From positions 62,001 through 116,158 of the IMG/VR virus record IMGVR_UViG_3300026453_000533: a DNA stretch of 54,158 nt. The stretch is one strand, 5' to 3'. This DNA is from an uncultured virus (IMG/VR IMGVR_UViG_3300026453_000533) (Duplodnaviria > Heunggongvirae > Uroviricota > Caudoviricetes). A program made the translations under genes and the position numbers. Positions 1 through 54,158 of the stretch are shown piece by piece. Within the stretch, counting starts at the first letter, position 1, and each line of letters opens with the position of its first letter. The notes under the pieces were generated by a model, which worked only from the letters and a program-made list of their open reading frames with translations, did no database searches and was not told where the DNA came from.

Positions 1-1
1 C

Positions 2-244
2 ATAACTGAATATCCAGAACTGAAAGGTAAAGATCCTCAAGTAAGAGCTTTCGAAGGTATTAAAGAAGGTAAATATCCTACAGCAGGTGCAGTATTGCAT
101 AAAGTAGTAGCTGAGGTTGATGAAGGAAGAATTATTGCTGAAGAAAAATTTAATACTTTTCAGTTGGAATTAGATGATTTATTTCGTATATTAAGAGATA
201 GAAGCTTGTATATGTGGTGCAATTTTTTGAGACAAATTTTATAG
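2..244 (+). CDS. PurN-like formyltransferase, C-terminal fragment (candidate preQ1 formyltransferase); 5' truncated by window edge
   Basis: Frame 2 translates as ITEYPELKGKDPQ...AGAVLHKVVAEVDEGRII...QIL*, matching the formyltransferase pattern P.LKG...G..vH.V...vD.G.II; lies close to queF. Confidence 0.75.
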   Translation: MTEYPELKGKDPQVRAFEGIKEGKYPTAGAVLHKVVAEVDEGRIIAEEKFNTFQLELDDLFRILRDRSLYMWCNFLRQIL

Positions 245-392
245 AAAATGAATATAGATAAAGAATTTTATTTAGTAAGAAAAAGTGAAGGTAATTCATT
301 TCAAAGATTAATGATGTTTTTTTTAGATCAAAATAAAAAATATGGTGCTGACTTTGGAATAGCAGGTATGTATAATACATTAAATAGGTTTT

Positions 393-911
393 ATGATAAC
401 AAGAATAGCATTAGTAGGAGCAAGTAGTACAGGTAAGACTACTGTTTATGAACTACTTAAAAATAAATTACCTAAATATGAATTCGTAAACGAATCTACT
501 AGAACTGTTGGTAGTTATGGATTTCCTATCAACGAAGAAGGTACTTGTGCTACTCAGTTAGCTATTAGTAGCTTTCATTTAGAAGCTTTACTTCAACCTT
601 ATAACTTAGTATTAGATAGATGTTATATGGATGTGGTAGTTTATACTAAGTTTATGAAAGGAGTAACTTCACATACTTACAGCTATATAGAAGATACTTG
701 GAATAGGGTAAAAAATGAATATACTCATTATATTTACTTTCCTATTGAATTTGATTCTGTAGATGATGGAGTAAGAAGTATAAGTGAAGAATGGAGAAAA
801 GAAGTAGATGATGAGTTTCAAGCAGTGTTAGAAGGTGTACGTCAGCCTTATCTCACTATAACTGGTTCTCCTATGCAAAGAGTAGAACAAATAATGGAAT
901 TTATAAAATGA
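393..911 (+). CDS. P-loop nucleotide kinase/ATPase (AAA_28, NadR/Ttd14-like)
   Basis: Walker A GASSTGKTT, LVLDRC motif, DDGVR. Confidence 0.75.
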   Translation: MITRIALVGASSTGKTTVYELLKNKLPKYEFVNESTRTVGSYGFPINEEGTCATQLAISSFHLEALLQPYNLVLDRCYMDVVVYTKFMKGVTSHTYSYIEDTWNRVKNEYTHYIYFPIEFDSVDDGVRSISEEWRKEVDDEFQAVLEGVRQPYLTITGSPMQRVEQIMEFIK

Positions 912-1513
912 ATAAATTAGAATCTTCAGAAAAATTATTATTATTTGCAATAATATTTTTTATAACAATATTTGTAACATCAACGTTAAATGCACAGATA
1001 GTAGAAACTGAAACATTTAAAGTAGAGTACGATCAAAAACTACAACAGCCATTATGGGTGGAGTATACTATAACTTGCCCTAACGGTAAGGAATCTAGAC
1101 ATGGAATGGATTTTTGGATTCCGGAAGGTTATGATACATCCGATAATGAGGACTATAAAAACAATATTTGGGATAAAGGACACCTTGCTCCTGCAGCTTC
1201 TTTTAGCTGTACTGAAGAATCCTTACGAAGCACGTTTTCTTACTTTAATTCTGCATTACAGCACGAAGGGTTAAATAGGGGACAGTGGAGTAGATTAGAA
1301 GCATTTGAAAGAGATGCAGCTAAATTTTTTAATACTGATATACATGTAAGAGTGGAGTTAGTATTTACAGACGAGTCAGAAGTATTAAGAACTGGTGCTA
1401 CGGTACCTTCTAGTTTTATTAAGACTATTACTATTGGCGATATTAAACGAAAATTTGTATTTCCTAATAGAGATACAAAAGGAACTAATTGGATTGATTA
1501 TATTAAAGAATAA
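908..1513 (+). CDS. DNA/RNA non-specific endonuclease (NucA/EndA-like) with N-terminal signal/TM segment
   Basis: DKGHLAPAA, QH..LNRGQW..LE, VPS.F.K motifs; hydrophobic N-terminus. Confidence 0.85.
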   Translation: MNKLESSEKLLLFAIIFFITIFVTSTLNAQIVETETFKVEYDQKLQQPLWVEYTITCPNGKESRHGMDFWIPEGYDTSDNEDYKNNIWDKGHLAPAASFSCTEESLRSTFSYFNSALQHEGLNRGQWSRLEAFERDAAKFFNTDIHVRVELVFTDESEVLRTGATVPSSFIKTITIGDIKRKFVFPNRDTKGTNWIDYIKE

Positions 1514-1518
1514 AAAAA

Positions 1519-2430
1519 ATGGCAGAAGTTAAAAATTATCAAGAAGTAGTAGACATAGCGTCTAAACATTTAGGAAAAGTAGGAGGAGACGGGTATAAAG
1601 ATACCTACGCTCCAGAATTATTAGTTAAAGTACCTCGATACTTAAATAGAGAAGGTTACGGTTTGACAGATAAAGACTTTGTTGGAGTAGATACCTGGAA
1701 CTGTTACGAAGTTTCGGCTATTACTAGTAAAGGATTACCTGTAGCAGGTATGTTAAAAATAGTATGCCCTTCAGATTCTGAATATCACGTGGAATCTAAA
1801 TCTATTAAGCTATATTTAAATTCTTTTAATATGACTAGATTAGGAGATACAGCTGTAGAATGTATTTTAGAGATTGAGGGAAGGGTAAAAGCTGATTTAG
1901 ATAAGTTACTTGAAACTAATACTACTGTGAGTTTTTACACTGATTTAGATGATGGCAAAGAATTATCTTTTGAAGGATATACAGATTTAGGTGATATAGT
2001 AGATTTAGATGAAATAGACTTTACCGCATTTAAATCAGATTCAGATCAACTAACAGTTGAAGATAACTCAGACGATCCTATCGAGGTTAAGTTAAAATCA
2101 AATTTACTTAGATCTAACTGTAGGGTTACTAATCAACCAGATTGGGGAGATGTATTTATAAGAATTAACGGTAGAGATGTACCTGATGTAGCTTCGTTAG
2201 CTAAGTATATTGTATCTCATAGAACGGTAAGCCATTTTCATGAGGAAATATGTGAAATGGTATTTAAGCATTTAATGGATGCGTATAAACCTGATGATTT
2301 AATGGTTGCTTGTCTATATACTAGAAGAGGTGGTTTAGATATTAATCCTATTAGAGCTACCCATTCGAGATTTATACCAGATTTCTTTACAGACACAGAT
2401 TTTAGAATTTCTAAAACTCTTAGACAGTAA
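1519..2430 (+). CDS. queF: NADPH-dependent 7-cyano-7-deazaguanine reductase, bimodular type
   Basis: DTWNCYE, ESKSIKLYLNS, RSNCRVTNQPDWG, FHEEICE, YTRRGGLDINP. Confidence 0.93.
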   Translation: MAEVKNYQEVVDIASKHLGKVGGDGYKDTYAPELLVKVPRYLNREGYGLTDKDFVGVDTWNCYEVSAITSKGLPVAGMLKIVCPSDSEYHVESKSIKLYLNSFNMTRLGDTAVECILEIEGRVKADLDKLLETNTTVSFYTDLDDGKELSFEGYTDLGDIVDLDEIDFTAFKSDSDQLTVEDNSDDPIEVKLKSNLLRSNCRVTNQPDWGDVFIRINGRDVPDVASLAKYIVSHRTVSHFHEEICEMVFKHLMDAYKPDDLMVACLYTRRGGLDINPIRATHSRFIPDFFTDTDFRISKTLRQ

Positions 2431-2639
2431 TGATAAAAGAACAAGCTTCAGTATCCTTATACGATCATTTAGGATATGCAGCAGGTATAAAGCTTGGAGA
2501 AGAAGTTTATAAAGCTGCTAAATCAGCAAAAGAACCTGTAAATACTAGGTTCGTAAGCAATAAAGCTTATAAAGGTAAAGTAATGTTGTATAGAGAAGAA
2601 TTTTTAAAAGAATATTTTAATGGCAAAAGAAGCAATTGA
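2430..2639 (+). CDS. hypothetical phage protein
   Basis: 69 aa ORF coupled to queF stop (TAATG). Confidence 0.6.
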   Translation: MIKEQASVSLYDHLGYAAGIKLGEEVYKAAKSAKEPVNTRFVSNKAYKGKVMLYREEFLKEYFNGKRSN

Positions 2640-2892
2640 AACATTAATAGAAGAAGAAAACGAACTCATTGCCTTGAGGGTACCACCGGGAGACAATTGG
2701 GAACTAGTTATCGATGAAGGCTCTACTATAGAAGGTTTAGTAATGGCATTAACAATGTATATGAGAAAAACTAAATTTAAAGGAGAATACAGATTAGCTC
2801 CCTTGGCTGGAAAGTTATATGCTGTTAAGAAGCACGAAATAGAGGTAGAACCTGAAGAACCCATGAAGTTCGATTTATATGGCGAATACTAA
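2620..2892 (+). CDS. hypothetical protein
   Basis: 90 aa ORF in the operon. Confidence 0.6.
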   Translation: MAKEAIETLIEEENELIALRVPPGDNWELVIDEGSTIEGLVMALTMYMRKTKFKGEYRLAPLAGKLYAVKKHEIEVEPEEPMKFDLYGEY

Positions 2893-3049
2893 ATGGTGGC
2901 GACTTTGGGCAAAAGCGTTAGGAGAGAAAGTAGGAGATAATAAAGAGGCGGATAAGATTGCTTGGTTTAGAACATTTATAGTTATTCAAGCAGTCTTAAC
3001 TAACCTTTTTATAGTAATTAACATACTAATTAGTTGGTTTTCTGCATAA
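2879..3049 (+). CDS. small membrane protein (MANTKWWRLWAKALGEK...), not in ORF track
   Basis: 56 aa, translated by hand; C-terminal TM helix; resembles a common small myovirus family. Confidence 0.55.
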   Translation: MANTKWWRLWAKALGEKVGDNKEADKIAWFRTFIVIQAVLTNLFIVINILISWFSA

Positions 3050-3094
3050 TATTTCTTATATTTAGATATAAATAATTGGGAAAATAAAGGTTAT

Positions 3095-3682
3095 ATGATT
3101 AAAGAATTATCAATTGAAGTAGCAGATGCACAAGCAAAAAATGCTTATGAAGATAAGAAACGTGCATCTAGACTTTATAGCGAAAGTCTAAAATACGACC
3201 CCATACATTGGAGGTATATCAGTCCAAAAGAACTAGCTGATAACCCAGAAAAATTTATAAAATTTTATAATAGATTTGAAGAAAAGGTAGGTACTAAAAC
3301 TCCTATTGTTTATATCTTTGAAGCAGCAGATAAACTTACAAGAGAAGATATTGAAAATCATTCTGTAATTAAAAAAGGATTTGGTACTACTCCTGGTTTA
3401 AGAATTAACCATTCAGTAGCCGATGTAATGTATATTGGTTCTAAATTAGGTAACGGACAGCAGAGAATAGGTCAACATTTGATTGGTAGAAATGTATATA
3501 AATCTACTAATACTTTAGGAATTGAAGCCCAGAATACTTGTTTAAAACTTTCAAAATGGTATAGCGGTAGAGTACATTTAACCGTAATCCCTTTATCTGG
3601 TTGTGGAAAAGCAGGAATAAATCATATTGAAGCAGAATTAAAGAATATAAACACGTTTATGTTTGGTAGAAAAGAAAATTAA
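3095..3682 (+). CDS. GIY-YIG-like nuclease (putative)
   Basis: IVYIF...MYIGS...QRIGQH...EAEL pattern; has its own promoter at 3034. Confidence 0.45.
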   Translation: MIKELSIEVADAQAKNAYEDKKRASRLYSESLKYDPIHWRYISPKELADNPEKFIKFYNRFEEKVGTKTPIVYIFEAADKLTREDIENHSVIKKGFGTTPGLRINHSVADVMYIGSKLGNGQQRIGQHLIGRNVYKSTNTLGIEAQNTCLKLSKWYSGRVHLTVIPLSGCGKAGINHIEAELKNINTFMFGRKEN

Positions 3683-3708
3683 TCGTATATTAATATAAAA
3701 CAAAGGTT

Positions 3709-4005
3709 ATGTCAAAAGCAGTAAATCATTATCAAGAGTGGCCGTTAGAAGAATGCCGCCTCTATTTTAAACGGTATTTTACGTTACTAAAAACTAAAGA
3801 TATCAAAACAGTTCGAGCATTGATTGCAGAAGAGTTTGGAAGAACTATAAGTGCTATCGGGTTCAAAGAGAGAGAAGTCATAGGAGTTCTAACTGGAGGA
3901 GAAGAAGGAATTTACACATATGGAGACAATATGGTAAAGGCAACTAACGAAGCTCTAGAAGAATCAGGAATGTCAATTAACGTATTTAGAATGAAATTTG
4001 AGTAA
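3709..4005 (+). CDS. hypothetical protein
   Basis: 98 aa ORF after promoter at 3663 and AAAGGTT-ATG leader. Confidence 0.65.
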   Translation: MSKAVNHYQEWPLEECRLYFKRYFTLLKTKDIKTVRALIAEEFGRTISAIGFKEREVIGVLTGGEEGIYTYGDNMVKATNEALEESGMSINVFRMKFE

Positions 4006-4008
4006 TAT

Positions 4009-6420
4009 ATGAAATTAGAAAAAAAGTATTATACGGTTCAAGATGAGGAAACTTTAATGCTACTCCATCAGCATATCTTAGATTCAGATGTAATTGCAGT
4101 CGATACTGAAACTACTGGATTGAATCCTCGTAAAGATAAAATAATTGGTTGGTCTGTATCCGGAGATGAAGGTATAGGTTTCTACCTACCTACTTTAGTA
4201 TTTGATTACGAAAGAGATGAATTAGTACTTCAAGAGATTAACGATCAATCGACAGAGGTTATATCTAAAAACTTACTTAAACTTCTTATAGGAAAGAAAT
4301 TAGTATTTCATAATGCTTCCTTTGACGTTCAGTTTATTAAGAATTACTTTGATGTAGACTTACTTCCTTCGGTATGGGTGGATACAGGTTTACTAGTTCA
4401 TACGGTATACGAAGAAGGAGCATTTGGGTTTGGTAATCCTTTTGGATTAAAATCTATTGCTATAATGAATCAAGAAGCTTTAGGTTTAGATGTAGAAAAA
4501 GCAGCTAACGAAGAGCAAATAGAACTTAAAGAGAGTATTAAAAGTAACGGAGGATCAGTTACCAAGGATAGCTTTCAGATATATAAAGCAGATTTAGAAA
4601 TACTATCTAAGTATGCATCTGCAGATACCGATTTAACTTTACGTATATGTAATCTATACTTAGGTAAACTAAAAGATGAAGGATTATGGGATTTCTTTTT
4701 TGAAGAAGAGGTAATGCCTATATACAGAGAAGTAACAGTTCCTATGGAAGCATACGGAGTTGATTTAGATATGGAACTACTAGAAAAGATCCATAATGAA
4801 ATAGTAGAAGATCAGAAAAAGAATAAAGAGATTGTAATGAAATCTCTGATTGCTATTCCTGAAGTAAAGGAGTGGATAGTTGCTACAGCTATGACTAACT
4901 ATCCAGTATCTCACAAAGGTAACTGGGCTCAAAACCTAATCCAGCGATATTCTATTGCACTACCGAAAAGTGAAAAGACAGGTAAGTACTCCCTTACTCA
5001 AAAGAACATTGAAGCGTATGAACCTTCTAATGAAAAAGAGGAAGCAGTCAAGCAATTCCTGATAACCGGAGACGAATCCCTTCTAGAGGATGTTGAAAAA
5101 GCACGTATTTCTATGTCAATGTGGAAAGAGTCTAATGATGGAGATTATATTAACATTCAGTCTAAGAAACACTTGGGTGAAATAGTCTTCGGTTATATGG
5201 GAATTGAACCTAAAGTAGCAGGTGCTAATACTAAATCTGGTAGAGCTAAGTTTGATATGGATATGGTAAAAACCTTAGCAAAAGAGTATCCTTGGGCTGA
5301 GAATTTACGTATCTACAATAAACTTTTAAAGATTAAATCTACCTATGTAGATAGATTTAGAGACCGTCATGAGGACGGTAGATACTACTTCTACTTTAAG
5401 CAGAACGGTACAGTATCAGGCAGATACGGTTCAGATGCTCAGCAACTACCTAAACCTCTAGAAGATGGAGAAGATGCTCCAGTTATTATGAAGTACGTAA
5501 ATATAGTACGTGCTTTCTTAACTGCAGGAAAAGGTAGGAAAGTAATCGATGCTGATTACGAATCTTTGGAGCCTCATTGCTTTGCATCTGTAACTGGAGA
5601 TGTTGCTTTGCAAGAAATCTTTAATAAAGGTTGGGACTTCTATTCCACTGTTGCTATAAAGACTGAAAAATTAGAGGATCAAAAAAGCAGATTTCCGAAT
5701 GGAGTATCCGCAGATAAAAAAGCAGATAACTACCTCAAGAAATTAGATGCACCAGCACGTAATAAGGCTAAAGCTTATTCGTTAGGAATTGCATACGGTA
5801 TGGAAGCTTATGCATTAAAAATGACCTTAGGTGTTGATCAAAAAACTGCTGAAAGTCTTGTAAAAGGTTACTTAGATGGTTTTCCTCAACTTAAAGAGTG
5901 GCGAGAAGAATCTAGACGTCAAGTAAAAGATTACGGTTACATAAAAAACTACGTAGGTAGAGTAAGGCATTTACCTAAAGTTAAAAATCTCTTTGAAAAA
6001 GTAGGAGACAGAATGATGGATTGGAGATTTAGAAAGCAGCTCGAGACTCAGCTATCTCCTAAATACGTAAAGAAGAACGGTGAAATAGTAAAAACGATAT
6101 CACCTAGAGACCAGGTTACTCAAGCTTATAGAGATTACCGTAATGGGTTAAATAACTGTCTTAATTTTCAATTACAGTCTTTAGCAGCAGCTGTAGTGAA
6201 TAGAGCAGCTTTAGTAATAAATCGAAAAGCTAAGGAGATGGGTATTGATGCTTGTGTGCAGGCACAGGTACATGATCAATTAATTATAAACGTTAAAGAA
6301 GATCAAGCAGCAATATTTGCACCTGTAGTACAGGAAATAATGGAGAATACTACTAAGTTACCTGGAGTAACTCTTAAAGCTCCTCCTGAAATAGCAGACA
6401 ACTGGAAAGAAGGACATTAA
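4009..6420 (+). CDS. polA: DNA polymerase family A (3'-5' exonuclease + polymerase; no 5'-3' exonuclease)
   Basis: DTETTG, FHNASFD, YASAD exo motifs; TVSGR, DYESLE, RNKAKAYSLGIAYG, QVHDQ polymerase motifs. Confidence 0.96.
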   Translation: MKLEKKYYTVQDEETLMLLHQHILDSDVIAVDTETTGLNPRKDKIIGWSVSGDEGIGFYLPTLVFDYERDELVLQEINDQSTEVISKNLLKLLIGKKLVFHNASFDVQFIKNYFDVDLLPSVWVDTGLLVHTVYEEGAFGFGNPFGLKSIAIMNQEALGLDVEKAANEEQIELKESIKSNGGSVTKDSFQIYKADLEILSKYASADTDLTLRICNLYLGKLKDEGLWDFFFEEEVMPIYREVTVPMEAYGVDLDMELLEKIHNEIVEDQKKNKEIVMKSLIAIPEVKEWIVATAMTNYPVSHKGNWAQNLIQRYSIALPKSEKTGKYSLTQKNIEAYEPSNEKEEAVKQFLITGDESLLEDVEKARISMSMWKESNDGDYINIQSKKHLGEIVFGYMGIEPKVAGANTKSGRAKFDMDMVKTLAKEYPWAENLRIYNKLLKIKSTYVDRFRDRHEDGRYYFYFKQNGTVSGRYGSDAQQLPKPLEDGEDAPVIMKYVNIVRAFLTAGKGRKVIDADYESLEPHCFASVTGDVALQEIFNKGWDFYSTVAIKTEKLEDQKSRFPNGVSADKKADNYLKKLDAPARNKAKAYSLGIAYGMEAYALKMTLGVDQKTAESLVKGYLDGFPQLKEWREESRRQVKDYGYIKNYVGRVRHLPKVKNLFEKVGDRMMDWRFRKQLETQLSPKYVKKNGEIVKTISPRDQVTQAYRDYRNGLNNCLNFQLQSLAAAVVNRAALVINRKAKEMGIDACVQAQVHDQLIINVKEDQAAIFAPVVQEIMENTTKLPGVTLKAPPEIADNWKEGH

Positions 6421-6421
6421 T

Positions 6422-6847
6422 ATGGAAGAAAACGATTTTAAAATAGGAGTAATAGCAGGGTGTTTTGATGTAATTCACCCTGGGTATGTCAGGATGTTTA
6501 AAGAAATAAGTAAAAATTGTTCGGATTTATTTATTTTACTGCATGAAGATCCAACCATTGAACGTCCGGAAAAGTATAAACCTGTTCTTTCAGTACAGGA
6601 AAGGAGAGAAATTTTAAGTCAAATGTTTTATTATTCTTTTCCTACTATATTAACGTATACAACAGAAGAAGAATTACACTTCCTTTTAAAAAGTATAGAC
6701 CCAGACGTTAGATTTTTAGGAGACGATTACACAGGGAGGGAATACACAGGTAAGGAATTAGGTATTCCAGTACATTGGATAGAAAGAAACCACGACTGGT
6801 CATCATCTAAGTATAAACAATTAATAACTGAGTCACTATGCAAGTAG
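6422..6847 (+). CDS. cytidylyltransferase (TagD/RfaE-like HIGH family)
   Basis: GCFDVIHPGY, ERREIL, LGDDY, WSSS. Confidence 0.85.
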   Translation: MEENDFKIGVIAGCFDVIHPGYVRMFKEISKNCSDLFILLHEDPTIERPEKYKPVLSVQERREILSQMFYYSFPTILTYTTEEELHFLLKSIDPDVRFLGDDYTGREYTGKELGIPVHWIERNHDWSSSKYKQLITESLCK

Positions 6848-7224
6848 AAGTATCAAACGGAGAGTTACTAGATAAACTTTCTATATTAGAAATTAAGTTA
6901 AATAAAATTGAAGATAAAGAAAAATTAGCTAATGTACAAAAAGAGTTCGATACACTTAATCCACTAGCTAAAGAGTTATTCGAAAATTATGAAGGTGATC
7001 TCCAAAACCACTATTTAGAACTTTCTAACATAAATGGGCAACTTTGGGATATAGAAGATTGGATAAGGGATTGTGAAAAACGTAAAGACTTCGGTAACGA
7101 GTTTATACAGTTAGCTAGATCAGTTTATGTTACTAACGATAGAAGAAGTGAAGTCAAAAAAATTATTAATACAATAACAGGTTCAGAATTAGTAGAAGAG
7201 AAATCTTACGATGAGTACCAGTAA
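6838..7224 (+). CDS. DUF6165-like protein
   Basis: GELLDKLSILEIK...LWDIED.IR...ARSVY.TND.R...VEEKSY. Confidence 0.75.
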   Translation: MQVEVSNGELLDKLSILEIKLNKIEDKEKLANVQKEFDTLNPLAKELFENYEGDLQNHYLELSNINGQLWDIEDWIRDCEKRKDFGNEFIQLARSVYVTNDRRSEVKKIINTITGSELVEEKSYDEYQ

Positions 7225-7259
7225 AGTTATTTTTAACATATTTATAATAAAGAAAAACG

Positions 7260-7751
7260 ACCCCAGAGCGTTTTTAATTTTTTAATAACCGATGACCTTA
7301 GGGCATCATAAATTCAAATGATATGAGTACATTATTTTTAGAACGAAATCCGTTCGACATTTTAGTAAGGAATTTTTTCCAAGAAGCAGGAGCATATAAG
7401 CCTCTTGCAGAATCCAAATTACCCCACCCTTTAGATATTTACGAAAGAGACAATGGTTTAGGCATTGATATTGCCTGCACTGGTATTTCTAAAGAAGATA
7501 TCGAAATTCTTATCGAGGGTAATATAATCAGAGTAAATTACGAAAGACCAAAAGCTGAATTAGACGATGTCTATATCCATAAGGGTATTGCCAAACGATC
7601 ATTCAACTTAGGTTGGAAAATTGATAGTAAGTTTAACTTAAGTAAGGCAACAGCTGACTTTAAAAATGGACTATTACAAATTGTTATACCTTATGCTAAA
7701 GGTTTAGAGCCAAAAACTTTAAAAATTAGCTAAATCTTTCTGCTCTGGGGT
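7260..7751. repeat. 10-bp GC-rich inverted repeat enclosing hsp20 (ACCCCAGAGC 7260-7269 / GCTCTGGGGT 7742-7751)
   Basis: Exact reverse complements read directly; extends to 12 bp with G-T pairs. Confidence 0.8.
7323..7733 (+). CDS. small heat shock protein (Hsp20)
   Basis: YIHKGIAKRSF, A.FKNGLLQI..P alpha-crystallin motifs. Confidence 0.92.
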   Translation: MSTLFLERNPFDILVRNFFQEAGAYKPLAESKLPHPLDIYERDNGLGIDIACTGISKEDIEILIEGNIIRVNYERPKAELDDVYIHKGIAKRSFNLGWKIDSKFNLSKATADFKNGLLQIVIPYAKGLEPKTLKIS

Positions 7752-7807
7752 TGGATTTTCGATTATTTAATCGTATATTATAATTAATACTAAATAAAAA
7801 AGTTTAT

Positions 7808-8116
7808 ATGTCAAAAAGTTTATTACCATCTAACGATCGGCTATTGATTAAGCCAATAGATGAAGGAGAACAAACATACGGGAATATAGTTATTCCTGAT
7901 ATGGGAAAAGAAAAGCCCGAAATGGGAGAAGTTATTGCTGCCGGTAAAGGTAGAATGTCTGAGTTCGGACAATTTATTCCCGTTCATCATAAAAAAGGAG
8001 ATATTGTACTTGTACCTAAAATTGGTACCCTAAGGATAGATTTCGAAGGAGAAGAGTACTATATAGCACAAGACAGAGAAGTATTAGCAGTTGTAAAAAA
8101 ATCAGAGAATGAGTAA
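7808..8116 (+). CDS. groES: co-chaperonin GroES
   Basis: P..DRLLIK, GNIVIPD..KEKP..GEVIAAG.G, GDIVL. Confidence 0.95.
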   Translation: MSKSLLPSNDRLLIKPIDEGEQTYGNIVIPDMGKEKPEMGEVIAAGKGRMSEFGQFIPVHHKKGDIVLVPKIGTLRIDFEGEEYYIAQDREVLAVVKKSENE

Positions 8117-9746
8117 AAAAATTGTATTTTCAAAAGAAGCTAGGAATGAACTAGCATTAGGAGTAAGTAAATTAGCAGATGCTGTAACTGCAACTTTAGG
8201 ACCATCAGGAAGAAATGTTATAATTGAACAGTCAATGGGAAATCCTGTTTCGACTAAAGATGGTGTAACAGTAGCAAAATCAATTGAGTTAGAAGATAGA
8301 GTAGAAAATATTGGAGCTCAAATTGTTAAACAAGCAGCTATTAAAACTGCCGAACAAGCAGGGGATGGTACTACCACATCTACACTATTAGCTCAATCTA
8401 TTTTATCAGAAGGATTAGAAAGGATTAAAAAAGGTTCTAATGCAGTAGATATTAAAAGAGGTATCGATAGAGCAGTTAAAGATGCTGTTGATTATATAGT
8501 AGAGAAAAGTAAAGATATAACGGATGAAGAACAGCTTACACAAGTCGCAACGATTTCAGCTAATAACGATACGGAAATTGGTGAGTTGATTTCTACTGCC
8601 ATGGATAAAGTTGGGACAGATGGTGTTGTTACAGTCGAAGAATCTAAAACTGGAGAAACATATTTGGAAACTGTTGAAGGTATGCAATTCAGCAGAGGTT
8701 ATAAGTCTCCATACTTCGTTACTGATAACGCCACAATGACAGCTGTTCTTCAAAATCCGTTTATTTTAATTACGGATAAAAGATTAAACACAGTTAAAGA
8801 GCTACTTCCTATATTAGAAGCAGTTTCTTCTGCAGGCAAGTCACTATTAGTTATTGCTGATGATATCGACGGAGAGGCGTTGTCTACTATGGTAGTTAAT
8901 AAGATGAGAGGTATTCTTCCTGTTGCATGTGTGAAAGCACCAGACTTTGGTGATAGAAAAAAAGCAATGTTAGACGATATTGCTACACTTACAGGAGGTC
9001 AAGTTGTTTCTCAAGAAAAAGGAATGAGATTAGATAAGTTTAATATCGAATGGTTAGGTAAAGCTGCAAAAGTAACAGTTACCAAAGATACAACTACTAT
9101 TATAGATGCTGCAGGAGATGAAGAAGCTATCAATAATAGAGTAGACGATATTAAAAACTTAATAGAAGAAACTACTTCACCTTATGAAAAAGAAACTTTA
9201 CAAGACCGATTAGCTAAATTCCTAGGAGGAGTAGCGATGGTACATGTAGGAGGATTTACTGAAGTAGAAATGAAAGAAAAGAAAGATAGAGTTGATGATG
9301 CTCTTCATGCTACAAAAGCAGCGTTAGAAGAAGGAATTCTTCCTGGAGGAGGAATAGCATTATTAAATGCAGCTTTAGCTTTAGCTTCTAAGATCGGTAA
9401 TATAGATCAAGAACTACAAACAGGTTACGATATAGTTATTAGTGCTATTGAAAGACCGTTTTATAAAATATTAGAAAACGCTGGATTTGACCAAGAGTTT
9501 ATAGGTACCTTAGAACAGTCAATTAAAGAAACTGGGGAATACTGGTCCGGTTATAATCCTAGAACTGAAAGCATAGTTAATATGTTTAACGAAGGAATTA
9601 TTGATCCAACCAAAGTTACTAGGTTAGCATTAGAAAATGCAGCATCAGTATCTGGTACAATGCTGCTTACAGAAGCAGTAGTTTCTAATATAAAAGAAGA
9701 CAAACCCGAAGGAGGAGTAGATCCAATGTCAATGATGGGAATGTAA
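8109..9746 (+). CDS. groEL: chaperonin GroEL
   Basis: [33 protein letters not shown], Gly/Met tail. Confidence 0.98.
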
Positions 9747-9877
9747 TGTCAGAAATTAAAGTAAGAGAATTTTTAAACGAGTACGGTCTTTATGATAAAT
9801 GGACATATAAGGGAAATAGACTTATAAGGACCGAATTCAGATACCCTAAAATTAAATTAAACAAAAATAGAATTATT

Positions 9878-10051
9878 ATGAGTGCAAAACAAGAATTATT
9901 TGAACAAATCGCAGAGCAGTTTAGTATCTTAAGTGAGAATAACGAAGGAACGACTAAAGCTTCTCAAGCAAGAGCTAGAAAAGCAGCAGGTGAGATTAAG
10001 AAATTAATTACTCCTTACAAAAAAGCGAATATGGATGCAGTAAAAGGGTAG
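9878..10051 (+). CDS. Bacteroidota histone H1/Hc1-like small basic protein (alternative upstream start at 9746)
   Basis: TKASQARARKAAGEIKK resembles the KAA..RARKA..EL.K family motif; A-rich leader before ATG 9878. Confidence 0.7.
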   Translation: MSAKQELFEQIAEQFSILSENNEGTTKASQARARKAAGEIKKLITPYKKANMDAVKG

Positions 10052-10088
10052 GGGGCATTTCTCTCTAACCGACGAAGTCGCCACGCGC
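10046..10088 (+). ncRNA. GC-rich two-hairpin structured element, copy 1 (function unknown; RNA or ssDNA)
   Basis: TAGGGGG-CATTT-CTCTCTA AC CGAC-GAA-GTCG CCACGCGC; homologous to 52936-52980. Confidence 0.5.
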
Positions 10089-10131
10089 GAATTCTACTAA
10101 GTACCTCTCTAGAGTTAACCGCTCTAGACCG

Positions 10132-10159
10132 AAGCCCTTCCGGAAACGGAGGGGTTTTT
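10132..10159 (+). terminator. intrinsic terminator of the chaperone operon
   Basis: GCCCTTCCG-GAAA-CGGAGGGGT followed by T-tract. Confidence 0.85.
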
Positions 10160-10228
10160 ATTGGCAAATAGTTGCAAAAGTGAGAAATAGTGTGTATAGG
10201 GGATCCTTCCGGAAAGCGAAGTTTAAGA

Positions 10229-10585
10229 TTAAAATTTAATACCTAGTACGGTAAATTTTGTTTGCTTACGTTGCCGGATTAAATCAATGGTAATACCTAC
10301 CGATATTCCTCCATACGTAGTTGCAAGGAGATCTCTACCGTCAAAGTAATTACCGGATTGAGTACTATCACTCATTTCTTTTAAAGTACCTATTAAAACG
10401 GCAGTACCAATACCATATAAAACAGCTTTGTCTTTGTCTTTAGTAAATTCATATGCAACAGCATATCCAAGTGCAGATGTGAATGCGCCTGCGGCGAAGT
10501 GCATTTTTTTATCCGGTTCTGTCAAAAGTTGTGCACTAGCAGGGATAGTAGTTAAAAGAACAAGTAGAATAAGTGTACGTACCAT
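10229..10585 (-). CDS. exported/membrane protein, YfiM/DUF2279-like
   Basis: Signal peptide, DKKMHF..G, KE..D....FD..DL motif; TATTTATTA upstream on the minus strand. Confidence 0.7.
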   Translation of the reverse strand: MVRTLILLVLLTTIPASAQLLTEPDKKMHFAAGAFTSALGYAVAYEFTKDKDKAVLYGIGTAVLIGTLKEMSDSTQSGNYFDGRDLLATTYGGISVGITIDLIRQRKQTKFTVLGIKF

Positions 10586-10682
10586 GGAGAGAATATTTGA
10601 GAATATACTAATAAATATTTGCTTTTTAAATTAATTTTTCTTATATTTAGATATATGTTTAAGTACTTTAATGAAGAGTGGA

Positions 10683-10817
10683 ATGAAAAAGAAAAAATTG
10701 GAGGAGGTAGTACTGACATACCAGGAGTGGCTGGAAGCGTTAAAGATTCCGACTCCGGTCCGAAACAAGAAGAAGTACCGAAGAAAAATCAAACACAAAA
10801 ATAAAAGTTATGAGTGA
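10683..10817 (+). CDS. 44-aa basic peptide with ArfA-like C-terminus, not in ORF track
   Basis: MKKKKLEEVVLTYQEWLEALKIPTPVRNKKKYRRKIKHKNKSYE*; downstream of promoter at 10619. Confidence 0.55.
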   Translation: MKKKKLEEVVLTYQEWLEALKIPTPVRNKKKYRRKIKHKNKSYE

Positions 10818-10989
10818 TTCTATTACAAAATACCATGAAATGGTAGAAGACGGATTGATTGATCAAAACGAGCCGGTTAGAAAATCAAATAAATTATCAG
10901 AAGAGCAAAAACAACAAGCTTACAGATTACTTACAGAGTATGATGAAGAAGTAATTAAATTTGCTTTTAATAAGATAATGTTTGGTTAA
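10810..10989 (+). CDS. hypothetical 59-aa protein
   Basis: MSDSITKYHEMVEDGLID... translated by hand; AAGTT-ATG leader. Confidence 0.55.
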   Translation: MSDSITKYHEMVEDGLIDQNEPVRKSNKLSEEQKQQAYRLLTEYDEEVIKFAFNKIMFG

Positions 10990-11016
10990 TTGCAATAAAG
11001 TTCTTATATTAATATT

Positions 11017-11541
11017 ATGACAGAAAGTTTACCGTTCAAACCTAGATGGTCTAAAAAGTGGATAGAGAAGAAACTTAGCGATAGGTACTTCAAAAAACCG
11101 TACGATAGATTTATGTGGTGGAGAAGTTATACTCCTAAGAATAAACCTCTTACAACTAGACATCCATTAAGAGATAGAATTGCTAATGGAGACTTTGATC
11201 AGGGACCTTATTTACTTGAAGTTGAATTATGCTACCATACTATGAACGAAAAATGGCAAGCAGCAACTACTCCTCGTGGCGAAGTAGATCATAGCCTGTA
11301 TCATACTAATTCCTCTATAGATAGAGCTAGAAAGAAAAGATTAGTTGAAGACCACGAAAAAGAAGAATTTAGAAAATTAGACGACTTAAGAAATGAGTTT
11401 CTTAAAGAGTTTAAGATGAGTCGAGAAGAGTATGATACTGAAGTTGAAAAGACTAAAGGTACTATTTTAGACTTTTATTTTGAAATGGAAGAAAAATATG
11501 GAAAATGGGCTATTAAACCTAAGCGTGTTCCTAAATTTTGA
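11017..11541 (+). CDS. hypothetical protein
   Basis: 174 aa ORF after promoter at 10982. Confidence 0.7.
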   Translation: MTESLPFKPRWSKKWIEKKLSDRYFKKPYDRFMWWRSYTPKNKPLTTRHPLRDRIANGDFDQGPYLLEVELCYHTMNEKWQAATTPRGEVDHSLYHTNSSIDRARKKRLVEDHEKEEFRKLDDLRNEFLKEFKMSREEYDTEVEKTKGTILDFYFEMEEKYGKWAIKPKRVPKF

Positions 11542-11601
11542 CCTATTTATATATATAGATATATATCAATTACAATTACAATTATTAATTAAAATTAGTT
11601 T

Positions 11602-12006
11602 ATGAAAACAATCCTAGTTATTTTAGCACTCGCAGCAGTAGCCGTTGGTGTTATTATTTACCTAATTAAAAAAGGTAAAATCAAAGATTCAGATGGAGAT
11701 TACGTACCTGATGCAGTAGAAGACGCTGTTGAAGATGTTAAAGAATTCGCTGAAGATGTTAAAGAAACTGCAAAAAAAGTTAAAAAACGAGCAAAAGCAG
11801 TTAAAGCAGAGTTAAAAGATGTTGTTAATGAAGCAAAAGATGTTGCCGATGCCTTGAAAGGTAAAGTAACTAAATCTAAGCTAAGAGCAATGACTAAGAA
11901 GCAACTCTTAGATCACGCCGAAAATGATCTTGGTACTAAGTTAGATTCAAGTTTAACTAAAAGTAACATTATTAATAAGGTATACCTAATTCATCAATCT
12001 AAATAA
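11602..12006 (+). CDS. membrane-anchored coiled-coil protein with possible C-terminal Rho-N/HEH-like domain
   Basis: N-terminal TM helix, DSDGDYVPD, K/E/A repeats, LRAMTKKQL...LTKSNII. Confidence 0.6.
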   Translation: MKTILVILALAAVAVGVIIYLIKKGKIKDSDGDYVPDAVEDAVEDVKEFAEDVKETAKKVKKRAKAVKAELKDVVNEAKDVADALKGKVTKSKLRAMTKKQLLDHAENDLGTKLDSSLTKSNIINKVYLIHQSK

Positions 12007-12230
12007 TGCAGCCAAGACCGAATGTATCACTGGATCAAACAAAAGCTGTTTTATGTGAAGAATGCGGACATACATTCTTTGAAGAAGGAGTGCACTTGCG
12101 GAAAGCATCAGGATTGCTCACAGGAACAGGACAAACAACCTACATCCCAATCCCAATCTTTTCCTGCAAAAAATGCGGACATGTTAACTCAGAATTCTTA
12201 CCAAAAGAAATTAAGAACTTGGAGGAATAG
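12006..12230 (+). CDS. zinc-ribbon protein
   Basis: CEECG...CKKCG. Confidence 0.7.
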   Translation: MQPRPNVSLDQTKAVLCEECGHTFFEEGVHLRKASGLLTGTGQTTYIPIPIFSCKKCGHVNSEFLPKEIKNLEE

Positions 12231-12271
12231 AATTTATTCAGGACTTCAAAAAGAAATCTACGAATAACATT

Positions 12272-12305
12272 AAGAAGAAGGAGCCTAAGGGCTTCTTTTT
12301 TTTTT
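12272..12305 (+). terminator. intrinsic terminator
   Basis: AAGAAGGAGCC-TAA-GGGCTTCTTTTTTTTTT. Confidence 0.85.
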
Positions 12306-12378
12306 GCCTATTTATATACATGGAATTCCTTTTCAAACAAGTCGGACAGTTACACTTTGTCTAACTAAAAACAATCAC

Positions 12379-12615
12379 ATGGATTTATTAAACAAAGTTG
12401 GCTCTTGGGTCAACAAAATCACAGAAGTAGGTGTATCTTTAATTGCCTTAGGGGTAGTATTCGAAGTACTATTCAAAGGTGTTGCTATACCATTCTGGCC
12501 AGAAATATCAGTAGTTGATAATATAATGGCGATTTTGGGCTCATTGAGCGCTGAAGGTTTACTCGGATTAGTGGGTGCCTTTGTCCTTTACCATATCTTG
12601 AAGAAGAAAGGGTAA
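12379..12615 (+). CDS. small two-helix membrane protein (78 aa, monocistronic)
   Basis: ATG 12379 after A-rich leader; hydrophobic, basic C-terminus; TATTTAT upstream and terminator downstream. Confidence 0.75.
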   Translation: MDLLNKVGSWVNKITEVGVSLIALGVVFEVLFKGVAIPFWPEISVVDNIMAILGSLSAEGLLGLVGAFVLYHILKKKG

Positions 12616-12627
12616 ATAATTAAGTAG

Positions 12628-12659
12628 AAAGAGGGGCCTTTTTTGGCCCCTTTTTTTTT
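12628..12659 (+). terminator. intrinsic terminator
   Basis: GGGGCC-TTTTTT-GGCCCC followed by T9. Confidence 0.9.
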
Positions 12660-12727
12660 ATTGTATGTTTACCTAAAATTAACTATTTATTATAAAGATT
12701 ATAATAAGCTAAACAATAAAATTTATA

Positions 12728-15700
12728 ATGAAAAAATTACTATTCTGGTTATGTCTAGTATTCCCTTTTTTAAGCATAGCCCAAGAAACAGCACCCGTAA
12801 CCTTTAGATTAGATGTTAATGAAATTATAGCTAATACTCCTAACCCAGATCAAATGCAAGTTTATATTCAAACTAGCGTTACTGGATGGACTGATATACC
12901 AATGGAAGATGTTGGAGGAAACGGAATTTACAGAAAAAATATTAATATAGGACACCCAACAGATGAAAATGTAGAGGTATTTTATAGATTTAAGATAACA
13001 TCTTTTGGTGATAATGGACTACCCTGGACAGGATGGGAAGGAGGTCCTGATGCATCTGACTGTTTATTTGATGTAGCTACAGGAGGTGCTCCAGGAGGAC
13101 CTAATAGTTTAAGAAAAGTAACAGTACCCGAAGAATTAATAGCAAATGGCACTTATGTAAATCCTTCAGGAGAATATAAATTAACCCATTGTGTTAATGT
13201 ATGTGGTAATGCACCATGTGAAGAAGAAACAACTCTAGTTGAATTTAAATTGGATATGAATGAATATCCTGATGAATATACCCAGCCTTATGTAACGGGA
13301 GAATTTAGTAATTGGACTGATCAATATCCAATGGAAGATGAAGATGGTGATGGTATATGGGAATTAGGAATAGAACTTCCCGAAGGTACTTATTTATGGA
13401 AATTTATGTTAGATAACTGGGCAGACTCAGAATTACCAGCGGGTGTGACAGAAACTTCAGCATGTTTTATACCTGATGGAAATGGTTTTATAAATAGAAT
13501 TTTAGATGTTACTATTGGGGACAGTATTTCTCTTCCTCTGGTTTGTTGGGAATCATGTTTACCCTGTGGAGCAGTTTTAGGATGTATGGACCCAACATCG
13601 CAAAATTACAACCCCTGGGCTACTATAGATGATGGTTCTTGTTCAGTAATACCACAATGTGAAGAAGGGCAGACTTTATTGCAAATAGTTTATACCGGAG
13701 ATAACTGGCCGGGAGAATCTAGTTGGATTTTATATGGAGATAATAACGGAGTAGATGTTACTTATGCAAGTGCACCTCAAGGTTCATATAACTCAGCTCC
13801 TCCTGGAGTACCTCTTACTACTTATGTATGTGTTGATCAAAATAGCACATTAGACTTAGTTATTGAAGATAGTTATGGAGATGGTTTAGCTGGTACTACA
13901 TCTGGAGGAACTGTAGATGGAAATATACAAGTTATAGCCTGTGATGGAACTATTTTATATGATTTATCAGAAAATTTCCCTAATTCAAATTTTGGTTATT
14001 TAGTTACTACCCCTCAATTTACTCCTGTTACTTGTGAAAGTGAAAGTGAAGTAGAAGGCTGTATGAATCCATTTTCAACAACCTATAACCCACTAGCTAC
14101 AGTAGATGATGGAAGTTGTGGTCCTCCTAGAATAGAAGGATGTACTGATCAAGATGCATTCAACTACAACCCAGATGCTAATACTAGTGAAGTAATGCAA
14201 GGTACATATACATTAGAGATATTTGATGGAGCTTCGGATGGTTGGAACGGTACTTGGTTAGGTTTAACTCAAGGTAATTGGGTATCTCCTCAATATCAAA
14301 TAGGTGCTAACGATGGTGAGAGTATTTCTTTTGAAGTACAGTTAAACATTTATGAACCTATTGAAGCTTTCTTATTTACTACTCCTAATTCTAATCAAAC
14401 ATTAGCTCAAATAGGGTACACTCTAACAGGTCCTTTAGGAGATAAAATTATAGATGTAGGATATTGGCAAGCAATACCATATCCTTTCGTATTAGAAGCC
14501 ACTACTCCAACTTTTGGAGATACTTGTATTCCAATTATAGAAGGGTGTATGGATGAAAATTCATTAAATTATATAGAATTAACTGGAGATCCTTTAGTTG
14601 ATGTAAATACTGACGATGGTTCTTGTATCCCTATAGTAGAAGGATGTATGAACCCATTAGCATTTAACTACAATCCAGATGCTACAGTAGATGATGGCTC
14701 TTGTGTTGAAGTAGTAGTAGGATGTATGGACCCAGATTCATTTAACTATAATCCAGATGCTAACACAGAAGGTGATTGTATCCCAGTTATAGAAGGTTGT
14801 ATGGATGAAACTTCATTCAATTATAATGAGAATGCTAATGTAGATGATGGTTCATGTATTGCAGTTGTAGAGGGATGTATGGATGAAAATTCAATTAATT
14901 ATAACCCAGATGCTAATACAGATGATGGAAGTTGTATTCCGATAGTAGAAGGATGTATGGATCCAGATTCATTTAATTACGATCCTAATGCAAATGTAGA
15001 TGATGGAAGCTGCGTACCTATAATATATGGTTGTATGGACCCAGATTCATTTAACTATAATCCAGATGCTAATACAGACAATGGAACTTGTGAACCAGTA
15101 GTCTTTGGCTGTACAGATCCAGATGCATTTAACTATAATCCAGATGCTAATACGGATAATGGGACTTGTGTACCTATTATATACGGATGTACAGATAATA
15201 CAGCATTAAACTATGATCCTAATGCTAACACAGAAGACGGTTCATGTATTCCTATCTTAGCTGGCTGTACAGACCCAGATGCATTTAATTATAATCCATT
15301 AGCTAACACAGATGATGGTTCTTGTGTACCTGTAATATTAGGTTGTACAGATAATACTTCATTAAATTACAATCCAGATGCAAATACAGATGATGGTTCT
15401 TGTATTCCTATTCTTTATGGATGTATGGATGAAACTTCATTTAACTACAATCCACTTGCAACCGTAGACGATGGTTCTTGTATTCCTGTAGTAGAAGGAT
15501 GTACAGACAATACTTCATTAAATTACAACCCAGATGCGAATACTGATGACGGTAGTTGTATCCCAATTCTATATGGGTGTATGGACCCAGATTCATTTAA
15601 CTATAATGCTTTAGCAACTGTTGATGATGGATCTTGTATCCCAGTAGTATTAGGCTGTACAGATAACACAGCATTAAATTATAATCCAGATGCTAATACC

Positions 15701-16447
15701 GATGATGGTAGCTGTATCCCTCTTTTATATGGTTGTATGGATCCTAACTCATTTAACTACAATGCACTAGCAACTGTTGACGACGGTAGCTGTATTCCAA
15801 TTGTAGAGGGTTGTACAGATCCAGATGCACTAAATTATAATCCAGATGCTAATACAGAAGACTTTAGTTGTATAGAAAAAGTATACGGCTGTATGGACCC
15901 TAACTCAATTAATTTTGATCCTGAAGCTAATGTAGATAACGGTACATGTATTACAGCAGTAGTAGGATGTATGGATCCTGAATCTTATAACTATAACCCA
16001 GAAGCTAATGTAGCTGATCCTGATGCTTGTTTATATGATGCAGGTTGTATAACAGGACCAGGTGAACCATATTGGTTAAATAACCAATGTTATGCTTGGG
16101 TAATTGACGTAGATAATTATTGCTGTGAAAATGAATGGGATCCAATTTGTCAGGAAACTTACAATTACTGTGAAAACGGATGGCCAGAAGGAATGGATAT
16201 AGACGGTATGTTCTCTAGAGGATTAGATAATGTAAGTATAATTGTTTATCCAAACCCTACAGACGGTATAATTAATATCGCAACTAATCTAGACATTACT
16301 TACTCAGTACGTGATTTATTAGGTAAGATTATAATTCAATCTTCAGATAAAAAACAAGTAGATTTATCTAACGTAGAATCAGGAGTATACTTCTTAACAA
16401 TTAGTCACGAAGGTAAGTTATTTAATAAAAGAATAATTATAGAATAA
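12728..16447 (+). CDS. large secreted Cys-repeat protein with CBM/E-set-like domains and T9SS type A C-terminal sorting domain
   Basis: SPI signal peptide; VTGEFSNW..MEDEDGDGIWE; about 22 GC(M/T)D..NYNP.A..DDGSC repeats; IVYPNPT...DLLGK...GVYFL...KRIIIE. Confidence 0.88.
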   Translation: MKKLLFWLCLVFPFLSIAQETAPVTFRLDVNEIIANTPNPDQMQVYIQTSVTGWTDIPMEDVGGNGIYRKNINIGHPTDENVEVFYRFKITSFGDNGLPWTGWEGGPDASDCLFDVATGGAPGGPNSLRKVTVPEELIANGTYVNPSGEYKLTHCVNVCGNAPCEEETTLVEFKLDMNEYPDEYTQPYVTGEFSNWTDQYPMEDEDGDGIWELGIELPEGTYLWKFMLDNWADSELPAGVTETSACFIPDGNGFINRILDVTIGDSISLPLVCWESCLPCGAVLGCMDPTSQNYNPWATIDDGSCSVIPQCEEGQTLLQIVYTGDNWPGESSWILYGDNNGVDVTYASAPQGSYNSAPPGVPLTTYVCVDQNSTLDLVIEDSYGDGLAGTTSGGTVDGNIQVIACDGTILYDLSENFPNSNFGYLVTTPQFTPVTCESESEVEGCMNPFSTTYNPLATVDDGSCGPPRIEGCTDQDAFNYNPDANTSEVMQGTYTLEIFDGASDGWNGTWLGLTQGNWVSPQYQIGANDGESISFEVQLNIYEPIEAFLFTTPNSNQTLAQIGYTLTGPLGDKIIDVGYWQAIPYPFVLEATTPTFGDTCIPIIEGCMDENSLNYIELTGDPLVDVNTDDGSCIPIVEGCMNPLAFNYNPDATVDDGSCVEVVVGCMDPDSFNYNPDANTEGDCIPVIEGCMDETSFNYNENANVDDGSCIAVVEGCMDENSINYNPDANTDDGSCIPIVEGCMDPDSFNYDPNANVDDGSCVPIIYGCMDPDSFNYNPDANTDNGTCEPVVFGCTDPDAFNYNPDANTDNGTCVPIIYGCTDNTALNYDPNANTEDGSCIPILAGCTDPDAFNYNPLANTDDGSCVPVILGCTDNTSLNYNPDANTDDGSCIPILYGCMDETSFNYNPLATVDDGSCIPVVEGCTDNTSLNYNPDANTDDGSCIPILYGCMDPDSFNYNALATVDDGSCIPVVLGCTDNTALNYNPDANTDDGSCIPLLYGCMDPNSFNYNALATVDDGSCIPIVEGCTDPDALNYNPDANTEDFSCIEKVYGCMDPNSINFDPEANVDNGTCITAVVGCMDPESYNYNPEANVADPDACLYDAGCITGPGEPYWLNNQCYAWVIDVDNYCCENEWDPICQETYNYCENGWPEGMDIDGMFSRGLDNVSIIVYPNPTDGIINIATNLDITYSVRDLLGKIIIQSSDKKQVDLSNVESGVYFLTISHEGKLFNKRIIIE
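14522..16030 (+). repeat. coding tandem repeat, about 19 units of 78 bp (26 aa), partly in 156-bp higher-order units
   Basis: Recurrent GGxTGTA(T/C)xGA...AA(T/C)TA(T/C)AA(T/C)CCAGATGC...GATGATGG units. Confidence 0.92.
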
Positions 16448-16448
16448 A

Positions 16449-17510
16449 ATGAAGAAATTATTAATACTATTTTTAGTAATCCCACTTTTAGGTTTTAGTC
16501 AAGAATCTAAGTTTAAAAAAGATCTAAAGAAAACTTTTAAGTTTGCTACAATATTTGCTGCTGTGAATGGAGGAACATCTTTAGCAGACAAGAATCAATT
16601 TTCAGTTAATACCGGTACACTAATCCAAGATGTTGTTGAGACTCCATTTGATTATTCACTTTCTTTAGGTATAAGAAAAATAGCTAGATTTCAATATGAA
16701 AATAGAGCTAATGTATTTTATAACGGTACAGAAGAATCCTATTCAGATAACGCAACATTAGGTAAAATAAAAGGATTTGAATTCTTATTTGAAGCTGATT
16801 ATAGAAGAATACAAGGAGAAACATATTTAGACCAGCATCACTTTTTAAGATATGTAGCTGATGATTGGGTAGCTAAAGTAGAGTACCTTGTAGGAGGCTT
16901 TATTGATATAGAATATTTTCAAGCTTCTCAAAGATATAAGCATAATATAACTAAAGAATTTTCTATTAACGTAGGTATTGCACAAAGACTATCTAAACCA
17001 TATGGATATGATCCTTTACAGGAATGGATGTTAAGTAACGGTAACTTACATTATACTTATTTAGCTTTACAAGAAGGTTACAATGTAAACTTTAATGGAG
17101 GGGGAGATATAGAATACCTTAACCCCCAAGGTGCAGTAGTAGCAACAAGTACTGAAGTATGGGAAGAAGTAATTATTCCACAAGTATTAGTTGATTACGT
17201 AGAGAAAAAAGAAGACCAAGCTCCTTTAAGATTAGAATATTCTGCCATATTTGGTTTCGATTATTATAAGTACACTAAAAACTTCTGGCTACATGCTTGG
17301 GGTAATGTAATGCCTATACATATAAAAGGGGCAGATGAATTTTCGTATCATAATTTTAATGGAGGTCAATGGACCGATTATTCCGGAGGATTAATATTTG
17401 GATATAAATTAACCAAATCATTAGGGTTATTTGCAGAAGGAACATATAATCAATATTGGAATAGAAATTGGCATAATTTTTCAATGGGAGTTAATTATAT
17501 AATTTTTTAA
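16449..17510 (+). CDS. putative outer-membrane beta-barrel protein
   Basis: Signal peptide, alternating aromatic beta-strands, C-terminal GVNYIIF. Confidence 0.65.
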   Translation: MKKLLILFLVIPLLGFSQESKFKKDLKKTFKFATIFAAVNGGTSLADKNQFSVNTGTLIQDVVETPFDYSLSLGIRKIARFQYENRANVFYNGTEESYSDNATLGKIKGFEFLFEADYRRIQGETYLDQHHFLRYVADDWVAKVEYLVGGFIDIEYFQASQRYKHNITKEFSINVGIAQRLSKPYGYDPLQEWMLSNGNLHYTYLALQEGYNVNFNGGGDIEYLNPQGAVVATSTEVWEEVIIPQVLVDYVEKKEDQAPLRLEYSAIFGFDYYKYTKNFWLHAWGNVMPIHIKGADEFSYHNFNGGQWTDYSGGLIFGYKLTKSLGLFAEGTYNQYWNRNWHNFSMGVNYIIF

Positions 17511-17512
17511 AA

Positions 17513-17797
17513 ATGGCAAAAGAGTTAAGCGAAAACACTAGTTTTCAAATAAGTATACAGACATTAATAGGTATTGCATTCGGTATAGCTACAGTAGTAG
17601 GTATGTGGTTTGCACTTCAAGCAGATATTGAAGAGGCAAAAGAACTTCCTATAGCACCACCACCAGATGTTACTAGAATGGAATACGACATGAAAGATCA
17701 ATTAATACGTCAAACAATCATGACTACTCAAGATGATGTTAAAGAATTAAAGGATAGAATGATTCGGATGGAAGAGAAGATTGATAAACTAAGATAA
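17513..17797 (+). CDS. single-TM coiled-coil protein
   Basis: TM helix then heptad-rich C-terminus. Confidence 0.65.
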   Translation: MAKELSENTSFQISIQTLIGIAFGIATVVGMWFALQADIEEAKELPIAPPPDVTRMEYDMKDQLIRQTIMTTQDDVKELKDRMIRMEEKIDKLR

Positions 17798-17804
17798 ACT
17801 TATT

Positions 17805-18134
17805 ATGAAAAAGTTATTAATATTACCTATGTTACTATTTTCTACTATGACTTTATATAGTCAAATAGAAGTTAAGTATTTTAACGCAGGTTGGAATGCT
17901 GCCAATGAAGTAACATGGGTAGAAAAACTATCAGATTGTGAAATAGATAAATTTGATATTGGAGCTGATCCTAAAAAAGCTCAAGAATTTAAAGTAGTTG
18001 TAGTCCCTACCATTATTATCTTCCAAGATGGAGAAGAAGTCGAAAGATACCAAGCAGATATTAGCTTTAAAATGGAGGCAACCAGAGAAGAACTTCAGGA
18101 TTATATTGACGAACTTATCATGAGTGCTTTTTAG
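17805..18134 (+). CDS. exported thioredoxin-fold protein lacking CxxC
   Basis: Signal peptide; YFNAGWN; VVPTIIIFQDGEEVER. Confidence 0.7.
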   Translation: MKKLLILPMLLFSTMTLYSQIEVKYFNAGWNAANEVTWVEKLSDCEIDKFDIGADPKKAQEFKVVVVPTIIIFQDGEEVERYQADISFKMEATREELQDYIDELIMSAF

Positions 18135-18168
18135 AGCTATTTATATAAAAGAATTGTTTCACTAAAAA

Positions 18169-18432
18169 TTGTTATCTATGTTTAATTTTATAAAACGTAA
18201 TTGGATGGCTTTAAAGAACTTATTTGATGATGATAATAATATCAATGAAAAAACAGTAGTTGGTTTTATTGCTTTTATTGTAATGATATTATTTGCATTC
18301 GTAGATTTAGCAACTGGATATTTCGGCAAAGATTTAGTTATTAATGAATTTATATACGACTCTTTTGTTTTAGTGGTATTAGGTTCATTTGGTATAGCTG
18401 AAGTTGGAAAAATATTCGGCAACAGAAAATAA
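18169..18432 (+). CDS. putative holin
   Basis: Two TM helices, basic C-terminus, directly upstream of the lysin. Confidence 0.55.
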   Translation: MLSMFNFIKRNWMALKNLFDDDNNINEKTVVGFIAFIVMILFAFVDLATGYFGKDLVINEFIYDSFVLVVLGSFGIAEVGKIFGNRK

Positions 18433-18455
18433 AAAAAGATTAAAAGTAAAAATAT

Positions 18456-19067
18456 ATGAGTTGTTATACTAGAGAACAGATCCAAACCGCTATGGAAAGT
18501 AAAGGATATAAGTACTTTACTGGAGGCGATTGGGACGTAAACATTATTGGAGTTAGAAATTCAAAAACTAAAGGCAGAGTAACTAATGCTTTTGATGATT
18601 GTATTACTATTTCTTACAAAGAGGATGGTGAATGGAAATTTCACTGCTATCAAGCTACCACAGATCCCGGTTCACATTGGGAGCAAAACTTAATGAATGA
18701 AAAAGGAGTAGCAATATTAAAACCTGGTCAATATAGAGGTTCTCATAAATTAAGATTACATGCTGGTAAATATTTAGCTTTAGGGCAAAAAGAATTAGTC
18801 AAAGTTTACAGAGATAATAATAGAGATGGAAAATATGATCTATTAGAAGAAAATGTAGATGAAGGATTATTTGGAATTAATATTCATAGAGCTACAGGAA
18901 GATCAGGCGGTAAATCAATAAGAGTAGACAAATGGTCTGCAGGTTGCCAAGTAATAGCAGACAATGATGATTGGCATCAATTTTTAGATATTTGTCAAAC
19001 AGCAAGAGAAGTTTGGGGTAACTCATTTACATACACTTTATTAGAAAGTGACGATATAGTTGCCTAA
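18456..19067 (+). CDS. putative endolysin (L,D-transpeptidase-like His/Cys fold)
   Basis: ATTDPG, LKPGQY, GINIHRA, WSAGCQV. Confidence 0.7.
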   Translation: MSCYTREQIQTAMESKGYKYFTGGDWDVNIIGVRNSKTKGRVTNAFDDCITISYKEDGEWKFHCYQATTDPGSHWEQNLMNEKGVAILKPGQYRGSHKLRLHAGKYLALGQKELVKVYRDNNRDGKYDLLEENVDEGLFGINIHRATGRSGGKSIRVDKWSAGCQVIADNDDWHQFLDICQTAREVWGNSFTYTLLESDDIVA

Positions 19068-19094
19068 GAACTTTTTTTTTCTTATATTAGTTAT

Positions 19095-19469
19095 ATGAAG
19101 ACGAAGCACTTACAAACGTACCTGTTTTGGGCTATTTTAGGACTTGGAGTAGGTTACGTTATTTTTGGAAAAGGAGATATATCTGTTGATATAGATTCCT
19201 ATAAAACAGAAATCAACCTTTTGCAACAGAAGATAGATTCTATCAGTAGTCAGAATAATACTTTAAAAGTAGAAGCTGATTCACTTAATACAAAACTATC
19301 TGAGTACGATGTTAAAATTGATAACTTAAATGCTAAAATTGACTACATACAATATGAGACTAAACAGAAAATTGATGCTGTTGATAGCTTTGGTGATGAT
19401 GAACTTGAGCGTTTTTTCGCAGAGCGATACCTCGAAATCAAAGGACAGCACAAAGATACAATTAACTAA
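19095..19469 (+). CDS. TM + coiled-coil protein (i-spanin-like)
   Basis: N-terminal TM, long heptad repeat, follows the lysin. Confidence 0.5.
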   Translation: MKTKHLQTYLFWAILGLGVGYVIFGKGDISVDIDSYKTEINLLQQKIDSISSQNNTLKVEADSLNTKLSEYDVKIDNLNAKIDYIQYETKQKIDAVDSFGDDELERFFAERYLEIKGQHKDTIN

Positions 19470-19782
19470 GCCTGTAGCGAGATTAGTAATAAAGGATTTA
19501 ATTAAAGGAGACGGACTTAGTACTGAACTTAAGACTGTACAGAATCTGTTATCGGAAACTAATAACAAACTAACTACTCAAACAACTTTAGTTACAAATT
19601 TAGAATTACAAATAGCTAACTACGATAGCTTATTAATACAAGAGAAATCTAAATTTAATAAACAAGAAGAACTTTCCTTAGAGTTAGAAACAGCACTTAG
19701 AAAGCAAAAAAATAAAACAAAGCTTTATAAAATAGGTACATATATAGGTGCAGCAGCAATAGGTATACTAATTATAAAGTAA
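19354..19782 (+). CDS. exported coiled-coil protein with C-terminal anchor (spanin partner candidate)
   Basis: MRLNRKLMLL... signal peptide; overlaps the upstream gene in another frame. Confidence 0.5.
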   Translation: MRLNRKLMLLIALVMMNLSVFSQSDTSKSKDSTKIQLTKPVARLVIKDLIKGDGLSTELKTVQNLLSETNNKLTTQTTLVTNLELQIANYDSLLIQEKSKFNKQEELSLELETALRKQKNKTKLYKIGTYIGAAAIGILIIK

Positions 19783-20927
19783 TGAAAAGTATTAAGAGGA
19801 ATATACTCCCAGCTTTAATAGCGATTTCTGCCCTGTCAGTATCTGCTTCGGCCGCTTTCTATTCTGTTAGCGGTCTTAGCAAACTTTTTGCTGGTGCTTC
19901 TTTTGAGGTTATAATTATGGCCGGATCATTAGAAGTAGCAAAGTTAGTTATAGCTTCACTCTTATACCGCTATTGGGATACCATAAATAAATACCTCAGA
20001 ACGTATCTTACAGTAGCTGCTGTAATATTAGTAATTATTACTAGTATGGGTATATACGGATTTTTAAGTGCTGCTTATCAAGATACTTATCGTCAACTAA
20101 CTATTAAGGAAAATGAAACTTCATTTTTAGAACAAAAGAAAAATTTCTATGAAAAAGATGTTCTTAGGTACGATCAAGAACTTGAAAGAATTTCTAATAA
20201 CATTAGCACTCTTTCCAATGCTAGGTCTCAACAAATCCAGATACGAGACACCTCGGTGGTTGGAGGCGTTAGAACCACAATATCGACTGCAGAGCTTAGA
20301 CTTGCACAAAATCGTATTGCATCTGAAGAAGAAAATAGGAAAGCTGTTCAAGCTAAAAGGACAGTAGCAGCAGATAGCTTACAGAAGTTTCAATTAAAGA
20401 TATTAGAATTAGATAATAATTTTGAAGTAGCAGGAGAATTAGGCCCACTTCAGTACCTTTCCGGACTTACAGGCTACCCTATGGATAAAATTATAAATGT
20501 TCTTTTACTTATAATAATATTCGTATTTGACCCTTTAGCTATATCTTTAGTCGTTGCAGCAAACTTTGCATTCGATCAGGCAAACAGAAAGAATCTTTAT
20601 AATGAATATGAAGATGATATTGAACCTGACCTTTGGGATGATGTTCCGTATGATGATAATAAGGTTGAACCTGATTCTCAATATACGATTAATGATATAG
20701 AAGTAGATGCTGAAATAGTAAAACCAAAACCGCTTGATTCATATAATGAAGACGATGAGAAGAGGATGGAAATCATTGGTCAAAACGGCAACGAAGGTGA
20801 ACACTACGATGGCGTAGTAAACCCAGTTCGTATATTACAAAAAGGACCAACAAATCATAGGGTGCTGTTTAGTGATGGTAGTACAAAAAAAGTTCCTAAA
20901 GATGATTTAACTATAAGGTACCTCTAG
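19782..20927 (+). CDS. multi-TM coiled-coil membrane protein
   Basis: SAAFYSVSGL...LEVAKL...FVFDPLAI. Confidence 0.75.
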   Translation: MKSIKRNILPALIAISALSVSASAAFYSVSGLSKLFAGASFEVIIMAGSLEVAKLVIASLLYRYWDTINKYLRTYLTVAAVILVIITSMGIYGFLSAAYQDTYRQLTIKENETSFLEQKKNFYEKDVLRYDQELERISNNISTLSNARSQQIQIRDTSVVGGVRTTISTAELRLAQNRIASEEENRKAVQAKRTVAADSLQKFQLKILELDNNFEVAGELGPLQYLSGLTGYPMDKIINVLLLIIIFVFDPLAISLVVAANFAFDQANRKNLYNEYEDDIEPDLWDDVPYDDNKVEPDSQYTINDIEVDAEIVKPKPLDSYNEDDEKRMEIIGQNGNEGEHYDGVVNPVRILQKGPTNHRVLFSDGSTKKVPKDDLTIRYL

Positions 20928-21014
20928 GATATAAATTTCATATAGTATCTGTTGGTTAATCAAATAATATTTCGTATCTTTATATAAATAATAAGTTATA
21001 ATAAAATTAGTCAT

Positions 21015-21263
21015 ATGAGTAAATTAGTTACTATGCTTCGCAAGACCGCTGAAGCAGATAAAGCAAAAGCTTTGCTTTCCTTAGATTTATTAAACAACAA
21101 AGCAGTAGGTATTGGAGATCATTCTACTTTAGATTTCTATAAAAATGCTGAAGAAGCTCTTGCTATGTTAGTAGACGCAGATGATAGATTAACAACAATA
21201 GAGAAATACTTCTCTACAAGTTATACAAAGGATCTAATCACTGAAAATACATCTACAACATGA
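21015..21263 (+). CDS. hypothetical phage protein
   Basis: VGIGDH motif; promoter at 20952. Confidence 0.7.
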   Translation: MSKLVTMLRKTAEADKAKALLSLDLLNNKAVGIGDHSTLDFYKNAEEALAMLVDADDRLTTIEKYFSTSYTKDLITENTSTT

Positions 21264-21631
21264 GCGACAGAGAAATAATGAATGCTAAGAATCCTCCATC
21301 AGCAAGAGAAATTTTAAAAGATGAGTATCCTACAATCTATAATGGTTATAGAGAAATTGTAGAAGAGCAATTTGAACTCTTTGCTAGGAAACATTTAGAT
21401 TACGGAATGCATAATGTAACAGCAGGAACTAATTTAGATACAGCTGATGAGGTAGAATTTGCCATGACCGGGCTTTGGTATAGAATATCAGATAAAATAA
21501 ATCGATGGAAGAATATGATTATATCTGGACGAAAAGCTCAAAATGAAACTATAATAGATACCTTTCAGGATATTACTAACTACGGAATTATTGCTCAGTT
21601 AGTTAAGAGAGGTATGTGGAAAAACGATTAG
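21260..21631 (+). CDS. DUF1599 / nucleotide modification-associated domain protein
   Basis: KHLDYG, RISDKINR, DTFQDITNYGII. Confidence 0.8.
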   Translation: MSDREIMNAKNPPSAREILKDEYPTIYNGYREIVEEQFELFARKHLDYGMHNVTAGTNLDTADEVEFAMTGLWYRISDKINRWKNMIISGRKAQNETIIDTFQDITNYGIIAQLVKRGMWKND

Positions 21632-22600
21632 ATGCCAGCAAAAAAGATTTACCCTGAAGGGGTTAAAAAGAAGGCTAACCCTTTAGTGAAAGAGGTTTGG
21701 GAAAGTAAATTGAAGCAATCACCAAGGAGTAATAAACATATTTCTTATTCTCAACTTTCTTCTTTTGCTAGCTGTCAAAAGCAATGGTATTTAACTTATG
21801 TTAAAAAGCTAGCACCCTACCAAGCTTCTATTCATGCAGTATTCGGTACTGCCTTTCATGAAACATTACAGACTTACTTAGAGGTTCTATATCATGATAA
21901 AGTAAAAACTGCTAACGAAATGGATTTAGATAAGTTACTTTATGATAATATGATAAAAGCTTATAAAGCTACAAGAGCACAGAATGGACACGAAAATTTC
22001 TCTACACCAGAAGAGTTAAATTTATTCTGGATTGACGGAAAACATATATTGAAATTTATAAAGAGTAAACGTAGAGCTTACTTCGGTACTAAAGGTGTTC
22101 ATTTAGCAGGAGTAGAGACGTTACTATACCAGGAGTTACGTCCTGGAGTTATGTTTAAAGGATTTGTTGACTTAATATTTTACGATGATAGGGTTGATAT
22201 GTGGAAAATTGTAGATATCAAAACTTCAACATCAGGATGGAATGCCTATGCAAAAAAAGACGATAAGAGAATTTCTCAAATTTTACTTTATAAAAAGTTT
22301 TTTAGTGAGCAATTTAATATTCCTATTGAAAAAATTGAGGTAGAATACTTTATAGTAAAAAGAAGAGTTCCTGTAGAAGCTGAATTTGCATCAATGCAGA
22401 GAAGAGTTCAAGAATTTAGACCAACAGCAGGAACTAGAAAGGTAAAACAAGCAGTAAATTTAATGGAGCATTTTGTAGAAAATGCAGTTGATACAAATGG
22501 AGAGTATATTGATAAAGAATATCCAACGACTCCTTCTAAAAGTTCCTGTATGTTCTGTGCTTTTAAAAAGATGAGAATATGCCCAGATGCTGTTTTGTGA
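21632..22600 (+). CDS. PD-(D/E)XK (Cas4/RecB-like) exonuclease
   Basis: ISYSQL...C, FGTAFHE, KGFVDL, IVDIKT, C..C......C. Confidence 0.88.
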   Translation: MPAKKIYPEGVKKKANPLVKEVWESKLKQSPRSNKHISYSQLSSFASCQKQWYLTYVKKLAPYQASIHAVFGTAFHETLQTYLEVLYHDKVKTANEMDLDKLLYDNMIKAYKATRAQNGHENFSTPEELNLFWIDGKHILKFIKSKRRAYFGTKGVHLAGVETLLYQELRPGVMFKGFVDLIFYDDRVDMWKIVDIKTSTSGWNAYAKKDDKRISQILLYKKFFSEQFNIPIEKIEVEYFIVKRRVPVEAEFASMQRRVQEFRPTAGTRKVKQAVNLMEHFVENAVDTNGEYIDKEYPTTPSKSSCMFCAFKKMRICPDAVL

Positions 22601-22648
22601 ACATAAGCTATTTATAATATATAAGTATATAAATATATAAATTAAGTT

Positions 22649-22849
22649 ATGAGAAAAAATGAAAAATTGACATCAGTCAAAATTACTCAACCCCTCTTTG
22701 ATGAGTTTAAAATGAGCTGCTTACGGCATAATTTTTCTTTCAAAAAGCTTGCCGATCGGGCAATTTTTCTTTATCTTACTGATAAAGACTTTAGAGAGCA
22801 AATACATAAACAAAATAATATTATAATAAAAAAAGTAGATGACAAATAA
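22649..22849 (+). CDS. small putative ribbon-helix-helix DNA-binding protein
   Basis: LTSVKI strand followed by two helices. Confidence 0.5.
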   Translation: MRKNEKLTSVKITQPLFDEFKMSCLRHNFSFKKLADRAIFLYLTDKDFREQIHKQNNIIIKKVDDK

Positions 22850-24278
22850 GTTAGGTTATATACCAAAAGAAGATCGTAAGAAAGTTCTTCTGTTATGTGA
22901 TGATATCAGAATGCATTCAGGAATCGCAACAATGGCACGAGAATTTGTTATTGGATCAGCTCACCATTTTAATTGGTTTCAATTAGCAGCAGCAGTTAAA
23001 CATGGAGACACAGGAAAAGTATTAAATATTTCTAGTGATGTTAATAAGCAAATCGGCATAGAAGATAGTGACGTTAGGCTAAGACCAAATAACGGTTATG
23101 GAGATGTTAAAACAGTTAGACAGATTATTAAAGATGAAAAGCCTGACGCTATTTTTATATTTACAGACCCTAGATACTGGACCTGGTTATTCGAAATAGA
23201 AAGAGAAATCAGAAGCCAAATACCAATCGTTTGGTTAAACATTTGGGATGATTATCCAGCTCCTATGTACAACAAACAGTACTACAATTCAGTAGATGCA
23301 CTATTAGCAATTTCAAAACAAACAAAAGTTATTAATGAAATTGTACTTCAAGACGATTATAAAGATAAACTTTCTGCTTACGTTCCTCATGGAATTAATA
23401 CTGATCAATTTAAACCTTTAGACAAAAATAGTAAAGACTATATAAAATTTAAGGAAGAGGTACTGATGGGTCAAGATTATGAATATGTAGTGTTCTTTAA
23501 TTCTAGAAATATACAAAGAAAGAGACCAGGAGATGTAATCTTATCGTATAGAATGTTCTGTGATAAAATTGGTAAAGAAGCAGCTTCTAAATGTGTGCTG
23601 GTTATGCACACTGCAGTAGCAGATCAACACGGAACGGACTTAAGAGCAGTAAAAGAAGCATTATGTGATCCCTCTTATGTTAATGTTCTGTTCTCAACTA
23701 CAAAGCTTACACCTGCACAGATGAACGGGCTATATAACTTAGCAGACGTTACTATGTTAATCTCATCTAACGAAGGATGGGGGTTATCTTTAACTGAATC
23801 TTTAGTAACAGGTACAATGATAATAGGGGCAGTAACCGGAGGAATGCAAGATCAAATGAGATTTGAAGATGAGAACGGCGATTGGCTAGATTTATCACCT
23901 GATTTTCCATCAAACCATAGAGGTACCTATAAAAAATGTGGGGACTGGGCTATGCCGGTATTCCCAAGCAATATATCTTTAGCAGGTTCAGTACCTACTC
24001 CTTACATATTTGACGATAGAGTATCACCGGAAGACGTAGCAGATGCTCTAGTTAAGGTATATGAAATACCTAGAGAGGAAAGAATTGCTAGAGGAGAAAA
24101 AGGAAGAGTATGGGCTACATCTAAGGAAGCAAGCTTTACAGGTGAACATATGAGTAACTCTATTATTAAATACGTAGATGAAACTATAGATACATTCACT
24201 CCTAGACCAGCTTTTGAGTTTATTCATATAGATGAAAGACCAAGTAAATATATTGAACATAAATTAACAGGATATTAA
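22839..24278 (+). CDS. glycosyltransferase, GT-B (GT4-like)
   Basis: VPHGIN, RNIQRKR, EGWGLSLTES. Confidence 0.9.
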   Translation: MTNKLGYIPKEDRKKVLLLCDDIRMHSGIATMAREFVIGSAHHFNWFQLAAAVKHGDTGKVLNISSDVNKQIGIEDSDVRLRPNNGYGDVKTVRQIIKDEKPDAIFIFTDPRYWTWLFEIEREIRSQIPIVWLNIWDDYPAPMYNKQYYNSVDALLAISKQTKVINEIVLQDDYKDKLSAYVPHGINTDQFKPLDKNSKDYIKFKEEVLMGQDYEYVVFFNSRNIQRKRPGDVILSYRMFCDKIGKEAASKCVLVMHTAVADQHGTDLRAVKEALCDPSYVNVLFSTTKLTPAQMNGLYNLADVTMLISSNEGWGLSLTESLVTGTMIIGAVTGGMQDQMRFEDENGDWLDLSPDFPSNHRGTYKKCGDWAMPVFPSNISLAGSVPTPYIFDDRVSPEDVADALVKVYEIPREERIARGEKGRVWATSKEASFTGEHMSNSIIKYVDETIDTFTPRPAFEFIHIDERPSKYIEHKLTGY

Positions 24279-24279
24279 G

Positions 24280-25572
24280 ATGAGTAAATTAAATTGTGTA
24301 GTTAGTTGCCCAGCAGATACCTACTCAGGTTATGGAGCAAGAAGTAGAGACTTCGTCAAAGCACTAATAGAGTCTAAACCAGAATGGGACGTAAAAATAT
24401 TATCTCAACGCTGGGGTAATACCAGATTTGGATATCTTCAAGACCACAAGGAAGATGACTTGTATAGTAGAATTATACCAGGTTTAAATGCTAAGCCAGA
24501 TGTATGGATACAAATTACTATACCGAATGAATTTCAACCGGTAGGTAACTTTAATATAGGAGTTACTGCAACAGTAGAAACTAACCTAATGCATCACACA
24601 TGGGTAGAGGGAGTAAATAGAATGAATTTGATTCTTACTTCATCTCAACACTCTAAGGATGTAATTTTAAATTCATCTTTTGAAGGTAGAGATAAGAATA
24701 CTAACCAAGTAGTTAAGGTCGTAAAGGCTGAAACTCCTATAGAAGTCCTCTTCGAAGGAGTAGATATAGAACAATACAGTACTAAATCTGTAACTAAGAC
24801 TGAACTTAGTGAACAACTAGCAGAAATCAAAGAGAGTTTCTGTTACCTATTCGTAGGGCATTGGATGCAAGGTGACTTTGGGCACGATAGAAAAAATGTA
24901 GCCTATACTATTAAATCTTTCTTAGAGCATTTTAAAAATAAACAAAACCCTCCTGCACTAATTTTAAAATGCCATACGTCTACTACCTCAATAATGGATA
25001 GAGAAAGAGTACTGGATAGAATAGATAAAATTAGAAAAACTGTAAAAGGTAGGTTACCTAATATATACTTGATACACGGTGAAATATCTGATGATCAAAT
25101 GAATGAATTGTATAACCATTCTAAAGTAAAGGTAATGGTTAGCCATACCAAAGGAGAAGGATTTGGCAGACCTCTTCTTGAATTTACTACAACAGGTAAA
25201 CCAATTATAGCATCCGGATGGTCAGGACATACAGACTTTTTAAAACCTGAACTTACTACATTAGTTGGCGGTAGCTTAGATAAGGTACACCCATCAGCAG
25301 CAGTAGAGAAGATAATATTACCTGAGTCAAGTTGGTTTACTCCTAACGATTTAGAAGTTAGTAGAGCATATAAAGAAACTTTTAAAAAGTATAAGATTAA
25401 ACTTCAAAATAGTAAAAAACTGAGACGAAATACTCTAGACAATTTTACCTATACCCACATGGTAAAAGAGCTTCAAAGACTTTTAGAGGGACATTCAATT
25501 AAGGCTCCTGAAAGAATAGAGTTAACATTACCTAAATTAGAATTACCTAAATTACAAAAGATAGATGGATAA
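24280..25572 (+). CDS. glycosyltransferase, GT-B (GT4-like)
   Basis: SGYG, DRKN, GEGFGRPLLEF. Confidence 0.9.
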   Translation: MSKLNCVVSCPADTYSGYGARSRDFVKALIESKPEWDVKILSQRWGNTRFGYLQDHKEDDLYSRIIPGLNAKPDVWIQITIPNEFQPVGNFNIGVTATVETNLMHHTWVEGVNRMNLILTSSQHSKDVILNSSFEGRDKNTNQVVKVVKAETPIEVLFEGVDIEQYSTKSVTKTELSEQLAEIKESFCYLFVGHWMQGDFGHDRKNVAYTIKSFLEHFKNKQNPPALILKCHTSTTSIMDRERVLDRIDKIRKTVKGRLPNIYLIHGEISDDQMNELYNHSKVKVMVSHTKGEGFGRPLLEFTTTGKPIIASGWSGHTDFLKPELTTLVGGSLDKVHPSAAVEKIILPESSWFTPNDLEVSRAYKETFKKYKIKLQNSKKLRRNTLDNFTYTHMVKELQRLLEGHSIKAPERIELTLPKLELPKLQKIDG

Positions 25573-26035
25573 AGATCAATTAGTAGAAGGACCATTCGGA
25601 AGTAATGCATGTTACCAACGAACTATTGTAGACGGAAACACAAATGATACGATAACAACATGGCTTTGCTTTGGCAGTGGATTTACAACCTCTACTGTAA
25701 TGACAAAAGGAAGTGCAGCAGTTAATAATGCGATAGAATCTTCTCCGGAATTATACAGAGACCTAATGCATGAAGATAAAAACGGTAGAGTATGGCTTCC
25801 AGCAACAATAACATTACCTACAAAAGGAATGGTATTTATAGACGGTACGGATAAAGACAACTGGAGTTGGACAGCAGTTGATTCTGTTAATATAACCGAA
25901 GAAGATAGAAAAACTTCTAACTTTCCAGCTGATCAAACTATTCGAATGGATATGAAAAATAAAAGAATTTATAATAAAGATGATTTTATGGACGCTTTAG
26001 AATCGATTGGATTTTTTAGCCTACCACAAGAATAA
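25565..26035 (+). CDS. hypothetical protein
   Basis: 156 aa ORF in the operon. Confidence 0.7.
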   Translation: MDKDQLVEGPFGSNACYQRTIVDGNTNDTITTWLCFGSGFTTSTVMTKGSAAVNNAIESSPELYRDLMHEDKNGRVWLPATITLPTKGMVFIDGTDKDNWSWTAVDSVNITEEDRKTSNFPADQTIRMDMKNKRIYNKDDFMDALESIGFFSLPQE

Positions 26036-26040
26036 AAAAC

Positions 26041-26886
26041 ATGAAAATATTAGTTACAGGCGGAGCAGGATTTATTGGGAGTAATTTAATTAAGAAACTT
26101 CTAGAAGAAGGGCATGATGTAGACTCGTTAGATGATTACTCTACAGGTAACATAGAAAATGAACATCGTGAATGTAACTATATTATTGGAGATATCGAAA
26201 CTGCTAATAGGTTAGGTAAGTACGATAAAATATTTCATCTAGCCGCTCTTTCTAGAATACAACCTTCTTTTAATAATCCAAATGAAACATATAGAGTAAA
26301 TACTTTAGGTACTCAACAGGTTTTAGAACTAGCAAGAAGGACTAATGCAAAGGTAGTATATGCTGGATCTTCTTCTAAATGGCATGATCCATATCAATCA
26401 CCTTATGCTAGCTGTAAGTACATGGGAGAAGAGGTATGTAAAATGTATAAGAAAACATACGGGATGGATATCGAAATTGCCAGATTCTATAACGTTTACG
26501 GTCCAAATGAAATCGTGGATGGAGATTGGGCTGCAGTAATAGGTATATGGAGAAGACAGGTTAGAGAAGGAGAAAAGATTACTATAGTAGGTGATGGTGA
26601 ACAAAGAAGAGATTTCACTCACGTAGATAATATTGTAGAAGCTTTATACCGTATAGGTTTTAAAAACGAAGTTCATGAAGACGCTTGGGAGTTAGGAACA
26701 GGTCTAAATTACTCTATTAATGAAGTTTATGAAATGTTTAAAGAAAGATATCCAGACATTAAATCAAAGTTTATACCTGATCAATCCGGTAATTATAGAA
26801 TTACATTAAGGGAAAACAACGACGCATTAGATCGTTTAGGATGGTTTCCTAAAGATAGGTTAAGAGAATATATTTTAAGTCTATGA
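26041..26886 (+). CDS. NAD-dependent nucleotide-sugar epimerase/dehydratase
   Basis: VTGGAGFIGS, YASCK, RFYNVYGP, GDGEQRRDF. Confidence 0.93.
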   Translation: MKILVTGGAGFIGSNLIKKLLEEGHDVDSLDDYSTGNIENEHRECNYIIGDIETANRLGKYDKIFHLAALSRIQPSFNNPNETYRVNTLGTQQVLELARRTNAKVVYAGSSSKWHDPYQSPYASCKYMGEEVCKMYKKTYGMDIEIARFYNVYGPNEIVDGDWAAVIGIWRRQVREGEKITIVGDGEQRRDFTHVDNIVEALYRIGFKNEVHEDAWELGTGLNYSINEVYEMFKERYPDIKSKFIPDQSGNYRITLRENNDALDRLGWFPKDRLREYILSL

Positions 26887-27506
26887 AAATTAGTTACGCA
26901 ATAACAGTTTGTAACGAGATAGTAGAAATTCAACGTCTAGTATCTTTTTTATTAGAATATAAACGTTTCGAGGACGAGATTGTTATATTATATGACAGTA
27001 AAGGAGGTACTAAACCAGTAGAAGAATATTTACGCTCTCATTCAGTAAATGGAGAATTTAGATGGCATAGTGGAGAGTTTGAAGGGCATTTTGCTAACTG
27101 GAAAAATAAACTTACCTCTTACTGTACAGGTGATTATATCTTCCAGATAGATGCAGATGAAATACCTAATGAGGTTCTACTCTCTAACCTCCCAGGAATA
27201 ATAGAAATGAATCCAACTAACCATGTCTTTTTAGTCCCTAGGATTAATACAGTTGAAGGACTTACACAAGAACATATTACTAAATGGAGATGGAATATTG
27301 ATGATGAAGGAAGAGTCAACTGGCCTGATTACCAATGGAGGATATGGAGAAATGTTCCTCCAATCAAATGGGTTAATAAGGTACATGAAAGATTAGAAGG
27401 TTTTAAAACATATGCCCCACTTCCTGCTTCCCACGATTTAGCTTTAGTTCATCCTAAAACAATAGAGAGACAAGAAAAACAAAATGCTTATTACGATACA
27501 TTATGA
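26883..27506 (+). CDS. glycosyltransferase family 2
   Basis: ISYAITVCNE, IDADE, VHE. Confidence 0.88.
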   Translation: MKISYAITVCNEIVEIQRLVSFLLEYKRFEDEIVILYDSKGGTKPVEEYLRSHSVNGEFRWHSGEFEGHFANWKNKLTSYCTGDYIFQIDADEIPNEVLLSNLPGIIEMNPTNHVFLVPRINTVEGLTQEHITKWRWNIDDEGRVNWPDYQWRIWRNVPPIKWVNKVHERLEGFKTYAPLPASHDLALVHPKTIERQEKQNAYYDTL

Positions 27507-27661
27507 TAAAAATAGATGTTAAAGTTGGCGATACTATAATGGTAGGTCGATTTAAAAATAAAAGAACTAAAGTAAAAACTATAGAGTACGATGAGTTCGG
27601 AATGCCTATAATTAATGGAAGACCAGGTTGTACATTCAGGTTGGTACCAAATCCTAGATAA
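27503..27661 (+). CDS. 52-aa hypothetical protein
   Basis: MIKIDVKVGDTIMVGRFKNK... translated by hand; ATGA overlap with upstream stop. Confidence 0.6.
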   Translation: MIKIDVKVGDTIMVGRFKNKRTKVKTIEYDEFGMPIINGRPGCTFRLVPNPR

Positions 27662-27675
27662 ACCTATTTATTATT

Positions 27676-28269
27676 ATGAGGTACTTAGAAGCAATTAAAT
27701 TAGCAGACAATGTAAAAGGTTCATTTATTGAATTAGGATTCGGAAAAGGTAAGCACTTAACTGAATTTATTTCTTTTATGAATAATAACGATACATGCAA
27801 AAGGAATATTCGATTATATGATTCATTCGAAGGATATAATGAACCCAGTAAAGAAGACGAAAATGCATTCGTCAAAGGAGGTCACAAAAGACCTATTCAG
27901 CCCGCAATGGATATCAGGCACACTATAAAGAAAGAAGTTAAGTTAGTGAAAGGATATGTAGAAGATACTCTAGCTAAGCCTTATGCTTCTAAAGAAAAAA
28001 TTGCAGTAATACATACAGATTTAGTTAGCTATTCAAGCACGCTATTTAGTTTGAATACTCTTCATAATAAACTAAATATAGGAGGAGTAATAATAGCTAC
28101 AGGATACTCAGAATTCCCTGGTGTGAAACTAGCAATTGATAAATTTTTAGACACCTATAAAAAAGAATACGTACTTAAGTATAATAAAAATATAGGAGTA
28201 CTAGTGAAGCGTCAATACTTAGAAATAAACACAGAAGTAAAAAAAGATCATCAACAGATAAGTTGGTAG
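27676..28269 (+). CDS. TylF/MycF-like sugar O-methyltransferase
   Basis: G.FIELG..G, YDSFEG, VKGYVEDT, IHTD...Y, PGVKLAID. Confidence 0.8.
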   Translation: MRYLEAIKLADNVKGSFIELGFGKGKHLTEFISFMNNNDTCKRNIRLYDSFEGYNEPSKEDENAFVKGGHKRPIQPAMDIRHTIKKEVKLVKGYVEDTLAKPYASKEKIAVIHTDLVSYSSTLFSLNTLHNKLNIGGVIIATGYSEFPGVKLAIDKFLDTYKKEYVLKYNKNIGVLVKRQYLEINTEVKKDHQQISW

Positions 28270-28296
28270 TTAAAATAGTTTTTCTTATATTATAAT

Positions 28297-28608
28297 ATGG
28301 TTATATACGTTGATATTGATGATACGATTGCTGATTATCATATAGATGATAGTAAAACAAACTACTATAGAGCTCGTCCTATTAAAATTAATATTGAGAA
28401 GATAAATAAACTCTACGATGAAGGTAATACTATTGTGTACTATACTGCTAGAGCATCTATCAATAAGACTAGAAGGGAAGAGTTTACAGAGCTAACTAAA
28501 CGACAATTAGAACAATGGGGCGCTAAACACCATAAATTAAGCGTAGGTGATAAGCCTGCGTATGATTTACTCATATGTGATAAAACAAAAAGAATAGAAG
28601 AGTTATGA
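28297..28608 (+). CDS. minimal HAD-family phosphatase (capsule-biosynthesis type)
   Basis: DIDDT, YTAR, KP.YD..ICDK. Confidence 0.8.
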   Translation: MVIYVDIDDTIADYHIDDSKTNYYRARPIKINIEKINKLYDEGNTIVYYTARASINKTRREEFTELTKRQLEQWGAKHHKLSVGDKPAYDLLICDKTKRIEEL

Positions 28609-29456
28609 ACAAAACGTACGTTATTGCAGAAATAGGTATTAATCATCAAGGTGATTTATCTATAGCTAAAAGATTAATTGATATTGCAGCAGCAGCAGGT
28701 TGTGATGCAGTTAAATTTCAAAAGAGAAATCCTGACGTCTGTGTACCTGAAGCACAGAAAAGTAAGCCGAGAAGTTGGCAAGGAGAAGAAATGACATACT
28801 TAGAGTATAAGTATAAAGTTGAGTTCGGCAAAGAAGAGTATGATGAAATTGATCGATACTGTAAGCAGCAAGGAATAGCATGGTCTGCATCACCTTGGGA
28901 TATGGACTCTGTAGAATTTTTAGAGCAGTATAACTTACCTTTTATTAAACTTCCTTCTGCATCGTTAACAGATGATGATTTACTTACTGCTTGTGTTGAA
29001 AGATTTCCAAAGGTTATTTTCTCAACTGGTATGTCTACTGAGGAAGAAATAGATCATGCAGTAGATACGCTTAGAACTGCTAAGGCATTCTATAACAAGA
29101 CAGAATCCATAGGACTTTTGCATTGCAATTCTACTTATCCTGCCCCTGTAGATGAACTTAACTTATCTGCTATAAAGACGTTAAAAGATAAATACCCAGA
29201 CTTCTCAATCGGATACTCAGGTCATGAAATGCTACTAGGTACTACAGTTGCATCTGTTCTTCTTGGAGCGGAAATAATTGAAAGACATATTACCCTTGAT
29301 AGAAATATGGAAGGATCAGACCATAGTGCTTCTGTTACTCCTCATGGACTATTTAAACTTATATCAGGTATACGGGAACTAGAACAAGCTTATGGAGACG
29401 GAAGCATCCAAGTAACTGAATCAGAAAAACCTGTTAGAGAAAAATTAAGAGGGTAG
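28605..29456 (+). CDS. neuB: N-acetylneuraminate/nonulosonate synthase, short form without SAF domain
   Basis: IAEIGINHQG, AVKFQ, STGMS, LHCNSTYP, GYSGHE, IERHIT, SDH. Confidence 0.93.
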   Translation: MNKTYVIAEIGINHQGDLSIAKRLIDIAAAAGCDAVKFQKRNPDVCVPEAQKSKPRSWQGEEMTYLEYKYKVEFGKEEYDEIDRYCKQQGIAWSASPWDMDSVEFLEQYNLPFIKLPSASLTDDDLLTACVERFPKVIFSTGMSTEEEIDHAVDTLRTAKAFYNKTESIGLLHCNSTYPAPVDELNLSAIKTLKDKYPDFSIGYSGHEMLLGTTVASVLLGAEIIERHITLDRNMEGSDHSASVTPHGLFKLISGIRELEQAYGDGSIQVTESEKPVREKLRG

Positions 29457-29458
29457 GC

Positions 29459-30181
29459 ATGATAGAGTTAATATCAGAATATAAGCTAGCTAAAGATTCA
29501 CCTGATCACCACTACCCTCAGGGTACTAAAAACGTTGCAGGTGGTCCGTATTATAATTGGCTAAACAATAAAAACCCTTTTGTAGCTGAAGTTCAAAATT
29601 ATTTTAATCGAAAAGATATTTCAGTATTAGACTTAGGAGCAGCTTCAGGAGTTTTAGTAGATGACTTTATAGTCAAAGGAGCAGATGCTGTAGGGTTAGA
29701 AGGGAGTGACTGGCCTATTAAAAACAACAGACCCAATTGGGATAAATATTCTGAAAAACTTTTTACCTGTGATATATCTAAACCCTTCACTATTGAAGAA
29801 AACAAATCTCTTAAAAAGTTTGACCTTATAATGGCCTGGGAAGTAATAGAACACTTACCTCCAGAAGAGTTACATCAATTTGCTGACAACGTATATAAGC
29901 ACCTTGACGATGATGGTATTTTTGTATTCTCCTTATCTCCTTGGTTTGAACCTTCAGTACATGATAATAAAGTTAATTTACATTTAGCACATGAGATTAA
30001 ATATAAAAAGGAATGGGCAAAAATATTTAATAAATTTAAATTCGTAGGACCTATTTCTGAAAAGCATGACAGTGGCTGGCATTACATATTTAAAAACCGG
30101 TATAGAGGAAAAGTAAGAGGGCCTGAAGGTGAAAAACATACATTTTGGAGTACGTTAATGAAACTTCCTACAGAGAGTTAA
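29459..30181 (+). CDS. class I SAM-dependent methyltransferase
   Basis: VLDLGAASG, FDLI..WEVIEH. Confidence 0.85.
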   Translation: MIELISEYKLAKDSPDHHYPQGTKNVAGGPYYNWLNNKNPFVAEVQNYFNRKDISVLDLGAASGVLVDDFIVKGADAVGLEGSDWPIKNNRPNWDKYSEKLFTCDISKPFTIEENKSLKKFDLIMAWEVIEHLPPEELHQFADNVYKHLDDDGIFVFSLSPWFEPSVHDNKVNLHLAHEIKYKKEWAKIFNKFKFVGPISEKHDSGWHYIFKNRYRGKVRGPEGEKHTFWSTLMKLPTES

Positions 30182-30184
30182 TCT

Positions 30185-30880
30185 ATGGATTTTGAAAAAA
30201 AATATAACGGTAAAGATATTTTAGTTATAGGAGGAGGAACTTCAACTAACGAAGTCAATTGGGAGAGGATAATCACCCCGGATACTTACATTTGGACTTG
30301 TAATGATTTTTATAGGAATAAAAGAGTTTCAGCACAGACTGTTGATTTATATCAATTATCTTATACAACAGACATAAGTGATAGTAGACTTATTTCGTAT
30401 TTGAATAAAACACAGCCGTTTACTTACTACGAGTCTTCTCACTACAGGGGTAAACAAAACACTGATGAATATATAAAATTTGCTAATTCCGTTAACTATA
30501 ATATTTACAAGATGGATATCGATATAGGCCAAATACAATATACATTAGCACAAAAATCAGGAGCAGTACTTAGACTGCTGTGCTTAGCATTAGTTACTGG
30601 AGCAAAGAATATATACTTTGTAGGCTATGACGGTTTTGATAAAGATTTTACTAACGTACATGCTTTTACTGGAACAAAAGGATTAAAAGATACAGACACA
30701 AGAAGAGATTGGGAGAAAGATTACTATAATGTATTTATGGAAGCATATATAATTTTAGGTAAAATAGATACAGAAAATAGATTACAAAATTTAGGAGAGG
30801 GTTTAGAATATAATTTAGGAACAGAAGCTTCAAAAAAGTATTTTCCCCTAAGAAAAGAAATATATGAAAAAATCAGATAG
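30185..30880 (+). CDS. putative sialyltransferase (GT42/CstII-like fold)
   Basis: ILVIGGGTS..E.NW.R, TCNDFY, KSG...LALVTGAKNIYFVGYD parallel CstII motifs (IAGNGPS, RCNQFY, TSG...ALGYKEIYLSGID). Confidence 0.65.
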   Translation: MDFEKKYNGKDILVIGGGTSTNEVNWERIITPDTYIWTCNDFYRNKRVSAQTVDLYQLSYTTDISDSRLISYLNKTQPFTYYESSHYRGKQNTDEYIKFANSVNYNIYKMDIDIGQIQYTLAQKSGAVLRLLCLALVTGAKNIYFVGYDGFDKDFTNVHAFTGTKGLKDTDTRRDWEKDYYNVFMEAYIILGKIDTENRLQNLGEGLEYNLGTEASKKYFPLRKEIYEKIR

Positions 30881-31550
30881 TATTGCTATAATAGTACAAG
30901 CGAGGTTAAACAGTCAAAGAGTCCCTCAAAAGATGGTAAGAGACTTTGCAGGTACTACTTTATTTGATGTTGTATTAGATAAACTAATCGCAGCATTCCC
31001 TCATAGCAAAGAACATATATGGGCTTCAGTATACGAAGACGAACTATTAAGTATTGCTGAAAATAAAGGAGTAAATATTTTCTATAGGAGTAAAGAATCA
31101 GCTAATAATGATAACTCTTTACAAAAGATTTATGAATGGCATGATAAGCTACCTAAAAATTATAAATACGTAATTCTAATCTCAGGGTGTAATCCTTTAC
31201 TTAAACCTGAAACTATTGGAAATTTTTATAATCAGTTCAAAAATCAAGTAGAAGAAAATTTATTTGCTGTAATAGAAAAGAAAACTTACTATTGGAATAA
31301 AGGAGGTGCTTTAGTTACTCCTTGGCCAGAAGATCAGACTATAATGAATACCAAAGCAGTAGAGCCTACATATGAAGCTGCTCACGTATTATATGCATCT
31401 AGATTGGATCTTATAAAGGAAGATAAATTTATGGGAGATTTTCAAGCCCCTGGAGGTATAAAATTATTTACTATGCCTGAACTTGAAGCATTTGATATAG
31501 ATTATGAATGGCAATTTGAATTAGGAGAGAAGTTATATGAGAAGCTTTAA
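30864..31550 (+). CDS. neuA: acylneuraminate cytidylyltransferase (CMP-nonulosonate synthetase)
   Basis: QARLNSQRVPQK, CNPLL, DIDYEWQF. Confidence 0.85.
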   Translation: MKKSDSIAIIVQARLNSQRVPQKMVRDFAGTTLFDVVLDKLIAAFPHSKEHIWASVYEDELLSIAENKGVNIFYRSKESANNDNSLQKIYEWHDKLPKNYKYVILISGCNPLLKPETIGNFYNQFKNQVEENLFAVIEKKTYYWNKGGALVTPWPEDQTIMNTKAVEPTYEAAHVLYASRLDLIKEDKFMGDFQAPGGIKLFTMPELEAFDIDYEWQFELGEKLYEKL

Positions 31551-32331
31551 GAATTTAATATTATCTACAAACGATAGTTACGAAAGAATAAAGTTACTTA
31601 AAGACGTATGTAAGGATGAAACTGTTTACTTAGTCACTTGCGGACCTTCTCTAACTACTCATGATAGAGAAAAACTCCTCAGCAAGTTAGAAGGTAAAAC
31701 TGTGCTAGCATGTAAGCAATCTTACGACTATGTTAAAGAAGTAGCATCCTTCCATCTGATGTCTGCTTATTCCTATCAACCATACGATTACTATTCAGAA
31801 GACACTATTGTGCATTGGCAGCTAACGGCTATGAATATGCCTTATGAAATTAATAGAATAAAAAATGAATGGAAATCTCCTGCTGATATTTTAGTTCCTT
31901 GTTACTCTACCCCTTGGGTAGATATGTACAATACAACAGCATATAGTAGAAGGTTTGACCAATTTGAATTATACAGCGAAGGGAAGATAATATGGGGTCC
32001 AGGTATAATGTATGAGTCCGGATTTGGACTAGCTATGCATTTAGGAGCTAAAGAGATAGTCACGATAGGTTGGGATATAGGAGATTTATCTAAATTTGAA
32101 AAGAAAAAAGGATTTAAGTTAGGAGATGAGGATTGGGTAAAAGAGCATGCAGAATCATTATACAAAACTCATGCAGGAGCAGGTCCTGACTACGAAGAAT
32201 TAAAAGAGACGATAGATAGTACGAAAGAAATGTATGATTATTTCTTGGATAAAGGAATAAAAATTCGTATATTATCAGATAATAACCCAGGCGATAATCG
32301 GTTTGAAAGAATTACTTTAGATGAGCTATAA
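31537..32331 (+). CDS. putative nonulosonate transferase (Maf/DUF115-GT42-like)
   Basis: YLVTCGPSL, LAMHLGAKEIVTIGWD. Confidence 0.6.
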   Translation: MRSFKNLILSTNDSYERIKLLKDVCKDETVYLVTCGPSLTTHDREKLLSKLEGKTVLACKQSYDYVKEVASFHLMSAYSYQPYDYYSEDTIVHWQLTAMNMPYEINRIKNEWKSPADILVPCYSTPWVDMYNTTAYSRRFDQFELYSEGKIIWGPGIMYESGFGLAMHLGAKEIVTIGWDIGDLSKFEKKKGFKLGDEDWVKEHAESLYKTHAGAGPDYEELKETIDSTKEMYDYFLDKGIKIRILSDNNPGDNRFERITLDEL

Positions 32332-33136
32332 ATTAATACTATATTGCAAAACATTTGGAAGAGATTTTCAAAGGGCTAAAAGGTTATTAGAGTCTGTACA
32401 AAAGCATAATAGAGATAACATTCCTTTTTTTATCTCTGCTCCGTCATCTGAATATAAGTTACTTAGAGATACTTTAGGTACAGACGGTTATGAATATATT
32501 ACTGATGAAAGTATATGGCAATTCAAATACCAAATGGACGGTTGGAGAAGTCAGCAGATAGTAAAATCAAACGTATGGAAAGCAGTACATACTGATAACT
32601 ATATATGTATCGACTCAGATCAATTCTTTATTAAAGATTTCTATATGAATGATTTTATTCATTCTTCCGGAACTATCTATTCTTTAGTTCATGAAAATAA
32701 AGAAGTACAGCAATATGAAAAAATACTATTCGGAAAAAACTATAGTGAAAACGGATACGTTAAAGCAGTAAAAGCATATAGAAGTGTTTTTGGAGAACAA
32801 CATAACAAAATTTGGGATTACGGTCCTCCTCCATATCACTGGTCTGTAGATGTATGGAAACATTTTGAAGAAAATTATTTAGAGCCAAATAATCTTACCT
32901 TTGAAACTTTTCAATTAGCAATGCAACAAGAGTATAATATAGCAATGAGAGAAGCTGTTACATACGGAGAGTATCTTATGGCAGCAAAACCAATAGACAT
33001 ATACCCTACAGCAGGTATATTCAAATTCTATCATTGGAAAGAGATGTATGATTTTGAGCAAGGTAATGGATTAGGATTAGAGGAGAATATAAAAGAAAAT
33101 TATTTAGGTATAACTTTACAAAGTAACTGGGCATGA
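32321..33136 (+). CDS. DUF6492-like putative glycosyltransferase
   Basis: GWRSQQIVK, IDSD.FFI. Confidence 0.65.
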   Translation: MSYKLILYCKTFGRDFQRAKRLLESVQKHNRDNIPFFISAPSSEYKLLRDTLGTDGYEYITDESIWQFKYQMDGWRSQQIVKSNVWKAVHTDNYICIDSDQFFIKDFYMNDFIHSSGTIYSLVHENKEVQQYEKILFGKNYSENGYVKAVKAYRSVFGEQHNKIWDYGPPPYHWSVDVWKHFEENYLEPNNLTFETFQLAMQQEYNIAMREAVTYGEYLMAAKPIDIYPTAGIFKFYHWKEMYDFEQGNGLGLEENIKENYLGITLQSNWA

Positions 33137-34023
33137 TAATATATCAAGTACACCATATGTGGTATGAGACAGCAATGATTCAAGAGTGCTGGGATTCTGT
33201 ATTAGCAGCGTTAAGAGCTTCTCCTGAAACAGATGTTAAGGTTGAAATATGTTTAAATAAGCAAACATATGTTGAGAAACCTAACGAAGGAATGAAAGTA
33301 GATAACTTCTTTTCTAAGCATTTAGATCATTCACTGTTTAAAGATCCTAGAACTTCAGTTACTGTTAAAACTGATAATCAACCTTTTTACAATATAGCAG
33401 ATTGGAGAAGAGAAGTTTATGATCCAGAAGCTAAATACACAGTCTGGGGTGAGACAGATACAATACTACCAAGAGACTTTTTTGCTATTTTAGATAAAGT
33501 TGAAATTGAACAGCAACACGTTCTTACTTTTGCAGGAAGGCCAATGTGGGATAACAGCTGGGATGGAGTTACGCATGAAAGACTTAGAGGTTATTCTAAA
33601 CCTTGTCAATGTACCCCAGACCATAAAGAGGATTGTATAGAGTTATTAGAAGAGCCTTATAAGTATAAAGATTATATTAATCAAACTCAATTAGATAAAT
33701 TTAATGATGAATCAGGAGATATAATTCTTGAACAAGTTCCTTGGAAAATAGACGGCAGTACAGTTTGCATCTCTAAAGGATTCGAAACTCCTTTTATAGC
33801 TCCGGGAATGCATTTCGTTAGAGAAGATACTTGCTTTGAATATTTTATTAGGAAGAAAAAGATACCTCAAGTCTGTGTTGTTAGTAGACTAAAAGGACAT
33901 AATTATAAACATCCTAGCAAAAGAACAGGAACATTTGCTACTAGAAATGATGAAGTATTTAAAAAATATGCATCAGAAAGTATGCATGCAATGAATTCAT
34001 TTATATATAATTTAAAAGTATGA
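33133..34023 (+). CDS. putative GT-A glycosyltransferase-like protein
   Basis: WGETD, REDT; position within the glycan locus. Confidence 0.45.
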   Translation: MIIYQVHHMWYETAMIQECWDSVLAALRASPETDVKVEICLNKQTYVEKPNEGMKVDNFFSKHLDHSLFKDPRTSVTVKTDNQPFYNIADWRREVYDPEAKYTVWGETDTILPRDFFAILDKVEIEQQHVLTFAGRPMWDNSWDGVTHERLRGYSKPCQCTPDHKEDCIELLEEPYKYKDYINQTQLDKFNDESGDIILEQVPWKIDGSTVCISKGFETPFIAPGMHFVREDTCFEYFIRKKKIPQVCVVSRLKGHNYKHPSKRTGTFATRNDEVFKKYASESMHAMNSFIYNLKV

Positions 34024-34853
34024 TAACCTTTTGCATTAGTACATATAATAATTTACCTTATCTTGAATTAGCAATTCAATCAGTAAGACAGCATTCTTAT
34101 TGGAAAAATGCACCTTTTATTATTCATGCAGAGAACTGTGATGATGGAACTGATGAATGGTTGGAAGAAAATGCTGCTCAGTATAGCTTAGAATATTACA
34201 TAGATAAGAATGATAAACCAAAAGGTATAGGAGGAGGAATGAATTTTTGTGCTGAGAAAGTAAAGACAGAGTATATCATGTTCCTACACTCAGACTTCTA
34301 TGTTACTCCTAATTGGGATTTAGAACTGATGAAAGTTCACGAGAAATATAACAATGATAAGCTTTGGGTTAATTCTTTTAGAATAGAACCTAATATGTTT
34401 AACGATCAAGATAGACCAGGTACTCATTTTGTACCTAAAGATGCATTTGGAGCTTACCACGGAGACTTTAAACCAGAAGGGCTATTAGAGTATGCTAAGT
34501 TAATAGCATTAAAGAATGATTTTGAAATACCTAAAGGTGAAGGAGTTTCCGGACTAGTTAAAAAGAGCTGGTGGGATGAGATAGGAGGCAACGATCCTCT
34601 ATTTGCTCCTACATCATGGGATGATTATGATTTGTTCCTTCGTATGTTAAATGAAGGAGGTAAATTTCTCATGCCAACTAAGTCTATCGTTTGGCACTTT
34701 GGTGCTAGAGGTTCTCATAGATTAGAAGAGAATAATAATCAATCATCAGAAAGACAAAGAAAAGCTGAGCAAGCTAATGCACAGAAGTTTTTTAACAAGT
34801 GGGGAGGACTACCTGTTAAAGATGAATATGGAATGATAAAAGGTATAGGATGA
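34020..34853 (+). CDS. glycosyltransferase family 2
   Basis: ISTYN, DDGT, FLHSD, IGGND..F, DDYDL. Confidence 0.9.
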   Translation: MITFCISTYNNLPYLELAIQSVRQHSYWKNAPFIIHAENCDDGTDEWLEENAAQYSLEYYIDKNDKPKGIGGGMNFCAEKVKTEYIMFLHSDFYVTPNWDLELMKVHEKYNNDKLWVNSFRIEPNMFNDQDRPGTHFVPKDAFGAYHGDFKPEGLLEYAKLIALKNDFEIPKGEGVSGLVKKSWWDEIGGNDPLFAPTSWDDYDLFLRMLNEGGKFLMPTKSIVWHFGARGSHRLEENNNQSSERQRKAEQANAQKFFNKWGGLPVKDEYGMIKGIG

Positions 34854-35989
34854 AACATACAGTAATAATACCCTCATATAATACACTACCACATCTTAAG
34901 AACACTTACGAGAGCTTAAGAAGATATGGTGGGGATGTAGATATACTTATAATCGATGATGCTTCAGAAGATGGTACAGCTAATTGGTTACTGAAAGAAT
35001 TAAAAGACGATAATGTACAAGCAATAATATCTAGAGAAAGAAAAGGACACACATACTGGTATGATGAAGGTATGAGAATAGCTAAGACAGATGTAGTATC
35101 AATTCTTCATTCTGATATGATTATAGGTCCAGGCTATTTTGAAAATATGTTAAAGCATTTAGAGAGAGGAAAAGTAGTGTGTGCTACTAGAATAGAGCCT
35201 CCAATACATCCAGCTGGAAAAGAAAAAATAGTTAGAGATTTTGGAGATGATGCTCATAAATTTATGTGGGATGCATTCGAAACATTCACTAGAGAAGAGT
35301 CTCTAAAGGAGAAAGACAGTACCTCAAGAGGTATTTTTGCTCCCTGGATACTGTATAAGGAAGATCATTTATCAATTGGTGGACACGATCAAAGGTTTGC
35401 TCCCTACGGTTATGAAGATTCTGATATTTTTAATAGGTGGATAAATCATGGATATGAAATGGTTCAATCTAGAGATGCCCTCTGTTACCATATGACATGT
35501 AGAGGTCATAAATGGAATAAAGGAGTAGGAATAGAAAATCCTGACTATAGAGATATAATGTCGAGATGCGAAAGAGAGTTTATTAGAAAATGGGGTGATT
35601 GGATACTTAACGACGAATATCAGTATCCTACTATTAATCCTAAGTACGATAAAGGCTTTATAATTAAAAACTGTAACGATAATTTATTAACTCAATTGGA
35701 ACCTTGGGCGGATACATGTTATGTTGATATAAATTATAAACTATATCTTGCTGAAGAGCAAGAAAGAACGGTGTTAAATCTAAATGATCGTATTAAACCG
35801 TTGGATAATCCAAAAAATAATCATATATTAATAGAAATAAACGGTGAAACGTTTACAACTCAGGATTATATTTATATTAGACAATTGAGTGCTATTTTAA
35901 ATCACAATAAACCCACAGCTGGTAAATTTAATTTAGGCAACTTAACAATAGAAATTATAAAATATGAAGAAGAAAACATACTTAATTGA
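34850..35989 (+). CDS. glycosyltransferase family 2
   Basis: IIPSYN, DDASEDGT, LHSD, GGHD.RF..EDSD. Confidence 0.9.
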   Translation: MKHTVIIPSYNTLPHLKNTYESLRRYGGDVDILIIDDASEDGTANWLLKELKDDNVQAIISRERKGHTYWYDEGMRIAKTDVVSILHSDMIIGPGYFENMLKHLERGKVVCATRIEPPIHPAGKEKIVRDFGDDAHKFMWDAFETFTREESLKEKDSTSRGIFAPWILYKEDHLSIGGHDQRFAPYGYEDSDIFNRWINHGYEMVQSRDALCYHMTCRGHKWNKGVGIENPDYRDIMSRCEREFIRKWGDWILNDEYQYPTINPKYDKGFIIKNCNDNLLTQLEPWADTCYVDINYKLYLAEEQERTVLNLNDRIKPLDNPKNNHILIEINGETFTTQDYIYIRQLSAILNHNKPTAGKFNLGNLTIEIIKYEEENILN

Positions 35990-36166
35990 GTTTACTTATT
36001 TTGACGGACAAAAAGAAGAAGTAAGCCTTACATCAGACAACATAGAATGGTCAATTGAACAGTATTCTAGGAATAGAAAAATCGTTGGACATCAAATTTT
36101 AAACGAAGGCACCAGTAATAGTAAACAAATGCTATTTGGTTGATATTTATATAAAACACTATTCAA

Positions 36167-36523
36167 ATGAAGAAATTAGAAGAAGCTATTAAAAGTATAT
36201 TAAACGAAGCTGCTAAAATAAACTTTGCAGGTCATACTTTTGTTTTAAAAATTGATACAAACGAAGATCCTCAGAAGAAAGGAGTCAAGGTACAGTTCCT
36301 TCCTACTAAGTTTGGTTCAATTACAACAACCGAACAGAACGATATAGCGATAGAGCTAGAAAAAAGACTTGAAGCAGGATTAAGCAAATACGAACTTAGA
36401 GTAGAAAGAGATCGTAACCTTAAGGATAAAACTATCATAGGCTTTTTTATCTATATTGAATACTTTGATAAAATTATTAGAAAAGCTCTTTCAAATCAGA
36501 ACCCGTCTATAGAAAAACAATAA
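36167..36523 (+). CDS. hypothetical protein
   Basis: 118 aa ORF after TATTTAT at 36144. Confidence 0.7.
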   Translation: MKKLEEAIKSILNEAAKINFAGHTFVLKIDTNEDPQKKGVKVQFLPTKFGSITTTEQNDIAIELEKRLEAGLSKYELRVERDRNLKDKTIIGFFIYIEYFDKIIRKALSNQNPSIEKQ

Positions 36524-36702
36524 ATTAACTTTAAAACTAAAAACATATATGTCAGAGTATTTCTTTTTCATCAGAACAGATAAGAATAAAGAAAGTATTA
36601 ACAAAGGTAAATTTGCATCAAAATCAATTGCAAAAACAACCTTTGCTCGTCATAAAAAGTTATCGTTAGAAGAATTTAATAAATTGTTTAAAGTAGAAGA
36701 GT

Positions 36703-37116
36703 ATGACAAGCGCCGACCCTAAAAAGAGAATAAGACAAATTCTACATTCTGTACACCCTATTCCTTTTAGAATTAAATATAAGGAACCATCTCGTGAGCA
36801 TATGAATAAAATGATATTTGTAAGAGTTATTAATAACTTAAAGAAAATAGAAGATAGGAGAGACTTTCTCCTAGACGAAATAGGAATGGATATGACTGCT
36901 TACGAAGACCAGTTTTTCTCTATTATAGAAGATCTATTCAAAATGACCTTTTCTAAAGAACAGCTTGCTTTAATACAAATGTACCTATATCAATTAGTAC
37001 CCGATAAAGACTGGGATGGTACAATTACAATTGAGACAAAAAGCAAAGGAGAAAAAGTAGTAAATTTTGAAACTGCTCAAGATGTTTGGGATGTATTAAA
37101 AACATTAGATAAGTAA
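36703..37116 (+). CDS. hypothetical protein
   Basis: 137 aa ORF. Confidence 0.7.
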   Translation: MTSADPKKRIRQILHSVHPIPFRIKYKEPSREHMNKMIFVRVINNLKKIEDRRDFLLDEIGMDMTAYEDQFFSIIEDLFKMTFSKEQLALIQMYLYQLVPDKDWDGTITIETKSKGEKVVNFETAQDVWDVLKTLDK

Positions 37117-37174
37117 CAAATAAGTTGCTTCTTAATATATTTTTTCGTATCTTTAAGCTTAAAATAAGTTATAT

Positions 37175-37534
37175 ATGAATACACAAAACCTAAAGATGAT
37201 TCCTTGCCCTCAATGTGGTACGGACTTTCCAGAACTAAGATTAACTAAGTACGGATACAACTACTGTGTTGATTGTTCTGATGTTAAAAAGAAAGTCGCA
37301 GTTACTACAGTAGAAGGTTCAGGAGATCATACCTATAATGACTTGATCATTATGGATGCAGACCAGTACAGAAGTATTGCTGCTAAAGAAGCTGAATTGA
37401 AAGGTGATAAGCAAGCACTTATTGAGCTACTAGATTTAGAGAAAGATGAGATGGCAGTCTCTCAATCTATGAAAGAAGCTGTAGATAATGCATTAGCACC
37501 TGACGAATACGACCCGGATGGCCCGACCTTCTAA
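37175..37534 (+). CDS. C4 zinc-finger protein, TraR/DksA-like
   Basis: CPQCG..FPELRL......CVDC. Confidence 0.55.
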   Translation: MNTQNLKMIPCPQCGTDFPELRLTKYGYNYCVDCSDVKKKVAVTTVEGSGDHTYNDLIIMDADQYRSIAAKEAELKGDKQALIELLDLEKDEMAVSQSMKEAVDNALAPDEYDPDGPTF

Positions 37535-38147
37535 AATACTTACTAAAGAGGATATACTTCGAGCACAAAAAGTTACTCGTTCTAATATGGCAGCAGCCAG
37601 ATATCTACACGTTTCTTATAATCACTATAAGAAGTATGCTAAGATGTATAAGAATGATGATGGAATTACTTTGCTCGAAGTACATAAGAACCAAGCTGGT
37701 GAAGGCATACCAAAGTTTGCTGTAGCCGGTATTGATAATATTCCTCTTATGGATGTATTAGAAGGTAGAGTTCCAATAGAGCATTTCGATCCTAGAAAGA
37801 TAAAAGCTAGACTTCTAAGTGAAGGAAAGTTGGTAGAGGTTTGTAGCTCCTGTAGTTTTTCAGAAAGAAGAGTAACTGATCAAAAAATACCAGTTATATT
37901 AAATTTCAAAGATGGAAACAAAAAAAATTGGCATTTAGATAATTTAGAGTTTCTCTGTTACAATTGCTCTTACCTGTATGCAGCTTCACCTATTGATGAG
38001 AAACAAGCAGAGGCAATGGAAGACTACGTAAGAACTAAGAAAGACGAACCGGATTGGGAATTGGATTCTCATCACATTGAACACCTAAAAGAATTAGGGC
38101 TGTATGACGATGAATCCCCTGGGGAAGAGTATATCTCTAAATTATAG
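37518..38147 (+). CDS. HTH + degenerate HNH/zinc-binding protein
   Basis: AAARYLHVSY; CSSC...DGNKKNW...NL..LCYNC. Confidence 0.6.
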   Translation: MARPSKILTKEDILRAQKVTRSNMAAARYLHVSYNHYKKYAKMYKNDDGITLLEVHKNQAGEGIPKFAVAGIDNIPLMDVLEGRVPIEHFDPRKIKARLLSEGKLVEVCSSCSFSERRVTDQKIPVILNFKDGNKKNWHLDNLEFLCYNCSYLYAASPIDEKQAEAMEDYVRTKKDEPDWELDSHHIEHLKELGLYDDESPGEEYISKL

Positions 38148-38325
38148 AACTATTTATTATTATGGGAAAAAAGAAAACAAATAAATTTTCTACCTTCAAA
38201 AAGAAGAAGCCTCTAGAGAGAAAAGTTGCTGATGATTTAGTAAAGCAACATGAGCGCAATGAAAAGTTACGCGACAAGAAGATCAATACTTCGTTTTTAG
38301 ATCTTTTCTAACCTAAATAAATCAT

Positions 38326-38916
38326 ATGAAAAATATATCGAAAATTACCTTAGCTGTTATTGCTATGTTTACAATAATGGCTTTTACTTCGTACAACAGT
38401 ACTAGATACATGGCTCCATTAGAAATTGCCATGAAGCCGGCAGAATTATTGCCAATAGAACCAAAAATAGAATTAGTTGAAATAGAATTACCAGCTAATA
38501 CCCACAAAGATTTTTTAGAAGCAATTGGTCATAGAGAATCTGGCAACAGGTATAACATTGTAAACAAATACGGGTACATGGGTAGATACCAATTTGGTAA
38601 ATCTACTTTAAAAGGATTAGGATTTAAAATTACTCAAGATGAATTTTTAAATAGTCCTTACATACAAGAAAAAGCTATGCAAGCTCTATTAGAACATAAT
38701 AAGAAAAAACTAAAAAAAATAATAGATGAGTATTGCGGAAGAGAATTCAAAGACATTTATATTACTGAATCTGGAATATTAGCAGCAGCACATTTAGCCG
38801 GTCAAGGTAATGTAAAAAAATTCTTTAAAAGAGGAAGAGAATTTAAAGATGGATTTGGTACCTCAATGACTTCTTATTTAGATAACTTTAGTGGATATCA
38901 GTTGGATCTTAACTAA
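38326..38916 (+). CDS. exported lysozyme-fold/lytic transglycosylase-like protein
   Basis: Signal peptide; RESG..Y, YMGRYQFG, LAAAHLAG. Confidence 0.7.
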   Translation: MKNISKITLAVIAMFTIMAFTSYNSTRYMAPLEIAMKPAELLPIEPKIELVEIELPANTHKDFLEAIGHRESGNRYNIVNKYGYMGRYQFGKSTLKGLGFKITQDEFLNSPYIQEKAMQALLEHNKKKLKKIIDEYCGREFKDIYITESGILAAAHLAGQGNVKKFFKRGREFKDGFGTSMTSYLDNFSGYQLDLN

Positions 38917-38950
38917 TTTTTTCGTATATTTAGTATAAATAATAAAGGTT

Positions 38951-39169
38951 ATGATTAGAAAAAAAGAAGCTAAAACCGGTCCTATCATTATAGACCTTAC
39001 TGGTCCCGACGGTAACGCTTATGCTTTGATGGCTTATGCTAAACGATTTGCTAGAGAGCTTGGCTTAGATGGTGAAGAAATAATTAGTAATATGATGTCA
39101 GGAGACTATGAAAACTTACTCCAAGTATTTGATGAGAATTTTGGTTCATTTGTAATTTTAGAAAGGTAA
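38951..39169 (+). CDS. conserved small phage protein
   Basis: LTGPDGNAY...SGDYE.LL; early-type promoter at 38902. Confidence 0.75.
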   Translation: MIRKKEAKTGPIIIDLTGPDGNAYALMAYAKRFARELGLDGEEIISNMMSGDYENLLQVFDENFGSFVILER

Positions 39170-40164
39170 TGGCAGAAAAAAGAGGAGCAACAGAAAAACT
39201 TAGGTATGATTTCAATACCGCAGGTGTATTAGAAATATACATAAATGAAACTTGGACTAGAGTAACTGGTCGTGAGTTTAGATCCTTCGATGGATTGAGA
39301 AGAATTACCGAACCTACCTATGCAGAACTAGGGAATGTTGAGGTACCTATGGAAACGTATGAGTACTGGGGACCGGTATATATGTTTGGTTCAAATAAGG
39401 AAATGAACTATACAAATTCAGGCTCACTATATACGGGTAAGCTATGGAATCAAACTAGAAAAATATCTGAAAATAGAGGCTAATGGTTAAATTACATTTA
39501 AAGAACACAGAAGAATTTGAAGACTTATTTAGAAATAAGACTATTACAGTTACAGAACATATAGTAGAAGGTATATCTAACGCAATGCAGGACAACAAAA
39601 AATCCGCAGATTTATTTGAGATTTCATTTGAGGGTGTAGAGATGGTCTATGAAATAACTCTTCCACAAGCTCAATGGTCTACTGCTCTGCAGTCATGTTT
39701 AGATATGTTTCATAAACACGATATGGGGGATGAATGTATTGACACCTGGAAACTTTTAGAAGCAGCTAAGGTATGGTAAAACTAATAAACCTAAATGGAG
39801 AATATTATCAACTAGTTAGACAAATTAATATAGAGCAAGTTGGTAACAATATGGAAGGTTTAAAAGCATGGCGAGATATGAATCACTGCGATCATGTCTT
39901 AAAATATCAAGGGAAGTATTTACTTGTAAGATTTGTTAAAGACGCAGAAATTATTAATTAAAAATCAGTTATATTATGAATGAAAGTTATTTTATTAGAG
40001 CAACTAAAGTCAATGCACGTGTAGCAGACTTTATTATCGATGGCCAGCATATCAACATCGATGGGTACAAATTTGAAAGGTTATCAAAGAAGCCTAGAGG
40101 TAGGACTATAGAAAGAAAACTACAAAATACCAACACACAAGAAAGATTTATAATTTATTCTTAA
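39169..40164 (+). other. four small hypothetical genes (39169-39483, 39483-39779, 39773-39961, 39976-40164)
   Basis: Abutting ORFs with coupled start/stop codons. Confidence 0.6.
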
Positions 40165-40242
40165 AAATAATTAGTAAATCAGTTGGTTTACAAAGATAAA
40201 GTTCGTATATTTAAGTATATTAATTATTAAAAGGTTATAAAT

Positions 40243-41085
40243 ATGTCAGATGTAATGTTAAATTTTCAAGGTGAGCAGACTTATATGGATAAGGATCAGC
40301 TCAAAGAAGTATGCCCGTTGGCATTCGCAAAAGAAGCTACTAATCCTAAAGTTAGTGGTAAGTACTTATTCGTTAATACGGAAACGATTATTGACGATTT
40401 AGATAAATTAGGTTGGAAACCTGTTCAAGCAGCTCAACGTAAAGGTAGAGGAAAGTCTACTATCTTTAGTAAGCACATGATTGCTTTTCAGAATCCTGAT
40501 TTAAAGATTAAAGGTTCAGATGGAGATGATTCTTTTCCTAGAATTATCATGACTAACTCTCATGATGGTATGCAAGCGTTTAAGTTTAGCGTTGGTATCT
40601 TCAGATTAGTTTGTTCTAACGGTTTAGTTGTTGCTGATGAGCAATTTAGCGACTTTAAAATTAAGCATAAAGGATATACTTTCGATGAATTGAGAGGTGT
40701 AGTTAATCAAGCAGTTGCTGATCTTCCTAATAAAGTAGAAGTTCTTAATCAAATGAAGAAAAGAGTTTTAACTTCAGAAGAAAAGAATAAACTTGCTTTA
40801 GATGCCATGTTAATTAGAGCTGGTATCGAGCCTGGTTCTGAAAAGGCTAAGAAGTTTAACTACGATGATGAAACTATTATCGATATCTTAGATCCTAAAC
40901 GTAAGGAAGACGAAGGAGATGATCTTTGGAGAGTCTTTAACGTAGTTCAAGAGAAGATTACTCAAGGAGACTTTCATGCTGCTTTAACTGGAGCTAAAGT
41001 TAGAAAGGTTAGAAAGATTAAATCTTTCGAGAAAGATCTTAAAGTGAATAAAGAATTGTTTAAGCTAGCAACAGCTTTAGTATAA
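40243..41085 (+). CDS. DUF932/DUF945 family protein
   Basis: NSHDG, GIFRLVCSNG, DLW.VFN..QE. Confidence 0.88.
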   Translation: MSDVMLNFQGEQTYMDKDQLKEVCPLAFAKEATNPKVSGKYLFVNTETIIDDLDKLGWKPVQAAQRKGRGKSTIFSKHMIAFQNPDLKIKGSDGDDSFPRIIMTNSHDGMQAFKFSVGIFRLVCSNGLVVADEQFSDFKIKHKGYTFDELRGVVNQAVADLPNKVEVLNQMKKRVLTSEEKNKLALDAMLIRAGIEPGSEKAKKFNYDDETIIDILDPKRKEDEGDDLWRVFNVVQEKITQGDFHAALTGAKVRKVRKIKSFEKDLKVNKELFKLATALV

Positions 41086-41239
41086 ATGATAGAAGTAATT
41101 AAACATGCTTTAGGTATTTGTGGAGAGCATTGGCATCCTAATATATGGACTGCCTTTGCTTCTATGCCTTTTATAACTCCAGCAATATACTGGGTTAAGT
41201 GTAAGTGCGGTGGTTGGTTTAAACACAAAGATAACTGTA

Positions 41240-41476
41240 ATGAATCATAACTTAGATTTACATGGACTATCTCATGAAGAAGCTATCTTAGAAGCAGAGT
41301 CTTTTTTGATAGAAGCTTCTTTTGATAGAGTGATGGTCGCTGAAATTATCACAGGCAAGTCTAAAACTATGCAAGATAGTATTATCAAAGAGGTAATCTT
41401 ACCTCACAAATTTAGTTACCATATTCCAACTTATAACGAAGGAATGATAATAGTAACAAAAGATGAAATTTTATAG
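41240..41476 (+). CDS. Smr domain protein
   Basis: LDLHG...IITGKS...N.G. Confidence 0.75.
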   Translation: MNHNLDLHGLSHEEAILEAESFLIEASFDRVMVAEIITGKSKTMQDSIIKEVILPHKFSYHIPTYNEGMIIVTKDEIL

Positions 41477-41828
41477 TATGAAATTATATGATTTATTTAT
41501 TGGGAGTATGGCATTTATAGTTGCTCATATACTCACCTTTTTTCAACTTAATGGACAATTTCTAAAAACCGATTGGTTTAGAAATAATGAACTCATAGTA
41601 GCCGCATCAGGAATAGTTTTATCGTTCTTTTATATTTGGGGTACTAAGTACACTGTTTCCGGAATTAATAATCTCTTATGGCCAGCTCGGTTTGTAGGTT
41701 TCGGAATAGGAATGGTTATTTATGCTATACTTGTAAGTTATTTTTTCAACGAAGGTATAACAACTAAGACTTCTGTTAGTCTTGTACTGGCTCTAATACT
41801 AATATGCGTTCAAGTATTTTGGAAATAA
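41463..41828 (+). CDS. small 4-TM membrane protein (DMT/SMR-like)
   Basis: Four hydrophobic helices. Confidence 0.55.
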   Translation: MKFYSMKLYDLFIGSMAFIVAHILTFFQLNGQFLKTDWFRNNELIVAASGIVLSFFYIWGTKYTVSGINNLLWPARFVGFGIGMVIYAILVSYFFNEGITTKTSVSLVLALILICVQVFWK

Positions 41829-41840
41829 AAAAAATAGATA

Positions 41841-42101
41841 ATGTGTTTAAGCGGTAGTGCATATATTACTCATGATGAGTATGTCGATAGGGTTATTGAA
41901 ATGGCTTGGGAGGATAGAACTCCATTCGATGCTATTGAATATCAATTCGGACTAAAAGAAAATGATGTCCGTAAATTAATGAGAGAAAATTTAAAACGAA
42001 GTTCCTTTGAACTATGGAGGAAAAGAGTAAAAGGAAGAAAAACAAAACATAAAGCAACATCTGCAGGAAGCAGATTTAAATCTAAAAATCAAAAGTTATG
42101 A
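41841..42101 (+). CDS. TIGR03643/DUF2805 family protein
   Basis: RVIEMAWEDRTPFDAI..QFGL. Confidence 0.88.
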   Translation: MCLSGSAYITHDEYVDRVIEMAWEDRTPFDAIEYQFGLKENDVRKLMRENLKRSSFELWRKRVKGRKTKHKATSAGSRFKSKNQKL

Positions 42102-42538
42102 AACAATTTTTAAACACTTATTACCCGATAGTTATAGCATTCATTTGTATGTGCTATTCAATTGGATTAGGATTATTCGGATACACAGAAGAGGCTCAAT
42201 ACTCAGCTCATTGGGCAGGAACTATTTTACTATTTGCCATAGCCATTAGACAAAGACGAGACAGATGAGTGTAGCAATGTTTATAGTAGGTTTCTTTATA
42301 TTTGCTGCCTACGTAGGTTTCTTGATGTGGAATATATTTTATAACCATAATAAGAATAGAGAAGAAAATTATCCTGGGTACTATGCAAGACATGGTCAGA
42401 CAGATAGTATGAGAAAGTATAACCTAAATACTAGATACCCTCATGATAAGGTTAGCAGAATAAAGAACAAATCTCTCAGACAACAAGAGATGTACCTTAG
42501 TAGAGCTAAAGACAAGAAGGAGGATGTAAATTAAAGTT

Positions 42539-43129
42539 ATGCATAATAGCAATACAAAGCACTTAGTAGTCATAGGACACCCAGATAAAAATTCCTTTTG
42601 CTATAACGGTATATTTAAAACGATAGTTAGGCAAATGAAGAGATACAAGTCTAATTACCGTATTATAGATTTGTACGATGATAAGCTGCATAGAGATAGA
42701 AAAGATTTAATAGAGGAGTATAGAAGTTTAGTTACTTGGAGTACTCATATCTATTTTGTTTCTCCGGTATGGTGGTTTAGGTTAACTCCTAAATTAGAAA
42801 TGTTTTTCGATGAAGTATTTATTCCTGGTTTTGCATATAAGTTTGTTCCTCTTTTTGGTAAATATGCTTACCCAAAACCGTTCTTCAAAAAGAAAAAAGT
42901 ACGTACCTACATTACTCATGGGGCACCAATGCTTCCTGTAGTTACATTGTACTTAAACTCTGTTAAGTTACGTTTAGTTATGGGTGTATATACATTCGTA
43001 TTTGGTTGGAATCTTAATAGATGGACTAAAACAAAACAATTTTGGTCTGTACCATTTGTTACTAACAAAAAACGTAGAAAGTATTTGAGAACTGTTAAGG
43101 AAGATATTAGAAAAGATTTACATTTATGA
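42539..43129 (+). CDS. flavodoxin-fold NAD(P)H dehydrogenase
   Basis: GHP...SF, IDLY, PVWW, PGFAY. Confidence 0.85.
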   Translation: MHNSNTKHLVVIGHPDKNSFCYNGIFKTIVRQMKRYKSNYRIIDLYDDKLHRDRKDLIEEYRSLVTWSTHIYFVSPVWWFRLTPKLEMFFDEVFIPGFAYKFVPLFGKYAYPKPFFKKKKVRTYITHGAPMLPVVTLYLNSVKLRLVMGVYTFVFGWNLNRWTKTKQFWSVPFVTNKKRRKYLRTVKEDIRKDLHL

Positions 43130-43729
43130 GAAAGTGTAATAAGTGTAAACATAGCAAACCTGATTTCCTGTTTAAAAATAAGGAAAAGAAAACCTGTAGA
43201 AAATGTGAGTTTAAATGGTGGCACTACTACCTTAGACTTATGGTACAGGATAGAAGATTAACACCTACCGAGAGGTTAGGAAGTAGAATAGGGTATATGG
43301 GTGTAGGTTTTCTAATTGCTGGTCAATGGACAGTGCACCCAGCCTTATTTATTATAGGATTTATATGTGTACTAATCCAAGTTACTATTAGGAAACAATG
43401 GAACTTAGTCGCCCTTCAGTTAAACGGGCTCATAGCCTGGACGATCCATTTTATTAACTCATTAAATTAAAAATATGCAAACTATACTATTATATGCTAT
43501 GATCGGAGTGGTTTGGTCATTCTGGTTAGAGAGGTTTACTACTAAAAATCTACAACCTCCTTACAACAACCCTTGGACCAACTCAGAAAGAATGGTACAT
43601 ATTCTATTTTGGCCTATCACGCTTTTAGTATTTTTACACAATTTCTTTACAGATATATTTAAATAAAGTTGCTTCCCTGCATTATTATTCGTATATTTAA
43701 GTATAATTAAAAAGGTAAAAATAAAGGTT

Positions 43730-44497
43730 ATGACAAAAGGACAAATTTTAGATCAAATCATCGAAAAGAAGAGCGAGGAGCTCAAAGAACTTACTAATAC
43801 TTATAGTGAAGTAGAAAAGAAAAGAGAAGCCCAATATTTCGAAATCATTCAAGAATATTTTAGAGGAGAGTTTACTCTAGATGATGTTTACTTACATCAT
43901 GATTACGGTACTACTTTCGAAGTCAAACGTCCTAATAAGGAATATAAATACGACAGAGAATTGATTACTCTGAGATTTAGAGATGATTGGAAAACTGGTG
44001 AGTTTACTGACATTGAAACTAGCATGTACTCTACTAACGATAACTCTCAGTGGGAATTAGAAAGATTATTTACTGCTGGTGAAGTTGCTAAGGTACTATT
44101 GGATCACAGAGATGATATCATTGCTAAGTTTAACTTATGTAAAGATAACTTTGCTGAGGAGTATAGAGCTGCTAGAAATGCTAAATGGACTTGTGAAGCT
44201 GATATTAATAAACTAAAAGATGAGAAAAATCAAACTTTTTTAGATAGAGCTAAATCTCTATTAGAGGAAGAAGGATTAGTGTTTGATGGAGATAAGAAAG
44301 GTTCTATTGATTTGAGATGGGACTGGACTATTAGAGGTATTACTTCCGTTAAGATTCTTGATAAAACTGCTTCCGGAAAATCTGCTACTATTAAAGTTAG
44401 CACTTACGGACAAGAACCAAGAGTATACGATAAAGTTAGAATGAGCAATATTGATTGTCTTCTATCGCAATACAGAGACTACGTACTAACAGCATAA
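43730..44497 (+). CDS. hypothetical early protein
   Basis: 255 aa ORF after promoter at 43669. Confidence 0.75.
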   Translation: MTKGQILDQIIEKKSEELKELTNTYSEVEKKREAQYFEIIQEYFRGEFTLDDVYLHHDYGTTFEVKRPNKEYKYDRELITLRFRDDWKTGEFTDIETSMYSTNDNSQWELERLFTAGEVAKVLLDHRDDIIAKFNLCKDNFAEEYRAARNAKWTCEADINKLKDEKNQTFLDRAKSLLEEEGLVFDGDKKGSIDLRWDWTIRGITSVKILDKTASGKSATIKVSTYGQEPRVYDKVRMSNIDCLLSQYRDYVLTA

Positions 44498-44559
44498 AGA
44501 TTCATAACCTGGAGATGGGGGCGTCCTGCCCCTTGATCCTAACCTTAAAACTAAAAAAA

Positions 44560-44832
44560 ATGTTAACATTTGATAATTTATTATTCTTAGATCACCCTCA
44601 TATTAAGGGAGCTATTATGACTCAAATTAGAGGTTCAAAAAGCAAAGGTGGAAAAACCATATCAATAGTATGTGGGGAAGGGTTATACAGTACATCGAGA
44701 GATGGAAATAGAGCTGAATGTCAGAGAGTAGAAGATGCTTCTAGCTTTGAGGTCCTTGTTGAAGGAGATGAAGATGTAAGGGGATGGCAGTCAAGAGATG
44801 ATATAAACAAAATCTTGGCAGAGAACTTCTAA
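44560..44832 (+). CDS. hypothetical protein
   Basis: ATG 44560 after A-rich leader. Confidence 0.65.
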   Translation: MLTFDNLLFLDHPHIKGAIMTQIRGSKSKGGKTISIVCGEGLYSTSRDGNRAECQRVEDASSFEVLVEGDEDVRGWQSRDDINKILAENF

Positions 44833-44838
44833 CAAGAA

Positions 44839-44910
44839 GGACCCGTAGTTCAACGGATAGAACAGTAGCCTTCTAAGCTTCTAATGTAGGTTCGATTCCT
44901 GCCGGGTTCA
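44839..44910 (+). tRNA. tRNA-Arg(TCT); CCA not encoded
   Basis: GGACCCG/CGGGTTC acceptor, GTTC/GAAC D arm, CT-TCT-AA loop, GTAGG-TTCGATT-CCTGC T arm. Confidence 0.92.
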
Positions 44911-44947
44911 CTAAAGTACGACTATTTATAATAAAGAAAGACGTACT

Positions 44948-45319
44948 ATGCATACTGAAGAAACTAAAAGAAAAATTAAAGAAACAAACATTTTAAGAGC
45001 TAAGGAAAGAGGTCCTGAGTGGAATAAAATGATGAAAGCTATTAACAGTAACCCTGAAAAGATAGCTAAGAGTAAAGAAACTTGGAAGAAGAAAAGAAAG
45101 CCTCTTCATGAAGTAAAAGATATAGGTACTGTAAGAAGGTACTTATTAGAAGATGTTACTAATTGTGAGTGCTGTGGTTTAGAGAGTTGGATGGGTGAAA
45201 AAATAATTTTAGAGATTCATCACAAAGACGGTAATAAGAAGAATAATTACAGAGAAAATATAGATGTTTTATGCTGCAATTGCCATGCACAGACACATAA
45301 TTGGAGAGGTAGAAAATAA
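44948..45319 (+). CDS. HNH endonuclease (putative homing endonuclease, NUMOD3-like N-terminus)
   Basis: HTEETKRKI; CECCG...EIHHKDGN..NN..EN...LCCNCH..TH. Confidence 0.9.
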   Translation: MHTEETKRKIKETNILRAKERGPEWNKMMKAINSNPEKIAKSKETWKKKRKPLHEVKDIGTVRRYLLEDVTNCECCGLESWMGEKIILEIHHKDGNKKNNYRENIDVLCCNCHAQTHNWRGRK

Positions 45320-45393
45320 GGACTTATAGCTCAGTTGGTTAGAGCACTTCACTCATAATGAATAGGTCCCTGGTTCGAGCCCAGGTAGGTCCA
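45320..45393 (+). tRNA. tRNA with CAT anticodon, probably Ile2 (lysidine); elongator Met possible
   Basis: GGACTTA/TAGGTCC acceptor, GCTC/GAGC D arm, A-CTCATAA-T anticodon arm, CCTGG-TTCGAGC-CCAGG T arm. Confidence 0.9.
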
Positions 45394-45409
45394 CCTAAAG
45401 ACGATAAAT

Positions 45410-45664
45410 ATGAAATTACCATTAATAAAACACCTAGTTCAGCAAGAACAATTTGACGAAGATTACTTTGAAGAAGCTATCGAGGTTCTACTATCAATTG
45501 CCGAAGCAAGAAGTATTACAGATAACGAAATTGAAGTAATTGGTGAGTTGTTATCTAATTTAGAAGGTGCAATGGAAGTAAAAAAATTAATAACAGAAGG
45601 AGCTACTCAACGAGATGCTTTGAATGGGTTTATGAAAAGAGTAATGAAGTCAATAGATAATTAA
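45410..45664 (+). CDS. conserved Bacteroidota small protein (DUF6952-like)
   Basis: MKLP.IK...GELLSN..GA.EV...ALN.FMKRV. Confidence 0.65.
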   Translation: MKLPLIKHLVQQEQFDEDYFEEAIEVLLSIAEARSITDNEIEVIGELLSNLEGAMEVKKLITEGATQRDALNGFMKRVMKSIDN

Positions 45665-45724
45665 GTTACTTAAAAAGTTGCTAGTCTGCATTATTTTTCT
45701 TATATTTAGATATAAAGTTACGAT

Positions 45725-46198
45725 ATGAATGTTTGGTATTTACATGGATTGGAATCGACGGTTGGAGGACCTAAGGTAGATTTCTTAAAAGAAGTTGCTG
45801 ATGAAGTTTTTGCTCCTGCTATGGATTATACTAATCATCGTCTCTTCGGAGAATTATATAGAAAAATTATTAAAGAAGGTAAACCTGATCTGATTATCGG
45901 TAGTAGCATGGGTGGTTATTTTGCTGATGCTATTGCTAGTCACTTTAATGTTGAGGTGTTACTATTTAATCCTGCTCTTCATAGTAGGAGTATTGAGATA
46001 AATCTTCCTTATGGTGAAACTAATTGGGATAGAAACTTCGTCGTCGGTATAGAGGATGATGTTATTGATCCTAAAGCTACTAGAGTTCATAAAGATTTAG
46101 CTAAGTCCTGGACTGAAATTGAAGGTATGGGACATAGAACGACGTTAAATGTTTTTAAAGATATTTATAATAAAGTCGTATTAAATGAAACTGCTTAA
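45725..46198 (+). CDS. YqiA/YcfP-like alpha/beta hydrolase
   Basis: YLHG, GSSMGG, NPAL, DDV, GH. Confidence 0.88.
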   Translation: MNVWYLHGLESTVGGPKVDFLKEVADEVFAPAMDYTNHRLFGELYRKIIKEGKPDLIIGSSMGGYFADAIASHFNVEVLLFNPALHSRSIEINLPYGETNWDRNFVVGIEDDVIDPKATRVHKDLAKSWTEIEGMGHRTTLNVFKDIYNKVVLNETA

Positions 46199-46706
46199 GA
46201 TTTTATTAGAAAATAACTGGAGACCACTTTCCTCAGCAGAGGTTCAAGATGATAAAGATGATTTATTTACTTTAATAAATACTGCTTATGCTCCTCTTGG
46301 AGGACATCCTAACGTAACTGGTCCAGAAGATATTGCATCTGCAGCATCTGGTTATAGTGTTATTGACTTAGATGATGATGAAGACGAAGATGCAGTTATA
46401 ATGACTAAGCAAAGAGCAGGAGGAACTAAGTTAGTCGGAATGGGACATGATGGTACTAAACCAGCTAAAAGAGCAGCAGTTGCCAAGACAGTAACTAGCT
46501 TAAATAAAAATGGTTACTACATAGAAGTTTCGGGAAAGATTTTAGATATACTTAAAGCTAAAGGAGTAGCTATTGTTGATGATGAAGAAACAGTAAGAGC
46601 TGCTTTGAAAGGAAAGAATATTGTATGGCACGGCGATGGATCATATGATAGAGTGATAGGAGGTGACAAACACCGAAAGGTAATGATGGGGAAGCCTAGA
46701 GTATAA
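46185..46706 (+). CDS. hypothetical late protein
   Basis: 173 aa ORF after TATTTAT at 46162. Confidence 0.7.
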   Translation: MKLLKILLENNWRPLSSAEVQDDKDDLFTLINTAYAPLGGHPNVTGPEDIASAASGYSVIDLDDDEDEDAVIMTKQRAGGTKLVGMGHDGTKPAKRAAVAKTVTSLNKNGYYIEVSGKILDILKAKGVAIVDDEETVRAALKGKNIVWHGDGSYDRVIGGDKHRKVMMGKPRV

Positions 46707-47871
46707 TTAGATAGGTAAACTAACCTTAAATTATACAAAATGAAAAAGAAAATTTTAGCAGTACTATTAGTATGTTCCTTAACATTCAGTTGCGGAGCCT
46801 CTAAACCGTCTTGGGAAAGAAAAGATCGAACCCAGGTAACTCAAAATGATAGAGCAATTTTAGGAGTCTTATTATCAGGATTAATTTTATTCTCTCTACA
46901 TACATTTACAACTAGATAATAAATTATGGCAAACCCAATAGTGTGTATTGAAGCAATTAATAATGTAAGAACTTCAGTTCAAGGAAATGACCCAAGAACT
47001 TGGATGAAAGCATGTGCAATAGAAACTTTACTGAAAGGTAAAAGTGGTAAACATTTTAAAAACTGTTTAATAGGTAAAATGGAATCTACTGCACAACACA
47101 TCCAAGACCCTGCTGGTTATGCAGACGAACTGTATAAAGAGATAAAAGGAGGATGCAGTTAAACAATTAACTTAAAAAAAAGTTGCTTTTCTGCATTATT
47201 CTTCTTATATTTAAGTATTAAATAATAAAGGTTATGATATTAAGTGATATGAAAGTTGGTGATGAATTTTACATGGACGGGCTCAGCTTTCCAGATAATA
47301 GTCCTGTAAAAACTAAATGTACTCTTATTGAATATAGAGGTATGAATAGATATGTTGTCGATTCTGATGACTGTTTAGTTCTTTGTGATGGAAATGATAA
47401 AGTATATTCTATATGAGGTATTTAACTAAAGATTATGTTGCAGGAGAAGTAATCGATACTATTTCGTTAATGCAATTAAATAATGAAACTGTACCAGTTA
47501 TAGATCATATTATTATAGAACAGATAGCTGAGGCTTTTATCTTTAATTGGAATGAGATAGGAGATTATGAAGCAGACTTCGGTAGAACTTTACTGGAGTT
47601 TTTGAGAGATGAATTTAAATACAATTATAAATAAAGGTTATGAAAGATAAAAAACGTTATGTAGTTACGATGGACATGTATGTATATGCAGAGAATGATT
47701 ATATGGCTCGTAAAAGAGCTCATAAGTTAAGAGATACTTTAGATGGGTATAATAGAAGACCTTCAATTACTGAGATAGGTGAACAGCCTTTTGCTTCTAT
47801 GTCTTATAGGAAATTAGAAGATATATCAGCACCTACTTCTAAAGATAAGGATGAACCATTACCATTTTAAT

Positions 47872-48108
47872 ATGAAGTGTTGTAAATGTCAAAATAAAAT
47901 TAACCCTTTGAGGTTAAAAGCTCTACCTGATACTAGGTCCTGTGTAAAATGTAGCGATACCTCTAGGTGGTATGTTAGAAATATTATTTCCGGAAAGACT
48001 ACTTACTGTGAAACTGAAATAATAAAAGATCCTGAAGCTGCAAAAACAATAGCTGCTATGGATAGAAGAACCGGATGGGGAAGTAATCTTCATAAAGTAA
48101 GAAAATAA
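47872..48108 (+). CDS. TraR/DksA C4 zinc-finger protein
   Basis: CCKC..I.P.RLKALPDT..CVKC. Confidence 0.75.
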   Translation: MKCCKCQNKINPLRLKALPDTRSCVKCSDTSRWYVRNIISGKTTYCETEIIKDPEAAKTIAAMDRRTGWGSNLHKVRK

Positions 48109-48213
48109 CTGAAACTTTTCCGGAAATAGTTGTGGAAATAGTTGCCTAGGAACTTAATTATTCTTATATTTAGGTATAAAGGTTAAAGGTTATTAATTAA
48201 AAAAGGTTATAAA

Positions 48214-48960
48214 ATGACAAAGGTTATGAATTTAAAAACAGTAAAAATGTCGGATCTATCTTTTGATCCGCAATTGTTCCGTCCTATGAAATCTGGACGT
48301 GTTATTGACTCTCACTTCTCTTCTGAAGGAGGTTTAATGAAAGGTACTAATTACGCTATCGTAGGTGATCCTGGAATTGGTAAGACTACAGTAATGCTTG
48401 ATATGCTTGCTGACTTACAATCTAAAGGTCAAAAGGTTTTGTTTATCTCAGGTGAGATGAATCAGATTGATATGGTTGGATACGTAAAACGTTACCCTAA
48501 GTTTGGTCAGCTTCCTATTTTATTTATGGGAGACTACTGTGAGGATAATGCTTTAGATGTTGTTAAGTCTATCTTATCAGAAGGATGGGATACGGTACTA
48601 ATCGATTCTATGGCAGAGATTCAGAATGCTGTAGTTGATACTACTAAAGGGTGGATGTCTGGTAAGAAAGCTGAAACTGAATTGCTTAACTTATTTGAAA
48701 AGCATAATATGGGAGAGAATGATAGCAATATCAATACTGCTTTCTTAGTTATTCAGCAAGTTACTAAAGGCGGAGAGTTCGCTGGTAGTAATCGATTCAA
48801 GCATATGATGACCGGTATGGCTCATATGAAATGGACTAAAGAAGGTGATAGAACTTTCTTCTTCTCTAAAAACCGTAGAGGTGGAGATATGTCAGTTAGA
48901 ATGTTTAACCTTAGTACTCCTAACCGTATTGGTTGGATGGGAACTTACGTAACTGAATAA
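48214..48960 (+). CDS. RecA-superfamily ATPase (RadA/Sms-like core)
   Basis: GDPGIGKTT, ISGE, LIDS, QVTKGGEFAG, SKNR. Confidence 0.85.
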   Translation: MTKVMNLKTVKMSDLSFDPQLFRPMKSGRVIDSHFSSEGGLMKGTNYAIVGDPGIGKTTVMLDMLADLQSKGQKVLFISGEMNQIDMVGYVKRYPKFGQLPILFMGDYCEDNALDVVKSILSEGWDTVLIDSMAEIQNAVVDTTKGWMSGKKAETELLNLFEKHNMGENDSNINTAFLVIQQVTKGGEFAGSNRFKHMMTGMAHMKWTKEGDRTFFFSKNRRGGDMSVRMFNLSTPNRIGWMGTYVTE

Positions 48961-48961
48961 T

Positions 48962-49375
48962 ATGGCGTTGTGGAAAGTAAAACATAATGGGAAAGAAGAG
49001 ATAGTGTACTCGGATGGAGCTTTGAATCTTCCGGGTACCATGTCTCAAGTTCAAGTAACTAGGCATACGTATGAAGTTCCATATACTAATGTAGGTAAAG
49101 GAGGATTTATGATGCAGGACGGAAAGAAGATTCATACGCCGTCTTGGACAGAGGTTCATCCTGAAACTACATTTGAGGATATAGTGGTGCAGAAAAATCC
49201 TTTTGAGGAATTATTTGTTGAGGAAAAGAAATGGACTTTTAAATCTGCTTCAAGTAGTAAAGAGTATACTGTAAGGTATAATGCAAAAGGAAATCTAAGC
49301 TGTGACTGCTGGGGGTATATAGCTCATAGAAAATGTAAACATATTCGGGAAATAGCCCAGCAAATAGTTGCCTAG
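48962..49375 (+). CDS. SWIM zinc-finger protein
   Basis: Y.V......SCDC.......CKHI. Confidence 0.85.
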   Translation: MALWKVKHNGKEEIVYSDGALNLPGTMSQVQVTRHTYEVPYTNVGKGGFMMQDGKKIHTPSWTEVHPETTFEDIVVQKNPFEELFVEEKKWTFKSASSSKEYTVRYNAKGNLSCDCWGYIAHRKCKHIREIAQQIVA

Positions 49376-49440
49376 GAACTTAATTATTCGTATATTTAGG
49401 TATAAAGGTTAAGGATTATTAATTAAAACAAATAAAGGTT

Positions 49441-49947
49441 ATGTATTTATCAGTAAACAAAAATTATTCAAAAACAGATTGTAAAATTGCTAAAGCAGAA
49501 AAGAATGACTGTGTAGTTCGTTCGATTGCAGCTGCTACAGGCGTAAGTTATAGAACGGCTCATACGTTCTGTAAAGAAGAAATGGGTAGAGAAAATAAAA
49601 AAGGTACTAATAACGTACACTTAACTACTACCTTTTTAAAAGCTCAAGACGAAGGTCTTAAGATAGGAAATAAGGAGTTCGATATTTACGGACTTAAAAA
49701 AGAAGAAGTAAAGAATAGATATAAGCTTAAAGGAGAAGAAATCTGGAGACAGAAAACTCTTAAAAGCTTTATGCAATCCCATCCAGCAGGTACCTTCATG
49801 GTACTAGTCGCAAAGCATGCTCTAGTTGTTAAAGATGGAGAATTGCTAGACTGGGAAAATAATAAGTTCGAACCTACTCGTAAGGTTATGGGAGCTTATA
49901 AGTTCACCGAGAAGAAAAACGATCCTGTTCAATTAAGTTTATTTTAA
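49441..49947 (+). CDS. hypothetical early protein (possible Cys/His papain-like fold)
   Basis: NDCVVRSIA...HA...DG...D. Confidence 0.6.
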   Translation: MYLSVNKNYSKTDCKIAKAEKNDCVVRSIAAATGVSYRTAHTFCKEEMGRENKKGTNNVHLTTTFLKAQDEGLKIGNKEFDIYGLKKEEVKNRYKLKGEEIWRQKTLKSFMQSHPAGTFMVLVAKHALVVKDGELLDWENNKFEPTRKVMGAYKFTEKKNDPVQLSLF

Positions 49948-50482
49948 TATGGCACATATATTTGATAGCTTTAAAAAAGCAAAGAAAGTAGTCACTTCAT
50001 GTGAAACTTTAGAACAATTAAGAGGAGCAAAAAGATATGTTAATCAGTTCCTAGAAGTATATTGTGAGGTTAACTACATAAATGGAAAGTTAGAAACTAA
50101 TGTTTTACTTTCGGAATTGTATGATAAACTTACAGCGTTAATATATTTAAAAAAACATCAATTAAAAAACAAACAAGATGGCATTAGAAAATAAATCATT
50201 TAGAGTTACAGTTGAACATTGGGATGAAAAAATCACAGTAGAGAAAGATCATAGTGATATTACATTTGATGAATTTGTAGAAATGTTAAGAACTTTATCT
50301 AGAGGAGTAGGATTTAGTCAAAAAAATATAGACGAATTATTTGGATCTTAATAAATAAATAATATGAAAAATAATCATCAAGGAAGAAGTGATAAGCAAT
50401 ATGAAAACTCAGCAATTGGTGCTGGAGTAGGAATTATTGGAATAGTATTAATTTTAGGTTACTTACTTATAATCAACTTATT

Positions 50483-50866
50483 ATGAAAATAGCATTAATA
50501 GCACACGATAACAAGAAAGCCGATATGGTTGCTTTTGTATCAAAGAGGTTACCTTTCTTCAATAGAGAGGATGTAACTATCATTACTACAGGAACTACAG
50601 GTAAGCATGTTAAGCATGCAGGTATAAACAATGTAGTTAGTGTACAATCAGGTCCATTAGGAGGAGATGCTCAAATAGCAGCATTAGTTACTGAAGGAGA
50701 GATAGACTTAATTATATTTTTAAGAGATCCATTAGGAAAGCATCCTCACGATGTAGATATATCTATGTTAATGAGATTAGCTGACGTCCATGAAGTACCT
50801 TTAGCTACTAACTATAGAACAGCTAGTTACTTAATTAAGTACTTTAAATCTAAAAAGAAAGTATGA
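50483..50866 (+). CDS. mgsA: methylglyoxal synthase
   Basis: IALIAHDNKK, TGTTG, SGPLGGDAQI, DPL..HPHD.D, LATN. Confidence 0.96.
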   Translation: MKIALIAHDNKKADMVAFVSKRLPFFNREDVTIITTGTTGKHVKHAGINNVVSVQSGPLGGDAQIAALVTEGEIDLIIFLRDPLGKHPHDVDISMLMRLADVHEVPLATNYRTASYLIKYFKSKKKV

Positions 50867-50987
50867 GCGGAGAAGATATCATAAAAAGAATAAATGAAGT
50901 AAAAGAGTTAATCATAAGAGAAGAATATGACTTAGCTATTAAATACTCAGATTACATTATAGATGATATCTACCTTTATAGAAAAAA

Positions 50988-51506
50988 TTGCTTATGAGTA
51001 AATTAGATTTTTATCCAATGTTGTCTCCTAGAGAGATAATTGATGAAGGAGCTTTCGGAGGTTCGTACTTTGGTCTCCCTATTGAAGAGTATACTAATTA
51101 CGAGTATCAAGAGTTATTTGACTACCATTTTGACGGTTTAGATACAAGCTTATACTTAGGAGAAAAATATAAACCTAAAGTTAATAAGTTTAAAATTAGA
51201 TCCGGAATGGATTATGAGTACTGGAAAGAGATGGGATGGATGCATGAAGATGATCCTTATGGTTGGTTTGAATGGTACTGTAAATATAGCATGGGTAGAA
51301 GACATCCAGATGATGATAGACAGATTAGACGTTGGCAGGACTTCTGCGGTGTAAACGGTAGATGGAGAAAAAGAATATATAGTAGATTATATGAGACAGG
51401 TGATTGGGATGTGAGTATAAGGATACAGCAATCTTTATTACATTGGGGTTATATGATTAATGATGGTGACTATATGCAATGGAAGTATTTAAATAATAAA
51501 GTATGA
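50988..51506 (+). CDS. conserved viral hypothetical protein
   Basis: GAFGGSYF, DPYGWFEWYC, GRR..DD.RQI.RW, Q.LLHW. Confidence 0.7.
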   Translation: MLMSKLDFYPMLSPREIIDEGAFGGSYFGLPIEEYTNYEYQELFDYHFDGLDTSLYLGEKYKPKVNKFKIRSGMDYEYWKEMGWMHEDDPYGWFEWYCKYSMGRRHPDDDRQIRRWQDFCGVNGRWRKRIYSRLYETGDWDVSIRIQQSLLHWGYMINDGDYMQWKYLNNKV

Positions 51507-51984
51507 AAGCAATATTAGAATTTAATTTACCGGAAGATCAAACAGAATATCAATTAGTTAATGATGCCTCTAAGATGTATAGTGCATTATGGGATATGAA
51601 ACATTTCTTAAGAAATAAAGTTAAACACGCATCAGATCAAATGCCACAAGAGAGTTATAATACATTTGTGCAATGTAGAGATGAGTTAAATGATATACTT
51701 TCACATAACAACTTAGATTTAGACATATGAAAGAACAAGATTTAATAAATTTAGGATTCGAAAGAGTAGACGTAAGCGCAGAAGAGAGTGGTGATGAAGC
51801 TTTCTATTATTATGGTTTAGATTTAGGTAACCAAAGAGTAGTAAACCTTATAAGCCCAGCTAATACAGAAGTAATAGATAATAAATGGTTTGTAGAGGTA
51901 TTTGAAGATGAGTCAATATGCTTCGATGATATAGATCAATTAAAAACATTTATAAAGATAGTAAAAGAGAATACAGTTAAATAG
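51503..51984 (+). other. two small hypothetical genes (51503-51730, 51727-51984)
   Basis: MKAILEFNLPED... and MKEQDLINLGFE...; ATGA coupling. Confidence 0.65.
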
Positions 51985-52935
51985 AGAATTATGATTAATA
52001 GGGTAAAGAAATTTTTTAAAGACATTTACTTAGGTATTAAGATAGCTAATGATAACTACATGAAGGGTAAATGTAATCACGGTAAATTTTAAATTATGGA
52101 AGAGATAGCAAACGATTTATATTATTGGGTAGCAATTGTAGACGACGTAGAGTGGTTAGTAGATGGTTATTCTGAACAAGATGTAAGAGATAAGATAGCT
52201 TTAGAAGAGCCTACTGCATTTGTAGACTTAGTAACAAAGAGTACTATAGTAAAGGTATTGTTATGAGCTCAATAGAAATAATAGGCATAGCGTTAATAAT
52301 AATACTAGTAGTTTGGCTAAAGTGGTTCTCAGAAGGATGGATAGAGTCCAGAGAATGGCATAAGAGACAAAAGACAAAAGGAGAACAAAGATGGCTATGG
52401 TTAATAAGTAAGCCGTATATAACTCCTAAGAAGATACTATATTGGTTATTCTTAATAGTACTAATAGCAGTATACATGTATATAGGATTTAATTTACCAT
52501 TATGAGTGATATAGATAAAATAGTATTTATAAGCATTTACTTCATACAATTGAGTATATGGTGTGTTTATAATATGAAAGGAGAAAGTAAGTAATATGAT
52601 CAATAGCGGAAGAGAATGGGATTGGATGGATGATGAACTATTAGAAGATGGTATAGACGATTATATAACACCGCCAAAGGAGAGTGGTGCTGTAGAGGAT
52701 TAAAAATAAAGAGTTATGAAATTATACATAAGTGAGATAGTAGGCCAAGCATATATTCTACCTTCAATAAAGATTACATATAGTAGAATGTTAAACGGTG
52801 ATTTAGAATTTATACTTGGTTGGTTAAAATATGAATTAGTTATAGCAATATGAGAAGAACAAACAAATTATTAAAAGCTTTGAAGGGATGGGAGTTTGAC
52901 ATAGGGGCGTTGTCGGCAAGTGAGAGCATGAAGGA

Positions 52936-52980
52936 GGGTGAGGGGGCGCTTTCCTCTCAACCGCCGAAGGCGTCACGCGC
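52936..52980 (+). ncRNA. GC-rich two-hairpin structured element, copy 2
   Basis: TGAGGGGG-CGCTT-TCCTCTCA AC CGCC-GAA-GGCG TCACGCGC. Confidence 0.5.
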
Positions 52981-53338
52981 ATTTTCGACGAATGTCTCAA
53001 ATGATCTACCAACCAATCCTACCGCTCCTACTTATGAATGGGATCATTATTCGGGTCTACCGGGTACTGGGGCGTATAACTAAAGACTAAAGTCTTTGTG
53101 TGGCTGAGGTAGTATAAGACTTTGGCTATACATAGATACCGGACATACCATAAGACCTTAAGAGAAACAAGCTATATAAGGTAGATAAAGGGTAAACATC
53201 AATAGATTGGTATGAAGACTATTAATAATACCAAGTGTATATATTCATATAATCATATAAGTAAATAATCATATAAAAATATATAGGTTGTATAGAATAA
53301 AGTAGATATGATGTGTGGAATAAGAGAGGTAAACATCA

Positions 53339-53370
53339 GGCACGCCTGTGCCCCGGTTCTTTTTTTCTCT
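53339..53370 (+). terminator. possible intrinsic terminator
   Basis: GGCAC-GCCT-GTGCC hairpin then CCGGTTCTTTTTTT. Confidence 0.4.
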
Positions 53371-53477
53371 ATATAGCAAAATATTTCTTCCAGACCGACA
53401 AAGAAAACCATTAAAAAAGTTGCCTATATGCGTAATTATTCGTATATTTAGGTATAAAGGTTAAAGAAATAAAGGTT

Positions 53478-53852
53478 ATGACTTATCAAGAAAAGAAACA
53501 AGCAAGTAAAAAAGTATTGGATGCCATCAAGGCATTAAAAGACAATGAGGTATTAGAAGTATCTTATGGTAAAGGGTTTAAGGGTAAGCCTAATGTATAT
53601 ACTATTAGAGCATATAGTAGTAGTAGCCGTAAAGGTGGTAAAATGTCATATAGTATCTGGAGTACCTTTAGTGGTATGAATATTGACTCTTTGGGTCCTA
53701 CTACGGCTAAGGCTTATACATTCGATATGATGTCTCAGAAGACTACTTACACCTTCCCTCTATATGAGATGAAGATAGGTCTAGAGATACCAGAAGAGAA
53801 TCCATTAGAGAAGCTACCTGGCTATATAGGAACAGAGGCCGGAACAGTATAG
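53478..53852 (+). CDS. hypothetical early protein
   Basis: 124 aa ORF after promoter at 53420 and AAAGGTT-ATG leader. Confidence 0.75.
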   Translation: MTYQEKKQASKKVLDAIKALKDNEVLEVSYGKGFKGKPNVYTIRAYSSSSRKGGKMSYSIWSTFSGMNIDSLGPTTAKAYTFDMMSQKTTYTFPLYEMKIGLEIPEENPLEKLPGYIGTEAGTV

Positions 53853-54158
53853 GTAAAACCTATAGTGGTAATTTATACTCATTATATATAAGAGAATAAG
53901 TTGCCTAATTGAATTATTATTCGTATATTTAGATATAAAGCAATAAAGGTTATGACAGTAAATCCAACATTAAACAATCACTTATTATTAGTAAGTAAGT
54001 TAAATCAGTTATTTGATCTAGAGTATCTATCTAAAGACGAATTAGATGATATAGTTAATTGTGTTACATTACACAAGCAATTAGAATTTAAACAATTAAC
54101 AATTAATAAATAAAGGTTATATTATGAAACGAAACAACAAACACCCTTATGGGTACCA

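Follow-up and report, generated by a model that had tools for sequence, protein, structure and literature searches.

A conserved two-hairpin cis-element at two genome addresses in Immutovirus-like flavobacterial myophages

At least 170 distinct copies of a short two-hairpin element were found, all from Immutovirus-like flavobacterial myophages. On comparative grounds it is a real, previously uncharacterised cis-element, specific to this phage group and placed at two genome addresses; no description of it was found in the open-access literature. The window analysed here (54,158 nt, the last 54 kb of a 116,158-nt phage record with 34% GC and ~70% completeness) holds two copies, A and B. The element is tentatively read as a polymerase pause or loading site resembling opsX of Bacteroides, with a signal in single-stranded DNA as a close rival. 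Aquatic viromes commonly contain large flavobacterial myophages, whose cis-acting signals are almost unknown. The element is short, has strong comparative support and occurs in a cultured phage-host pair (immuto_2-6A and Flavobacterium sp. LMO8), and is therefore directly testable.

The consensus, ~55 bases long, runs from a G-rich arm through a GCGY loop and a (CT)n arm to a C-GNA-G hairpin of 3–6 bp and the tail CACGCG(C)RWWTT. The relevant features of the window are as follows.

9878–10051, + strand: Hc1/histone-H1-like gene (hc1), 57 aa; PF07432 at E=0.0013, below the cut-off; Atlas Hc1 clusters at 0.92–0.96
10046–10093, + strand: copy A, whole element (G-rich arm, loop, (CT)n arm, GNA mini-hairpin, CACGCGC, RWWTT)
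10046–10070, + strand: stem 1 of copy A, TAGGGGG/CTCTCTA (10049–55/10061–67), loop CATTT, with a GG/CC extension
10070–10080, + strand: stem 2 of copy A, CGAC[GAA]GTCG, a C-GNA-G mini-hairpin
10081–10093, + strand: tail of copy A, YCACGCG(C)RWWTT, with CACGCGC at 10082–88; conserved as sequence
10108–10128, + strand: extra hairpin TCTAGAG/CTCTAGA, strain-specific, outside the element
10135–10159, + strand: intrinsic terminator-like hairpin and T run; RNA contig depth drops beyond it in 3/4 runs
52850–53083, + strand: small conserved ORF of the GW[GE]FD ... W-H-Y-S-G-L family, with the element in its variable middle
52936–52985 (through 52980 without RWWTT), + strand: copy B, whole element, in frame within the ORF at 52850–53083
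53100–53380, no strand assigned: conserved AT-rich block free of ORFs, in which motifs come in a set order and one marks the right border; a candidate for an origin or terminus/pac region
53420–53450, + strand: promoter-like motif that recurs throughout the phage, TTG...TTCGTATATT, ahead of the conserved gene at 53478

Both copies, with their compensatory stem changes, are present as the original prediction described them; at the level of the family the covariation lies in stem 2. Copy A opens with GGG (10046–48) followed by TAG (10049–51), the stop codon of the 57-aa Hc1-like gene, an overlap that had also been correctly noted. Stem 2 of copy B reads CGCC[GAA]GGCG (52962–72). Over a 23-nt core the copies differ by 4 mismatches, against 9 at the next-best site in the 116-kb genome and 7–9 at the best sites in 30 shuffled genomes, so their resemblance is not due to chance. 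A covariance model built from 88 copies recovers exactly these two in the genome (E ~1e-19) and no others at E up to 10; the two tail clusters are 42.9 kb apart. The stem-1 loop of copy A carries the A of GCA, a rare variant of the GCG usual in the family (154 of the 170 copies listed). Folded alone as RNA, neither copy is stabler than its shuffles (z = 0.31 and -0.45), and the predicted minimum free energy structure of either differs from the two-hairpin fold. It is family comparison, not folding energy, that backs the proposed structure.

Pattern scans of viral and metagenome contigs matched at least 123 and at least 122 stretches, respectively; GC-rich chance matches (loci above 50% GC) were removed before every count. 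The phages bearing the element range from 30% to 44% GC and have one to three copies per genome. Their cultured relatives are the Flavobacterium immuto phages (Immutovirus), T4-like and with nearly all genes on one strand. Among 185,579 prokaryote genomes, one stringent scan, which diverged host versions would escape, gave a single match; it lies on a contig of 1.7 kb that also has hc1 and looks like phage DNA binned in error. There is no copy in one complete relative (G009), BLAST searches of phage and plasmid collections returned chance matches only, and the motif is missing from the 8 kb looked at in a 634-kb phage with an hc1 homologue. Rfam 15 gave only two tRNAs at the gathering threshold and, around the copies, chance matches (E 1.5–8.8), in agreement with the earlier statement that no known family was recognised. 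With the covariation real and an Rfam match absent, the idea of a conserved, structured and uncatalogued cis-element stands. The available part of a 2023 screen for structured RNAs describes a candidate, DNAVirus_104, of 46 nt, from 54 aquatic viral sequences, with three covarying bases and four host calls to Flavobacterium, and as not a terminator, and it assigns this candidate neither a function nor a place in a genome (PMC10690425). It may be the same motif, likened by length, habitat and host only, and hence a prior computational listing of it (PMC10690425).

The further homologues with covariation that had been looked for are there: beyond the number of copies, two columns of stem 2 show 42 and 40 both-side changes among 88 copies (counts of sequences, not of events), and one column has all four Watson-Crick pair types. 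In a second set of 54 metagenome copies, aligned by fitting to the model, the both-side changes number 29 and 22. Stem 2 is almost purely Watson-Crick, with G·U in 3 of 360 pairs, and is missing in six of the 170 copies listed. Its loop in those 170 is CGAAG in 161, CGCAG in two, CGTAG in one and absent in six, giving a C-GNA-G core in 164. Stem 1 has G·U at 223 of 835 pairs (27%), compared with 46 of 253 in neighbouring terminators. Its own arms pair at -11.1 kcal/mol against -10.2 ± 0.17 for permuted arms, a value reached in 0 of 2000 permutations (kinship ignored); folded as DNA the mean is -3.1 kcal/mol. A scan that did not use the tail found CACGCGC in 74 of 76 low-GC matches and CACGCG(G/A) in the other two. 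Thus, of the parts originally held to be invariant, the tail is so within these limits and the GAA loop nearly so, while the AC linker varies across the family.

From the G·U counts, the GNA loops and the tail counts, stem 1 looks RNA-like, stem 2 looks like a DNA mini-hairpin, and the tail seems to be kept as sequence. Short RNA stems likewise avoid G·U, which is a caveat on the DNA-like reading of stem 2. In the accessible text of one study, GCGNAGC mini-hairpins are exceptionally stable as DNA and the RNA counterpart tested, in a GAAA-loop form, is much less so (PMC13037366). The earlier suggestion that the GAA triloop hints at a DNA hairpin holds up to that extent, since GNA triloops do point to a DNA mini-hairpin. 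A warning follows for screens that seek structured RNA by covariation, which may catch GNA mini-hairpins acting as DNA. Folds of the HDV-like, hammerhead, SAH and guanidine-II types were rejected, both from Rfam and from comparison by eye with their consensuses. In deazaguanine DNA, G-quadruplexes are ruled out by established chemistry, and the sheared G·A pair should be spared. A G-quadruplex was rejected here, as the G tracts vary and immuto DNA is fully substituted with 7-deazaguanine (bioRxiv 2023.04.13.536721).

The two fixed addresses, one of them beside an AT-rich block, had been overlooked. CACGCGCR is present in 20 of 21 long records. In one of these (G007) it is a chance occurrence, because the reversed control is equally frequent there; in the other 19 it occurs one to four times, on one strand save for one non-element match. 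Two clusters, 22.8–50.5 kb apart, are seen in 14 records, and the distance in immuto is 22.3 kb. Every copy of the element is on the coding strand; as the genes lie almost entirely on one strand, orientation does not tell an RNA role from a DNA role. Site A follows groEL-hc1, and site B lies just upstream of the conserved AT-rich non-coding block. At site A, 51 of 65 tails start 19–49 nt downstream of the hc1 stop and the other 14 start 84–1336 nt downstream, and elements fall either before or after a terminator (behind one in loci L018 and L431). Site B has one or two copies, intergenic or in frame inside small ORFs. In the ORF family found there, the frame of the element is kept in 24 of 25 carriers, and one homologue (L146) is free of it. 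The second copy in immuto lacks both stems.

Copies A and B of one genome are more similar than permuted pairs (18.9 against 16.4 ± 1.0, p=0.008, for 18 genomes with kinship ignored). They are near-identical in one genome (G013). Only three of the 18 genomes had their own copy as the best-ranked partner. To judge from these comparisons, copying between the sites occurs, not as a rule. Excision between them was rejected, with no junction of A-upstream and B-downstream sequence among 188 classified contexts; the single case tagged as an A/B junction is a chance motif. Stop-codon readthrough or bypassing was also rejected: beyond the stop the frame shows no conservation, and the TGA of copy B is in a closed frame.

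The hc1 gene is the last of an hsp20-groES-groEL-hc1 run. With an in-frame extension upstream (9746–9877) it would become an ORF of 101 aa that overlaps the stop of groEL; one relative (G001) has a comparable extension, and others have separate short ORFs. Relatives of hc1 were found at 80 viral loci with 56 distinct downstream sequences. By eye, 26 of these 56 have the element, and eight, from distant relatives, have only a stem-1-like hairpin and T run, which suggests that stem 1 may derive from an RNA terminator hairpin. The extra hairpin and the terminator reported after copy A both exist. The TCTAGAG hairpin, however, turns out not to belong to the element, because it appears in only two of the 56 downstream sequences, from near-identical strains, and one RNA contig skips it. 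Nor is the element itself an intrinsic terminator: its stems are followed by a GC-rich tail instead of a U tract, and there is a separate terminator at 10135.

Copy A lies within RNA contigs in four of four seawater metatranscriptomes (4 of 22 listed runs). Depth over the bin containing it is 27–188, in contigs that are unstranded, carry neither ends nor levels and may include DNA. After the terminator it falls to 0–3 in three runs and is low over 10128–10679, with one run (X1) bridging (contigs only, and weak). The drop in three of four runs implies that antitermination is not constitutive. Further along, 10200–10222 is a second, partial copy of the terminator 5' arm within a short motif, also seen downstream of site B in locus L167, and 10619–10817 holds two overlapping short ORFs in different frames, both of which recur downstream of site A in relatives. 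Three loci (L054, L056 and L057, at ~1650–1760) have another conserved, structured-looking stretch of ~100 nt after the hc1 stop, with no Rfam match. The promoter-like motif, TTG-N15-18-TTC(G/T)TATATT, occurs at ~22 sites genome-wide (10638 and 53439 among them), uniform in sequence and almost all on the + strand.

The AT-rich block directly follows site B in 15 of 19 loci inspected by eye, two of them identical. It lies 73–162 nt after the element in 21 of 21 distinct blocks, from loci fetched around elements and so biased; scans that started from the block found the element 190–326 nt upstream in six of six loci with enough flank (two identical; eight found). The immuto block, at about 66380–66720, is ~1.6 kb beyond the element and between arrays of short repeats, and such arrays also flank the block in some other relatives. 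The block at 53100–53380 has no Rfam match. It may be an origin or a terminus, a reading that leans partly on the anatomy of T7, and the element would then serve as a pointer to such a region. Skew at four-fold sites shows no switch at the block in either immuto or the present phage (G000), and so does not confirm an origin. Contig starts are enriched within 300 nt upstream (7 against 1.2 expected, n=102); those near site B are scattered 72–489 nt upstream, so that a fixed physical terminus there was rejected. Also by site B, 50994–51506 is a conserved gene of 170 aa, distantly related to genes in phages of Vibrio, Yersinia and Cobetia; it matches no Pfam, PHROG or NCBIfam family, and its Atlas clusters are hypothetical only.

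The element is built most like the class-1 opsX sites of Bacteroides, yet fails membership there as it does for REP/attC, PeSL, phage nick sites, N4 promoters and Rfam families. In class-1 opsX, of ~40 bp, an RNA pause hairpin is directly followed by a YGCGNAGCR hairpin in non-template DNA, as the available part of the source has it (PMC11685472). The element comes from the same phylum and is of comparable size (~40–55 bp for the two), with an RNA-type hairpin having purine/TCTC arms, then a C-GNA-G mini-hairpin and a C-AC-x-CG tail, and in some copies its two stems can overlap. The opsB site in the oligo table of that study ends in CGCGAAGCGC followed by ACCCG (PMC11685472), to be compared with CACGAAGTGCC-ACGCG at the end of the 3-bp class of the element. 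An RNA-type hairpin abutting a DNA-type one can coexist with it in a transcription complex, which such a hybrid build would therefore fit.

The pause reading, favoured tentatively and by analogy, is of a ~55-bp strand-specific cis-signal that would act during transcription by host RNA polymerase. Stem 1 would form a pause hairpin in the nascent RNA, stem 2 would form a GNA mini-hairpin in the non-template DNA strand while this is exposed, and the CACGCG tail would set the pause or be read by a protein. The sites would be kept at two places, one where the strongly expressed groE-hc1 run ends and one 0.1–1.6 kb upstream of the AT-rich block. There the paused complex might load a host NusG paralog or some phage factor. 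The purpose would most likely be to couple transcription to replication or packaging, rather than to regulate the hc1 mRNA. If this is true, the element would be an ops-like site in a phage with a use other than leader antitermination. What is observed is conservation, covariation, RNA- and DNA-like pairing of the two stems, the two-site layout and overlap with RNA contigs; we infer pausing and its factor, what the block is, and what purpose is served.

The elemental-pause consensus is G-10/Y-1/G+1. It fits at the step from CACGC to G in 158 of the 170 copies listed, in one of 15 registers tried and in a CG-rich tail. The hairpin of the element would lie at about -13 to -3, compared with -10 to -2 in opsX, and in the consensus register that fits best it would fall outside the bubble. 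At -10 to -2 the element does not have YGCGNAGCR, its stems being GAC, ACC, GCC and so on with a register shifted by 1–3 nt. It differs from class-1 opsX further in that it is in a phage and not in a 5' leader, lies inside ORFs, has an optional stem 2, and has no cognate NusG paralog just downstream or elsewhere in the phage: no NusG-family gene (PF02357) was found in 11 phage records and no KOW domain over the cut-off in five. Optional stems, apparently intact termination, and two A copies behind a terminator (L018 and L431) also count against a pause. Decay of stem 1 in coding copies, as expected from melting by ribosomes, is not seen; stem 1 is no weaker there (-12.6 kcal/mol against -10.7 elsewhere), and the GCG loop is present in 32 of 38 against 122 of 132 (p=0.2). 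It is rather doubtful that a terminator-derived, ops-like RNA/DNA hybrid stalls host RNA polymerase at two addresses so that replication or packaging is started or oriented, on DNA with full deazaguanine substitution and with no recognisable NusG paralog encoded.

The close rival, possible in its own right and fitting almost as well as the pause reading, is a top-strand signal in single-stranded DNA that would act independently of transcription, as an ssi-like primase site, a polar fork barrier, or a nick or terminase signal. Copy B would act for the neighbouring block, the one resembling an origin or terminus, and A would be a further site, where the groE run has its 3' end. Position is conserved where mRNA register is not, an AT-rich block adjoins the element, and repeat arrays flank that block in immuto. 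The ssiA site of RSF1010 has a CCGAAGG mini-hairpin and G4-type origins have related ones, according to the accessible text (PMC13037366), and like them the element is on one strand near an AT-rich candidate origin; it differs in that no RepB'-type primase was identified, the second site is 22–50 kb off, and stem 1 is rich in G·T. The nick sites of phages T5, phiKMV and tf are likewise few, strand-specific and conserved in position, and the tail of the element contains GCGCR; the element is structured and longer, however, and does not match any of the three consensuses given in the available part of that work (PMC3517423). Stem 1 is weak as DNA, there is no skew switch at the block and no fixed terminus from contig starts, a HUH Y1 nuclease was found in 0 of 5 records, and the complete relative G009 does without the element. 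If the element does act as DNA, it would show how these one-strand genomes start replication or packaging. Taking the readings together, the balance tips towards the DNA strand having a role.

An RNA-only cis-element or small ncRNA (protein-binding, processing or stability), possibly with a loop-tail pseudoknot, is unlikely. It would account for a G·U-rich stem 1 with arm-specific complementarity, for the covariation of stem 2 and for the location in a transcribed region. The GCG of the loop could pair with the CGC of the tail in 94% of cells; with no compensatory changes, and with the loop decayed while the tail persists in 16 of the 170 copies listed, the pseudoknot was rejected. All loop variants are GNA with C-G closure, which is the DNA motif. 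The stand-alone ncRNA that was originally considered sits poorly with positions 19–1336 nt past the hc1 stop on either side of a terminator and, elsewhere, in frame in 24 of 25 cases; it would have no promoter of its own, no fixed place in an mRNA and no Rfam match. A role as part of the 3'UTR of the histone-like mRNA is not borne out either, given the variable distance from hc1 and the in-frame copies at the other site.

Less probable again is a selfish or neutral double-hairpin repeat of the REP or GC-cluster kind, copying locally, or a recombination hot spot at the border of a variable region. The several contexts, some in frame, the ORF homologues lacking the element, and the within-genome similarity of A and B agree with it. 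Against it are the low copy number (one to three per genome), the single strand, the two addresses and the spread of phages from 30% to 44% GC, together with the absence of an integrase (0/5), a Y1 transposase (0/5) and an A/B junction in the 188 contexts. REP/RAYT and attC fail similarly, as Y1 HUH nucleases and tyrosine integrases were each found in 0 of 5 records and the copies are not many. PeSLs, repeated stem-loops near variable regions of T4-like myophages with signs of sequence exchange, offer a likeness; they differ, in the available part of the source, in that the stem-loop is joined to a promoter and ribosome-binding site and occurs in many copies (PMC4122927). The promoter-like motif overlaps neither copy in the window, and its nearest start is ~440–540 nt downstream. 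A hairpin promoter of the N4 type or a self-cleaving ribozyme is very improbable: N4 promoters do use GGA or GAA triloop hairpins (accessible text of PMC13037366) and the element is compact and GC-rich, but its stem 2 is of 3–6 bp or absent (six of the 170 copies listed) against a fixed 5-bp GNA hairpin, the complete cultured relative immuto has no annotated virion RNA polymerase, a top-strand template would give antisense transcripts, no Rfam ribozyme family matched, and copies lie inside a conserved ORF. The comparison with N4 made in the original prediction is not supported.

Two further features of this phage lie apart from the element. Positions 52225–64430 of its record, at and upstream of the start of the window, have a full 7-deazaguanine cluster as in immuto_2-6A, with queC/D/E/F, folE, dpdA and dpdN homologues. 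At 12728–16447 is an ORF of 1239 aa that has numerous GC-D--A-NYNP-A repeats and, at its C terminus, a T9SS type A sorting domain scoring above the cut-off; its product is a putative substrate that the phage supplies to the type IX secretion system of its host.
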